Shown piece after piece: positions 1 through 64,000 of a stretch of 64,000 nt of DNA (the stretch's first letter is position 1; each line of letters begins with the position of its first letter). The stretch covers positions 183,337-247,336 of the forward strand of contig NW_013657623.1 of assembly GCF_000142905.1 (NCBI RefSeq), given 5' to 3'. The notes under the pieces were generated by a model, which did no database searches, was not told the DNA's origin, and worked only from the letters and a program-made list of their open reading frames with translations. The stretch comes from Thecamonas trahens ATCC 50062. Lineage: Eukaryota; Protista; Apusomonadida. The position numbers were made by a program, and so were the translations under genes.

Positions 1-39
1 TACCCCACCCCCATACCCTACCCCACCCACCCACCCGCC

Positions 40-2838
40 ATGAGGATAGTCTGCCCAGTGGCTGTTGCCATGGTCCTGGTCATGGTGGTGTCTGTGTCCA
101 CACGGTCGGCGGCTGCACTGGCGCCCGACGACCGGACAGAGGCCAACACGCTGCACTTTGTGTACGGAGTCGAGTGCTCGGCGTATATGGACTGGCAGGC
201 TGTGGCCTTTGAGGCCTCGTTCCGTGCTGTGGGGCAAGAGGGCAAGCTGACTCGGCTGATGGCCTGTGATGATCCGGAGATGGTGACGTCGGCAGAAGAG
301 CTCGGGCTGGTCTCGGAGACATGGGTTCATCCTCGCGCGGCTCGTCATCCAAAGTCGGGCGACTACTACTCGGCCTACAATAGGCCGTACGGCTTCCATC
401 ACTGGTTCCTGCATCATCCGCCGCAGGAGGAGATCATCATCATCTTTGATCCCGACATGTTCCTCCTCCGCCGCATTCTGCTTGAGGATCTGCCTCCGGT
501 CGAGGAACTCCGCGGCGCGCCCATGATGCAAGAGTACACTTACCTCGCCGAGCGGGGCTTTGTCAACGGCCTTCAGCGGTTCACCATGAATATCGACGCC
601 GCCCGCCCAGTCGGTGTCCCCATGTTCTTCCACCGCGACGATCTGCGCGTCCTCAACCCGTGGTGGTTTGTCGTCACCGAGATGGTTCGCGAGTCGGACA
701 TCAAGCACTTGACAGTACGCACCTGCTGCATCCCCCCCCCCTCCCCTCTCCCCCTCCCCCACTACTACTCACCCACCCCCCCCTTGTTCGATTTGTAGAA
801 GGACGCCGGATGGACATCCGAGATGTATGGCGGAACGTTTACACTGTCGGACCTTGGTCTTGTCCCGTCCGTCCACAAGAAGTTGATGGTGTACCCGTCG
901 TATTCACACGACCACTTTTACCCGTACTTTATGCACTGGGGCATCCTGCTCAAGCACGACAACATCGAGTTTGACAAGCACTACTACACCTCGCCGGACA
1001 AGTCGCTCATCTCGTGCGAGTACCGTGGATTCCCCGACTGGGGCCATGCACCGCCGGTTGTGTTTGACAAGGCTGACTCGTCGTCAGCCACATCATGCTA
1101 CGAGGCGCGCCGGCGCGGGACCGCCATCATCTTCCTCCACTTTATCGAAAAGTTCATCTACGAGGAGCGGGTCCGGCGCGGGTGCGACCACATCTCGCAC
1201 CACCCACCAGTGCCGGACGAGCCGCTCTGGTCCGACGACATCATGCCGTCGATTGACCGCGGGACCGGATGCCCGCTTCTCCCGCCACCCAACGCCGACC
1301 TGCTTCCTGACGCGCGCTACTGGACCCAGCCGTACCCGACACTCGAATACGATAGCGTAGCGCAGCGGCGGGTCATGGCGGCGTCGGCGCGGGTCAAAGC
1401 CGGGCCGCGAGTCACCTTTGCTTACCACGCCGAGTGCACGCCGCTCGGCGACCTCGCCTCGCTCGCGTTTGAGGGCTCGTACGCCGCCGTTGGACAGCCT
1501 CATCCGCTCCTGCGGCTGCTCTCGTGCTCGCCGTATGACACGCCGGCCGAGCTCGGACTGGCTACGTCGACAACCTTCCGCGAAAACTCGATGGAAAGCC
1601 ACCACTTGCTGGGAGCATGGGACGAGGCGTTCTCGCTGCCGTGGATTGTGGGCCACTGGCTCTCCAAGACGCGCGAGACCGAGAACGCCCAGCTCCCGAC
1701 TGGGCCCATTGTTGTCCTGGCGGCCGAGCCGGCGCTTCTTGTGCGACAGTGGGATGTCGAGGCGCTCATCGATCACCTGTCCGGCGCGGCGGAGCCAGCG
1801 CATGTCGCGCTCGCCGGCGCACCGATTGCCGCCGAGTGCCCGGCCGAGGTCGTGGGCGAGGCGTCCGTCCGCGAGCTCCTCGGCCGCTACACCAGCAATC
1901 CGCATCTACTCGCGCCGGCATGTCCCCCGTACATCATCCACGTTGACGATCTGCGCGACGTGGCTCAGGCGTGGATGGCGGCGCTGCGGGCACTGTCATC
2001 GCACAACGAGCCTGCGCTGATGCAGCACCGCCGCACGTACGGCTACATGATTGCGGTGGCCAACGTCGGGCTCAGCCACATGGCGCTCACCACCGACCTT
2101 GTCTTTACCCCGCATGCTCCGGTGTTTGTCTCCTCGTACCTGCCTGCGCCGCTGCTCGCGCTCCGGGACGGGTGCAACGCCCACGGCCCATCCGGCACGA
2201 CGTGGTCACTTTCGGCGCCGCCCTATTCGCCTGTCAACTGCGACGCGCCGTGGCCGCCGACCGACCTCAGCCCGAGCCTCTCGCTTGAAGCGCACGACGA
2301 AGGCTGTGATGAGGCGCGCCAGGAGCTGATGCTCTCGCTCTGTTCGGTCGTCATCAACTCGGTCGTGACCTCTGCGCGCACGTCGACGGCGCGGTGCAGC
2401 GATCATCGCAACAAGCTCGCGTCGCCCATTCCCGCCGACTTTGGGCAGTCAGACGCATTCTGGCGCCGTGCGGGTGAGACAATGGCCTGTCCCATCGATC
2501 CGTCGGACCCGCCGCTTGCGGTGGCAACCCACACAGAGGCGCCCACGCCGGTGACGACGCTGCGCCCCACCCCGCGCCCCACCCCGCGCCCCACCCCGCG
2601 CCCCACCGCCGCGCCAGCGCCGTCCCCCGCCGCCAGCGCTGCAGCCGGCGGCACGGTGCCGCGCTCGGATGCCAGCTCGCCGGATCCGCCGGCGGCAGCC
2701 TCTGGCTGGACCTTTTTCTCGGCCGTCACCTACCTCGTCATCGGCGGCGGCCTTGCGCTCTGTCTCGAGAGAGCCTTCCGCATCGGCTATCGCGTGTACG
2801 AGAAGCGTCGGCTCCGTGCCCGCTACAAGCTTCCTTGA
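40..2838 (+). CDS. Peptidyl-serine alpha-galactosyltransferase-like protein (SGT1/GT96 family); exons 40-714 and 799-2838, ~904 aa
   Basis: Signal peptide. Motifs FVYGVECSAYMDWQ..TRLMAC, HPKSGDYYSAYNRPYGFHHW and DPDM. Splicing GTACGC(715)..TAG(798) restores GWTSEMYG (plant SGT1 GWISEMYG). A second degenerate repeat (AYHAEC..GQPHPLLRLLSC), a (PTPR)3 stalk and a C-terminal TM follow. Confidence 0.8.
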
Positions 2839-3054
2839 ACCTCGTCCTGGGCATACCCATCCCCTCTCCCACTCCATCACCCCCCATGGCCCATACTCTG
2901 ATCCCCATCAGCCCTCCTCCGATGACCGTCCCCGCAAACCCAAACCCAAACCCAAACCCAATCCATCCATCCCTCGTCGTCCTCCTCCCCCCCCCCCCTC
3001 ACCCACCCAGATTGATACCAGGATCCATCACACCACCACCACCACCACATCCCC

Positions 3055-5088
3055 ATGAACAAGCGCGAACGCTCTCCCTCAGAAAGCTCTCCGGCCGGCC
3101 CGTCCAAGCGCACCCGCCCACTGACGACGGCGGCGACAACGACGACGACGACGACGACGACGACGGCAAGCACTGGAGCTGGTGGTGGCCGTGAGGTGGT
3201 GGTGCCGGCCAAGGGCATCTCGCTCGAAGCTGGCGTGGCTGCAGCAGTGCGTGCGGCGGGAGCAGCCATCACAGCCGTCGATGCCGTGGACGAGTCGGAG
3301 GACCATGCCGAGGCCATCAATGCGCTCACCTACCTCCTCCTCGAGCTGCCCACGCCGGTCAGGGAGGCGTTCTTCACCGCCGTCAACGACTTTATGCCCG
3401 ATCTCGATGTCGACTTTGAATCGGCGGCGGCGGAGGATGCCTGGGCTGCTGCCCGTGCTCTGGTCCCGGGCGGTCTGGTGGAAAAGGTGGCCATGCTCAA
3501 GGTGCTCGACGTCGAGGCTGTCAAGGAAGAGTTCGAGTCGGCTACGCCCTTTGCCAGGGCCGTCGTCCCCGAGTTCATCCCGCATCCGGGCGCCTACGCC
3601 GGTCTGGTGGGCGAGGTGCGGAAGATGATCGGCTTTGAGCCAAAGAGCAACGATCTGTATGACTTTCTGCAGTCGGACGAGCTGGCCAACCTCAACACGG
3701 CATCAGGCTACGTGTGGCTGACCAAGCTCCGCGACGCCATCTACGCACCCGACTTTCTGCAGGCTATGACGGCGGTGACCGGCATCGAGTTTGATCCGAC
3801 CTGTGTCGACATGCACGCGCTCTGCTTCCAGGACGGCGACTATCTTGCCCTCCACGACGACAACATGCCCGGCCGCCGCGTCGCCTTTATCCTCTACCTT
3901 GTTGACGACGACTGGAGCGAGGCTGATGGTGGTGCGCTCGAGCTGTACACCGCTACCGGCGAGGGCACTCCGGATCTGGCCCCGGTGCCGTGCCCGGTGG
4001 CCTCGATCTTGCCGGCAGCCAACACCTTCTCGTTCTTTGCCGTCAGCCACACCTCGTACCACGCCGTGGCGCAGGTGACCGGCGGGCGGCCGCGCCTCTC
4101 GGTCTCGGGCTGGCTCCACGGCCGCTCGCTGACGCCCAAGCTCCCGCGTCCGGCGGCCGCCATGGTGTACTCTGCGCTGACGGCCTCGCACCCGCTGGCC
4201 GGCATTGTCGCTCGCGAGTACCTCTCCCCAGCCCGCGCCGCCTCCATCGCCGCAGCCTTTGGCGAGAACTCGGTCATCTCGCTGCCGGGCTTCTTTGAGC
4301 CCGAGGCGGCGGCGGCGCTGTCGTTCCCGGGCAAGGACGCGGTGGTCGACGTCCCGCCCGACCGCGGCACGTACCTCTCCGCGCCGGTCGATGCCAGCAG
4401 CTCTGACCCGGCCAAGATTGTGGCCAGCGCCGAGTTTGGCGCGCTCCTCTCGGCCATGACTGGCCTTGAGCTCACCCGCGTCTCTTCCATCGCCAAGCGC
4501 TCGTTCTTTGCCGGCCATCACACCCTGCTCTCCGATGAGGGCAAGGGCGGCGATGATGCCCCGTCCGGCGGCCTCGACATGTACCTCGACTTTTCGACTC
4601 TACCGCGGATCGAGCTCGCGCCGCGCCCGGCAAGCCTGCTCCCGCTCACGAAGCGATCCGATGCTGCGTACGTGCTGGCGGCACATCTGTCGGGCGTCGC
4701 TGACGACGGCGACAACTTTGACGACGACTTTGGCGACGACGACGCTGCTGGCAACCAAGCTGGCGAGAATGGTGACGACGGCGAGAGCGAGAGCGAGGCT
4801 GGCAGCGACGATGGTGGCATCGAAGCCGGGCCTGGCATCGCCGAGCGGGTTCCGCCTGGATCTGTGGTGTACATGTCCGAGGACGAGGTGCTCTTCTCAC
4901 TCCCGCCGGCGTACAACACGCTGCATTTGGTGTACCGGGCGGCGCCCGAGGCGGCGAACGAGGAGGAGCAGGAGGACGACGACGAGGAGGAGCCGATCAA
5001 GGTCATGTCGTTTGTCAAGTACGTGACCATGCATGCCGGACGTTGCAACGCACGGCACGACGTGGTTGCGGTGTACGCTGAGGCGTAG
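3055..5088 (+). CDS. OGFOD1: uS12 prolyl 3-hydroxylase (OGFOD1/Tpa1), 2OG-Fe(II) oxygenase
   Basis: KSNDLYDFLQSDEL, YLALHDD (HxD), RRVAFILYLV..W...DGGALELY, SYHAV, RLSVSGWLH, followed by a degenerate second DSBH domain. Confidence 0.88.
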   Translation: MNKRERSPSESSPAGPSKRTRPLTTAATTTTTTTTTTASTGAGGGREVVVPAKGISLEAGVAAAVRAAGAAITAVDAVDESEDHAEAINALTYLLLELPTPVREAFFTAVNDFMPDLDVDFESAAAEDAWAAARALVPGGLVEKVAMLKVLDVEAVKEEFESATPFARAVVPEFIPHPGAYAGLVGEVRKMIGFEPKSNDLYDFLQSDELANLNTASGYVWLTKLRDAIYAPDFLQAMTAVTGIEFDPTCVDMHALCFQDGDYLALHDDNMPGRRVAFILYLVDDDWSEADGGALELYTATGEGTPDLAPVPCPVASILPAANTFSFFAVSHTSYHAVAQVTGGRPRLSVSGWLHGRSLTPKLPRPAAAMVYSALTASHPLAGIVAREYLSPARAASIAAAFGENSVISLPGFFEPEAAAALSFPGKDAVVDVPPDRGTYLSAPVDASSSDPAKIVASAEFGALLSAMTGLELTRVSSIAKRSFFAGHHTLLSDEGKGGDDAPSGGLDMYLDFSTLPRIELAPRPASLLPLTKRSDAAYVLAAHLSGVADDGDNFDDDFGDDDAAGNQAGENGDDGESESEAGSDDGGIEAGPGIAERVPPGSVVYMSEDEVLFSLPPAYNTLHLVYRAAPEAANEEEQEDDDEEEPIKVMSFVKYVTMHAGRCNARHDVVAVYAEA

Positions 5089-5133
5089 CGTGGTTCTTTA
5101 TGTTCATGGCGCGCTTGACTCGGGGCAGTCGGG

Positions 5134-7557
5134 TCAGGACGCGCGCGACTTGATGGTAAACCGGTTGGAGGTTGCGGCAAAGACGGTGCCGCGTCGCGGG
5201 TCGGTGGTGTCGAAGGCGACGACGTGGAGGTAGGCGGACTTGTTCTTGTACTCGGCCGACTTGACGAGTTTGGAGGCCTGGACGTCGATGGTGTGGCGGA
5301 GGGAGGCGACCGAGTTGGGCGGCGACGGGAGAGAGCTGACGGGGATCTCGACATACGGCTGGGTCCACGACGACTTTGCCCGCTCGCCGGAGCACTTGAT
5401 GGGGATGGGGACGTCGCCGGCGGGCTCGACGAGCCAGAGCGAGACGACGAGCCGGGTTGTGAGCGGGTTGAAGCGCTCGGCGCCACCGGCACCAAAGGCC
5501 AGCGAGCTGACGCCGACAAGCTCAGCGGTGGAGTAGCGGTCCTGCCCGATAGCGGCGGCGGCGACAACGAGCGAGACAGTGGGCACGCCAGCTGCGAGCG
5601 GCGTGGCTGGCGAGAGGATGGGCGGCGGCGGGACGGCAGCGAGGTTGTTGGCGTTCTTGGCAAACCGGGGATTGATGGCAACGTCGGAGAGCTCGACGCT
5701 CGGCACACCGTCGAGAGCGGTAAAGGCGCCGGTGTGCTTGTCAACGGTACCGACAATGACGACGAGCTCGCAGCGGGCGTCGGCGTCGAGAATCCGGACG
5801 TAGCCCGGCGAGCCGCGGACGAGGATGACTGGGAGAAGCGCGCGCCAGCCGTCAGAGGCGGCAGTGAGCGGAGTCTCGAGGAAGACCTTGGGCACCTTGT
5901 CGTGGACCGAGAGCTTGAGATGGACGACCGGGGCCGAGGGCGGCGGTGGCGACGAGGTGTAGGCGGCGATGCCGCAGTGGGAGGCGGCGATGGCGACACG
6001 ACAGACGAGCGAAGCGCCTGCGGCGGTGGCGGCGGCAATCTGCGCCTCAAGCGTGGCCGAGCGGGCAAGCGCGAGTTCGACGTTTGTAAAGGTTCGCGGG
6101 TAGAGCTCGTGGGTGGCGGACCGCCAGTGGACGGCGAGGGTGAGTGGCTCGAGGTAGACGAGCTGGGCGCAAACGACGCGGCGGAGCTGGGCCTTGAGAG
6201 CGGCAATGTGGTTGTGGACGAGGGAGAGGGCGCCGGGCTTGTTGGCACAGATGGTAAACTGCATCCAGTCGCGTGGGCCAAAGCTCGGCAGCTTGCGGAA
6301 GGGCCAGTCGTGGCGGGAGAGGCCCATGTTGCGAGCCAGGCCCTGCGAGGCGGTGTTGGCCGGCGAGATGGTAGCGCCAAAGGCGCACTTGCCGTTGAAA
6401 AACGGCACGCGGCGGGCAGCGAGCAGGTGGTCGAGAATGTAGACAAAGGCCTCGGTGGCGAGCTTGCGACGCCAATGCTCGTTGAAGAGCAGGATGGCGG
6501 TCTCGACGATGACGGCCTTGGGCTCAAAGTACTTGCCAGCGTTGAAGCCGACGGCACCTAGCACCTTTTCACCGCCAAAGGTGGCGGCGGTCCGGTCCAT
6601 CATCAGCCACCACGAGAGGTCGCCTTTGACGGCGCGGGCATGCCAGCGCTTGAACGATCGGGAGGCCTTTTCACGCGCAGCCTCGGGCTCGAGCACTCCG
6701 TTATCGTAGTGCTTCATGACGCACGGGTCCATGAACAGCTGGCTCAGTGCGTTGACTGCCATTTCACACTGCTCGGGCGTCTCGAGCGCCTCAAACGGAA
6801 CGCACAGCATGCGATCGGTGACCACCACCTTGGGGTTTTCAAACAGCCACGACGAATCGGATGGCGCCGAGCTCGATGACGCCTGCACGCCCAGAGTATT
6901 GCCGTCGCGGCCGCCAGCTGCCGAGATCGAGGCGAGTTGCGGCTCGGGCAGGGGCGTGCTGGACTCGACCCTGTCAATCGAGGGCTCGCCGGGCGCGGCA
7001 AACGGGTCAGCGAGCTCATAGTCGATGCCGGACGGTAGCTCAACATCGAGTGCGGGCGGAGGCGGCAGCGAGTCGCGGAAGCGGTTGAAGGGCGAGAAGG
7101 GCTCCGGCTCGAGAAAGAGCGCAGTCGGATTCGATGGCGAGGGTGGGAGGACAACGTCGAGCGGAGACGGCGCGAGCGGAGTGGTGGATGACGTCGCAGA
7201 GGTAGCCGATGCGGTGGGCTCAGCGGTGGTGACAGTGGTAGCGGCAGATGCGAGAGGCGGCGGAAAGCCCTCAAAGTCGTCGGCATTGAGCATTTCCATG
7301 AGATTGTATGTGGTACCACAGCCATAGCCATAGTCCACATCCAGCGGATTGGCATGGAGGACAGGGAAGGTTGGCAGAGGTCCGGGCATGGGCAGAGTGC
7401 CGATGAGGTTGCTGACGTAGGCCGGAGGGAGTGCCGACATGCCGCCTCCTGCTCCTCCGCTGCCACTGCCACTGCTTGGGCTGGGGAAGACCAACTGTGG
7501 GAGTGAGGGCCCGGCGCTGCCTGTTGTCCGTGCGCGTTTTGTCCGGTGCTTGTCCAT
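5134..7557 (-). CDS. Protein with a RimJ/RimL-type GNAT acetyltransferase domain and uncharacterised C-terminal beta-rich domains
   Basis: Likely ATG at 7557 (MDKHRTKRAR). GNAT motifs: VVTDRM, DPCVMKHY, VLGAVG, VETAILLFNEHWRRKLATEA, ATISPANTASQGLARNMG. Confidence 0.6.
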   Translation of the reverse strand: MDKHRTKRARTTGSAGPSLPQLVFPSPSSGSGSGGAGGGMSALPPAYVSNLIGTLPMPGPLPTFPVLHANPLDVDYGYGCGTTYNLMEMLNADDFEGFPPPLASAATTVTTAEPTASATSATSSTTPLAPSPLDVVLPPSPSNPTALFLEPEPFSPFNRFRDSLPPPPALDVELPSGIDYELADPFAAPGEPSIDRVESSTPLPEPQLASISAAGGRDGNTLGVQASSSSAPSDSSWLFENPKVVVTDRMLCVPFEALETPEQCEMAVNALSQLFMDPCVMKHYDNGVLEPEAAREKASRSFKRWHARAVKGDLSWWLMMDRTAATFGGEKVLGAVGFNAGKYFEPKAVIVETAILLFNEHWRRKLATEAFVYILDHLLAARRVPFFNGKCAFGATISPANTASQGLARNMGLSRHDWPFRKLPSFGPRDWMQFTICANKPGALSLVHNHIAALKAQLRRVVCAQLVYLEPLTLAVHWRSATHELYPRTFTNVELALARSATLEAQIAAATAAGASLVCRVAIAASHCGIAAYTSSPPPPSAPVVHLKLSVHDKVPKVFLETPLTAASDGWRALLPVILVRGSPGYVRILDADARCELVVIVGTVDKHTGAFTALDGVPSVELSDVAINPRFAKNANNLAAVPPPPILSPATPLAAGVPTVSLVVAAAAIGQDRYSTAELVGVSSLAFGAGGAERFNPLTTRLVVSLWLVEPAGDVPIPIKCSGERAKSSWTQPYVEIPVSSLPSPPNSVASLRHTIDVQASKLVKSAEYKNKSAYLHVVAFDTTDPRRGTVFAATSNRFTIKSRAS

Positions 7558-7612
7558 GGCTGGCGAGGCGGGGTGGGGGAAGGGGGGGAAGGGGGGGGGG
7601 GGGGTAGGAGGG

Positions 7613-7688
7613 GTGGAGGAGTGATGGCACGTGTCGCGGTGGTGTTGAAGGTGGAGGAGTGATGGCACGTGTCGCGGTGGTGTTGAAG
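7613..7688. repeat. Perfect 38-bp tandem duplication containing CACGTG
   Basis: gtggaggagtgatggcacgtgtcgcggtggtgttgaag occurs at 7613-7650 and 7651-7688. Confidence 0.9.
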
Positions 7689-8192
7689 AGTGGCTGGCGG
7701 CGGGGGGTTTTCTATTATCTTTTTTTCGTCGCATTTGTGACCCCATTGCGTCACACTGGTTGATCTCTGCGTACATGGGAGGGCAATACCAGGGGGTGAC
7801 GAGACTTTCATGGGAGGGAGTGGAAGGGAGAGATAAAGGCATGGGGTCAGGTGATTGGTGGGCGCTGGGGCTTGTACTGGTTGCATGCCGTGCGTGATGG
7901 CCCCTTGCAAGTGTGTGTGAAGGCAAACACTCGATCGGGATGGGGTTTTGGGGGATAGGGATGACAGATTGGGTGCGTGTGTCCACGTAGGTTTGTACGT
8001 GTGTGTGGAAAGGGGGAGGGGGGGGGGGGGGGGGGGGGCGAGCGGCTGCCTCTGTGTGCCCTTTGTTGTTGTTTTTTCGGGCCAAAGTGTGACGTTTAAG
8101 TCGCAAACGACACGACCATCAGACAACGGCTAACGACGGCAGGAGAAACCAGGAGAGAGACATACTTGACTCTCTGCCGCAAGACAACAACG

Positions 8193-8933
8193 ATGGCACG
8201 CGTCAAGCAGAGTCTCGTCCGGAAGAACCGGTTCCCGACGGCCAACAAGACGCCGCGGATGGCTGCGCCGGCTGTTGCAGCGGCGGACGGAAAGGCGAGC
8301 AAGAAGAGGAGGAAGAGCAAGAAGGGCAAGGGCAAGGGCAAGAGAAGCAAGAAGCACAAGAAGAAGCGGGTGCGGGACGACGTCAGGGCGAGCGGGCGCG
8401 ATGGGGCTGCCGTTGCAGCCGACGGACTTCCCACCATCCGCGTCGACGCCGGTGCGACCAAGAGCTCGTCACCGCGAGCGAGGAAGAGCAACGGCAGCCA
8501 CGGCATTGAGAGCTGCGCGAGTGATGGACCGAGCCAGTCGGTGGCCACTCAAATCGGGCGGGGAGCCGGCGGAAGGATGGCGGCGCGCAAGGCCGCGCGG
8601 CCGGTCCGCAGCGCCAAGACCGCGGCGGGTGTGACCAAGCCGACGATGAGCAACCGTCCGGCGTCGGTGGCGCTTCGGGAGATCCGCAAGTACCAACGGT
8701 CAACGGATCTGCTCATCCGGCGGTTGCCTTTTGAACGGCTTGTCCGCGAGCTTGCGCAAGAGCTGATGCCGGATCTGCGGTTCAAGCCGCAGGCGCTGGC
8801 CACGCTGCAGGAGGCGAGCGAGGAGTACCTGGTCTCGCTGATGCAGGATACGAACCTCTGCGCCAATCATGGCAAGCGGGTGACAATCCAGCCCAAGGAC
8901 ATGCATCTTGCGATGCGGCTGAGCCGGCGGTAG
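8193..8933 (+). CDS. Divergent histone H3 variant with a ~110-aa expanded Lys-rich N-terminal tail (246 aa)
   Basis: Starts MARVKQ. Histone fold [64 protein letters not shown]. Confidence 0.85.
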
Positions 8934-9072
8934 CAGCGACGCGGTCGGGTGGGGTTTTTAAAGAAGATCCATGAGTTGGGGTGGTTGGCGGCGGCGATGC
9001 AGCCATTGGGAGGAGGAAAAGGGCGTGGAAGGCGTTGATAGATGGGAAGGCAAGGAGATTGGTGGGGTGGGG

Positions 9073-9145
9073 TGTACGTGCATGTACGTACATGAAGAAA
9101 ATGTACGTACAGACGTGTACGTACAAATTTGTGTTTGTACGTACA
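9073..9145. promoter_or_regulatory. Cluster of palindromic TGTACGTACA elements upstream of histone H3
   Basis: TGTACGTACA at 9083, 9102, 9116 and 9136, plus TGTACGTGCA at 9073, 90-160 bp upstream of the H3 ATG. A regulatory role is inferred. Confidence 0.5.
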
Positions 9146-9234
9146 AGCCGGACTGGCGGCGGAGGCTTAAAACCAGCGTCGCTTACGCGCAAGAGGGACA
9201 GATTGTCATCGGCATCCCATCCAAACACTTTAAC

Positions 9235-9648
9235 ATGGCTCGTACCAAGCAGACCGCCCGCAAGTCCGCCACCGGTGCCAAGGCACCGCGCAAGTCGCTC
9301 GCCACCAAGGCCGCCCGCAAGTCGGCGCCGGCCACCGGCGGCGTCAAGAAGGCCCACCGCTACCGCCCGGGTACCGTCGCTCTCCGTGAGATCCGCAAGT
9401 ACCAGAAGTCGACTGAGCTCCTCATCCGCCGCCTTCCGTTCCAGCGCCTCGTCCGTGAGCTCGCCCAGGAGTTCAAGGCTGACCTCCGCTTCCAGTCGTC
9501 GGCTATCGCCGCCCTCCAGGAGGCCACCGAGGCCTACCTCGTCTCGATCTTCGAGGACACCAACCTGTGCGCCATCCACGCCAAGCGTGTGACCATCATG
9601 GTCAAGGACCTCTCGCTCTCGCGCCGCATCCGTGGCGAGCGCGCCTAA
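9235..9648 (+). CDS. H3: Histone H3 (near-canonical, 137 aa)
   Basis: [46 protein letters not shown]; intronless. Confidence 0.97.
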
Positions 9649-9702
9649 GCGTCTCTTTGCTGTCTTGGCTCGCCGAGATGGCATCCACCGCAACAACAAC
9701 CT

Positions 9703-9722
9703 GGTTCTTTTTAGAACCACCC
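9703..9722 (+). terminator. Histone mRNA 3' stem-loop (SLBP-type processing signal)
   Basis: GGTTCT-TTTT-AGAACC-ACCC: 6-bp stem, 4-nt U-rich loop and ACC flank, ~55 nt after the H3 stop. Purine-rich aatgggaaacagaatgaa lies ~15 nt downstream. Confidence 0.85.
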
Positions 9723-10083
9723 CCCGTCTGACAATGGGAAACAGAATGAACGCAACCACTACCGCAACCACCATTATGCGACCACTGCCCTGTGACAGCC
9801 CACACTACTACGCTTGTTTACACACACACGCGCGCGCGAGGGGCTCTTGGTCTTGAGTGTAATTCCTGACTTGCGCGAGCGCGCCGTTGTTGGCCTTGCG
9901 CGCAATCTCCTCCTTCGCGTACGGCCGCGGGAAGTAGTCCGAGAGCTTGTCGGGGCGCATGAACAGCTCGCCCTCGTCGTTGGGCCCGTCCTCGACCTCG
10001 ATCTCCGCCGCCAGAGCCTTAGCCTCCTCCTCGGACCACCCCCGTCTGAGAAATGGGAAACAGAATGAATGCAACCACTGCCG
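9716..10083 (+). repeat. ~49-bp imperfect direct repeat (9716-9764 and 10035-10083)
   Basis: accaccccccgtctgacaatgggaaacagaatgaacgcaaccactaccg versus accacccccgtctgagaaatgggaaacagaatgaatgcaaccactgccg. Confidence 0.88.
9877..10038 (-). pseudogene. CYC1: Cytochrome c1 (CYC1) internal gene fragment
   Basis: Translates to [54 protein letters not shown], the conserved central segment of cytochrome c1. No CxxCH motif, targeting peptide or TM anchor nearby. Confidence 0.82.
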
Positions 10084-10177
10084 TACAACGGTACCACGAG
10101 TCGACTGCAGCTGCATGACATCGCGGGCGAGCGCACGAGAGAGAGGGAGAGAGAGAGATTGCTTTACGGCACGCGCT

Positions 10178-13024
10178 TCAAGCCTCCTGCGCCTGGACCG
10201 CAAGCCAGGCCGAGACGGCGGCGCCGTCGCGCTCGATCCACTGCAGGCGGGCGGTGACCTCCTCGACGGCCTGCTTGAGCGGGCGCTCATAGGAGGAGAC
10301 GTCGCGGGCGGCGAAGAAAGCGTTGGCGGCGTCGAGGGCGTCCTGGGTGGTGAGCGAGCCGACAACCATCTTGACGATGCGGGCGAGGAGGAAGGCGCCC
10401 TGGAACTTGGCCTCGAGGGCGTCAAAGTTGGAGGAGACGTAGTCCCAGACGACGGCGCGGCCGACAGCCGAGCCAAGGAGCGAGCCGACGACGTAGAAGA
10501 GGTCCTGGTTGCGGACGTCGCCAGACTCTGCGGCCCAGACGGCGACCTTGTGGGCGAGGTCACGGGTGGGCACACCGCCGATGGCGGAGAGGAGAACGAC
10601 CTTGGTGTCCTGCGAAGTGGCGGCGTTGTATTCGGCGACGAGCTTGTTGTGCATGGCGGCGGCGTCGTCGGGCGAGGCGACCGAGAGGAGGGCCCAGTAG
10701 ACCGACGACTGCAGGTCTGGGTGGACGGTGCCGGCGTCGAAGCGGGCCTTGGCCTCGTCGACGACCGAGGCGACGTTGGCGCGGATGGCGCGCGAGAGAG
10801 CGAGCGGGCGCAGCTGCGAGTCCTGGTATGACTCGCCCGGCGACTTTGCCCATCCGAGCTTGGCGGCGAGCGGGGCAAAGAGGCGGCCGTAGACGGTGCG
10901 GAGGCCGGCGAGGTCGGCGTCCGAGGTCCAGGCCTTGGCGACGGCCGAGAGCGAGGATGCGATGTCAGCCCAGACAATGTACTCGGACTCGGCGGAGCCG
11001 ACGGCGGCGATGAGGTCGAGGGCGAGCGGGGTCGAGCCGTAGCCGGCGGCAGCGAGGGCAAAGGCGTCGTTGACGAGGCCAACGCGGTCGACGGGCGAGA
11101 GGGCGGCGAGGGCGTCCGACGACGAGAGGAGGGCGATGCTTTCGGCGTCGTAGGCGACGCGGTAAAAGCCGACCTGGCCTTGGTTGAGCTTGACCCAGGC
11201 GTCGGCGGCGACGGCGATCTCGCCTGTGGCGGCAGTGAGGAGGTCCTCGGACGCCGCGGCCGGGTCTGCACCCGAGACGGCGCGGAGCGGGATGTTCCAC
11301 TCGGGGGCGGCGACAGGGGTAGCGGCCGGGCGGCCGGTGGAGAGGAAGCGCTCCTGGGTGACGGCGAGGGTGGTCGGCGAGGTGCGGGAGACCGAGACGA
11401 CCGGGTAACCAACGGCGTTAACCCAGGTGTTCATCAGACCCGGAACGTCCTTGCCCGAGGCGGCGGAGAGGCAGGCCCAAAGGTCCTCGGTCTTGGTGTT
11501 GCCGTAGGCAAACTTGGCGACGTAGTCGCGCATGCCGGCGCGGAAGGTCTCCTCGCCCAGGTAGGCGACGAGCATGCGGACAACGGCAGAGCCCTTGCAG
11601 TACGAGATGGCGTCAAAGATCTCGTCGACCTTGTTCGGGTTCTCGATGGCGACCTCGATGGGGTGCGACGACTCGAGGGCGTCGAGCTCGAGGGCACGCT
11701 GGAAGTCGTTGACCACGTACTGGTTCCACACCTGCCACTCAGGGAAGAAAGCGTGTGTGGCGGCCCAGCCGACGTAGGTGGCAAAGGCCTCGTTGAGGTA
11801 GAGGTACGTCCACGAGTCCATGGTCACAAGGTTGCCGAACCATTGGTGGGCGAGCTCGTGGCCGACAACGTACGCCAGGCGCTGCTTGATCGACGCGGGC
11901 GTCGTCTCCTCGTTGTACAGAAGCAGGACCGAGCGGTACGTGACGAGACCCCAGTTCTCCATGGCGCCGGCGGCAAAGTCGGGGATGGCCACCATGTCGA
12001 GCTTGGGCAGCGGGTACTCCTTGGCGTAGTAGTCCTGGTAAAAGTCGAGGACCTTGACGCCAACGTCAAGAGCGAAGCGGCCCTGGTCGGCGAGGCCGAC
12101 CGGAGTGTAGACGCGGACGGCAATGTTGCCGATCTGGGTGTGCGCCTCGACGTAGTCGAGCTCGCCCACCACAAACGCCAGCAGATACGTCGACATGATC
12201 GGCGAGGTGGCAAAGGTCACCGTCCGCTTGCCCGCGGCCTCGTCGAGAGTCTCGGACACAATGTTCATGTTCGAGAGCGCGACGCGATCGGCCGGCACAA
12301 CGAGCGTGACGTCAAAGGTCGCCTTGAGCGCTGGCTCGTCAAAGCACGGGAACGCCCGCCGGGCGTCGGTCGCCTCAAACTGCGTCACCGCCATGTACCG
12401 CTCCTCGCCGGTCCCGTCGGCCTTGGAGTTGTACTTGGACCGGTAGAAGCCGGCCATCTGGTCGTTAAGCACGCCGTCGTAGGTGAACGCCAGCACACCG
12501 TCGGCGCCAGCCTTGGCACCTTCGCCCGCGAGCTCGATTGTCAGCTGCTCGAGCGTCTCGTCGTACGAGTGCGACGCCGCAGCCTCGCCGTTGTAGCTCA
12601 CGCTGTGGATGGTCAGCTCCTTGGCGTGGACCACAATCGTCTGCGAGTCGGCCGACGAGTTCACCTTGATCTCGCACTTGCCCGCAAAGGTAAACGCCTC
12701 AAGATCCGGCGTCAGGTGGACCGAGTAGTGCGACGGCAGCGTGTGCGTCGGCAGAAAGAACGCAGCAGAGTCAGCCACTGGAGACGTGGGGCGAGCCGCA
12801 ACGACGTCATCAGTCCGGCCAGCAACAGCAGTTACAGCATGAGCATGACCACCACCATCGCCACCATGGTCAGTGACCCCAACATCATGATGGCCCCCAC
12901 CATCGGTTCCGCCATGAGGCCCAGGACGGGTGTCATCATGACCGGCCAGACCCCACAGGTCGCGTTCGACGAAAACCAAAGCAAACGCCACAACGACGAC
13001 AGCGACCGAAAGCACCGACACCAT
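10178..13024 (-). CDS. M1 family (puromycin-sensitive-like) aminopeptidase with an N-terminal hydrophobic anchor
   Basis: [41 protein letters not shown] (HExxH-x18-E), ISYCKG, ERAP1-like C-terminal domain. Start placed at [12 protein letters not shown]; the start is uncertain. Confidence 0.92.
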
Positions 13025-13916
13025 GACCCATTCCCGGCTGTAAGTGCTGCTGCGAGGTCTCCCTCTGTCCCCCTCCAGCATTGCCCTCTTGTTGCACACG
13101 TACTGGTTGCTTGTAATGGCAGAGTGGGGTGCGCCGCTCCCCTGCCTTGGCTCTCGCCACGCTCCTCGCAACCCGCCCTGCCCCTCACCTCGCCACGTGA
13201 CCTCACCCGCTCGCGTTCATGGCCGGCCGATGACTCGCTTTTTTCTTTTTTTTTCTCGTCTACCTTGTCACCTGCCGCACTCAATCTCGCGCTATTGCCA
13301 TCCGATGGGTGCGATCCGATGGGTGCGATAGGGGTATCTGAGACAATGTGCGGCGGCTTGGGCATGCGACGGTTGTGGGCAGAAGTGAACAGCAGTGCAG
13401 CTTGAGGCCACCGATTTGGGTCCGTCACGCGTTTCGGACCAAACGGCCAAAACCAAATGTCGCGATGCCTCTCTACACTGCTTGCTTGTCATCCAACCCT
13501 GCTCGCCAAACACACCTGGAACTAGTACGGCCTGAATGTGCACGCTGCCCCTCCCCTGGAGCAGCAACTTGCCACAGTCCCCACAATCTCCAACACCCAA
13601 GTATTCCACCCTCTTGTAGGGATCGGTGTGGCATTTTCCGTCCAAAAAAGTGATCACCACGATCCATTTTCCGTCACGCTGGATGCCTCCGCTCTGCCCT
13701 TGCCCTTGCCCAGCAGCTTTGCCAGCCCTGCGCGCCCCTCCTCCTCCTCTATGACGTTACCTTGTTTCATGCCATCCCGATGGCTTCTCTGGTTGGATTT
13801 GATGCCTTTATTTTCTGTCGTGCATGGACGGAAAAGGCAGACGAGGCGGCGGCGAGCAAACAAAGTCGCGCCTCGCTGCCACAGCCCAGCACTCGACTTG
13901 GACACTCAAGGTGCGC

Positions 13917-15251
13917 ATGGTCGGGGCATGGCGACGACGCAGGTGGGCGGTGATGGGCGCAGCAATGGCGCTTGTCTGCACCAGCTTGCTCGTTCTCGAC
14001 CCCGGGATGCCAGTCAATCTCCAGCGCGAGCTCGTCCACCGCACCGTGCCACGGGCTGTGCGGACCGTCCGCGGCGTGGGCGGACGATGTGAGGCACGGC
14101 GGGGCAATGCGATGCGGCAGCCGCATCGCATCGTTTTTGCCACACCGTTTTTCGGCGGCGAGTATGGGCCGGCCTCGCGGATGTTCCACGGCGCGGCGTG
14201 GGACGGCGGCGACGGGCGGTGCGAGGTGATCGATGCGGCCGGAGTGAGCGGCGATGTGATCGCCTCGGCCGACGTGGTGGTCTTCCATGCCTTTGACATC
14301 GACTCGAGGCAGCTGCCGACTACGCGGCACTGCGACCAAGCGTGGTTGCTGTGGAACCTCGAGCCGCCGCACAAGTACGAGGTGCGTGCGTCGATCGAGG
14401 TTGATCTGCGGCGCCAGGCCGACGCCGCGCTTTTCCAGCTCCACGCCAACTACCGGCTCGACGCCGATGTGGCGCTGCCGTATCTCGGTGAGCGCGGCGT
14501 GCTTGATCGAGTCCGGACCGCGCTGCAGACGGCTGTGGATCTGGAAGCTGTCGCTGCCAAGCTGGAGTGGGCGGTGTCAGGGCCGGGTGCGCCGGCCTTC
14601 TTCCTCGCCTCCAACTGCCACGCGTTGAACGGGCGCGACGAGTACGTCGCCGAGCTTGCCAAGCACATCGGCGTCCACTCGTGGGGCCGATGCGTTCCGA
14701 GCGATGCGGCGGAGCTGGCACGGACAGGCCTCGCACACAATCGACACGCGCCGGGCTTCAAGGAGAGCCTGCTTGACGCGTATCCGTTTGTGCTTGCCTT
14801 TGAGAACTCGGCGGCCGAGTCGTACGTGACCGAAAAGTGGCATCAGGGTCTGGCAGCACCGACGACAGTGCCAATTGTGCTGGGTGCGCCCAACATAGCC
14901 GCCTTTGCGCCGTCATCGGCTGTCTACCTCGACGCGTCGGCCTACCCATCGCCAGCGGATCTGGCCACGGCCATGCGTGCGCTCCTCGTCTCGCCACGGG
15001 CGTTTGCGGCTGCCCTTGTCAGCGATCGCACAACATGCTCGCCAACATTTGACACACTCTGGGGCTGTCGCGCGCCTGCAACTGCACGTCACCTCGCTGG
15101 CGGCCTCACCCAGCTCTGCAATCTGCTCGATCGCCACACTCATGACTGGACGGAATACCTCGGGCAGCGCGAAGCGGATCCGGTCATGCTTGCTGATCTC
15201 GAGGCGCCCGACGCCGTCGCCTGCATCTCTTGCACTGTCAACAAAGCTTGA
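13917..15251 (+). CDS. Alpha-1,3-fucosyltransferase (GT10)
   Basis: Type II TM anchor; ADVVVFH, WNLEPP, NYRLDADV, FLASNC..R; GT10 motif YPFVLAFENS...YVTEKW; VPIVLG. Confidence 0.88.
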   Translation: MVGAWRRRRWAVMGAAMALVCTSLLVLDPGMPVNLQRELVHRTVPRAVRTVRGVGGRCEARRGNAMRQPHRIVFATPFFGGEYGPASRMFHGAAWDGGDGRCEVIDAAGVSGDVIASADVVVFHAFDIDSRQLPTTRHCDQAWLLWNLEPPHKYEVRASIEVDLRRQADAALFQLHANYRLDADVALPYLGERGVLDRVRTALQTAVDLEAVAAKLEWAVSGPGAPAFFLASNCHALNGRDEYVAELAKHIGVHSWGRCVPSDAAELARTGLAHNRHAPGFKESLLDAYPFVLAFENSAAESYVTEKWHQGLAAPTTVPIVLGAPNIAAFAPSSAVYLDASAYPSPADLATAMRALLVSPRAFAAALVSDRTTCSPTFDTLWGCRAPATARHLAGGLTQLCNLLDRHTHDWTEYLGQREADPVMLADLEAPDAVACISCTVNKA

Positions 15252-15340
15252 GATGTATTGTTCTCCGCCTCCTCCCCCCGCTCCGCACCACCAGCCCCCA
15301 CCCTCCGCGATCCCTTCACCCGTGACCGCCCACCCCACTA

Positions 15341-15440
15341 NNNNNNNNNNNNNNNNNNNNNNNNNNNNNNNNNNNNNNNNNNNNNNNNNNNNNNNNNNNN
15401 NNNNNNNNNNNNNNNNNNNNNNNNNNNNNNNNNNNNNNNN
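15341..15440. other. Assembly gap (100 N)
   Basis: Run of n. Confidence 1.
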
Positions 15441-15573
15441 CGGAAAAAATTGCGGACATGGTTCGCAAAGATGCGAGAGTTGTAGCCGAGGACAGGACCT
15501 CAACTTTCCCCCCCACCCCCCCCACTCCCCCACTCCCCCATCCCCTATCCCCCCCCACCGTATCACAAACACC

Positions 15574-17688
15574 ATGTTCCGCATAGCCTCGCTGGCAAGA
15601 ACATGCCCCCCACAGACAGGCCTCTTCCCCGTGGCTGGACTGGCATGGCGCTGGAGTGTGGCAGGCGGTAGCTGGCGTGGCTACGCGACAGCCGCTGCCG
15701 GCGGAGCAGGCGACGACGAGCAGGCCAAGAAGGAGGGCAAGCCAGAGACGAAGGCGGCGATGGGCAAGGCGGGAGGAGTCGGCAGAGGAAAGGACGGAGA
15801 GAGCTCGGACATGAAGATCGTGAGCAGACTGCTGCCCTATCTTTGGCCCAAGGACTCCAAGGCGCTCCGGACTCGGGTCGCCTTCTCGCTCGCCTGCCTC
15901 CTCGGCGGCAAGGTGCTCAACGTCCAGGTTCCGATTCTTTTCAAGACGGCGGTAGACAGGCTGTCCGAGATGAGCGCGGCAACGAGTGCTGCGGCGAGTG
16001 CTGCTGTGGGCGATGCTGCTGCTGCTGCGGCTGCGGCAGCGCCGGAGATGATGGTGGCGGCGCCGATGGCGGTGCTGCTCGGGTACGGCGCGGCACGGAC
16101 GGCGGCGTTTGGACTCTCTGAGCTCCGCTCGGCGGTGTTTGCCACGGTAACACAGTCTGCCATCCGGTCGATTGCGCTGCGGACGTTCAAGCACCTCCAC
16201 GCCATGGACCTCTCGTACCACCTCGGGCGGCAGACTGGGGCGCTGGCGCGGTCGATCGAGCGCGGCTCGCGTGGTATTAACTTTCTGCTCTCGGCCATTC
16301 TCTTCAACATTGCGCCGACGCTGTTTGAGATCTCGCTGGTGTGCGGCATTCTCTGGTCGCAGTTTGGCGCCGAGTACGCCGCCGTGACGGTGGCGACCAT
16401 GTCGGCGTACACCGCGTTCACCTTTGGCATCACCTCGTGGCGGACCAAGTTCCGCAAGCAGATGAACGCTGCTGACTCGGAGGCCGGGACCAAGGTCATC
16501 GACTCGCTCATCAACTACGAGACGGTCAAGTACTTTACCAACGAGGACCACGAGGCGAAGCGTTACGATGCTGCGCTGGCAAAGTACGAGACGGCGGCGG
16601 TGAAGACCTCGCAGTCACTGGCAGGGCTCAACTTTGGCCAGTCGGCCATCTTCTCCGTCGCGCTCACCACCATGATGGTGATGGCCGGCAACGGGGTCGC
16701 CGCCGGCGACATGACCGTCGGCGACCTCGTCATGGTCAACGGCCTCCTCTTCCAGCTCTCACTCCCGCTCAACTTCCTCGGCTCAGTCTATCGCGAGATG
16801 CGCCAGGCGCTGGTCGACATGGAGACCATGTTTGGCCTCCTCGACGTCCAGCCCAAGATTGCCGATGCGCCCGACGCCGTGGCGTACACCGCGCCGGCGA
16901 CCGGCGCGCCCGGCGAGCTTGTTTTCTCGGACGTCAAGTTCTCGTACGTTGACGGCAAGCCGCTGCTGAACGGCGTCTCGTTCACCGCGCCGGCAGGCTC
17001 CAAGGTCGCCATCGTCGGCGGCTCGGGCTCGGGCAAGTCGACCATCCTGCGCCTCCTCTTCCGCATGTTTGACCCCGAGTCGGGCTCGATCACGCTCGAC
17101 GGCCAGCCGCTGGCCAAGCTCAAGCTCCACGACCTGCGGTCGCTCTTTGGCGTCATTCCGCAGGACACGGTCCTGTTCAATGACACCATCCGCTACAACA
17201 TCGGCTACGGCGACCTGGGCGCGTCGCAGGCCGACATCGAGGCTGCCGCGTCGGCCGCACAGATCCACGACGCCATCCTCGCCATGCCCAACGGGTACGA
17301 CACCGTCGTCGGCGAGCGCGGCCTCAAGCTCTCCGGCGGCGAGAAGCAGCGGGTCGCCATTGCGCGGACGCTGCTGAAGAATCCGGTCATCCTCCTCTCC
17401 GACGAGGCCACCTCGGCGCTCGACTCCAAGACCGAGGCCCAGATCGCGGCGCTCTCGTCGTCGGTCGGCACCGGCGCCGGCCGGACCGAAATCGTTGTCG
17501 CCCACCGGCTCTCCACCGTCGTCGACGCCGACAAAATCATTGTCCTCCGTGACGGCCGTGTTGCCGAGTCGGGTTCGCACCACGAGCTCGTTGCCCGCGG
17601 CGGCGAGTATGCTTCCATGTGGGAGCGCCAGGCGTCGGTTATCGACGATCTCGCTGCCGCGCCTGCCTCGGCGCCGTCGCCGGCGTGA
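15574..17688 (+). CDS. ATM1: Mitochondrial ABC half-transporter ATM1/ABCB7
   Basis: Mitochondrial presequence-like N-terminus; YLWPK, KVLNVQVP, DSLINYETVKYF, PLNFLGSVYRE; Walker A GGSGSGKST; signature LSGGEKQR; DEATSALD. Confidence 0.95.
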   Translation: MFRIASLARTCPPQTGLFPVAGLAWRWSVAGGSWRGYATAAAGGAGDDEQAKKEGKPETKAAMGKAGGVGRGKDGESSDMKIVSRLLPYLWPKDSKALRTRVAFSLACLLGGKVLNVQVPILFKTAVDRLSEMSAATSAAASAAVGDAAAAAAAAAPEMMVAAPMAVLLGYGAARTAAFGLSELRSAVFATVTQSAIRSIALRTFKHLHAMDLSYHLGRQTGALARSIERGSRGINFLLSAILFNIAPTLFEISLVCGILWSQFGAEYAAVTVATMSAYTAFTFGITSWRTKFRKQMNAADSEAGTKVIDSLINYETVKYFTNEDHEAKRYDAALAKYETAAVKTSQSLAGLNFGQSAIFSVALTTMMVMAGNGVAAGDMTVGDLVMVNGLLFQLSLPLNFLGSVYREMRQALVDMETMFGLLDVQPKIADAPDAVAYTAPATGAPGELVFSDVKFSYVDGKPLLNGVSFTAPAGSKVAIVGGSGSGKSTILRLLFRMFDPESGSITLDGQPLAKLKLHDLRSLFGVIPQDTVLFNDTIRYNIGYGDLGASQADIEAAASAAQIHDAILAMPNGYDTVVGERGLKLSGGEKQRVAIARTLLKNPVILLSDEATSALDSKTEAQIAALSSSVGTGAGRTEIVVAHRLSTVVDADKIIVLRDGRVAESGSHHELVARGGEYASMWERQASVIDDLAAAPASAPSPA

Positions 17689-17893
17689 TGGTACACACCC
17701 TCTACGGCACATCACCACAAACTCGCTACACCACTGGCACAACCCACGCCGACGGGAGTGTGCGTTACGCAACGATGATGAACCGGCCTGGAACCACCAT
17801 TGATTCAACGATTAATTCAACGAGTGAGTTATTGTTAGCTGGCGGCCTTTCTTCACGCTTTTGATCGTTACGCCTTTGTGTGACAGGACCCAA

Positions 17894-17972
17894 CAAACAA
17901 ATGAACGAACAAACGAACGAACAAACGAACGAACGAACGAACGAACTGAAGCGAACGAACCGAAGCGAACGA
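17894..17972 (+). repeat. (AACG)n microsatellite
   Basis: Imperfect aacg/aaca array upstream of the 18053 gene. Confidence 0.85.
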
Positions 17973-18052
17973 AAAATATTCGATGGTCTCCGTCATCAGG
18001 CGAGCAGCAAGGCAGCAGGCAGGGCGAGGGTACACTCAACTCTCCCTTCACC

Positions 18053-20312
18053 ATGGCCAAGGGCAAGAAGAGCAAGGACTACTCGTACGGTTCGTACGAC
18101 GACTACAACTACGATGCCGACGGAACCTGGTTCCGCACCTGGGGCAACGACTGCTGTGTCGGCTGGCAGCGGATCTTCCTCTTTGTCACCGGCGTCCTCT
18201 TTTTCATCGTCGCCGTTTACCAGGCTTCCCATGCCGGTGACTACATCAACCGCAACATGAAGAGCACCGACTCCACCAAGGCGAACGCCATCTCCTCGGA
18301 GGTCATCTCGTTTGCTGAGGGTGGCTCCCTTGTTTCCGCTGCCGCCGCTGTACGCTCCCTCCCTCCCTCTCCCTTCCCCTGCCCCTGTCCCAGCTGACCT
18401 GACCCAGTTCGTTTCCCCCCCTTGCTAACCCCCCCCCCCCCTCCCACCACCACTACCCGGACGGTTCGTCCTTCTCCACTTGCCCCTACAGTCCCTACAG
18501 CCCCAGCAGTCCCTGCGGCCCCTGCAAGAACCCCCCCCTCCCCCTCCCCCTTCCCTGCTCTGCTCTACACGGCAAAAAACTTCCGTTGGCGCCAGGCAAC
18601 CAACCAATCGATCACCCCCACCTCCTCCTCCCTCCTCCCTCCCCCCTCTCCCCCCACCACTGCCCCCACCACTGCCCCCACCACTGCCCCCACTCTTTCC
18701 TTTCCCTTCACCATTCTGTTCCTTCCTCCTTCCCTCTCTCTCTCCCACCCTCCCTCCCTCCCCCCCCCCCCCACCCCTGTTTTCTCCTCTGTCCCGCACT
18801 CGCCCGTGGGTGGCCTTTTTTTCTCCTGCCACGGCCAGCTCCGCCACCACTCACCACAAACCACAACCTCTGCCTTTTGGACTGCTTGCACAGATCGCGA
18901 TTGTTTGGCATGTGCTCAAGTGGAACGTTGCCTCGCGCCACATGACCAACGTTCTTGTCTGCCTCTCGCTCGGGATCCAGATTGCCTGCGTCGGTTTCTT
19001 CTCGCGCCAGATGAAGGACAACAAGCCGTCGTCTGGCGATGGCGACCTCGATGCTGCTATCACGGGCGCCGGTGCCGCGTCTGTGGTCAACGCCGGTCTC
19101 TCGATCTTTGCGCTGGTCTTCCTCCAGCTCTTCGCGGCCGACTTTATGTCCGCCCAGGGCCAGACCAACTGCTGCGACAACATGGGCTGCGCCACCTCGA
19201 ACGACTGCGCCTGCGACTGCGGCTGCTTCGGCTGCACCGGTGGCCGGCTTATTGTCTTTGTGACCGGCATTCTGGCCATTGTTGTGGCCGTCGCCCGTGT
19301 CGGCAACTACGCGTCGATTGTGTCGGACCTCTTTGACAGCAAGACCGTCGTTGGCAACCACACGGCCGATGAGCTGTACGGCAACTACGCGATTGCGCTC
19401 ATCCTCAACCTTGCTGTCCCCGGCATTGTTCTCCTCCACGCCTTTGTGTGGAACGTCAACTCGCAGACGGCGGTGCTTGTTATCGGCTTTGCCGGCATCA
19501 TCAACGACGCCTGGTCGTTTGTCTACTCGTCGGTCTTCCTCAAGGAGGAGAAGCCGGCCAGTGGCGCTGACAACGACGATCGCCTTGTCTCCCTGGCCTC
19601 GCTCGCCATCGTCTCGCTCGCTTTCTCGATTGCCAACTGGGTTCTGGTCTGGTTCTTCTCGGACAACTTCTTCAAGCATGACGTCGAGGAGGACGAGTCC
19701 GAGGAGGAGGAGGAGTGCTGCGACACCATGTGCTACTGGATCGGCCGCTCGACTGCGCGCCTCATCCTCTTTGTGCTCCTTGCTGTCGGCCTTGTCATCT
19801 ACATTGTCCGCTTCGGCATTGCCGGCGACCTCCAGTCGCGCATCCACGACAGCGAGCTCGACTCGTCCAAGGCCGCGCCCAAGGGCAATGCCGCGTCGCG
19901 CTTCCTCACCTCCACCTCGCTCTACGGTGCCCCGATGGGTGCTGCGGTCACCTTCTTCATTGGCCTCGGCCACATGTGGTTCTGGAACCGCACCACGGCC
20001 ATCGCTACCTCGGCCGCGTTCATGATCCTCTTTGTCTCGGACATTGCCTCGGCTGGCTACGGCTTCAAGCAGACGCAGCTGTACAACAAGAACAAGGACA
20101 CCAGCCCCAAGCCCGACGACAAGTACGTCTCGCTCGAGTCGTTTGCTTTCATCTCGTCCGTCATTGCCCTCATCGTCTTTGTCGTTGCCATCTTCTTCTC
20201 GTGCGGCTTCAACAAGGCCGACCGCGGCGAGCTCCGCGCCGGCCACGTCGACGACTCGGAGGCCTCGGGCGACGAGTACACCTACGCTACCGCCGACGAC
20301 TACTCGTACTAA
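18053..20312 (+). CDS. ~12-TM membrane protein built from three AWPM-19-like repeats; exons 18053-18349 and 18894-20312, ~571 aa
   Basis: Intron GTACGC(18350)..CAG(18893), phase 0. Three 4-TM units, each preceded by a Cys cluster and containing (G/A)N..H-x3-WN..K. The third unit reads GNAASRF..MGAA..GLGHMWFWN..AGYGFKQ..LESFAFI. Confidence 0.75.
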
Positions 20313-20564
20313 GCCATCTGCAGGTGTCGTATGCTCTTGTCCGCCGTCGTGGAGCGCCGGTCCTCGGTGCTCCACTGCGATAAACGCTTGCATGCAATGC
20401 CTCCCTGCCCGCCCGCCAGACACAGCCTTGCCCGCCCCGTCACCCTGTCCCCATCCGTGACATGTGCGCTCCCCACCATTCGCCACGTGACTGGTGAAGG
20501 TTGTGATCACGGCTGCGATCACCGCCACCTCACCCCCCCCCCCCCCCCATCCCCCTCCACCGCC

Positions 20565-22373
20565 ATGGCGGGCAAGAAACCGACTCGCGAGCACTGGCGG
20601 CCAAACGAGTCTGCCACACACTGTTCCCACCCCGGCTGTGGCACAGCATTCACCTTCTTCTCCCGCCGCCACCATTGCCGAAAGTACGACCCTTTTCCAC
20701 CTCCCGCCCTCCCCTCCCCTTCTTCCCCCCCCCTCCCCCCCCTCCCCCTCCCTCCCTCCCTCCCTCCCCTCCCCTCCCCTCCTCACCCTCACCCTCACCC
20801 TCCCCTCTCCTCCACCCATTTCACTCCAACCAGATGTGGTAATATCTTCTGCTCGTCGCACTGCACAAAGGAGCTTCAGCTGAACCAAGACGCCGAGCCG
20901 TGCCTGGCCGACGGCACGTTCTGCAGAGTGTGCGACCCGTGTCACGCCATCGGCTACTCTGAGGTTCTGCCGCTGTCTGCGGCTGCAGCTGCGGCTGCAG
21001 CGGCTACATCGACCGAAGCTGCGGCGGCGGCTGCTGGTCTTCCGATTGACGCGGCCCATGCGCGACATCACAACCCTTCGCATCCATCGTACGGCGGCCT
21101 GCCGGTGGCGATGGCGGTGCCAGTGGATGTCGGCCCGGCCCGGTTTGCGCTGGCCAACCCTGAGCATGTGCCGAGCGAGGTGGCGACCGACGCCGGCGAG
21201 GCGGTTGCGGTGGGTAGCGTCATTGATGACGTCCGCACCGTGTTTGACAACCTCAATCTCGTTGCCGAGCTCGTCCATCAGCTGCCGACGCTCGAGGCCA
21301 AGTTTGAGGTCGTGATCGAGAACCGGTCTGCGCTGGACGCCGGTCTGCCCATCCTCAACCACGCGCTCACGCTCTTTTCCGCGCTCCTCGACGGCGACTC
21401 GCTGAGAGACGCCCCGTCGGTGTACAACTACTTTGTGCTTGCCAGCAAGGACATCGCCGCCGCCATCGACTGGCTCGGCCGCATCGACGACGTTGTTCTG
21501 AGCGCACCCATCGCCGCTCCCGCTACTGCTGCGGCAGTTGCGGCGAACGAGCTCAGCGGTGGGGCCGGCGCCGGCGCCGGCTCTTGCTCCGACTCGGACA
21601 GCGAGTCGCACGATCTTGTGGCGGCGCCTGCTGCAGCTACGCTCCCGCCGTCGCGCCCTGCTCCCGCCTTTACGCCTGCTCCTCCCGCTGCAGTCAGCGA
21701 CAACACAACGACCTCGGCTGTTGCTACGCTTGTGGCCAAGCATGAGGCCGACGTCGAGGCAACAGTGACGAGCCTACTCGGCGCAAGCGACGCCGACCGC
21801 GAGGCGCTGCAGCAGCAGCTGCGCTACCAGCGCAAGCGGCTGCGGGCCGACGCGGCGCGGGTGGCGGCCATGGACGCTTCAGTCCTTGCCGAGGACGACC
21901 GGCTCCGGTTCAGCCAGCGGCTCGCGTCGGTTGGCGAGTACCTCGAAGGCTACGCCGCGAGCGTCCTCGCCGCAGGCTTTGAAGACGTGACCGGGCGCGT
22001 GTCGGCGCTGGAGGAGTCGTTCTACAATCTCCTCACCGCGCTTGATGCGCTCGACTCGAGCGACGAGGCCGGCGCCGCCGCTATCTCGGCCGACATCAAA
22101 GAGGCCGGCAAGAAGTATGCAAGCTACCGCTCCGAGCTCTCGGCCGCCGCCGCCTCGGCCGCCTCCCCCATCACCGCCGACGAGGCCGCCCGCGGCATCG
22201 ACCGCATCGAAGACCTCCAGGAAAACCTCGCCGAGCTCATCCGTACGTGCGAGAAGAAGTTTGGCTCGCTCGTTAACTTTGGACGGACCGGCGGCGACGA
22301 TGCCTCGTCGTCTCGTCTCCAGTCTGCCCGCATCGTCCACGCCCAGGTCGCCGACGACATGTTTCGCCTCTAG
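20565..22373 (+). CDS. FYVE zinc-finger protein with a helical C-terminus; intron 20684-20833
   Basis: HWRPN..C..C..FTFFSRRHHCRK|CGNIFC..C..RVCDPC is restored by splicing GTACGA..CAG (150 nt). Confidence 0.88.
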   Translation: MAGKKPTREHWRPNESATHCSHPGCGTAFTFFSRRHHCRKYDPFPPPALPSPSSPPLPPLPLPPSLPPLPSPPHPHPHPPLSSTHFTPTRCGNIFCSSHCTKELQLNQDAEPCLADGTFCRVCDPCHAIGYSEVLPLSAAAAAAAAATSTEAAAAAAGLPIDAAHARHHNPSHPSYGGLPVAMAVPVDVGPARFALANPEHVPSEVATDAGEAVAVGSVIDDVRTVFDNLNLVAELVHQLPTLEAKFEVVIENRSALDAGLPILNHALTLFSALLDGDSLRDAPSVYNYFVLASKDIAAAIDWLGRIDDVVLSAPIAAPATAAAVAANELSGGAGAGAGSCSDSDSESHDLVAAPAAATLPPSRPAPAFTPAPPAAVSDNTTTSAVATLVAKHEADVEATVTSLLGASDADREALQQQLRYQRKRLRADAARVAAMDASVLAEDDRLRFSQRLASVGEYLEGYAASVLAAGFEDVTGRVSALEESFYNLLTALDALDSSDEAGAAAISADIKEAGKKYASYRSELSAAAASAASPITADEAARGIDRIEDLQENLAELIRTCEKKFGSLVNFGRTGGDDASSSRLQSARIVHAQVADDMFRL

Positions 22374-22854
22374 CAGCTGGCGAGCGGCTTGGCCTTGTCG
22401 GCAGCATGAGCGGCGAAAAAAAAGACGAGGCGCGCCGTCAACCCGAAAAAACATCGCCAAAAAGGGCTCCGCCGGCCTGCCCCCGTTGCCTGTGCGAGGG
22501 CTTGCTCTCACTTGAGCCGCGGCCACCACTCGTCTGCCCGGACAGCGGCCGCGGCAGCGACACTGCAGCAGCTTCCTCGTCACCAGCACCAGGCCCCTCT
22601 CCCTCTCCCGCCCCTCTCCTCTCTCCTCAGCGTGCTCCTCCGCTCTACCTCCCCCTGAATCTCCCGCTACACCACCACCCGTCTCCTCGCCCCGCCGCCA
22701 CCTGAGTCGCCGAAAACCGACTTTTTTTGCAGCCTCTTTCGCATTCCTTTTCCGACAAACGCTCTTCGATTCCCAGCCCTTTCCGCTTTGTCACGGTCTG
22801 TGTCACGGCACGAGGCCTCGAAAAAATTTGCTCCTGATTGACTCGATCGTCCTC

Positions 22855-24960
22855 ATGGCTCTCTCCACTGCCTCGGTCCACCAGGCGAGCGCCTCGCCGC
22901 AACATCCGGCCCCCGCCCCCACGGCTCCGTCATCGCCCTCGCCCTCGCCCTCGCCCTCGTCCGACTCGGTCCGTCGCCCTTCACGCCGTCGCGCCGCCAC
23001 CGCCGTCAAGTCGTATCGCGAGGACAAGCTCGCCGCCGCTGCCAAAGCCACAGTCAAGAGCACGGAAAAAGCCTCCGTGCCGCCGTCACGCAAGCGCAAG
23101 CGCTCTGCCTCGTCGACCACGGCCTCATCATCGCCCAAAGCGACTGCTCGCGCCTCGCCGTCTGCGCCTCTCCCCGCATCCGCGCCTGTTGACAACAGCA
23201 ATAGCAGCAGCAACGCGCCAGCCGGCCTTGCGTCGCCGTCTCCGGCACAAACACCTGCGCCGGCAGCAGCGACAACGTCGCCGACGCCTGCGGCGCAGAG
23301 CACCGAGAACGCTGCTCCCGACGCCGGCCCGCCGCGCAAGCGCGTCCGAACCCTCAACTCGTTTAAGCTGCCACCGGGCCCGCAGATTGTGCCCCCGGCG
23401 TCGGCTGGGCTCTCGGCCTGCCGGCACCTCCACTGCACCTGGGCGTCACACGCGTCGACCGCCCCCGCCCGCAAGGCCAACACCCTCATCCACGAGACCT
23501 CGTGGCAGAAGCACGAGCGCCACTACTTTCGCCACGGCTCCTCTTGCGGCCTCTGCTCGCAGATCATCTCCCGCGGCGACTGGCCCATGGCCAGCCCCGC
23601 CCGCTCGCCGGGCGCCTCGGGCCGCACCACCTCACTCCTGCCCTCGCCAACTGTCCGCGCGGCGCTCGGGTCGCCGGGCCGGGCGGCCACCTCGGTCGCC
23701 CGCAGCTCGCTGCACCCGCCCCCACTCGCCACTTCGCCTCGAGGCAACACTGTTGCGGCAGGGCCCAAGCCGGCATCGGGTGCCAAGCGGTCGCCGGCAC
23801 GCTCAAGCGAGACCAAGCCGCGGTCGCGATCCCGGACATCCGGTACCGTCGGCAAGTGCTCGCACATCCATTGCAACTTTGAGTCGTCGCGCCGGCAGAA
23901 CGTGACCCGGCACGAGGCCTCGCTCCACGCGCACCGCAAGCACTTTGCCCACCACTCCAAGGCCTGCGCCCGCTGCCACGAGTTTGTCTCGTCAGGTGCA
24001 TGGCCCGCAGACGGCATCCTCACCCGCGGCACCACCGCAGCCACCGCCACCTCGGCCATCCGGCGCCAGCGCCTCGCCAACCGTGAGCAGGCTGCCCGCG
24101 GCGGCGGAGGCGGCCCCGTCCCCGCCCCTGCCCCCGTCCCTGCCCCTGCCCGCCTGTCACACCCAAAACCCGCTGCGGTCTCACCGCTCGCATCACCGCG
24201 CTTCACCATGGGCTCCAGTTCGGCCAAGCGCCGGTTTGAAGCCGCAGCCGCCTCCTCGCCGCTCGCCTCTACTCCGGTCCTCGGTCTCGCTGTTGACCCG
24301 TTGTCCGAGTCCCCGGCCCGTCCGCGATCTCCCCGCCGCAAGTCCACCAACTACAAGGCGCTCGTTTCCAAAGTCCTCCGCAAGCTCAACTCCAAGCCGG
24401 TCCCGTCTTCGCTCGAACTGGTCCGGCTCGCCTCGCTCTCCGACACGGTCGTCGTCGACATTCCACCCGACTTTGTCACCCGCTCCGAGGAGCGCGCAAA
24501 GACCCGTGCGTACCATCGCCAGCGCTACGGCGTCGCTTCCAACACAGACTCGGACTCGTCGTCAGACTCGTACTCTGTCGTCGACCGTACGCACACTCTC
24601 TCCTCCGCCTCTAGCGCCGCCGCTTCCGACTCGGCGCCGGGCTTCGCCGCAGACTCGGCTGCTCGCGCTCCGCTTGACCCGGATCGTCCCGCCCCGCCGC
24701 CCTTTGCCACCGCCCTTCCGCTGCCGACCTCGGCGTGTCCCGCAAAGCTCTCGGCATCGTTCCGCGCCCTCGACGGCGCCATTGCAGAGTTTGGCTCGAC
24801 GCTCCGCAAGCCGGCTCCGCCGGCGCCGCCAGCCCTCCACAACCGCCTCGCAGACCTTGAGGACGCCCTCGACTCGATTGGCGACGCTCTCTACGTCCTT
24901 CGCGCCTCGCGCCGCCTCCGCCCCCGTCCGCTCGTCTTCCCTTTCACTAACCAACCCTAG
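22855..24960 (+). CDS. Low-complexity, probably nuclear protein with two atypical Cys/His zinc-binding repeats
   Basis: Long ORF with NLS-like RKRKR and PPRKRVR. Repeats CRHLHC..HETSWQKHERHYFRHGSSCGLC and CSHIHC..HEASLHAHRKHFAHHSKACARC. Confidence 0.7.
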   Translation: MALSTASVHQASASPQHPAPAPTAPSSPSPSPSPSSDSVRRPSRRRAATAVKSYREDKLAAAAKATVKSTEKASVPPSRKRKRSASSTTASSSPKATARASPSAPLPASAPVDNSNSSSNAPAGLASPSPAQTPAPAAATTSPTPAAQSTENAAPDAGPPRKRVRTLNSFKLPPGPQIVPPASAGLSACRHLHCTWASHASTAPARKANTLIHETSWQKHERHYFRHGSSCGLCSQIISRGDWPMASPARSPGASGRTTSLLPSPTVRAALGSPGRAATSVARSSLHPPPLATSPRGNTVAAGPKPASGAKRSPARSSETKPRSRSRTSGTVGKCSHIHCNFESSRRQNVTRHEASLHAHRKHFAHHSKACARCHEFVSSGAWPADGILTRGTTAATATSAIRRQRLANREQAARGGGGGPVPAPAPVPAPARLSHPKPAAVSPLASPRFTMGSSSAKRRFEAAAASSPLASTPVLGLAVDPLSESPARPRSPRRKSTNYKALVSKVLRKLNSKPVPSSLELVRLASLSDTVVVDIPPDFVTRSEERAKTRAYHRQRYGVASNTDSDSSSDSYSVVDRTHTLSSASSAAASDSAPGFAADSAARAPLDPDRPAPPPFATALPLPTSACPAKLSASFRALDGAIAEFGSTLRKPAPPAPPALHNRLADLEDALDSIGDALYVLRASRRLRPRPLVFPFTNQP

Positions 24961-24998
24961 AAACACTCTTGTTTTTTGTCACTCACTCACTCTCTCTC

Positions 24999-27900
24999 TC
25001 ACAGCTCTGCCATCAGCACCTCGAGCGCGGTGTGCTGCTCCCGGCTGGCTCCCGACTCGCGCTCCTCGCTCGCCGCTGAAGCTTCGTCGCTGACAAGCAG
25101 GGCGTGGACAACAAGGACCTGCTGGAGCAGCTCCCACCACGCCTGCCACGCTGCTTGCACACGTGCCTGCTCCGGATGCGGAAGAACTCGCAGCAGCTCC
25201 AGATCCGGCGCAGCAAGTTTCTCTTGACCGGCCGCCTGCCGCGCCCGGTTCTCCTGCATCCAGTTCCGCCGCAGTGCCGTCTTGAGCTTGTCCACCACGT
25301 ACTCGGCATGGATCTCGTAGTTTTCCTGCACAAGCTTGGCCTTGCGCACCCCGGCCACGCCTTCGCCTGCAGGGTTTAGCTGCCGCAGCACCTCGCCGCC
25401 CAGCAACGTCGCCGCCTCGGCCTTGAGCGCCGCCACGCGGCTCTCCGCCCCGCCGCCGCGAGCAAGCAGCGCTGTTCCGCCGTTGCTCTCTGCAAGCTTG
25501 GCGTTGACAAACTGCGACAGCGGGAGACCCATCTCGCGCCTACTGCTTGGATCAGGACTCTCGCCGTCACCGTCGGTAGCCATCGCGTCCTCCATTTGTG
25601 CCACAGCCTCGCTCAGCAAGTCGTGCTCATCCCCAACATCGACCGTGCTGTCACCGCCGACCGACGCGCCGAGGCCGAGGCCACCCACCGACGTCGGCGG
25701 GCTGCCGAGGCCAAAGTCGGTCGACGACGAGCCTGTTGGCAGCTTGCTCAGCCGGGCCACAAAGTCTGCCGGAGACGCACCCGAGAACGACGTACCCGTC
25801 CGGACACTCACTGACGAAAACGCCGGGCCGCGGAAGCCGAGCTTGCGCATCCGCGACGAGACCGAGACGCCCAGCCGCGACGAGCCGGCTGCACCTGCTG
25901 CCGCGCGCAACACGCCACTGCTCCCCTTTCCTTCCAGATCAGAGCCACCACTGCCGTTCCGCTTGCTCCCGCCGCGGGTGCTACTCCCAGAGCTCACCAA
26001 CGAGTCAAACGATGGCAGCGCAGAGGCGCTACCTGGCGAGCCCGGGCGGAGCGAAGTGACGTGACTCGCCGAACCGCTGCCATCGCCACCCTCGACCCTA
26101 GGTGCTGGCGCAAATACACTGTCAACAACTCCTGGCCCGCTCGCCGCCAGCCGTCGGTTGCACTGGGCGCAGCCGAGCTCGCCTGATGCCAGCTGGCCGT
26201 GCCACGGTGACGAGCCGCGGATGGCGCCGTCGGCGCCCACAAGGCCCGCACCCTCGATGAATGGGCGGAGCAGGTGCAGGAGCCACTCAAGCTTGGCCCG
26301 TCCTGCCTCTAGAAGGGCAACACACGCGACCGACGACGGAACAACAGCCTGCGAGACACTCGCCGCCGCCACTGCCATCGACGGGCCAGGCAGCGGCCGC
26401 GCGGCGTGCCAAACCTCACGGATAACCAACGGGTCATTGACAAGCTTGCGCTTCTTGAACGCAATCTCCGGCGGCACCTTGCGCGGCTCATCACCGAGCG
26501 AGTACTCGAGCTGGTGTGTCGCAGTCCGGAGCCCCGCGTACGGGCCCACGAGATGTCCGTCAACTGAGCTCTCGCCGTCGGCCGACCGGAACGAGACGAG
26601 CGCAAACCCGTGGCTCGCGCCCTCCACCCCACGCAGCGGCGTGACCCACGATGTACCGGCGCTTCGACTTCCACGCATCGTCCGCTCGCCCGAGACCAGT
26701 GCCACCGCGTCCGGCACAAGAACTAGCGGCTTGCAAGAGACCTGGCTCTGTGACGCTATCAGCGGGTACACGTACAGCCCGCGCTCCGGAGAAAGCTGCG
26801 AGCTCGCCTCCCGGGCTGGGAGCACCACCGTCACGTCCATCGACGCCCACTTGGACCGCATTCGCATGCCAAAGGCCTCGACCGACTCGTCCCATGCTCC
26901 GCGAACCACGTGCCGCGAGTCGCGGAGCGTCGACGGCCACCCGGGACCGGCGAGGACTACACCGAACAGCCTTCCACCTATCCGCGGCACGTGTGCCGAC
27001 CGCCACGCACACGCGCTTGTCCAGCGCGCCATCTGTAGCGACAGTGCGAGGTTCGCCTGCTGCTCAAAGCCGCGTGTCACTCTTCGGAGCACCCGCTGTG
27101 CCGCGTCCCAGTGTCCACCAGTCACCAGCGCGCTTGCGCCACGGACCATCACCGCCTGCGCACGCGCGCCCGAGATCGGCACCTCGCTCAGCGACGGAAG
27201 CTCAGCCACCCGCCCGCGCCAGACGTCGACCACCCGTGCAGTCGCAGCGACGCGGTCTTCGGCTGCGGCTGCGTCGACAAACAGCGCTTCAAAGACCAGC
27301 GTGTACCCGATGACTGCCGCCGATGCACCCGCAGCGAGGTATACATGCCGAAGGAGCCGCACCAGCGTCTCGTACCCGCCGCATGCACGGGTCTGAACGT
27401 CTGACGGGGCGTCGAGAATCGAGTCGACCATGGAGTACGCCACGTGAGCCACCAGCTCGGGCCCAGCACCCGGAGCAACAAGCGCCTCGAGCATCGCCCC
27501 TTGGGCCTCGACACGGGCGCCGAGCTCTTGCAGCCCGCGCTGGAGATCGGTCACAAAACCGGGCCACGAGCCGCCGCCGGCACGGACGGCTACCGGCGCA
27601 TACCCGCAAAGAAGCGCGAGCCACGACGACATCTCCGGTGCTTGGCTCACGCTCCGGAGCTTGCGGACAACTGCTAGCCAGGCCTCGGTGGTAGCGGCTA
27701 CCGAGGCACCCGGCCGAAGCCATGCCCACTCGTCAGGGAGAACCAGCCGCTCTCCGTCGTCGCCGGCACCGGCTGCCGCATCGTCGAGAACGACTGGCGC
27801 GAGATGAGCAAAGACAGCATGAAGCGCGCTGCCGAGTGCTGTCGGCCGCCCGCTTCCCACCGCCTCGTTGACATGCAGCGCGAGAGCAAGACTAAACGCA

Positions 27901-30900
27901 GCATCGACCATGGCGTGGTCCCAAGCATGTGGCCTTCCAACGCAGCCTGAATACTAGCGGCAAGAAGCTGCTCAGCAAGGCCCGGTCGCGATCGGAGCAC
28001 GCCCTGTGAGACGAGAGCAAAGAGGCCCGCGAGCGCTTCCTGACGATGCGCAAGCGTGCGCTGAGCCAGAGCGTACTCGGCGTGGAATGCAACGGCGGAG
28101 AGTAGCGAGTCACCAAACAGTGACGGGCTCGCCACCCGGAGCTCGGCCGCTTGCACTTGTGCCACCAGCAGCTCGACAAGCGCGTCTAAGCACACCGCCT
28201 GTTCTCCTGGCACGCTGCGGCTCATGAGCGACTGGCCATAGTTGGCGAGCAGGAACATCGTGAGCTGCAAGCCGACAAGCGTCACCTGCGCCATGCCCGG
28301 GGTCGAGATCGCAAATTTCGAGTTAAACCGCAGCGGGAGACGGAGGAGCTCAACGAGAACAACAGGCCCGAGATGAGCGAGGCCCGACGGGTCCCTGCTT
28401 CCAGCACCCGTCCACGCCTCACGGACTCGCGCTGGCACCGCTGAAGCGCCACTGAGAACCTCATTGCGCCACGCGCGCGAGTCTTCGAGGCCGCTACAGA
28501 GCCCGTCGATAAAGTGCGCAAAGAGCGAGGCCGGGCCGGCACTGGCAGCAGTGCTCATCGAGAGGCGGACAACAGTCGCCTCGACAAGCGACGCTGTCGC
28601 TACAAACAGTGCGTCGAGCGAGCCAGCAAGGCCAACCGATGAGAGCCAGTGTGCATCGGCCATGACGACCGACGTCGAGCTAGCGAGGCGAAAGATGGCA
28701 ACGCTGAGTGCAGCGAGGAGCGTGCCCAAGTCGCTGATGACGCCCGCGGTAGCGCGAGGCTCGGCTGACGGCGACGCCGCTACGCACGCAACCCGCTCGT
28801 TGAGGTTGGCGGAAAAGCCCGCGCCGAGCGCTGCCACAACATCCGCCAGCGGCGCGAGCGTCAACACCAGCAAGTGCGTCGACGCCGAGTGGAGGAACTC
28901 CGAAACAAGGCCGATGACGTCGTGCAACAGCAAGGCCTGTACCGCAAACTCATGCGGCGCGAGCGAGTCAAACTTGGACAGCGCATAGCCATGAGCGATA
29001 GCCTCAAGCACCGCATGCAGCCCATTGAGCCGCTCGACCTGGAGATCACCAGGCGCGCCGTGGTCCTCAGGTACAACGAGGGAGGTGGGGAGCAGTTCGC
29101 GCCAGAGCGCCGCAACTTCGGATGCCGGCAAGACAGCGAGTACGCCCGGATACATGCGCGATGCGGCGCCAACGGCAGTGCTCAGCTCGGCGAGCTGAGC
29201 AGCAGCGAGGTGGCGGTGGTCGGCGCGCCACACCGAGTTGGCGAGGCCATGGCCAAACGAGGAGGCCAACGTTGCCCAGTAACTTGCGTCGAGCTCGTTG
29301 GCAAAGTGCGGGGCCTGGCTTGGCGCGGCAGCCAGCGAAGCGCCAAGTGTGATCATGTAGCCAATGACGGTAGCAGCCGAGTGCCACTCGGGCGCAGCCG
29401 TGCCCGCATCGCTCGAGGGCTGTGCGAGAGGCTGAACCGGCGAGGCCGGGCGCGCGCCCTGGCAGACAAGCGCAAGTTTGGCGTCCAGATAGGCGCGAAG
29501 AAAGGCTGGGTCGAGACACTCCCACACAAACGAAACAAAAGAGTCCTGTAGCGCCTCGGATGCCGCGTGCGGGAGGGTCATGGCAAGGACGAGCGAGTGG
29601 AAGACAGCAAAAAGCGCAGTGAGCGCCCGGGGCTCGGCGGGATGGGCGCCCGAGTTGGTGGCGAGGTCGTAGAACTCGTTGATGCGGTAGGTGAGGAAGC
29701 CGTGGAACTTGTACAGGTCAAACGGGGATGCGTTGTGTAGCAGACGCCCACCCGATGCCACCAGTGTGGCCAGCTGGCCTGGCCCGATTTCGGGCTCGAG
29801 GAGAAAGTGGACGTTTGCGTCGTCAAGCACCTCCCCCGAGACCACATGGACGGCGAGCATGAGCGGCGTTGACCAGCCGGTGGCGACCGAGCCGGAAGGA
29901 GCGCCCGGCGGTGGGACACCGAGGTAGTACGGGACGGTCGTTGTCGGCTCTTCCTGCAGCGCATGGGCACACGCCGGTGTGAGGTCGGTCCTGTGCGGGG
30001 CACCTTGCCACATGCGATGTGGCGATGGCGCCGGCGGACTGCCCGGGTACACAACAAGCTCGTACTCATTGTCGGAGCGCATCTTGCCCTCACCAGCGTA
30101 GAGGTTGAGAAATGCATAGGCAAAGGTGGTCGATCCGGGCATGGGCTCGCCGGCGGGAGCGGCGGAGGCCGACGAGCTCGGCGCCACAAAGCGGAAGAGG
30201 AGATGGGCGGAAAAGTCAGCGAGCGAGACCGAGGGAATGTCAAACTCGATCATGTGGTTGGCCTCGCGGGTGGCGCGGGTGACTGGATATGAGCCGACAA
30301 TGACCCAGCGCGAGGCGCCGTCGATGGCGGCGGTGGATCCTACGCCGTGGGCGAGTGACGACGCCGAACGGTTGAAAGCTTGGCCGAGGAGAACGACGAG
30401 TTGAGGTTCGGCGACGGACTGCCGTCGGCGGCAGAGTCACGCGCGACAGCTCGAAACGGCGCACCCGATCCGTCGAGCAGAGCGCATGTAATCCAGAACA
30501 CTTGCGGGATGTCAATGTCGCCAGACTGAAGAACAAGCGACATCATGGTCTTCATGTGGAGCGTGACGTAGAGGTTGTTGCGAACATGCGGCGGAATGAC
30601 GTCGTCGGTCTCGAGCGCCATCGACGAGGTCGGGTAGTACGAGACAACCTCGCAGCAGTCTTCGAGGACGACGCCCTCGAGGGCGGCCGAAGTCGGGACG
30701 ACACTTCCGGCCTCCATGGCGCGGGCGGCAGCGGCTAGCGCCTTGTCCATCACTTTGGTGGGAAGGAGCGAGCGGGCAAGGGCACCGAGCTGGAGCGTGC
30801 CGTGAGCCGGAATGTCAATGCCTGCGGCGGCGACTTCGGGCGTGATGACCGGGGTGGGGAGTTGTGGTGGCGATGGAACGAGGGTAAAATGGAACTCAAG

Positions 30901-33900
30901 CGGGACAAAGAGCGCCTCGTCCGAGAGGTGCGCATAGACGTCGGGCATGATGGCTTGGAGCGCGACGGTGACGTTGACCTTGCGGTGGGGGACAACAACA
31001 GTGGTGGGGAGGAGCGGGTTCTCCGACGCTGACTCTTCAAAGCCTGACGACGGCTGGCGCGGCGGAACAGGGCCAAACTGGGCCTCGAGCGCCGCCGCAA
31101 GGCCAATGGGGTCGGTAGAGGCAGCATGGTCTCCGACCGGAGCGTCAAAAAGAGCCGCGAGGCCAGCGCCTCCAGCCGACGTCGCCAACGCGTTAAGCAG
31201 AGCGTTGGGCGAGGTGGGGCGGAGTTGAAGCGGGATCTTGACTCGTGCGAGTGGAAAGAGGCCGCGAAAGAGAAAGACGGTGAGGTAGACTGCCGACTCG
31301 GCGAGGCCAGCGGTGGCGTTGGAGAAGAGCGCAGAGAACGGGCCTTCGTGGCAATGATCGAGTCATCCAGCGGGTGAAGCGGGACGTCCTCGAGGCCTGG
31401 AGCGAGCGCGTGCTCGGCTGACGTGTGCGAGTGGTGGTAGTGCGGGTGGACGAGCTGGGCGCGGGCGAGTGCGGCGAGCTGTTCGCTCGACGGCGCAGGG
31501 TCGACCAGCGGCTGCACAGAGGCCGGCGATACCTGGCTTGGGTTGACAAGGGCGTCAAGCGAGATGTTGTAGTCGTTGGAGATGCGGACGTCACGATCAT
31601 CCCAGAGCGCGATCTTGAGGCGGAGCTTTCCAGGCGAGGGCGGAAGATCAAGGAGAGCTGAGACACGATCGAGGGCGGTGAGAAACGAGGCACCGAGAGG
31701 ACGCGACGAGACCAGCGTGGCCATGAGCGACATGGGCTCAGGCGACGGAACAGGGCCGAGCGCAAACGGGCGCCAGCCCGGAAGCATCCGCACAAAGTTG
31801 TCGCGGTAGATCGATGCAGCAGCAATCGACGGCATGGGTGAGGCATTCATGTGGCGCATGTAGCCCTCCCACACCGGGGAGCAGTCTGGAACGCTCGGCA
31901 GCTGGCGAAGCCTGTTGCTCGTGGCCGGAACGTCTGGGTCGGCGATGAGGCCAGCGAGCGCCGGACGGGCTGGCTTGCCCCGGCCGAGGTCCCAGGTGAG
32001 ATGCGGCGATGTGGAGGCGAGAGAGAGCAGTGGTGGAGCGCGCGCGGTCTCGGGCTCGCCGGTCTCAGAGACGGTGAAAACGAACGGCTTGGTGCGGAGA
32101 AGGAACATGGCCGGTAGCGGGGTGCGGGCAAGAGCCGGGACGGCGCGTGACGGACGGGCAAAGGTGGCGATCCACTCCCGAGCGACCGCGAGCGAGGCTA
32201 GCGCCGGCTGCGATGGCGACGATGGCGCCGGGACATGTGGAATCATGACCGGCGGATTCGACTCAATGGCGACGACGGCGTCAGCTGGCGCCAGCCAAGA
32301 CGTCTCGCCGGTCCGGGCGCAGTAGTAGAAGTAGAGGTTAGTCTGAGGATCGAGGTAGCGGGCCCATCCGGAGCGAGACGAGAAGAGTGCGAGTTGGATG
32401 ACGTGGCGGTCGTCGGTGTCTGGCTGAGTGACCGGCGGCATGAGCGACGGATGAGTGGTGGTGGTGGTACCCGAGGCGGCGTCGGTGTAGAAGCAAGAGA
32501 ACGAGGCCAAATCGACCTGCCGCTGCCAGCCGGCCGGCAACGGGACGTCAACGTGCCAATGGTTGGCGTCAAGCGGCTTGGAAGCGGCGGCGAGGTCGGG
32601 ATCACCAAGGTGCTCCGTGAGGCGGGCAGACTGTGTCCTGTCAATAGGCTCCGGCGGCTTGTCTGCACGCAGTTCTGACGCAACGATGGCAGTGTCGAGG
32701 GCGGCAGGAGAGAGCGATACAAATGGGATTGATGAGTTGAGGACATCGTCCAGTCGGATGACGCTGGCATCAAAGTTGGCAGCAATCGACTGGGCAACGA
32801 TGTCGTTCGACGGCTGAGCACGGAGCTCAGGGTAGGAGACCGGAGCGTCCGAATCAGTAGGCCCATGTGTGCCGGCTGCATGCGGTTGACGGGCGGTGCG
32901 GCGGCGGAGGTGGAGCTTGTGAGGAGAGACTGGTGATTGATGCGGTGCAGCGGCCGGCTTGGGTGGCGGCGACGGCGATGATGGCGACGACGGCGGCGAG
33001 GCCGATGATGACGATGGCGTTAACGGCGGCGAGATTGCTTCGGGCGCGGGAAAGTCCGACGATTGGATGGCCGGAGTAGCCGGGACAACGTTGACCTTGG
33101 GAAATGGCGGTTCGGCGGGTGTGGCTTGTGGGCGACCGCCACGGCGCTGTCGAAGCAGCTTGAGCCGCTCAGCACGCGGGAGCTTGGCGAGCTCAGCAGA
33201 TGAGAGCGTCGACGAGCCAGACGCGCTGTCGTTGCGCTGTGCATTGGCGGTACTGGGATTGCGGCGGGCGCGAAGGCGAGCAAGCCGCTCTTCACGGGTG
33301 AGCGGGCGCGGAGAGCTGGTGTCATCCTGTACTGACTCGCCGTCACGGACGCGACGGAGGCGAGCCAGGCGGGCGGCGCGTGACTCGGTAGACTGCGAGT
33401 GAGCGGCGCGTGCGGCAACAACGGCATCAGCAGCACCGGTGGGGCCAGAGGTGGTGACAATGCGGGAAGAGCGTCCAGTCTTGCGGGCGGCGACCAGGTC
33501 GGCGATGGCGCGGGTGTTTGGCACGGGCGACGGGTCGGCGAGCTTAGTTTCCGAACCAGAGGTCGAGACCACAACTGCAAGGCCGGAATGATGTGGCGGC
33601 GAGCTTGAGCTCGACGGAGTCGGCGAGCTCGACGAGCTGGACGATGAAGAAGAGTGCGAAGCCGAGGGCGATCGCGATCGTGAGATGTGGCCGTCGGACG
33701 ATGAGTCTGAATCGGAGGCTGATGAAGGGAGCGTGAGCCGAAACGACGCCGGAACAGCAAGGGTTGATCGCTTTGCCATTCGTGCGGCATCACGGGCCTT
33801 GGCCGACGTCGGGCTGTGGTTGTCCGCCGTCTCCTTTGACCTCCGCCCGGGCGAAGCAAACGACGCCAGATCGTCTTCAAGCGAGGCGAGTGTACCTCTT

Positions 33901-34142
33901 CTTCCCGATCGCCATTTCTCCGGAGAACCATTCGCTGCATGCGGAGAGAGAAAGCCAACCGAAGAGCGACCAGCGCCATGGCTGTGACCAGCAGGAGCAG
34001 GGGCGATGGACATGAGCCGGGTTGGTGCCTTCTGTCGCCTGTGCGTAGACTCGCCTGTGGGGCTTGCCTCGCCTGTTGGACGTGATGCTGACGACCGTGG
34101 TCGGAGCAGTGCCCGTCTTGTCCGTGGAGATGCGCTTGACAT
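24999..34142 (-). CDS. Divergent DOCK-family GEF-like protein with N-terminal tandem WW domains (~3050 aa); three apparent -1 frameshifts near 31343, 30376 and 27921
   Basis: Four overlapping ORFs (30750-34532, 30340-31188, 27698-30253, 24999-27911) join by single-base additions. WW motifs PLPAGWQ..FYTD..TTHP and SGWARY..YFYY..TGETSW. DHR-1/C2-like IEFDIP..AHLLFRF..FAYAFLNL. DHR-2 lobe-like LFGVVLAGPGWPSTLRDSRHVVRG..ESVEAFGMRM. Confidence 0.6.
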
Positions 34143-34221
34143 AGGTACTGTGGCGGTGTGTGGTGCGGTGGGAGGGGTGTATGTGTATGTGTATGTGTGT
34201 GTGTGTGTGTGTGGGGGGGGG

Positions 34222-34321
34222 NNNNNNNNNNNNNNNNNNNNNNNNNNNNNNNNNNNNNNNNNNNNNNNNNNNNNNNNNNNNNNNNNNNNNNNNNNNNNNN
34301 NNNNNNNNNNNNNNNNNNNNN
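34222..34321. other. Assembly gap (100 N) flanked by poly-G and (GT)n
   Basis: Run of n. Confidence 1.
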
Positions 34322-34737
34322 GGGGGGGGGGGGGGGGGTGGCAGACCTGTGTCTGTTTGGCGCCGAATGGACAGAGTGAGTTGGTTGGGGTACCTGCCGG
34401 GTGGCTGGCCAGCATAATGTGGGGCATGCATGCCACAGTGCATGGCTTGGTGTTTGCACAGGTGAGAGGGATTGGGGGGGAGGGGAGGGAGGCGGGGGGG
34501 GGGGGGGGGGTATGCGGGCGATGGGGGTACAAAGGAGGGTGCGATGGATTGTGGTGGCGGGATATTGTACAATGATGGCGGTAGGTTGTTAGCTCTGGGT
34601 GGGAGCGAGGGAGTGGGGGGGGAGAGGGAAGGGGGGGGCGGGGGGATTCTGGCTTCTGGCACCACTACCACCTCACTCCCGCACACACACATAGGTAGTT
34701 GAGGGTGTAGAGGAGGTGGGAGAGTGCCTTATACGGT

Positions 34738-37700
34738 ATGTCTCGTAGTCATGGGGCTCGTTCGCGTGACTCTCCCACAGCTCCCGTACGGACTGCCTCG
34801 GAGGGTTCTGCCGAGTGGGCCACTCGGGCCTCCGCTGGCAATGGGCACACAAGAGAAGGGAGCCAGGAGATGGTCGGAGCAGATGGTGGGGTTGAGCGAC
34901 AGCATACGGAACAGCGTTCTGGGCAGGGAGCAACAATGAGTCCAGGCTCGTCAGAGGCCGGCTCGGCGGTCAACAACATGAACACATCGGCTCCGGTCCA
35001 TCCGTTACTCTCCATCGATGTTGGGCAGGCCAGACAGGCGGCAGTGGCGAGGGCCAGAGAGCAGAGTGTCCGCTCGCGCGCAGCGTCGGGTGAAGAGTCC
35101 GCCAGATCGCCGTCGACGGGATCGGTCATCATCCGCAGAAGGTCGTCGCTGAGAGACTCGACCGATGGGAGGATCTCTGACAAGTCCATCGACTCGGTTG
35201 AACCGGTCTCACACGGCTCGGTCGTCATCCGAAAGCTCTCCCTGCGTGAGAAGGACAAAGCAAAGTCAAGCATGGACCCTAAGCTGCTGTCGAGAAAGGG
35301 CAACCGTAAGCTGTCAGATCCGCCGCGGTCGTCGTCCTCGCTCTCCGACTCAAACTCGCACCTTGGGATCTCGCTCTCGCGCTCGCTCTCAGAGGCGCGT
35401 CTCCTGCTCAAGACTGCCCACGAGGACAGTCTCGCCGATCTGCTGAAAAAGGGCAAAGGCAAGGGCAAAGGCAAGGGCAAAGGCAAGGGCAAAGGCAAGG
35501 GCAAAGGCAAGGGCAAAGGCAAGGGCAAGGGCAAGGGCAAGGGCAAGGGCAAGGGCAAGGGCAAGGGCAAGGGCAAGAAGAAAGGCAAAAGAAAGGGCAA
35601 GAAGGGCAAGGGCAAGGGCAAGAAGGAAAGGGCAAGATGCCCCTGTCAGGTGTCGTCGGTGATGGCAACGGTGAGACAACGCCCGGATCGCCAGGCGTGA
35701 TCGCCGGCAGCTTGCACTCACCGGTAGGCAACGAGACGCCCAAGTTTGACGCCATGACTGGTGCGCAGCTTGTGCACTCTTCAGGGGTATCGTCGGATGA
35801 GGCCTCGTTCGAGTCGTACTCGTCGTCGTCGTCGTCATCATCGTACTCGTCGTCAAGATCCTCAGCCTCTTCCTCGTCCTCAACCTCAGCCACATCCTCG
35901 TCTTTGGCTATCTCCTACAACCCGTTCTCGTCGCCGGTCGATGTGGCCGGCGCAAGCGACACGCACGGGACATTTAATCGGATTTCGCCACAGTCGCCGG
36001 TGGTGCCGATGACGCCGTCGCGCATGACGTTTATGGACGGCGAGGCGCATGTGGCGTCGGACAGCCAGCCACTGCCGCACCGAGACATGTCTGTGCATGA
36101 GGCGCTGGTGCAAGTTGAGAAGCTCTGGACCGCGCTGCACGTCCCGCAGCCGGAGCGCGAGTACTACCGGGCGGCGTGGGCGGCCAAGGGCAAGATTGGT
36201 AGGCAGTCCGGAGCCGCTGCCATTGGCGCGCGGCTAATGGTGTCGCTGCTCGAGGCCCACCGGGCGCGGACGCTCGAGACAGCCAAGGCAATTGCGCGGG
36301 TGGACAAAGCGCTCAAGGGACTCTCCGGTGGCGACGAATCGACCCGGCGGCTGGAGCAGATCGCCAAGCGGGTCAAGGCCGCCATGACGGCGGTCCGCGC
36401 CTGGCAGCAGGGACTCGGCCACGCGCCGCATCCGTTCATGTGGCGCGGGACATCATGGATTGTTGCCATCTCGCACACTCTCCTCCAGCTCCTCGCGCGC
36501 CACGACGGCGATGTTCGGCTCGAGCCGCTGGTCGAGCTCCAGAACGACCTGCTTGTCCGCATCGGCGGCGAGTCGGTCATGCAGATGTACGTCGACTCGG
36601 TCCACGTCTCGGGGCATATGATGTTTACCTTTCACTCGCGGCTTACCTACAGTGTGGCGGAAGATGCTGCTGCCGGCAACCTGTTCGAACCGCTCTCTGT
36701 GGTGGAAATCGGGCCCATGAACGCCGGCTCGCCTGTACCCAACGGCCGCTCGCCACCGAGCCCAACCTCGCCCCACCACCAGGCGCCGCCCGCCACTGCA
36801 GCGCCCGGCACTCGCTCACACTCGCCGCTTGCCCCCACGCGGGGCCGCTCGCCGCGGGGGCGCGGCACTCGCAAGCGTAGTCGTGGCCGTGGGCGCGGAC
36901 GTGGCCGTGGCAGCCCTGCCAAGAGCTCACCAAGTCGTCGGCGTGGATCAGCGAAGCGGGGGTCGGGCAAGCGCGGGTCGGGACAGCGCAGCGTTGGTGC
37001 TCATGGCTCACCGGGCGCCAAGACCGGGCGGGGGCGCGGGCGTAGACGTGGTCAAGACAAAGTCGGGCCCGTTGCCACAGCCAACACGAATGCCGGCGAC
37101 GGCGGCGCGGCGAACAAGGAACTGATTCCTGTTCAGCTCACGGCCGGCGGACCGGTGACGTACATGACCCGCGAGGAGCAAGCGAAGTTTGATGCTGGCG
37201 TGGCAAGTTCAAGTAGTGTAGAGCGAAGCGGAGCCGCTCCGCGACCGGTCCACGCGGCGCTGGAGCGCCCGCCGGTCCCCGGGCCGATGAACCTGCCGCC
37301 GGTGGCAGCAGGCGAGGGCGGAGAGCTAGAGTCTGGCTCGGTCGAGTCCGAGGCCGACGATGAGGTGCCAGGCGGTGGCTCGGGCCCGCGATGGCGGTTA
37401 GGCAAGACCAACCGGAAAGTGGCACCCATTGTCGAGTCGTCGCTGCCAAAAATCTCGTCATCGTCGTCGGTGGCGTCGGAGATGTCCGGCGCCGGCTCGG
37501 GCGACGCCGACGACGCCGGCTCGGCCTCGGGTAACGCCATCGAGCTGCGGATTTTCTCACCACAAGGCTCGATGCGGAAGCACAAATTCAAGACTGCATC
37601 AGGGCAGGTGCGACCAGCGCCAGCGCCAGCGCCAGCGCCGGCGTCAGCGCCCAAGGCTGTTCCCAAGACTGTGCCCAAGGCTGTGCCGGCGTCGGCGTCG

Positions 37701-38048
37701 GCGCACCCCGGCTCCGACTCGGGATCTGACACTGAAGACGGCGACGGGGCTGACTACAGCCAGTCGCACACCAGCCTTGCGCGGTCCGACTCTGTCCTCC
37801 TCCCGCAGAACGTGACCTATTGTCTCGTCCGGCGCGACGTCCGCGAGTCGGCCTCAATCTTTGTCCACACCGCGGTCCAGCCGCCGGTCTCGACGTCGCT
37901 TGTCAGCGGCCATCAGCTCCCGATCCGATTCGAGATCGAACGGCAGGCCGTGCTCGTGCCGGAGCACTCGCTCACTCTCCCGGGTGTCTCTCCCTCTGCC
38001 GTTGGCTCACCATCGGGTGACCACGACGACAGTTTTTCCATGGGATGA
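34738..38048 (+). CDS. Uncharacterised low-complexity protein with a (GK)n tract and a central helical domain; one apparent frameshift near 35625
   Basis: ORFs 34738-35700 and 35637-38048 join by one added G (..KKGKGKMPL..). Central segment LWTALHVP..ER..VRAWQ..HPFMWRG. Confidence 0.55.
35449..35636 (+). repeat. Coding hexanucleotide repeat (GGCAAR)n encoding poly-Gly-Lys
   Basis: More than 20 copies of ggcaag/ggcaaa. Confidence 0.92.
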
Positions 38049-38130
38049 GGCGGGAGCAGCGCCGGTGGGCAGAGAGGTCGGTGACAGCGAGACGGTGGGA
38101 AGCTGGCACTCTTGTCGCCAACTCGACGAA

Positions 38131-40061
38131 ATGAAGGTCTCTATCAAGACCATTCGCGGCGAAGTGTACAGCGTGGACGCGGAGGAGAGCGAGACCATTG
38201 CCGAGCTCAAGACCCGTATCTCCACCGTCACCAGCATCCCGCAGGACCAGCAGCGGGTCATCTTTGCCGGTCACGTCATGAAGGACGACCGGACGGTCGA
38301 GTCGTATGGTACGTCAAAGGTCGCCACCCACCGGCCACAGGTCGCCGCCGCCTTCGGCTGCCCGCACGTGGCCGCCGCTGTTTTGTTTCGGGCAGGCGGC
38401 AGACGGCAGGCATACGAGCGTGATCATGGCGCGAGTCATGTTGGTCTCGTTGTGTGTCCCGCCTTCCTCCCTCCCTCCCCCCTCCCCTCATCCTACCAAG
38501 CCACGCTCGCTTCCTTGCCTTCCTATGCCATGCCCAGCACACTCGGCAACGATCGATCGCTACCGCCACCGCCACCGAACACAGTGGAACACCACCACTC
38601 CCAGCCCCCCCCCCCCTAATCATTGGCACCAGAACCATAGTCCATCGTGATCACCAGCTGGTACCCACCACTCGGCCCCGTTCCCTTTCTCTCGGTGGCC
38701 TCGCGAGCTATGAATCGCTTGCGACTGTGATCATTTTGCCAGGCTTCAGAAAGAGGTCGCACTTTTGGCCAAAGACTCACCGGCGCCGGTCGAGGACCAA
38801 CCGGGCGGGCGGCATGACAGGCATCAAGGATGGCAACACGATCCATCTCGTTAAGGGTGCGGCCAAGACAGCTGCGGGTGCTGCGCCTGCTGCACCGGCG
38901 GCTGCAGCAACTGCGCCCGCGACGACAGGCACCGCGCCGATGGACACGGCGGGCGGAGCGCCGCCGCCGTCGGCGGGAGTTGGCGGAGGTGGGTTTAACC
39001 CGTGGGGCGCGGCTGGTGGTGGCGCAGCTGGCGGCGGCGGAGCCAACCCGTTTGCGGCGATGATGGGCGGAGGTGCGGCTGGCGGCGTGCCCAACGTGGC
39101 GGCGCTGCTGCAGGACCCGGCGCAAATGGAGCGGATGATGCAGTCGCCGATGATGCAGGCGCTGTTGGATAACCCGGAGATGCTGCAGAGCATGATGTCA
39201 GCCAACCCGATGATGCAGTCGCTCATCGACGGCAACCCGGAGCTTGCGGCGGCGCTCAACGATCCGGCAACGATTCGGCAGAGCCTGGAGATGATGCGGA
39301 ACCCGGAGGCGCTGGCAGAGATGATGCGCAACAACGATGTGGCCATGGCGAACATACAGGCACAGCCCGGTGGCTTTGACGCCCTCCGCTCAGCATACGA
39401 GAACATCGGCGCGCCGATGCAGGAGGCGATGACCGGGATGGCGCAGGGCGCGACCGGCGGAACTGGAACCGGGACAGGAGGCACTGACGCAGCGGGAGGT
39501 GGCGAGCAGGCTGGCTCGGGCTCGGGCCCGAATACCACGCCGCTCCCGAACCCGTGGGCGGCGCCAGCAGCCGGGACCGGGGCCGGGACCGGCGGTGTGC
39601 CGCCAAGCTCGGCCTTTGGCGGCATGGGCGGTGCGGGCGGCATGCCGGACCTGGCAAGCATGATGCAGAGCCCGATGATGGCGCAGACTATGGCGGCGAT
39701 GGCGCAGAACCCGGAGCTGATGGCGGCGATGATGCAGAATCACCCCATGCTAGCCAACAACCCGATGGCAGCGCAGATGCTGCAGAATCCTGAGATGCTG
39801 TCTTCAATGATGGCGGCGATGGCGGGCACCGGCGGGAGCGGCATGCCGGGCTTTGGCGGCGCAGGCGCGGGAGCTGGTGCCGGTGCCGGTGCCGGCGGCG
39901 GCTCGCTTCAAGCGCAGGAGGAGGCTGCCGCGCTGCGGTACGCCGACCAGCTTGCTGCGCTCGCCGAGATGGGCTTTACCGACTACGACGCCAATCTCCG
40001 CGCCCTAGTCATGACCGGCGGCAACGTCGACGCGGCTGTCCAGCGGCTGCTCGGCGCGTAA
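38131..40061 (+). CDS. UBQLN: Ubiquilin/Dsk2 (UBL-STI1-UBA); intron 38309-38820
   Basis: UBL MKVSIKT..QQRVIFAGHVMKDDRTVESY|GIKDGNTIHLV after splicing GTACGT..CAG. STI1 NP/M-rich repeats, PLPNPW, and UBA RYADQL..EMGF..NLRAL..GGNVDAAV. Confidence 0.95.
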
Positions 40062-40166
40062 GTTGTAAAGGCATGGAATGAGAGAGGGGAGGGGGGGGGG
40101 GGAGGGAGGGGAGGGTGGCTGGCGGTCGGCACACTCGACTCCGCTATCGCCACTGTTGGTAGGAGC

Positions 40167-41240
40167 ATGAACGGAGGAGGCAGCAGTGCAGGTATTGGCA
40201 ACAGTGGCAGCAGCAGCAGCAGCACGGGGTTGGGCACGAACCCTAGCTCTGTGAGTCATGGACATGGAGGCCGAGTGAGTGCCTCTGAGTTTTGCTTTGA
40301 TATGCTCAAGCGAGCAGTTGCCCAGCTGGTGGCCAACTACGAAGCCTTCCAGGGCATGGACGCCACCGCAGTCAATGTCTTTACCTCTGCCCTTGCACGC
40401 TGTACGTTCCCCCCCCTCCACCTCCCCCACCCCGCCACCGCAGTCATGTTTGTGGCGTCCAAGAAGAGCCACGAGGCGGCAGAGCATGCAGGACGGACGG
40501 ATGCCAATGCCGATGATGTGGTGCAGGCTGTGCTGGGCATGCTGGGAAGCTCGGTGAGGGAGCTGAGGGTGTACGCGGCGGTGGCAGAGGCCAAGCCGCT
40601 GCCGCATGTTCTACTGCCCATCCCGGCTCCGCGCTCGGACGAGACTGCCTCGTCGTCAGAGGCTATTGCTGCCCGGGCCATGGGCTACTCGCGATCAGGG
40701 AGTGCATCGGGCATGCCTGGCGGCAAGCACGCCGGTAAGGCGTACATTGCCGCTCATCTCCCGCCGCTGCCTGAGCCGAGAACGTACATCCAGACGCCAG
40801 CATTCCCCGAGCGCGTCACGGACGAGCGCATGCTGCGGACGATGCGCTCGGAGCACGTGGCCCATGCACAGGCGGCGCTCACCGGCCTCCACGCCCGCTT
40901 TCCGGCCGCGTCGTCGGCAGCCGTGGTCTCGCGCCGGACGCCTCGTTCGGTCAAAGACGTCCCAGCCGCCGCCGCGCCTGCAGGCAAGGCCAAGGGCCGG
41001 GCCGCCACGGCTGCCGCCAAGAAAGAAGCCGCCGTCGTCGCCGCCGCCGCCAATCCGTGGTTCGTTGTCGCCGCCGCGCCACCGCCGCCGTCGCAGGCCT
41101 TTGCCGATGCGCTGACCTCGCACAAACGCCAGCACGAGCCGGCGCCGGCGCCCGCCGCGCCACCGTCAAACCTCGCGCCGCCCGTCGACCAGCCGCCGGC
41201 CAAGCGGCAAAAGCTTCTGCCCGAGACGACCGTCTCCTAA
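40167..41240 (+). CDS. TAF8: TFIID subunit TAF8-like (BTP histone fold plus TAF8_C); probable 42-nt intron 40402-40443
   Basis: RAVAQL..AEHAGRTD....DV histone fold and YIAAHLPPLPEPRTYIQTP. Removing GTACGT..CAG restores the normal helix length. C-terminal NLS PPAKRQK. Confidence 0.8.
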   Translation: MNGGGSSAGIGNSGSSSSSTGLGTNPSSVSHGHGGRVSASEFCFDMLKRAVAQLVANYEAFQGMDATAVNVFTSALARCTFPPLHLPHPATAVMFVASKKSHEAAEHAGRTDANADDVVQAVLGMLGSSVRELRVYAAVAEAKPLPHVLLPIPAPRSDETASSSEAIAARAMGYSRSGSASGMPGGKHAGKAYIAAHLPPLPEPRTYIQTPAFPERVTDERMLRTMRSEHVAHAQAALTGLHARFPAASSAAVVSRRTPRSVKDVPAAAAPAGKAKGRAATAAAKKEAAVVAAAANPWFVVAAAPPPPSQAFADALTSHKRQHEPAPAPAAPPSNLAPPVDQPPAKRQKLLPETTVS

Positions 41241-41812
41241 GTAATGTCAGGATCCCGCGTGAGACGCGAATGAACACTAGCGCTAGTCAAACTGCGGTTG
41301 TTGCAAGCAGTGCAGATCCCCGGACAATGCGCGCGCGGCAGGTTTTCGTGAAGTTTGGCAACAAACGCTTGCTATGTCCCGGCATGAACGATTGTCCGGT
41401 CAGCGAGCTGGCCCCTACCACACACCACCAGCATTGAGCCCATCTCACTCTCAAGCACACGCTTCGTCCTGAGAGTGGTGCGAAGACCAAAGTCCCTCCT
41501 CCACACAACAAGCCAGTCACATACCATCTGCCGTTCCCGTGGTCCTTGGCAGTGTCTGTGGCTACCGCGGTGACAGTTGCCGTGTCAGTAGCGGCACCAT
41601 TTTCTCCCGCTCTTTCGCTCCAAATTCGCCTCGACAGCTCTGCGGTCAGAGTGTGGCACTCGACTCTGCTTGCTTGTGCGTGTTTCCCTCGCCGGGTGAA
41701 CTGAACTGTGTGGCCGAGTGACCGAGTGCGGTAGCAAGTGGCCACCGGAGCGAGGCTACGGCAAGGCTTGGGGAGGACGGTTGAGCGAAGGGAGAAATAA
41801 GCTGAAAGTACC

Positions 41813-44800
41813 ATGGGCTGGATATGTGTGTGGTCGCGGACTCTGCCGAGTCTGGTCGTTGTGGTGGTACTTGTCCTCGCTCTGGCGGTGGTGGACTCTC
41901 GCTCGAATGGGCCGGTGACCGAAGCGGCCGAATGGCCGGCAAGCGACGCTGTCCAGCCACGCGTCCGCATTGCTGCCTACTATCAGGGCTCTTCGCCGCA
42001 CATCTCGCTACTTCAACAATGGATTGCGGCGTACAATGCATATGCTGCAGGCAACACGAGTGCTGAGCTCGTCCTGTACCCCCTTCCTGACAGTTTCGAG
42101 GAGTCCCTTCCCTGGGTCCTTGGTGGCATGGACGTCATTCTCACGTACCCAAGTCATGGCGAGACACTGCTGACCGGAGCGTATATGGTCCCGCTTGATG
42201 AGGTATGGCAGCGTAACGATCTGGAAGATGCTGTACTCGCTGTGCTCAAACGGACTCTGGCGGCGGGTGGTGACCACAGGTACGGCGTGCCGGCGCTTGC
42301 CCTTGCAGGCGTTTGCACCTACCGCAAGTCGATGTTTGCTGCGCTCGGCGTGACTGTGCCTAGCCATTGGACAGCCTTGCTCGCGTTGTGTGCCAAGGCC
42401 AAAGCTGCCGGGCGGATGTGCCTCGCGGTTGACGTGGGGATTGAGGGTGCGTCGGCGCTCTTTGACTTACTCTTCATCCGCATGTACGGTCACAAAGCTT
42501 ACAGCGCATTCCTCCTCGGCGACGTCTCGTTTGTGGACGGGCCGGTCCGGTCAGTGATGGAAGAAATCATCTGGCTCCATGAGGCTGGCTACTACGTGGC
42601 GTCGGACACACCGGCTGGGCGCAAGCTGCCGCACTCGCGTGGCGTCCTCAGCAATTCGTCTGTCATCTCGTGCGGCGTCGACATGTTTGCCAGCATGATG
42701 AGTCGGGACGAGTCTGCCGACGACCTCGCTTCGTTTGCCTTTCCTGTTTACGACGGCCCCATTGGGTCGGGGCGCGGCGCGGCGGACATGCACAGCGCAC
42801 CGTCGACCTCGGTCTACTTGGCTGCTCCGCGAAGCGCTACCAATGTGGCCGGCGCGGTTGACTTTCTGGCGTTTGTCTCGTCGGCTGCCGGACGCAGCAT
42901 TCTCTCGGCGTGGCTGAGCCAGACGCATGCCTCGTGGGGTGTGCCGGTCTTCAAGTCGGTTGCTGATGAACTCGCGTCGCAGCGGACAGCGCTGGGCCGG
43001 CAGCTACTCGACTCTGACACTGCTCCGCCGCTTCCGTTTTCACGGCGGGGTCTCTCACCGCACCAGCTGTCTGTATCCTGGATTAAGCTGCTGGGCAACG
43101 TTCAGTTGGCGGCCACGGTGGCCGATGCACGGGAAGAGCTCGACGCTGGACTGGAGACGATGGAGGCGATTCGGCTCGCTGAACGGTTCCACAAGGCGTC
43201 ACCGCCGCGAATGCTTCCAGTATCAGGGACGTACCTGGGCGATGTCGAGGTGACGATGACAAGTGTGACGCCGAACGCGACCATGTACTACACGCTCGAC
43301 GGGAGTATGCCGACGCCGAGGTCGGCCAAGTACCGCGGGCCGTTTCGGGTGCGCGGCGAGGTGACGACGGTCCGGGCCATTGCGGTTGCGTTTGCACTCT
43401 ACGAGTCGACGGTGGCCCAGGCCGAGTACAAGACAGCATCGAGCGCCCAGAGCTACTTGGGCGCGGATGACGATTCGCTCAAGGTTGCACTCGGCGTGTC
43501 GACAGCGGTGGTGGCGTGCGCAGTGGTGGCGATTGCGGTTGGTGTGCTGGCGGTGCGGCGGCGGTTCCGGCGGACAGACGTTGCGCCGCTGGGCGACAAG
43601 GCAATTCCGTTTGACGAGTTGGATGTCAAGGGCGTTGTTGGGCTTGGTGTGTTTGGCATGGAGTACATGGGCGCGTGGCAAGGCAAGGCTGTCGTGGTCA
43701 AGCACTTGAGTAACTTTCCGACCCACGGAAGCTTCCGACGCGAGTTCAATGTTAACTGGGCGGCGCTGGCAGACGAGATGGAGCACGTCATGCATCTCTC
43801 GCACCCGAACGTGTCGGCGGTGCTCGGCTTGGCGCGCTCGCCGCCGGTCCTTGTCAACGAGTTTGTGCCGCGCGGCTCGCTGTACAATGTGCTTCACACG
43901 CGGCACATTGCGCTCGACTCGAGTGTCATTTTTATGTGGGCACACAAGCTGTGCGAGGGCATGGCGTACTTGGTGGAGCACGGCGTGACGCATGGCAGCC
44001 TCTCGTCGCTCAGCATCCGACTCGACAACGGGTGGCAGCCGAAGCTCTGTGACTTTGGCTTTCCGCTCCTCCGGACCGGCTCGACCTCGGCGCGGAATGC
44101 GCTTGATCGGACGCACCTTGTCGAGTCTGGGCGCCTGGTGGCGTCGTCGTCTGGCTTCGGCTTGTCGAGCACGTACATGTCGACCGGCCATGGACCGAGG
44201 TTGATGGCAGCGGTGCTGGAGGGCTCGCTCTCGGCTGGCTCGACGAGCCAAATGTTCGGCTCTGTAACCGAGGGAGAGATGAATGTGGCCAAAGAGCTGC
44301 CGTCTGCTGAGTCGATGTACTGGCTAGCGCCCGAGGTGCTCCAGCTCGGGGCGAATGGGTTGTCGCGTGCGGCGGATGCGTATGCGCTTGGCATTGTACT
44401 GTGGGAGCTGACGACACGGCGCGACGTGTACTGGGCGGAGAATCCGCTTGCGGCGGCGCTTGATGTGGTGCGCAACGAGAGGCGGCCCAACGTGGGCGAG
44501 GTGCCGGTTGTTTTTGATGACATCCGCAGCGTCATGGTCGAGTTGTGGCGGCCCGAGCCCGAAGCGCGGATGGAGTTTGTGGTTGCGGCGCATGCGCTAG
44601 GTGCGCTTTACAGCGAGAGCCATGTCATTCTCCCCCGATGCATGGCGGCGGTGGTAGGCCGAACAACAGTGGTCCACTGCGAGCTTCTGGGTGCGCTCCG
44701 GGGCTTGCTCTGCGGAAGTAAGGCCGAGACCGCGCGCCTGACGGCGTTCCACCACGGCCTCCCGGAGCTGGCCAAGCGGACGGGCGGCACAGTGTTTGAG

Positions 44801-46453
44801 TGGGGCTTGGGGTGGGTGACAGCAGTCATGGAGACGCGGCAGTCGGTAATTGACTTTGCGCGGTTTATCCGCGAGTTGGAGCTGTCTTCGGGCCCGGTGA
44901 CAGTGATGGCGACGCATGCCGAGCTAGAGGCGATCGACGTCGACGCAGGGCGGCGGACCCTTGCCGGGCCCGCCATGAGCGCCATGCGCACCAGCTGGCG
45001 AGCCATGTTTGGCCCATACCGCAACGAGAATCTCACTCGGCACACGGGTAATGGGCACGCCCCATCGAGCGCAACCGGAGTGTTTGCGGTCGGCGAGCTG
45101 GCATCTGTGCTCAAGGGTGACGTCCATGTCACGCTGCACAAGGTCGGCCAGCCTGGCGTGTGGCAGCTGCTGCGAGTCGGAGAGGCGCCTGTTGAGCTCG
45201 ACGCTGACGCTGTCGCAAGAGATGGGACGCTCGGCAAAGGAGCGAGACGGCGGGGCAGGGCCATGTCGGCTGGTGCGGCCAGCGAGGCGCTTTCGTCGGA
45301 ACTGTCATCGTCATCGTCAAGCCTTAGCGGCGAAGAGCGAGAGAGCACAAGCATTGCTGAACGGGTTGCATCTGCAGGAACGCTTGGCGTGCAGGAGCAG
45401 TCGCGAGCGATGCTTCGCGAGGTGACAGCCGGCGTGACGGCGCTGCACCTGCTGACGACGAGCGAAGTGGCAGCGATGGTGGAGCAAGGTGGCGAAGTAT
45501 GGCAGAGCTCACTAGGCGTTTCGCACAAGGCCGAGCTTCCGTACGGCGACGATGAGGAGCTCACGCACCCTGTAGTCGTCAAGGTTCTCGCGCGGCAGAC
45601 GTACTCGGCATCGGAGCTGGTGGTGTTTGCGGCAGTGTGTGTGGAGGCAGCGGCGACGCAGGTGGGCGGCGTGATGGGGCCGATTGCGGTGTGTGTAGAG
45701 GCACCGTACATGGCAATTGTGACGCCGCGGTTTGAGCAGGGCTCGCTAGCGGATGCGCTGACGCTCTCGATCTCATCTGTGACAACACAGCGGGTGCGCG
45801 ATGTATGTGTCTCGATACTGTCGGGTCTTGCAGCACTGCATGCGGCGTCGGGCCGCGGGCACGGCGCGCTCCGCCCGTCGAACATCATGCTCGAGGGCCG
45901 CGGCTTGGGCGAGGCAGCGTCGCGGCGGCTGGCGGTGACGCTGGTCGACTTTGGGCTAGAGGCGGTGCGGACTAACCTGGGGACGGTGACGCAAGTGCCG
46001 GTTGTGCGGTACATGTCGCCTGAGGCGCTTCGTGGGGTGGCCGGCTCGCAACAGGGCGACATCTTTGTGGCGGGCACCATCATATACGAGCTCGTAACCG
46101 GCTTTCCCGCCTTTGGCGACGAGAGCTCGTCGCTCGAAGCGGCGATGGACATTGTCGACGGAAAACGGCCGGTGCTCGATGAGCATCTTGTCTTCTCCGA
46201 GTCGCTGCGGAGCCTCATCCAGCGGTGCTGGCTAGAAAATGCCCAGCTTCGGCCGAGTGCTGATGAGTTGCTGAGCGAGCTGAGCAAGCTAGCCGTCGGC
46301 GACTTTATCGGTGTCCAACGGCGAGCTGCGCACGGCCGGACCATTCCCGCGGGAGCAACAGCCTCCGAGTCAAGCTCGACAGCACGATCCGGTGTGAGCA
46401 TGGGCACCCACGGCCCGCCACGACCGCATCCTGCCCAGCTCCGCCTCACATAG
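41813..46453 (+). CDS. Receptor-like TKL protein: solute-binding ectodomain, FN3-associated/chitobiase-C repeat, TM, pseudokinase, degenerate class III cyclase, second pseudokinase
   Basis: Signal peptide; SBP family 1 motifs (MVPLDEV, RYGVP, YRKSMFAALGVTVP.HW..LL); TPNATMYYTLDGSMPT..S.KY.GPF; TM. Kinase 1 GLGVFG..VVVK..HGSL..DFG..WLAPE; kinase 2 VVVK..HGAL..N..DFG..YMSPE. Confidence 0.85.
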   Translation: MGWICVWSRTLPSLVVVVVLVLALAVVDSRSNGPVTEAAEWPASDAVQPRVRIAAYYQGSSPHISLLQQWIAAYNAYAAGNTSAELVLYPLPDSFEESLPWVLGGMDVILTYPSHGETLLTGAYMVPLDEVWQRNDLEDAVLAVLKRTLAAGGDHRYGVPALALAGVCTYRKSMFAALGVTVPSHWTALLALCAKAKAAGRMCLAVDVGIEGASALFDLLFIRMYGHKAYSAFLLGDVSFVDGPVRSVMEEIIWLHEAGYYVASDTPAGRKLPHSRGVLSNSSVISCGVDMFASMMSRDESADDLASFAFPVYDGPIGSGRGAADMHSAPSTSVYLAAPRSATNVAGAVDFLAFVSSAAGRSILSAWLSQTHASWGVPVFKSVADELASQRTALGRQLLDSDTAPPLPFSRRGLSPHQLSVSWIKLLGNVQLAATVADAREELDAGLETMEAIRLAERFHKASPPRMLPVSGTYLGDVEVTMTSVTPNATMYYTLDGSMPTPRSAKYRGPFRVRGEVTTVRAIAVAFALYESTVAQAEYKTASSAQSYLGADDDSLKVALGVSTAVVACAVVAIAVGVLAVRRRFRRTDVAPLGDKAIPFDELDVKGVVGLGVFGMEYMGAWQGKAVVVKHLSNFPTHGSFRREFNVNWAALADEMEHVMHLSHPNVSAVLGLARSPPVLVNEFVPRGSLYNVLHTRHIALDSSVIFMWAHKLCEGMAYLVEHGVTHGSLSSLSIRLDNGWQPKLCDFGFPLLRTGSTSARNALDRTHLVESGRLVASSSGFGLSSTYMSTGHGPRLMAAVLEGSLSAGSTSQMFGSVTEGEMNVAKELPSAESMYWLAPEVLQLGANGLSRAADAYALGIVLWELTTRRDVYWAENPLAAALDVVRNERRPNVGEVPVVFDDIRSVMVELWRPEPEARMEFVVAAHALGALYSESHVILPRCMAAVVGRTTVVHCELLGALRGLLCGSKAETARLTAFHHGLPELAKRTGGTVFEWGLGWVTAVMETRQSVIDFARFIRELELSSGPVTVMATHAELEAIDVDAGRRTLAGPAMSAMRTSWRAMFGPYRNENLTRHTGNGHAPSSATGVFAVGELASVLKGDVHVTLHKVGQPGVWQLLRVGEAPVELDADAVARDGTLGKGARRRGRAMSAGAASEALSSELSSSSSSLSGEERESTSIAERVASAGTLGVQEQSRAMLREVTAGVTALHLLTTSEVAAMVEQGGEVWQSSLGVSHKAELPYGDDEELTHPVVVKVLARQTYSASELVVFAAVCVEAAATQVGGVMGPIAVCVEAPYMAIVTPRFEQGSLADALTLSISSVTTQRVRDVCVSILSGLAALHAASGRGHGALRPSNIMLEGRGLGEAASRRLAVTLVDFGLEAVRTNLGTVTQVPVVRYMSPEALRGVAGSQQGDIFVAGTIIYELVTGFPAFGDESSSLEAAMDIVDGKRPVLDEHLVFSESLRSLIQRCWLENAQLRPSADELLSELSKLAVGDFIGVQRRAAHGRTIPAGATASESSSTARSGVSMGTHGPPRPHPAQLRLT

Positions 46454-46916
46454 TTGCTCATCGTAAATGAAGCGGGAGCCAGCGTAGGCGGTGGGGTCAG
46501 TGCGATGAGAGGACCGAAAGCGGTGATGGTTCGGATCGCCCGCTTAGCGACACGCCGCTGCAGTTGGAGGGAGGGGAGGAGGGGGGAGGGGGGGGGGGGG
46601 GGGTATAGGCATGTTGCACACATACACTTCTCCTCAAGTGTCCTAGGTGGGCAGATAGAGAGAGAGAGAGTGTGTGTGTGTGTGTGTGTGTGCTACATCC
46701 AGAAGACTGTGGCCGCGAGTGCCAAGCAAGCACCACTTGTTGAGCAACGTGTCGAGCTGCGTGTTGAGCAACAAGTGCAGACGCGAGACCGACCAAGGCA
46801 GGACAAGGGCAGGCCGCGAACAAAGCCGTACCAACCAACCAACCCCCTCCTCCTGTCAGTGACCGTCACAGGCAAGAGACACTGAGGCAAGTGAGGCACC
46901 CACGTTCTGTGTCACA

Positions 46917-48782
46917 ATGCCAATGGAGTCGATGCTGCTGAGACGCAGAGTCTTGCGCAATCGGACTGTCCGGATTCCCGCCTCGCCCACAGAGTCTGCC
47001 GTTGCGCTGGCCAACGTCTTGCCATCGCCGCGTCGGTCGGCTCGCGGGCGGCCTGACATGTCACCGCCATCGTCGTCGCCGCCGCCGGTGGAGACGATGC
47101 AGTCGCGCGGGGGATCGCCTCGGCGTGTCACTCGCGGCGCGTCGTCGTCGGTCTTTGCCTTTGACAGCCATACCGAGGCGGCCGGCCCATCGCCTGCTGA
47201 TTCGCACAGCCGGTCGCGGTCACAGTCGCGGTCGCGGTCGCGGTCGCGGTCGCAGTCGGTGGCGCGCGAGGTGCGCGAGCGGAGCGTGACGATCGAGGTG
47301 GACGTTGGAGCAGAGAGCAAGGAGCCGATGGCGATGAGGATGGAGACTGTCTTTGCCTTTCCGTTCAACTACGGTGATGAGGCGTTGGAGGCCAAGGGAA
47401 TGGGCAGCGGGGTGGGCACGACGCTGCAACGATTTGTGTCGGCAACGAACACGCTTGTGGGCGCTGCTGTCGGTGCCCCGCTCGATCAGTGGCAGCCTGG
47501 CGAGTCTGCCCGGAACAAGGATATGGAGTTTGAAGAGATGCTCCTGGTGCGCCGGCTCGCTGCGCTCGAGCTGGGGTACGCGGATGCGCGCGTAGTGGCA
47601 GACCGGGTGGGGACCGAGGCGTGGTCGCTGCCGGTGGCCCTCCACATTGCAGGAGGTGTTTCCGCCGAGCTGGTGAGCGTGGAGGTGCAGCTCTACTCCA
47701 AGTCGGTCGGCCTTCTCATGTTTTCGGTTGCGTCCGACGAGCGTGTTGAGATCAACGAAACCATTGTACTGATCAACGTGCTGCGGCGGCTGACCGAGGC
47801 CGACAACGTCTTTGTCACGCCGCATCAAGAGCACTCGCCGCAGCGGCGGCAGCGGAGGCGGGCGTCGGGTGGCGGCAGCGGGCTCTTTGGCACGCCGCGG
47901 GTCTCGACTGTCGGGCCTGAGGCACCGGTCGCGTTTGCCTCGCGCGACCTCGTGTCGTCGGCGCTCAACGCAACGCTTGGACGCGGGGCGTGGACAGCGG
48001 CCGGTGGCCTCGATCGGCTCTTCACTTACACCACGGTACTGGCGTCGCTGCCAGAGGAGGCCAACGACTTTGCGCTGCGGCGCAAGGTAGCGTACCATCT
48101 GGCGACGGTGACGCGGCTGCTGACGCGAGTCGACGAGTCGTTCATCGAGGAGTTCACCGAGAAGAATGGGTACGGGCGGTTCCTGACCGAGGCCGAAGGC
48201 GGCTCGCACATTGTGTTCTCGCACAACGGTGGAGCTGCGGTGGTGGTGGGCGCGCCAGGCTGCGACTCGGCGGCCATGCTGGCCAAGGGCTGGAAGGGCA
48301 CTCAGCGGTATACCAAGGCGCTCATCGAACCGCTTCTCTACCAGCGGACGTATCTGCAATCGCTCGGGGAGCAGCTCTCTGAGCTGATGCTCGCGCGACG
48401 AAAGACAAGCTGCCTCGACGAGCTCGCTGAGATCCACGGCTCGGTGCTGGAGTTCAAGGCGCGCTACTCGCAGCGGTCGATCTTCAAGACCCGGTCGATG
48501 AAGGAGCTGTTCGCGATCTGGTCAGCTACCGTCGGGCTCGACGTGCTCAACTCGTCGCTTGCCAGTTCTATCGGCGACCTGCACACCTACTACTCGGACG
48601 TCTCGTCGCGCAACACCCAGAAACGGCTCGACGTCCTCGCGGTTGTCCTTGGCATGCTCACGCTCGCCGAGCTCGTCATCAACGTCTACTTTTCTGACGC
48701 CGACTGGTGGGTCCCGCTGGCTGTCATCGGCGTCTTTGGCGTCCTCGCCGCCATCATCCTCATGCTGTACGTGTTCAAGTGA
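46917..48782 (+). CDS. Uncharacterised protein with a long helix and two C-terminal TM helices (CorA-like topology)
   Basis: 621-aa ORF ending SSRNTQKRLDVLAVVLGMLTLAELV..WWVPLAVIGVFGVLAAIILMLYVFK. No GMN motif. Confidence 0.6.
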   Translation: MPMESMLLRRRVLRNRTVRIPASPTESAVALANVLPSPRRSARGRPDMSPPSSSPPPVETMQSRGGSPRRVTRGASSSVFAFDSHTEAAGPSPADSHSRSRSQSRSRSRSRSQSVAREVRERSVTIEVDVGAESKEPMAMRMETVFAFPFNYGDEALEAKGMGSGVGTTLQRFVSATNTLVGAAVGAPLDQWQPGESARNKDMEFEEMLLVRRLAALELGYADARVVADRVGTEAWSLPVALHIAGGVSAELVSVEVQLYSKSVGLLMFSVASDERVEINETIVLINVLRRLTEADNVFVTPHQEHSPQRRQRRRASGGGSGLFGTPRVSTVGPEAPVAFASRDLVSSALNATLGRGAWTAAGGLDRLFTYTTVLASLPEEANDFALRRKVAYHLATVTRLLTRVDESFIEEFTEKNGYGRFLTEAEGGSHIVFSHNGGAAVVVGAPGCDSAAMLAKGWKGTQRYTKALIEPLLYQRTYLQSLGEQLSELMLARRKTSCLDELAEIHGSVLEFKARYSQRSIFKTRSMKELFAIWSATVGLDVLNSSLASSIGDLHTYYSDVSSRNTQKRLDVLAVVLGMLTLAELVINVYFSDADWWVPLAVIGVFGVLAAIILMLYVFK

Positions 48783-48831
48783 TGAAGTAGCGGGCTCACA
48801 GGCAAGTGGACTCCGGTGGAGCTCTCGGTGT

Positions 48832-51800
48832 TTACTCGCTGGCGTTGAGGTCGTCAAGGCCAGGCGGGCGCATGCAGACTGCTGACGGGCTCGGCTCAAA
48901 GGCGGCAAGCATGGAGACGAGCGCAGACATGGGAAGATTGTGGACGCCGCGGGAACGAAGACGCGCGAGATCGGCGCCGGTAGTGACCAGCTCGAGGATG
49001 CCGACGGCGTAGCCGGCCTTGGTGGCCGAATCTAGGTAGGGCGCCAGGCTTGCAAGCGTGACCGATGTGTTGTCGACAATGACCAAGCCGACGTCGGTGG
49101 CAAGAGCATCATTAAAGGCTGTCTGGCACGCGGCGTGGGCGAGTGGGAGGAGGCTGGTGTCAAAGACGGCGGCGTAGACCTCGTGAGGCAGCATGCCCTT
49201 GCGCTTCTTGGCGGTCAGCTTGCCGGCACCGGCCTCAAAGTAAGCATCTGCCGAGACGACCGAAATCTCGTCGCCGGCACGTCCGAGCTGAGCTACGATC
49301 TCGGTGATGAGCGTCGACTTGCCGGTACCGGGCAAGCCGCGGACGAGGAGAACTTTGCGCGTGGCCTTGCCCAGAGGATCCAGCACATGTTCGATGACGT
49401 GAGATGGAGTGGCCACATGGAGCGGCGACGGTGCCGGTGGTGCTTTCCCGGCATCGTCGCGCCAGGCCGCGTACGGTCGCGTGATGGTGACCGTGAGCTT
49501 ACGCGAGGCCTTCTTGCCTTCGGCGTGCGTAGAGAAGCCGTAGCTTTCCGCAAGCTCGTGAATGATCTTGCGCTGGTCGGCTGTGGTGGTGCCGGCCTTG
49601 AGTTTGAGTTTCTCGCCCGGAAGGCCGGCCTCGAGAAGCGTGGCAAGATCACGGCGGAGGCGCGTAGGAAGGCCGATGGAAGCGATGGCGTCAGAGAGTG
49701 CATGCCATGAAAGGCTGGCCGGCACTGCGCCGGCATGGTGCGTGTCGCTGCCAGTGATTGTGTGCCCGACATGGCCGACGAGTCTCGCAAGGGTTGGTGG
49801 AACGTCTGCGCGCTGTGCACCAGCGCAACCAGCAACGTCAAGCCCGATCGCTGGCGCTCTTCCCGAAGCCATACCGAGTGTGAGATGGGCAACCTGGCCG
49901 TGCGCAAGCGGCATGCGAGCAGGCAGGTCGACGAGGGCAACAAGGCCAGCGTCCGGTACATAGGCAAACGACGCAGCCGCAAACTCAATGGAGGCGCCGG
50001 TGAGTGGAATGAGCTCGGCGAGGAGATCGTTAGCGGGGCGGTGAGCAAGGGTGATGTGCGGCGGAGCGAGCGGGCGAAGAAGATTACAGCTGCTCGCGTC
50101 AGGGCTGAGGCCAAGGCCAAGAAGCGCCGCATGCCACAGGGCGTCCGCGTCCTTCTCCGAGACAAAGATCGCTGTGTAGATGACAGCAGCGTCGGTCGGC
50201 AGTGGCAGAGCAGTGATCACACCTGGGGGCGCCGGGGCGGTGGATCGGGGGTAGCGGGCGAGCGCGCGCGGCGATGCATGACACTCGTGGCGGTGAGTGT
50301 AGATGCGAGCGAGAGGCTCTGGCAATGCGTTCGAGACAGCAAGAAGGCTGGTGAGGGATGTGGCGGCAGCGTCGAGACAAGCGGGAGGCAGAGGACGGGC
50401 GCACCAGTCCAGATCGTCATGGGCGTCGGGCGCGCAAAACGCGCGAAGCGGAGCAGAGTCGGGCAGGGTGGCCAGAGCGGCGTCAATGTCGCGGCCTGCA
50501 GTGATGACACGGATGTCAAGTCCGGGCGTGGCAGCCATTCGCGTGATGACTGTGCCGAGATTGCAGCTGGCCTTGACGAGGTGCGGCGAGTCAGTGATGA
50601 GGCTGCAGAGAGCGGCGACGAGGTCGGGCGGAAGAAGGGTAAAGGTGAGGAGGTCGATGGCCCAGGAGCGGGGCGGGGCGTTGGGTGTCTCGAGGGCAAG
50701 GCCTAGAACAAGCGGGCTTGTGCGTCCGCCGCCCGGCCAGAGCTGAAGAGCAACCGCGCGTAGGTCCGGCACTGCGAGTGCGTCGACGAGACCGGCGATG
50801 CCCCAGGTTGCCGGTGGAGGAGCTGGCGATGGTGGAAGAGACAGGGTTGGAAGGCTAGGGGCATCAACAGCGCCGACAAGAAGCTTCAGCTCGTAGGCAG
50901 AGCGCTGTGGTGTGGAATGGTGGACAAAGACCCCGCCGCGGGCGATCCAGGGGTGCGATGCTTGAGCGAGTCATCGATGAGGACGGCGCCAGGGATCGCA
51001 AACGGAGACTTGTCCGAATCCTCAGCAAAGAGCACACGGTCAGCGGGTAGGCCGAGATGGGCCTTGCACCAGGCTCGCTTTTTCTTGCGGGCCTGCTTCC
51101 CGATTTTGCCGTGAGGCACAGCAGTGAGGATGTGGAGCGAAGCGATGGCACCGGCAGCACGCAGGTCGAGAAGGGACTTCCACAGGATGGCAGCGCCGTC
51201 TGTCAGAGCGAGTGAGCCAAAAAAGCCCGCGCTCGAGCCGATGAGTTTCCACATCTTGGCCGGACCGAGCTCTGCCGAGCTCATGCCGCGCGAGAGGGCA
51301 CGGACGCCAGCCTCAAAGTCAGCGAGTACGCCGTCGAGGTCGCAGAAGACCGGTGGGGGCCTGATGGCGAGCGAATTGAGCTCGATGCGGCAAGCAGGTC
51401 AGCCTTGTCGGACTCGACAGCGAGTCGGATAGCAACTCCGCGGTCGATGGATGCCTCGATACCGGTGGTGAGCTGGCGGAGAGTGATGGAAGAGCCAACC
51501 GGGACAAGGCAGGCAGCGATGGCACGAGTAGCACCTGATGCGGCGTCGGTGGCGCAGACGCGCCAGTGGGCGAGAGCAGCCGAGCCCGAGAAGGCCGAGA
51601 CGGCAGCAGCGGGCGGGAGGAGATCGATTCGGAGCTCGCGCGAGCCGTCCTTGCAGTACTTTTCCCAGAGGCCCTTGATGGCACCAGTCGACGGGGCGTA
51701 GCCCGGCTCGACAGCGAGACGCGTGGCGTCGCCGACGGACCGGACCGGAAGGCCGAGGTAGGCAGCGATCTTGCGTGGAAGGTAGGTGTTGAGCAGGTGC

Positions 51801-53779
51801 TTGCGGGTCCTGCGGGAGATGGGGACAAGGCTAGACGGCAAGAGATCGGCCGCGGATACAAAGGTAAGGTCTGCGGTGGTAGCGGCCAACGATGCGGTGG
51901 CACTCGGTCCAGGCTCGAAGAATGCCCGATCCGAGGCGGCGAGCATGGCCAAAGAGGCGTCCCAGGCCAGCCCGAGCCAGGACTCGAGGTCATCGACCGG
52001 GGCCGAGGCGAGCGATGCACAGAGGAGATCAAAGCCGCGAATGGCATCGCCCTTGATGTAGGCGGCAACCATGGTCTCGGATGGAGCAAGGGCTGAGGCG
52101 CGGCCTGCTGCAAGCGCCGCGCGCATGTTGGCCTTTGCGCTGCCAATGCGTGGCGAGACGGCGGCAGCCCAGGCGATCCAGGCAGCATTAAGAGCGGCGA
52201 GACGGGAAGCTGCAAGGGCAAAGAAACGCTCGAGCACCGCGCGCTGCCTGGCACGCTCTGCGGTGTCGAGATGACTGCGGCGCAAGAGGCTGGCCAGGAG
52301 AGCAAGGGTATCGTCGGGTGCGTGAGCGGCGTCGATGGCCGAGGCCCAGAGGGCGGCAGCCGGCGCGCCGATGAGGGTCGGGCGGAGCTTGAGCAGCTCG
52401 GCAAGGAGCAAGCACGGCTTGCCGCCGCCGCGCTTGGCAGCACGCGCGAGGGCGACGTACCACTCGGTTTTGATCTTATACAGCGCCGCGCGAGTACCGG
52501 TGCCGATGGTGAGGACACCGCCTTCGGTGCCGACAAGCGGGGCGAGAGCATCGATGACGCCGGAAAGACCACCCAAGGAGCGAACGGTAGCATCATCCAT
52601 GAGCAGCTGGGTAATCGGAAGGTTGTAGCTCGCAGCCAGGTCCTCGAGCCATTCTCGATCCATGTAGCCGCCGGAAACGTTGTCTCGCGCGGCAAGGAGG
52701 ACGAGGGCGGCGGTAGAGGGCGGGTGGGCGATGACGCCCGGCGAGCCAGCGCACCACTCGAAGAGCAGGGTCACACCGTGGACAGCAGCAGCATGAAGAG
52801 CGGCGGCATCATAGCCGGGCACAGCGGCGGCATGGGCGGCAACGGTCAGCGAAGGCAGGCCGCGGGTGGCCCAGACGACAGTCGAGCCGAGAACGATGGG
52901 CGAGGCGAGCGAGCCGTCGAGCTTTTCGGAGACCAGGACTGGGAGGCCGTCAGCGAGGGCACGGGCGACGGCGTCGGCGACAAGGTCAAAAGCGGTTTCT
53001 GCGAGCTCGTCGATGTTGAAGAACTTGTGGAAGCGGCGGGCGAGGACGGCGCCAGAGCGGGCGTCGACGATGAGGCCGCGAGCCTCGCGGCGGGCGGCCC
53101 GGCGCCAGGCCTCGGCTGCGCGCTCGCTTCGCTTGCAGCCAGTGAGATCATCAAGCGGTGGGAAGGCATCGGCCATTGATGCCACGTTCTTGTAGTCGTA
53201 GGCGATGTAGGCAGCGTCGGGCGCGACGTCGATCTCGCGAGTGACGAAGCAGTCTGCGCCGGCAAGCGCTGCAGCCATTCGGCTCCGTACGTCGCCTTCA
53301 AGGCTGGGGTAGGCGCCCGAGAGAGCGTACGGCTCCAATGCTGAAAGAGGAGGAAGCGAAGTGGCGAGGCAGCTCTTGGGTTTGGGATCGGGGTTGGCGA
53401 CGGGCGACGGGTTGGCGATGGGAGACGGCAGCGGGTTGGTAGCGGCCAGCGGCGGAAGCGGGAGATCAAGCGAGCGGGCATGGGCGAGGTGACTTGATGT
53501 CGAGTGCATAAAGTCGGCGCCGTTGGCAGAGACGCACACGAGTGAGCCATCGACGAGGACGGCGTCAAGGTGACGCTGCGGCGAATCGGAGAAGAGCTCG
53601 TCACCCGAGTCGAAAAGAAAGATGCGAACCGAGGCCGCCGCCCGTGCCGGAAGCTTGAGCTTGGAGATGGCAGCCTTGACGAGGGCGGGCCAAAGCGGAG
53701 GAATAACGACGGTCGAGCATGCCACGCCGCGGTTCTTTCCGGCGTTGCGGCAGAAGGAGATCCGTCGGCGAGAGGCCAT
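48832..53779 (-). CDS. Multidomain RNA repair protein (~1650 aa): Ubl-like, T4 Rnl1-type RNA ligase, unknown domain, HAD (NT5C-like) phosphatase, degenerate DnaQ-like exonuclease, 2H phosphoesterase, R3H, P-loop polynucleotide kinase; two -1 frameshifts near 51357 and 50951
   Basis: Ligase: REARGL, FHKFFN, EKLDGS, TLLFEW, LVLLAARD, TEGGVL, YKIK. HAD: VFCDLDGVLADF (upstream of the ORF-track start 51284), ILTAVP, VLIDD, WIARGG..HH. 2H: HIT..HLT. R3H: RKIIH..YGF. Kinase: RGLPGTGKST, SADAYF, VIVDNT, RGVHN. Confidence 0.82.
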
Positions 53780-54102
53780 GGGTGGAAGAGGAGTGGTGTG
53801 AGATGATGATGTGGTGGGGAGAGGGTGGGGCGGGTGGAAGGGTGACGGGTGGCGGGTGACGGGTGGGGGGATATATTTTATACAATTTTATCTCAAGCAC
53901 CGAGACGGGGGAGAACCACGACCTTTTTCGGTCGAGTGGGCAAAGTGGTGAATGGGCGCGACATCTCGCAAGAGAGCGCCAGACAGGGGGAGCGTGGGTG
54001 GGGCGAGGGCGGAGGGGGGAGGGGGACGGGGGAAAGGCACACACCTGACTCGCAGGAGCAGTGGGTGTAGAGGAGGCGTGGCGTGCGGAGGGGCCAAAGG
54101 AG

Positions 54103-57100
54103 ATGAACGTTGCGCAGAGCGTGCTGTGTGTGCTGGACCCGCAGACGGAGGAGGCGGTGCGACGGGCGGGCGAGGCGAGCATCGAAGCGGCGCGGAGTGA
54201 GGCGGGGCCATGCCTCGCTGCCGGACGGGCACTCCTTGGCGACCACCCGGTCGGAGGCGACGGTGAGCTGGCGCTGACTGTTGGCGGTATCGACTTTTAC
54301 ATCCGGGCCCTCCGCAGCCATTGGGGCATGTACCCGGGCGAGGTCCAGGCCGAGATGACCAGAGAGGTTCTCGGGCTGGCGGCGGCGACGGCGGCGGCGC
54401 GTAGCGGCGATGGGCACGTGCCGGCGGTGGTGGAGGAAAAGGTGGCGGACGCGCTGGTTGCTGTCTCGCTGAGGCATGGCGTGGAGAGCGTGATCAGCGA
54501 TGTGGCCGAGCTGGCGACCGGCAATGACTGCGCCTCGCCGCTCGGCTTCCTCGCACTCCGCTCGCTCTCGGAGGCTGCGCTCGGAGTCGGGACTGCTGGC
54601 TCTGGGCGCGGGTGGGTGGAGCCTCCGCCGCGGCGGGCGGTGATGGACGCGATGGTGAGTGCGGCCGAGCCGCTGGCGTCGATGCTTGTGGAGGCGACGA
54701 GCAGCGTGGCGAGCAACGCGGCGCACAGCGCGCGGCGCGAGGTGGTCAAGGCCGGGCTGCAGGCCATGGCGTCGGTGGCCGAGTGGGCGCCGCTGCCGAT
54801 CCTGTTTGAAGCCAACTTTCTTGGCCTCGCGGCGTCGCTCCTCGCCGAGCCTGCTGTGGCGGAGCACACGCGGGCGGTGCTGGAGAACATGCTTGTGCGG
54901 CGGCGGACGCTGCGGCTGGCTGAGCAGGTGCCGTATCTGGCCATGCTCGAGTGCCTCGAAGCGTTTGGCGGGGCAGTGGACGGGAGCCGCGGCGTCGAGT
55001 CGCACGCCGAGGCTTCGCACGCGCGCGGGGTGGCCGAGGTCCTTGTTGATCTCGGGACGCTCATGCTCGAGTTTGTGGCGAGCGAGCGGCCACCAGAGGG
55101 GCTCGACAGCGCGTTTGGTCCGTTTCTGGAGGTCATGGTGGTAGCTTCGGCGCATCCTGCTGTGAGCGTCTCGACCGAGGTGCTTCCGTTCTGGTGTGAG
55201 GTTGTGGCGTCGCGTGTGGTGCCCAAGGCGACGGACGAGCTTGCGAGGTCAGACCTGTACGCGACGCTGTGGCACATTGCAGCAGCGCGGGTGCGCAAGG
55301 TCGGCGATCCGGAGCTGGATGAGGGCGCGTTTGGCGAGGCGTCGCGGGCTGTCGGGCTGACGACGGCGGAGTGGACGGTTGCCGCCGGGCGGCAGCGGTC
55401 GCTGGCGCTGCGGATGGTGCGCGAGCTGACGCGGATGCACCGGCCGGGCGCGGTGGCGTTTGTGGCGACGTTTGTGCGGGAGACGCTGCGCGGGTTAGGC
55501 GAGGACGGATACGGGGCGTCGCCGGACGCGAGCTTTGCGTCGACCTGGTCACCTGTGTTTGTCACGTTTGAGGCGCTCTCGCTGCTTGTGGCGTCGGTCA
55601 TCGACGAGGTAGCACAGGTCCCGGCGTGGCTCGCCAACGCGCCGACCGAGTCGCTTGCGGACCAGGCGGCCGAGACGGCGGCGGCGCGAAAGGCGGCGCT
55701 GCTGCCGGACGGGGTCAACCGGTTCGACGAGCTGTACGAGGCCAAAGGTGAGCTTCTCGGCGAGCTTGACGGCATGCTCGAGATGCTTCTGCAGCTCGAG
55801 CTGGGCGAGCTCGGGGCGCCGACGGCGGATCCAGGACTGATGTCGCGGCATGTGCACATGCTGGTGGCCTTTGCGCCGTTCCTCCGTGAGTTCCCTGACC
55901 GGCTCTCGGCAGTGCTGGGCGTCCTGCTCTCGTACGTGGCGCTCGACGGCGAGAGCGGCAAGGCTGCGCTTGCGGCTGCAGGGCTAAGTGACGGCGCGGT
56001 GGCGCGGTACGGCGAGTCGCTCCGGGCTGCTTCGAAGAAAGCCTCGTCGTCGCTCATTAAGCTCGCGTCGAGTCTCGGGCCTGTGCTTGCGGAAGCGCTG
56101 CCTGGCCTGTTGGAGGCATACCAGGAGCTGCAGGTGCGGGGGCGCTGTCGTCGATGGTGCGGATGCTGCTGGTGGAGGCACTGCTTGTGATGACCTCGCA
56201 CGTGCCGGACGAAGCGACCAAGGGTGCGCTGCTGGAGCAAGTACTTGCGCCTGTGACCTCAACACTCGACATCGACGGGATCATTGTGCCGGGGCTGAGC
56301 TCGGGCAGGTCGCTTGTGGCGGCGATCGGGCTCGACGGGAGCGGACTCGACGAGGCGGGTGGGATGCTGTTCAGCGAGGCACACGGGAGCTTTCGGTCGC
56401 AGCTATGGGCGTTTGTGCACCTCGCGGCGGCGGTGGTCAAGCACGGGTCTGTGGGCACGCTTGTGGCGCACCTTGTGGCGTCGTACCTCGAGGGCCTGAT
56501 GGCGTTTCTGGCGGCGGTCCACGGGGTGTGGGACGAGCGGGCGCGGGTGCCGGCGCCGTACGACGCGGTGCTGGGCGTTGGTCCGCCGTCGGCGCGGTAC
56601 CCGGAGCTGGGCGAGGCCGAGTCCGAGCTGGTGTCGCTGCGGGGCATGCTTGGCTCTGCACGGCGGCAGGCGTACGAGGCGCTGGCGACGGCGTTCTCGC
56701 TACACGGCGGGCGGTACCTGGCGAGCGTGGCGTTGCCATCCGAGGTGCTGGAGCGGTGCGTGCTGGCCTCGCTCGGCGCACTCTCAGTCCAGCACATCAA
56801 GCCGCTGCTGGACGGGTTTGTCTGCCCGATGTTGGGCTCTGTCAGCGATGCGGTGCTCGACGAGCTGTGTGGGTCGAATGCACTAGTGGCGCTTCTCGCA
56901 AGCCTGCACAGCGTGCTTGCTGCCGGGTGGGTGACAGCGGCAGAGGGCGGGTCGGGCGCGGCGGACGTGGTCGAGGTTGCCGAGGCGCGGGCGCTGTGCG
57001 ACGGGACGCGGGCGCTGGCGCACTTTCTGGGGCGGGTGGCAGTGGTGGCCGGCGCAGGCCTCACCCGCGCCAACGGGTACGGCATGCACGCGCTCAGCGG

Positions 57101-57782
57101 CTCGGACCGCTCCAGCAGCTCGGAACCGGTCGACGCCGAGGCTGTGGCGCAGAAGCTGCGGGCGTCGCTGCCGCCGCTGACGGCGCGGCTGCTTTTCACG
57201 TCCGAAGCGCTGCTCTCTGCTGTGGCTGGCAGCGCACTGGCGCTGATGTCGTGGGGCGACGTGCCGAGCATTGCCGAGGCTGCCGATGTGTGCCTGCGGC
57301 TTGTGCCGCTGCTGGCGACGCACTCGGAGCTTGGTGCGGCGTTGGTGGGGACCGAGATGCTCACCGGGGCCATCCAAGCGCTGGCCAACGGCGTCGACGC
57401 CAATGCCGAGGGCCTCCTCGTCAATGTCGTGGCCAACGCATACATGGCGGTCGGCCCGGTAGCTCCGGACCGTGTCCGCTCGGTTGTCGTCCAGATCCCG
57501 GGCATGGACGATGCCGGCGTCGTGGCCTTTGAGGAGACGCTCCTGGCCACGCGATCGGAGAAGCACCTCCGACGGCTCGTCCGCCAGCTCCTGTCGCCCA
57601 TCCTCGGCATCAACAACGCGTTTGGGCGGAGCGGGAGCGCCGGAGCTCCGCGGCGGGATCGCAGCGAGCGCAACGAGCGCAAGCAGGCCGCGTTTGTTGT
57701 CTCCAAGCCCCGGCGCGGTGGCGACGACGACAGAGGCGACGACGTGTCGGTCGGCGACTCGCTGCGTGCGCTCTTTGGGTAA
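54103..57782 (+). CDS. XPO5: Exportin-5/Msn5/HASTY-like importin-beta family karyopherin (~1225 aa); one frameshift at the G-run 56138-56142
   Basis: HEAT-like helical ORFs 54061-56190 and 56154-57782 join by one added G (LQVRGALSSMVRMLLVEAL). N-terminal VLCVLDP, AEWAP, HPAVSVS..LPFW and SEKHLR near the C-terminus match exportin-5 landmarks. Confidence 0.68.
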
Positions 57783-58123
57783 ATATGTGCGATCTGCAGC
57801 TGAGCTCGGGATGTGTGGCTGTGACGAATGTTGGAGATGGGGACGCGGGCGTGAGGTAAATTTCCAGCAAGTGAAGAGGGGGGGAGAGAGAAACAGATAT
57901 GGATGTGTTTTGATGTGTGTGTGTATGTGTGTGTGTGTGTGTGCGGAGGGGGGGAAGGAGGGGGGGGGAGGGAGTCCGGAAAGGAGAGATTGGTGGGGCG
58001 GGATGTGAGAGTAAATTTTTGACCCGGCATAGGATGATGATGAGTGGAAGAGCATGTTCGCCACTCGGTTGGCCAACGACGACGACAGACGCAACTCTTG
58101 GGCAGCTCATGGCTTGCGGACGT

Positions 58124-58768
58124 ATGGGAACGAGAAGGGTGCTTGTGACTATGGCGATGTTGATGGCAGTGTGTGCCACAGCGGTGACGGCGACGGCGAG
58201 CAGTGGCGACGACAACGACGGTGGGTTGTTTGCGGCGGGGAGCTTTGCCATGAACGGACGCGAGGTGCTGCTGAGCTCGTACGCCGGCTCGCCAGTGCTT
58301 GTGGTCAACGTGGCGTCCGAATGCGGACTGACCGAATACATGTACACGCGGCTGGTCCGTCTTGCGCGTGCGGCGCCGCAGCTGAGGATCATCGGCTTTC
58401 CATCGAACGAGTTTGGCGGGCAGGAGCCGCGGAGCTCATCCGCGATTCGTGCAGAGATGGCGGCGGCGTACCGAGTCACCTTTCCTCTTGCGGACAAGAT
58501 CGAGGTCAATGGGGCACGGGCGCATCCGGTGTTCAAGTGGCTGGTGGCCGAGTCGGGCGGGGAGGACATTGCGTGGAACTTTACGGTCTTTCTCGTCAAC
58601 GGCGACGGGAGACTCGAGGGCCGGTTCGAGCCGGGTGAGCCGTTTGAGGCCATTGAGGCGGCGGTGGCCGGCATGATGGCCGAGGCTCGCCGGAAGCGGT
58701 GGGAGGCCGACGGCGGGCCGCGGCACACCGGAGCCGACCTTCCAGTCGGGCACGGTGATGAGCTGTGA
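58124..58768 (+). CDS. Cys-type glutathione peroxidase with a signal peptide and a GDEL C-terminus
   Basis: VNVASECG (TGC codon), GFPSNEFGGQEP, KIEVNG..AHPVF, IAWNF; hydrophobic N-terminus; ends HGDEL*. Confidence 0.9.
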   Translation: MGTRRVLVTMAMLMAVCATAVTATASSGDDNDGGLFAAGSFAMNGREVLLSSYAGSPVLVVNVASECGLTEYMYTRLVRLARAAPQLRIIGFPSNEFGGQEPRSSSAIRAEMAAAYRVTFPLADKIEVNGARAHPVFKWLVAESGGEDIAWNFTVFLVNGDGRLEGRFEPGEPFEAIEAAVAGMMAEARRKRWEADGGPRHTGADLPVGHGDEL

Positions 58769-58777
58769 GGCGCGCCA

Positions 58778-60484
58778 TCAGTGGGCAAGGCGCGGAAAGA
58801 TGGCGGCGACGGCGACGGCGGCAGCCGGCGTGTCGTACCCGTCGTTGCCCGAGAGGTCGAGGGCAGTGAGTGAAGCAGCGAGCGGCGAGCCTGCAAGACC
58901 GGCAAACGCGACGGCCGGGTCGGGATGGAGTGCGTTGTTGGCGAGGTTGAGCGAGGCGAGGACCGGAAGGTCGGCGAGGTGTGTGCCGAGCTCGCGGAGG
59001 CCACACGACGAGAGATCGAGGGCGGTGGCCGAGACAAAAGCCTCTGCACCGGCAAGGCAGCGCAGCGGGTTGCCAGAAAAGTCGAGGGCGGTGGCGGAGG
59101 CGAGGGCGTGTGTCCGCGGGCCAAGGGCGACCAGTCCGGCGGCAGGAAGAGCAAACGAGAGCGATGCGGAGTCATGATCGGCGAGTGCGGCGTCGAGGGT
59201 ACGGCGCGAGAGCGCGTCGCGGTAAAAACCGGCGCGATAGGGATCGACGTCGAGGAGGCAAGTGTAGAGGGTGTCGAGGACGGGCGAGGCCGGATCGAGA
59301 GCTTCAAGAATGAAGGCCTTGGTGAGGAGCGCCCACTTTGCATCGGGCTCGAGGTCGAGAAGCTCGTCGCAGGCGGCAAGCTCGCGGGCGAGCAGGTCGG
59401 AACGGGCAGCAGCAGCGGCAGCGAGCTGGGCGTCGAGCTCGAGCACGACGGTGGCCGGTCCCGGCAGCTCGAGCTCGGCGTTCATGGCGACGCCGTCGAT
59501 CAGCGGCGAACCGTCCTTGGCGGCGATGCCCGGCCCAGTGTTGACGGCGACCGAGAGTGTGGCGGGCGACGCGTCGAGAGTAGCGAGCCAGACCGGCGAC
59601 AAGCCGCCGGCGAGGCGGCCCGAGTGGGCGGGGCGCCAGCGCAGCGGCGGGGATGTGGGCGGGAGTGGGGCGACGGTGACGTTTGTAGGCGCGACGCCGG
59701 CGACCGGGACGGAGAAGACGAGCGCGAGGATGGGTGCCGGGCCTGGGAGGGCAATGACGGCGGTGAGGCGCGGTGGGGCGGCGGATCGGCCGAGGAGCCA
59801 GCGGTGGTAGAGCCAGGCGGACTGGTCGTCGGGCTCTGTGTAAAAGGCCGACTGGACGAGCTCAAACTCTGTGGTGGCAAAGGACGAGTCCGAGGCGGCA
59901 AAGTCCGGGCCGTGGATGCGCGGCAGGAGGTGTGAGCGGTAGTGCCAGGCCGAGTAGTTTGAGAAGTTTGCGTTGATGCGGTCGAGGGTGTAGTCGAGCT
60001 CGTCGGCGTCGGGCACGGCGGCGGTGCCAGCGATGTAGCGGCGGTAGTTCCAGCAGTGGAAGTTGCGATCGTCGGCGTCGAGCATGAGGCCGCAGAGGCG
60101 GAGCTCCTCGGCAAAGTCGGGCGTGTAGCCGTCCATCTCCATGACCCACACCCTGTGATGCCAGAGCCAGTACGACTTTGGGTTCGACCGCAGGCAACGG
60201 GCGGTAAAGGCGAGCTCGACGGCGGCAGTGTCGGCCGGCTCGGCCCGCCCGTCGGCCATGCGGGCCATCAGCATCTCCCTCCGGTAGTTCCACAGCGAGT
60301 ACAGGTCCGAGTTCATCTCCAGCGCCCGGGTCACTGTCTCGAGCGCCGCCTCATCGTTCGACCCTGCCTGTCTGCTCTCCATGGCCTTGGCCACGCATGC
60401 CCGGTACGCCTTGACCCGCGCCGCCACCTTGGCCGCCCGGGCCGCCTCGAGCGCCGCGGGCGTCTTCTTCTTCAGTCGTCCGTG
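58778..60484 (-). CDS. RABGGTA: Rab geranylgeranyltransferase alpha subunit (PPTA repeats, Ig-like domain, LRR); start codon not located, probably on an upstream mini-exon in or beyond the gap
   Basis: (M)HGR start directly after a CAG acceptor; SLWNYRRE, NPKSYWLWHHR, RNFHCWNYRR, NFSNYSAWHYRS, AFYTEPDDQSAWLYHRWL, VDPYRAGFY; C-terminal LRRs. Confidence 0.93.
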   Translation of the reverse strand, partial: HGRLKKKTPAALEAARAAKVAARVKAYRACVAKAMESRQAGSNDEAALETVTRALEMNSDLYSLWNYRREMLMARMADGRAEPADTAAVELAFTARCLRSNPKSYWLWHHRVWVMEMDGYTPDFAEELRLCGLMLDADDRNFHCWNYRRYIAGTAAVPDADELDYTLDRINANFSNYSAWHYRSHLLPRIHGPDFAASDSSFATTEFELVQSAFYTEPDDQSAWLYHRWLLGRSAAPPRLTAVIALPGPAPILALVFSVPVAGVAPTNVTVAPLPPTSPPLRWRPAHSGRLAGGLSPVWLATLDASPATLSVAVNTGPGIAAKDGSPLIDGVAMNAELELPGPATVVLELDAQLAAAAAARSDLLARELAACDELLDLEPDAKWALLTKAFILEALDPASPVLDTLYTCLLDVDPYRAGFYRDALSRRTLDAALADHDSASLSFALPAAGLVALGPRTHALASATALDFSGNPLRCLAGAEAFVSATALDLSSCGLRELGTHLADLPVLASLNLANNALHPDPAVAFAGLAGSPLAASLTALDLSGNDGYDTPAAAVAVAAIFPRLAH

Positions 60485-60506
60485 CTGCGGCAGGTGACGG
60501 AGGGTG

Positions 60507-60696
60507 NNNNNNNNNNNNNNNNNNNNNNNNNNNNNNNNNNNNNNNNNNNNNNNNNNNNNNNNNNNNNNNNNNNNNNNNNNNNNNNNNNNNNNNNNNNNNN
60601 NNNNNNNNNNNNNNNNNNNNNNNNNNNNNNNNNNNNNNNNNNNNNNNNNNNNNNNNNNNNNNNNNNNNNNNNNNNNNNNNNNNNNNNNNNNNNNNN
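60507..60696. other. Assembly gap (190 N) next to a (TG)n microsatellite at 60697-60789
   Basis: Run of n followed by a TG repeat. Confidence 1.
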
Positions 60697-60715
60697 AGTG
60701 TAAGTGTATGTATGT

Positions 60716-60789
<74 letters not shown>

Positions 60790-60996
60790 CTGGGCGTGGT
60801 GCCGTGATTCGGCAGCGACGGGGACAGTGGTGGGGACAATGGTAGAGATGGTGGCACGGACTCATGTGATTATGGTGCCTCGGGGTATTGATGGCGATCA
60901 AAGGAGCGATGAGCACAATTATCGCATATGTTTGTCTGTATGCCCGTGTGGACGTCCATACCCATGTTTATGCAGATGCTGATACAAGCATACAAT

Positions 60997-61082
60997 CATT
61001 CGTTTGTGCAATTGTTCAATCGTTCGTTCCATCGTTCGTTCGTTCGTTCAATCGTTCGTTCAATCGTTCGTTCAATCGTTCG
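60997..61082 (-). repeat. (TCGT)n / (AACG)n microsatellite in the divergent RABGGTA-CAF1 intergenic region
   Basis: tcgttcgttc(a/c)atcgttcgtt arrays. Confidence 0.8.
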
Positions 61083-61152
61083 TGCCCTCCTGCCATTGGC
61101 CCATTCGCCATAGTTGGCACACTCCCCTCCCCTTTCGCGCCACGCGGCCACC

Positions 61153-62498
61153 ATGGCGGCCCGCGGGACTCCTGTACCACCCACACAAGCGGTGACCATC
61201 ACCGAAGTGTGGGAGGACAACCTCGAAGAAGCATTCATCGACATCAGAGAGCTGGTCGACAAGTTCCCCTACATTGCCATGGTACGTCATGGCCACACGC
61301 CGGGCGCGACCAGCGGGCCAGGAGCCCCCCGTCGCCGCCGCATAGCTACCGAGCCGCCGGCTGACGGGGGAGGGAACGGAGAGTCATGCAGGGAGGGCAG
61401 AGCGAGAGAGAAGAGGACAGCCGATATGGTAGCCGTGGTGTGTGGGCAAGGGCTTGTGCGGTGGCGTGTGTAGGGGCAGGGAGCGTGCGGCGACATTGGT
61501 GGGTCGGCCCGTACTGAGCGCGTTCCTTTTTTGGTCAGTGGCGCGCGCCCGCCGCCAGCCGGCAGTGTTGGACAAAGCTCACGGCAGGCACGGGATGTGG
61601 GCATGGGTGGGTGTGGACGGTTGACGGCGGTGGTGACGACGGCGACGGGCGAGAGTAGGACACCGAGTTTCCCGGAGTTGTGGCGCGGCCAATGGGCCAC
61701 TTCAAGTCGACGGCCGACTACCACTTCCAGACGCTGCGGAGCAACGTGGACCTGCTCAACATCATCCAGCTGGGCATCACCTTTGCGGACGAGCGCGGAC
61801 ACATCCCGGCGTGGATGCCGACGTGGCAGTTCAACTTTAAGTTTTCGCTCGGCGAGGACATGTACGCGCAGGACTCGATCGACCTGCTCACGCGGTCGGG
61901 CATCCAGTTCAAGGCGCACGAGGACCGCGGCGTGGACCCGCACGCGTTTGCCGAGCTGCTCATGTCGTCGGGCCTTGTCCTCATGGACTCGGTACAGTGG
62001 ATCTCGTTCCACTCGGGCTACGACTTTGGCTACCTGCTCAAGCTGCTGACCTGTGCGCCACTGCCGTCGCACGAGGACGCCTTCTTTGAGCTCCTTTCGT
62101 TGTACTTTCCCAACATCTTTGACATCAAGTTTGTGGCCCGGTCCATTGGCAAGGCCAAGGGCGGCCTGCAGGACCTCGCCGAGGAGCTGCACGTCACCCG
62201 TATCGGGCCGCAGCACCAGGCAGGCTCGGACTCGCTCCTCACCCTCAACACTTTCTTCCGCCTCCGCGAGACCTACTTTGGCACCGGCTGGGATCCGAGC
62301 CCCTACGTCGGCCGCATTTACGGCATCTCCACCTACTCCCAACGCATGGCAGACGTCGAGAACCACAAGGCCAACAAGGGCGCTCCCGCCCGCCAGCCCG
62401 TCCAGCACCTGCCCGCTCACTCGGGCGCCGGCGCCGGCCGCACCCACAAGTCCTCGGGCAGTAGCAAGAAGCGCCAGAATTCGCGTCGCCGCGGCTGA
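61153..62498 (+). CDS. CAF1: CCR4-NOT deadenylase subunit CAF1/CNOT7/POP2; intron 61282-61658
   Basis: EVWEDNLEE..YIAM|DTEFPGVVARP after splicing GTACGT..TAG; NVDLLNIIQLG, WQFNF, FHSGYDFGYL, HQAGSDSLLT. Confidence 0.96.
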
Positions 62499-62775
62499 GC
62501 TGCGATTGAACGCAAGTCCTCCCCCTTCCCCACCGCTTGTTCTTGTCCCCAGCCATCCCCCATGTCCATCGCCAAGGTCACGTGCTCCACGTGGTGCCAC
62601 ACTCCAGCGGCAACCAGCACCAGCACGTGCGACCAACGCCATCGACTCAATAGAAGGAGAGCCGCGTCAAAGCCACGGCGACAGGCACGACACCAGCGAC
62701 CACCACACTCTCTCACTCCCCCCTCCCCTACCACCACCTCACCCCACCGTCCACACCGCCCACTGCCTGCCTGCC

Positions 62776-63678
62776 ATGTCCATCTTCCCGCCACCGCCGC
62801 CTGCGCCGCCTCCGCCGCCTCCGCCAGCTGTCCCGGGCTTCTTCACCATGGAGTACTTCTGCGAGAAGGCGTATCTCACCGTGTGCAACGCCACGGCGGT
62901 GCGGTATGTACCGGACGAGGCCAAGTGCATCCCGCCGACGCTCACCTCGGGATCGCTGACACTGCAAGAGCCGTCACTGGTCATTGTCGGCCTCGTCTCG
63001 GCCATCACCGCCTGGTACTCGGCCTACCGCATCGCCATCCATGTCAAGGGCGGCGCGCTCGAGTACGCCTCCTTCTACGGCCTGCTGGGGACCAATATAC
63101 TGTTCCTCGTCCTTCTACGGACCCTGGCATACGAAGCCTCCATCATCCACACCGTCATCCTGGGCCTCACCATGGTCCTCACTTCATGGACGTGGTCATC
63201 GCTGCTCTTCTGCGGCCTCGCAGACCTCGCCTTCGTTCCCATCGCCCTTGCCCCTCGCCTCAAGATCTACATCCCGTTCCTCACTGTCATCGGTGTTGGT
63301 GTCCTGGCAGGCGCTGTCTCGGGCTGGCATCCACTGCTGTTTGTATTCTACTACACCGTGCCCATCGCCTGCTTTGTCCTCTTCCTCATCCTCGAGGCGC
63401 GGGTCGTGTACACCCTCACCTCGCACCGTCGCAAGGCCACTATCTGGATGGGCATCGGCACTGTGGTTGTCATTGCCGCAGTCACTGCCTCCACCGCAGC
63501 CTCCAAGTACCTCTGCCTCGCCTTTACCTCCAACTTTGACGGCACGTTTTTCTTCTACATCCTCGTCGACGTCGCGTCCACTGTCCTCTACCAGTTCCTC
63601 TCTGCCACCAAGACCGGCCTCGACCCCGACGTCCTCAACATGCTCCGACTCCAGCGCGACGTGGCGCGCGGAGCGTGA
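62776..63678 (+). CDS. Chs7-like (chitin synthase export chaperone family) 7-TM protein
   Basis: N-terminal FCEKAYLTVC (Chs7 F..IC...PLP.C), G..EY..FY, SLLFCG, LFVFYY, SKYLC....NFDGTFF..L....LYQF (Chs7 IC....HYLDGLFF..VYKY); about 7 TM helices. Confidence 0.68.
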   Translation: MSIFPPPPPAPPPPPPPAVPGFFTMEYFCEKAYLTVCNATAVRYVPDEAKCIPPTLTSGSLTLQEPSLVIVGLVSAITAWYSAYRIAIHVKGGALEYASFYGLLGTNILFLVLLRTLAYEASIIHTVILGLTMVLTSWTWSSLLFCGLADLAFVPIALAPRLKIYIPFLTVIGVGVLAGAVSGWHPLLFVFYYTVPIACFVLFLILEARVVYTLTSHRRKATIWMGIGTVVVIAAVTASTAASKYLCLAFTSNFDGTFFFYILVDVASTVLYQFLSATKTGLDPDVLNMLRLQRDVARGA

Positions 63679-63760
63679 GCGGCACCGAAGATGAGCACCG
63701 TGACGCGTGGAGAGCGTTGCAGCTTTGCTGCCCTTCTCGCTTGCGCCGGCGCTTGCGCGT

Positions 63761-64000
63761 CTACGCAATGTCAAAGCCAGCGCTCTCCATGATGGAGAGA
63801 CGGAGCTTGTTTTCAAAGACGGCGCGCGAGGGATAGACTGGCATGTTGATGCGATTGAAGCACGAGTGGGCGTACATGAGGCGGTCGGCCGAGCCTGGGA
63901 GGCTGTCAAGCTCAAACTGCTTCGGCCCGTTGGAGCCAACGAGGTGCGCAAAGCCGCCGAGCGGGACCCGCGAGGTGCCTGTGGCAAACGAGAGCAGCCG
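63761..64000 (-). CDS. HECT E3 ubiquitin ligase (NEDD4-like), 3' end only; absent from the ORF track
   Basis: Reverse frame from 64000 reads RLLSFATGTSRVPLGGFAHLVGSNGPKQFE..RLMYAHSCFNRINMPVY..KLRLSIMESAGFDIA*, including the catalytic Cys and the terminal GF. Confidence 0.93.
   Translation of the reverse strand, partial: RLLSFATGTSRVPLGGFAHLVGSNGPKQFELDSLPGSADRLMYAHSCFNRINMPVYPSRAVFENKLRLSIMESAGFDIA

What the first reader, a model, noticed from the sequence alone, without database searches (positions are those of the whole stretch)
48832..53779. All-in-one RNA end-healing and sealing protein with an unusual seven-domain architecture, hidden by two frameshifts
Seen in sequence: three ORF-track pieces join into one ~1650-aa frame if one base is added at each of two C-runs on the coding strand (plus strand 51355-59 and 50950-53). 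The joined frames recover conserved motifs: VFCDLDGVLADF after the first site and WIARGG.F.HH after the second. Domain order: Ubl-like N-domain; T4 Rnl1-family ligase with all nucleotidyltransferase motifs (KFFN ~53020, EKLDGS ~52920, FE, EG, YKIK ~52475); unknown domain; HAD DxD phosphatase (~51340-50900); DnaQ/RNase D-like fold lacking obvious DEDD acids; 2H phosphoesterase (HIT ~50055, HLT ~49880); R3H (~49550); N4BP2/AAA_33-type P-loop kinase (GLPGTGKS ~49325). Established: repairing 2',3'-cyclic-P/5'-OH breaks needs a CPDase, a 3'-phosphatase, a 5'-kinase and a ligase. Fungal and plant Trl1 (ligase-kinase-CPD) and T4 or baculovirus Rnl1 plus PNK-phosphatase each carry only subsets, in a different order. 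Inference: one polypeptide carries the whole pathway, possibly for tRNA/rRNA repair after ribotoxin or viral nuclease attack, or as an alternative tRNA-splicing ligase. I do not know of this architecture being described.
Basis: partly seen in the sequence, partly recalled or inferred. Interest (0 to 1): 0.93.

Follow-up and report, generated by a model that had tools for sequence, protein, structure and literature searches.

The report
Protist multi-tool RNA repair enzyme
Two sequencing errors hid one long gene in a marine protist whose protein joins an RNA ligase, a phosphatase, a cyclic-phosphate opener and a kinase and so likely mends cut RNA by itself; it is a pared-down member of a larger nine-domain family shared by scattered protists and giant viruses.

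Summary
Both frameshifts are assembly errors: contigs from other runs carry one extra G at each run (4 of 4 and 3 of 4 bridging runs). The gene is one 1649-codon frame under purifying selection (pN/pS 0.29). It is Thecamonas trahens AMSG_10166, whose database model lacks 143 aa. Ligase, HAD, 2H and kinase keep their catalytic residues; the exonuclease does not. Of 71 long relatives, 55 show the same order plus a C-terminal prim-pol domain. The unknown domain, exonuclease and prim-pol tend to decay together, as here, which suggests a core heal-and-seal enzyme plus an optional end-editing module. Function is inferred; nothing was assayed. One-polypeptide RNA repair is already known from Trl1, so this is a new variant. 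No description turned up in ten literature searches, but the review most likely to list it was not available.

The parts
48832..53779 (-). Single CDS of 1649 aa once two one-base assembly errors are allowed for; Thecamonas trahens AMSG_10166 (database model 1506 aa)
53495..53779 (-). Beta-grasp (ubiquitin/CIDE-N-like) N-terminal domain, aa 1-95
   Evidence: VIA Z 10.4, rmsd 1.8, 76 aligned to 7v6e; conserved in the family
52430..53317 (-). Rnl1-type RNA ligase adenylyltransferase domain, aa 155-450; R234, K252, K286, D288, R306, E341, E419, K435, K437
   Evidence: Pfam PF09511 E 2.7e-15; Z 26.8, rmsd 2.1, 243 aligned to T4 Rnl1 9do4; motif counts
51944..52429 (-). Helical domain after the ligase, aa 451-612; not aligned to the C-domains of T4 Rnl1 or Trl1
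   Evidence: DSSP; aligned ranges end at model residue 450-471
51410..51847 (-). Family-specific alpha/beta domain of unknown function, aa 645-790; near-invariant E, D, R, D, Q, H, Q in relatives, four of these seven lost here
   Evidence: family HMM 70.8 bits; 16 of 39 conserved positions differ
51355..51359 (.). G5 run, one G short in the assembly
   Evidence: extra G in 3 of 4 bridging runs
50887..51358 (-). NT5C-type HAD phosphatase, aa 808-965; D814, D816, T886, K924, D936, D937 kept
   Evidence: phrog_2643 E 4.8e-16; family profile vs mitochondrial 5'(3')-deoxyribonucleotidase E 4.8e-9
50950..50953 (.). G4 run, one G short in the assembly
   Evidence: extra G in 4 of 4 bridging runs
50302..50805 (-). 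RNase D/DnaQ fold that has lost four of five DEDDy residues (predicted inactive)
   Evidence: Z 13.0, rmsd 3.0, 163 aligned to RNase D 1yt3
49753..50190 (-). 2H phosphoesterase with both HxT motifs (H1242, H1299); divergent in sequence
   Evidence: Z 14.5, rmsd 2.8, 147 aligned to the CNPase catalytic domain 2xmi; only 8.1 bits on the family HMM, above all 500 shuffles
49477..49668 (-). R3H nucleic-acid-binding domain (R1404, H1408)
   Evidence: Pfam PF01424 E 8e-7
48862..49362 (-). P-loop kinase of the polynucleotide kinase/PSTK group; K1488, D1512, D1570, R1611
   Evidence: Pfam AAA_33 E 2.1e-11; Z 14.9 to PSTK 3a4l and to polynucleotide kinase 4gp6, 13.6 to T4 Pnk 1ly1

Best explanation
The gene encodes one 1649-residue protein with an Rnl1-type ligase, a HAD phosphatase, a 2H phosphoesterase, an R3H domain and a P-loop kinase, which together likely repair RNA cut by metal-independent nucleases. 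Predicted order (inferred): the 2H domain opens the 2',3'-cyclic phosphate; the HAD removes the remaining 2'- or 3'-phosphate to leave a clean 3'-OH; the kinase phosphorylates the 5'-OH; the ligase seals through lysyl-AMP (K286) and AppRNA. The junction would carry no 2'-phosphate, so Tpt1 would not be needed. The full-size family adds an unknown domain, a DEDDy exonuclease and a prim-pol, likely an end-trimming and refilling module, which has decayed in Thecamonas. The likely substrates are broken tRNA or rRNA arising in stress or in virus-host conflict.
For: One intact frame under purifying selection. Folds match T4 Rnl1, CNPase and polynucleotide kinases. Key residues complete in 68 (ligase), 68 (HAD) and 71 (kinase) of 71 family proteins, and in this copy. 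R234/K252 sit in the family-invariant E-x-R-G and K-F-F motifs; pairing them with T4 Rnl1 Arg54/Lys75, reported essential (PMC6379707 passages), is by motif. D1512 lies just downstream of the P-loop, where tested kinases have their general-base Asp (PMC11571804 passages; PMC3592404 introduction). In other viral contigs the same modules occur as neighbouring genes: a kinase near the ligase in 14 of 38 ligase loci, and a 2H gene beside the NT5C-type HAD in 3 of 12 HAD loci, two of them similar. Bodo saltans virus has a structural relative (E 2e-29) that its paper lists among tRNA repair genes (PMC5871332 passages).
Against: No activity was measured and no full transcript was seen. The HAD's nearest solved relatives are free-nucleotide phosphatases. 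The kinase fold ties with PSTK, and vertebrate CNPase's PNK-like domain is inactive despite its P-loop (PMC5434554 passages). The 2H motifs are lost in 17 of 71 family members, so that step is not always needed. This copy is on a long branch, and its 2H and exonuclease domains miss the family HMMs at 1e-4. The co-loss of unknown domain, exonuclease and prim-pol is not significant after tree correction (median p 0.06-0.125, 5-6 pairs), and some losses may be truncated predictions.
Confidence: 0.72

Rival explanations
1. It serves as a housekeeping tRNA-splicing (or Ire1-type mRNA-splicing) ligase in place of RtcB or Trl1.
For: It has ligase, kinase and 2H domains like Trl1; it sits among ordinary nuclear genes at ordinary GC; Trl1 is the second-best fold match (Z 21.5).
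Against: It is closer to T4 Rnl1 (Z 26.8), and the match ends before Trl1's C-domain. The family is patchy in eukaryotes and about half of the ligase tree is a virus-type clade. Whether Thecamonas has RtcB or Trl1 could not be checked, because no genome is held.
Confidence: 0.12
2. The protein is an RNA end-processing and decay platform: in the full family, exonuclease, 2H and NT5C-type HAD break RNA ends or cyclic nucleotides down to nucleosides, and ligation is secondary.
For: The HAD is NT5C-like; relatives have an intact Nibbler/WRN/Rrp6-like exonuclease (E 1.5e-23).
Against: Ligase and kinase are the most strictly kept modules, while the exonuclease is dispensable, and is dead here.
Confidence: 0.1
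3. The gene is a decaying relic or pseudogene, or it is three separate genes.
For: Exonuclease and unknown-domain residues are lost and the prim-pol is absent; one contig (X3) lacks the extra base at 51354; one X8 contig shows a 4-base insertion at 53402.
Against: Independent runs restore the frame at both sites; pN/pS is 0.29; all ligase, HAD, 2H and kinase residues are kept; relatives are single chains in the same order.
Confidence: 0.03

Closest known systems
Fungal/plant tRNA ligase Trl1 (Rnl6 clade; LIG-KIN-CPD)
   Same: One chain with an ATP-dependent ligase, a P-loop kinase and a 2H cyclic phosphodiesterase; ligase core Z 21.5.
   Different: Order is ligase-HAD-2H-R3H-kinase. It has an added HAD, Ubl, R3H, exonuclease fold and unknown domain. 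No match to Trl1's C-domain was reported, and that domain defines Rnl6 and 2'-phosphate dependence (PMC6379707 passages).
Phage T4 Rnl1 plus Pnkp
   Same: Best fold match for the ligase (Z 26.8); kinase Z 13.6 to T4 Pnk; uses a HAD phosphatase, so a clean junction is predicted.
   Different: Fused in one chain; the HAD is NT5C-type (DLDGV) rather than DxDxT; a 2H domain is added; the helical C-domain is not aligned to T4 Rnl1's.
Bodo saltans virus 'tRNA ligase/uridine kinase' (A0A2H4UTQ7, 891 aa)
   Same: Top viral structural hit for the N-terminal half (E 2e-29, 644 columns, 24% identity); listed as a tRNA repair gene in PMC5871332.
   Different: About half the length. Its domain content was not checked here, and the passages read give no domain analysis or assay.
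'Swiss-army-knife' multidomain RNA repair proteins and PPL4 prim-pol (Burroughs and Aravind 2016; paper not held, content recalled)
   Same: Same theme of ligase plus end-cleaning enzymes plus a nucleotidyltransferase; relatives hit Pfam PPL4.
   Different: No HAD_SAK or 2H-SAK Pfam hit in this protein or the nine scanned. Whether that review lists this architecture is unknown.
Baculovirus Rnl1 and bacterial Pnkp multi-domain repair enzymes (recalled)
   Same: Ligase, kinase and phosphatase activities on one chain.
   Different: As recalled they lack the 2H, R3H, exonuclease, Ubl and prim-pol domains; not compared directly here beyond the kinase fold hits 4gp6 and 4xrp.

Membership tests
Rnl1-type RNA ligase | Nucleotidyltransferase motifs I, Ia, III, IV, V | tested here: met
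   K286/D288, R306, E341, E419/G420, K435/K437; invariant or nearly so in 62 relatives
Rnl1-type RNA ligase | Rnl1-like N-subdomain with the Arg and Lys that contact ATP | tested here: met
   R234 and K252 each 62 of 62; structural match over model 160-450 to T4 Rnl1 0-255
Rnl1-type RNA ligase | T4 Rnl1 C-terminal tRNA-specificity domain | tested here: inconclusive
   Alignment stops at residue 450; the helical domain was not folded and searched alone; TIGR02308 score 35.5 vs cut-off 242
Trl1 / Rnl6 | Domain order LIG-KIN-CPD | tested here: not met
   Order is LIG-unknown-HAD-exo fold-2H-R3H-KIN
Trl1 / Rnl6 | Rnl6 C-domain with 2'-phosphate site | tested here: inconclusive
   Trl1 matches end at model 453-471; not searched as an isolated domain
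Trl1 / Rnl6 | 2'-phosphate-dependent sealing and GTP-preferring kinase | not testable with these tools
   needs an assay
T4 Pnkp-type phosphatase | DxDxT motif | tested here: not met
   Motif is DLDGV; best hits are NT5C/5'(3')-deoxyribonucleotidases
HAD superfamily (NT5C-like) | Motifs I DxD, II T/S, III K, IV DD | tested here: met
   D814/D816, T886, K924, D936/D937
2H phosphoesterase | Two HxT/S motifs on the 2H fold | tested here: met
   HIT 1242, HLT 1299; Z 14.5 to CNPase
5'-OH polynucleotide kinase | P-loop, downstream general-base Asp, lid Arg | tested here: met
   GLPGTGKST, D1512, R1611; fold
5'-OH polynucleotide kinase | Phosphorylation of RNA 5'-OH | not testable with these tools
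   needs an assay; PSTK ties in fold score
DEDDy exonuclease | Four acidic residues plus Tyr | tested here: not met
   Only one Asp kept here; complete in 58 of 71 family rows
Nine-domain protist/giant-virus family (defined here) | Ligase within the family clade and shared unknown domain | tested here: met
   Clade support 100/99 against stand-alone Rnl1; unknown domain 70.8 bits
Nine-domain protist/giant-virus family (defined here) | C-terminal PPL4 prim-pol | tested here: not met
   Stop at 48832-34, with the convergent gene ending at 48782; contigs across the stop show no gap; no AEP hit
Swiss-army-knife RNA repair proteins | HAD_SAK or 2H-SAK domains / listing in the 2016 review | tested here: inconclusive
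   No such Pfam hit; review not held

The most novel reading that the evidence does not exclude
Giant viruses and scattered protists share an undescribed nine-domain RNA repair machine with two tiers: a heal-and-seal core (Rnl1, NT5C-type HAD, 2H, R3H, kinase) and a trim-and-refill module (a new enzyme domain, a DEDDy exonuclease, a prim-pol) that rebuilds RNA ends missing nucleotides. Its upkeep in giant viruses would point to RNA-cutting antiviral defence in protists, a eukaryotic counterpart of tRNA restriction. Thecamonas keeps only the core.
Probability: 0.3. Interest if true: 0.85.

Novelty: new variant of a known kind. Interest (0 to 1): 0.62.

Why it matters
If right, this is a eukaryotic heal-and-seal route distinct from Trl1 that would leave a clean junction without Tpt1, and it is directly testable by yeast trl1 and trl1 tpt1 complementation. 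It would give NT5C-type HADs a role on RNA ends. The family carries a conserved domain with no match in the libraries searched and a possibly RNA-acting prim-pol. Its presence in giant viruses suggests hosts cut RNA during infection. It also corrects a public gene model that drops 143 aa, including the end of the HAD domain.

Tried and rejected
Programmed frameshifting or real introns at the two sites: rejected, because DNA contigs carry the extra bases. Endogenous-virus island: rejected for this window, since the neighbours are ordinary eukaryotic genes and GC is even. Naming the unknown domain failed: no Pfam, NCBIfam or PHROG hit, no PDB sequence hit (best E 0.42), no usable atlas hit, and it did not surface in whole-model fold searches. 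It was not folded alone, so this does not show the fold is new. Its helix-three strands-helix-strand tail resembles a restriction-endonuclease-like core by secondary structure only; untested. Direction of transfer is unresolved: the quick tree nested the virus-type clade in an open fork, while the careful tree made it sister (97/91) to a weakly supported eukaryote-type clade (96/64). The careful tree left out 10 stand-alone ligase rows and 4 long rows. Prokaryotic genomes gave 4 loci, all ligase domain only. RtcB and VLTF3 were not found in three incomplete viral records; uninformative. Capsid passed the cut-off in 1 of 3; L002 and L004 could not be searched. A third protein search from the C-terminal half returned only this gene. 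RNA run X14 is too sparse to show expression. No complex prediction was run. Ten literature searches listed no paper describing the architecture; the library lacks most subscription papers and the 2016 review.
Full report
1. Observation. Three minus-strand frames overlap at two G runs, 51355-59 and 50950-53. Read through, they give 1649 aa from ATG 53779 to the stop at 48832. Eight of the 24 listed runs were laid on the region, all as contigs. At 50949 an extra G appears in 4 of 4 bridging runs (X1, X2, X7, X8). At 51354 it appears in 3 of 4 (X1, X5, X7; not X3, which is the same sample as X5). One X7 contig holds both. X1, X7 and X8 are metagenomes from three studies with their own substitutions, so they are independent of the assembly. 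The breaks are homopolymer errors. Strain substitutions are 18 silent and 14 replacing, pN/pS 0.29, p=5e-4. The locus is Thecamonas trahens AMSG_10166; its 1506-aa model removes stretches around both errors and a further 58 in-frame residues. Neighbours are ordinary eukaryotic genes. Expression of a full transcript is not shown.

2. Anatomy. Models of the two long pieces had mean pLDDT 85 and 80. The N-domain is beta-grasp (Z 10.4). The ligase matches T4 Rnl1 (Z 26.8, rmsd 2.1, 243 aligned) better than Trl1 (Z 21.5). It is followed by a helical domain and an alpha/beta domain that no library named. The HAD is NT5C-type. The C-terminal half matches RNase D (Z 13.0), the CNPase 2H domain (Z 14.5) and PSTK/polynucleotide kinases (Z 14.9), with an R3H domain between. 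Ligase, HAD, 2H and kinase keep all scored catalytic residues. The exonuclease keeps one of five and the unknown domain three of seven.

3. Family. Searches returned 70 proteins and 59 proteins, overlapping. Of 71 other proteins of 1300 aa or more with domain hits, 55 read Ubl-ligase-unknown-HAD-exonuclease-2H-R3H-kinase-prim-pol (the HMMs came from these same sequences, but Pfam independently gave ligase, exonuclease, R3H, AAA_33 and PPL4 for the 8 scanned). Named eukaryotic carriers of full or shortened forms are Cymbomonas, Dinoflagellata sp. MGD, Gymnodinium, Artemidia, Sulcionema, Mastigella, Pelomyxa and Balamuthia. Five IMG/VR contigs (four distinct proteins) encode the full form; one lies in a giant-virus bin with NCLDV capsid. 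The AT-rich unnamed members are assumed viral only from grouping with these. Bodo saltans virus has a shorter structural relative. Prokaryotic genomes gave ligase-only matches. The ligases form one clade against stand-alone Rnl1 (100/99), split into a virus-type and a eukaryote-type group; direction of transfer is open.

4. Two tiers. In 71 aligned proteins (two left out as truncated or permuted), key residues were complete for kinase in 71, ligase 68, HAD 68, exonuclease 58, unknown domain 56, prim-pol 55 and 2H 54. All 10 proteins with a lost or decayed unknown domain, this one included, also lack an intact exonuclease and prim-pol. On the tree, about 4 of 5-6 independent pairs go the same way and none the other way, but median p is only 0.06-0.125. 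Loss of 2H is unrelated to these. The pattern is suggestive, not established.

5. Mechanism. Shown: one gene, the folds, the kept motifs, selection, the family. Established: Rnl1-type ligases join 3'-OH to 5'-phosphate; 2H domains of Trl1 give a 2'-phosphate; T4 Pnkp's HAD removes 2'-, 3'- and cyclic phosphates (PMC3400036 passages; PMC3592404 abstract and introduction). Inferred: 2H opens, HAD cleans, kinase phosphorylates, ligase seals, with no Tpt1 step. This pairing explains why a ligase without a detected Trl1 C-domain travels with both a 2H and a phosphatase. Separate viral genes show the same pairings: kinase near ligase in 14 of 38 ligase loci, 2H beside NT5C-type HAD in 3 of 12 HAD loci. 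Against: NT5C relatives are nucleotidases, a PNK-like fold can be inactive (PMC5434554 passages), and 2H is dispensable in 17 of 71. The biological trigger is the least certain step.

6. Known systems. It works like Trl1 and like T4 Rnl1 plus Pnkp. It is not a Trl1 (domain order not met) and its phosphatase is not the DxDxT type. Multi-domain RNA repair proteins are a known theme (PMC7824862 passages, citing Burroughs and Aravind 2016, which was not held). BsV's tRNA repair genes are reported without domain detail in the passages read (PMC5871332). Other papers seen: PMC6379707 and PMC11571804 passages; PMC5862659 and PMC11090510 passages, of no bearing beyond the citation. No supplements were read; those of the 2016 review may list this family. 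Ten searches found no description. An earlier unchecked note of this scan mentions the same long family.

7. Verdict. The feature is real and was correctly read. It is a new variant of a known kind and the reduced form of a more elaborate family. Interest 0.62.

Noticed in passing
window 54049-57782 (+): Exportin-5 family gene, divergent from this one, split over two frames near 56061-56190; a CAG|GTGCG site and a G5 run at 56138 allow either an intron or another homopolymer error.
   Followed up: partly
window 53402 and 51079: One X8 contig has a 4-base insertion at 53402 in the Pro-rich linker, not listed for the other runs covering it; one X4 contig lacks a base in the six-base run at 51079.
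   Followed up: no
window 41801-46453 (+): 1550-aa receptor-like protein: solute-binding domain, Fn3-associated domain, a hydrophobic segment and two kinase domains.
   Followed up: no
window 46863-48782 (+): Convergent 639-codon ORF with two C-terminal hydrophobic segments and no Pfam hit at 1e-5, ending 50 bases from this gene's stop.
   Followed up: no
P0122 (Balamuthia protein): Permuted family member: the unknown domain sits at the C-terminus after the prim-pol, showing that it is a movable unit.
   Followed up: partly
L018:9364-9792, L020:9373-9801, L045:10722-11087: Small stand-alone viral proteins with two HxT motifs (phrog_36523, unannotated, no Pfam hit) next to NT5C-type HAD genes; likely an unnamed 2H family.
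   Followed up: partly
L058:2945-5095: Aquimarina ORF fusing an AbiEii-type nucleotidyltransferase to an Rnl1 ligase.
   Followed up: no
P0065, P0067: Other Rnl1 fusions: with a poly(A) polymerase-like domain (P0065, which also hits the family's HAD, 2H and R3H models) and with FNIP repeats plus a protein kinase in Cavenderia.
   Followed up: no
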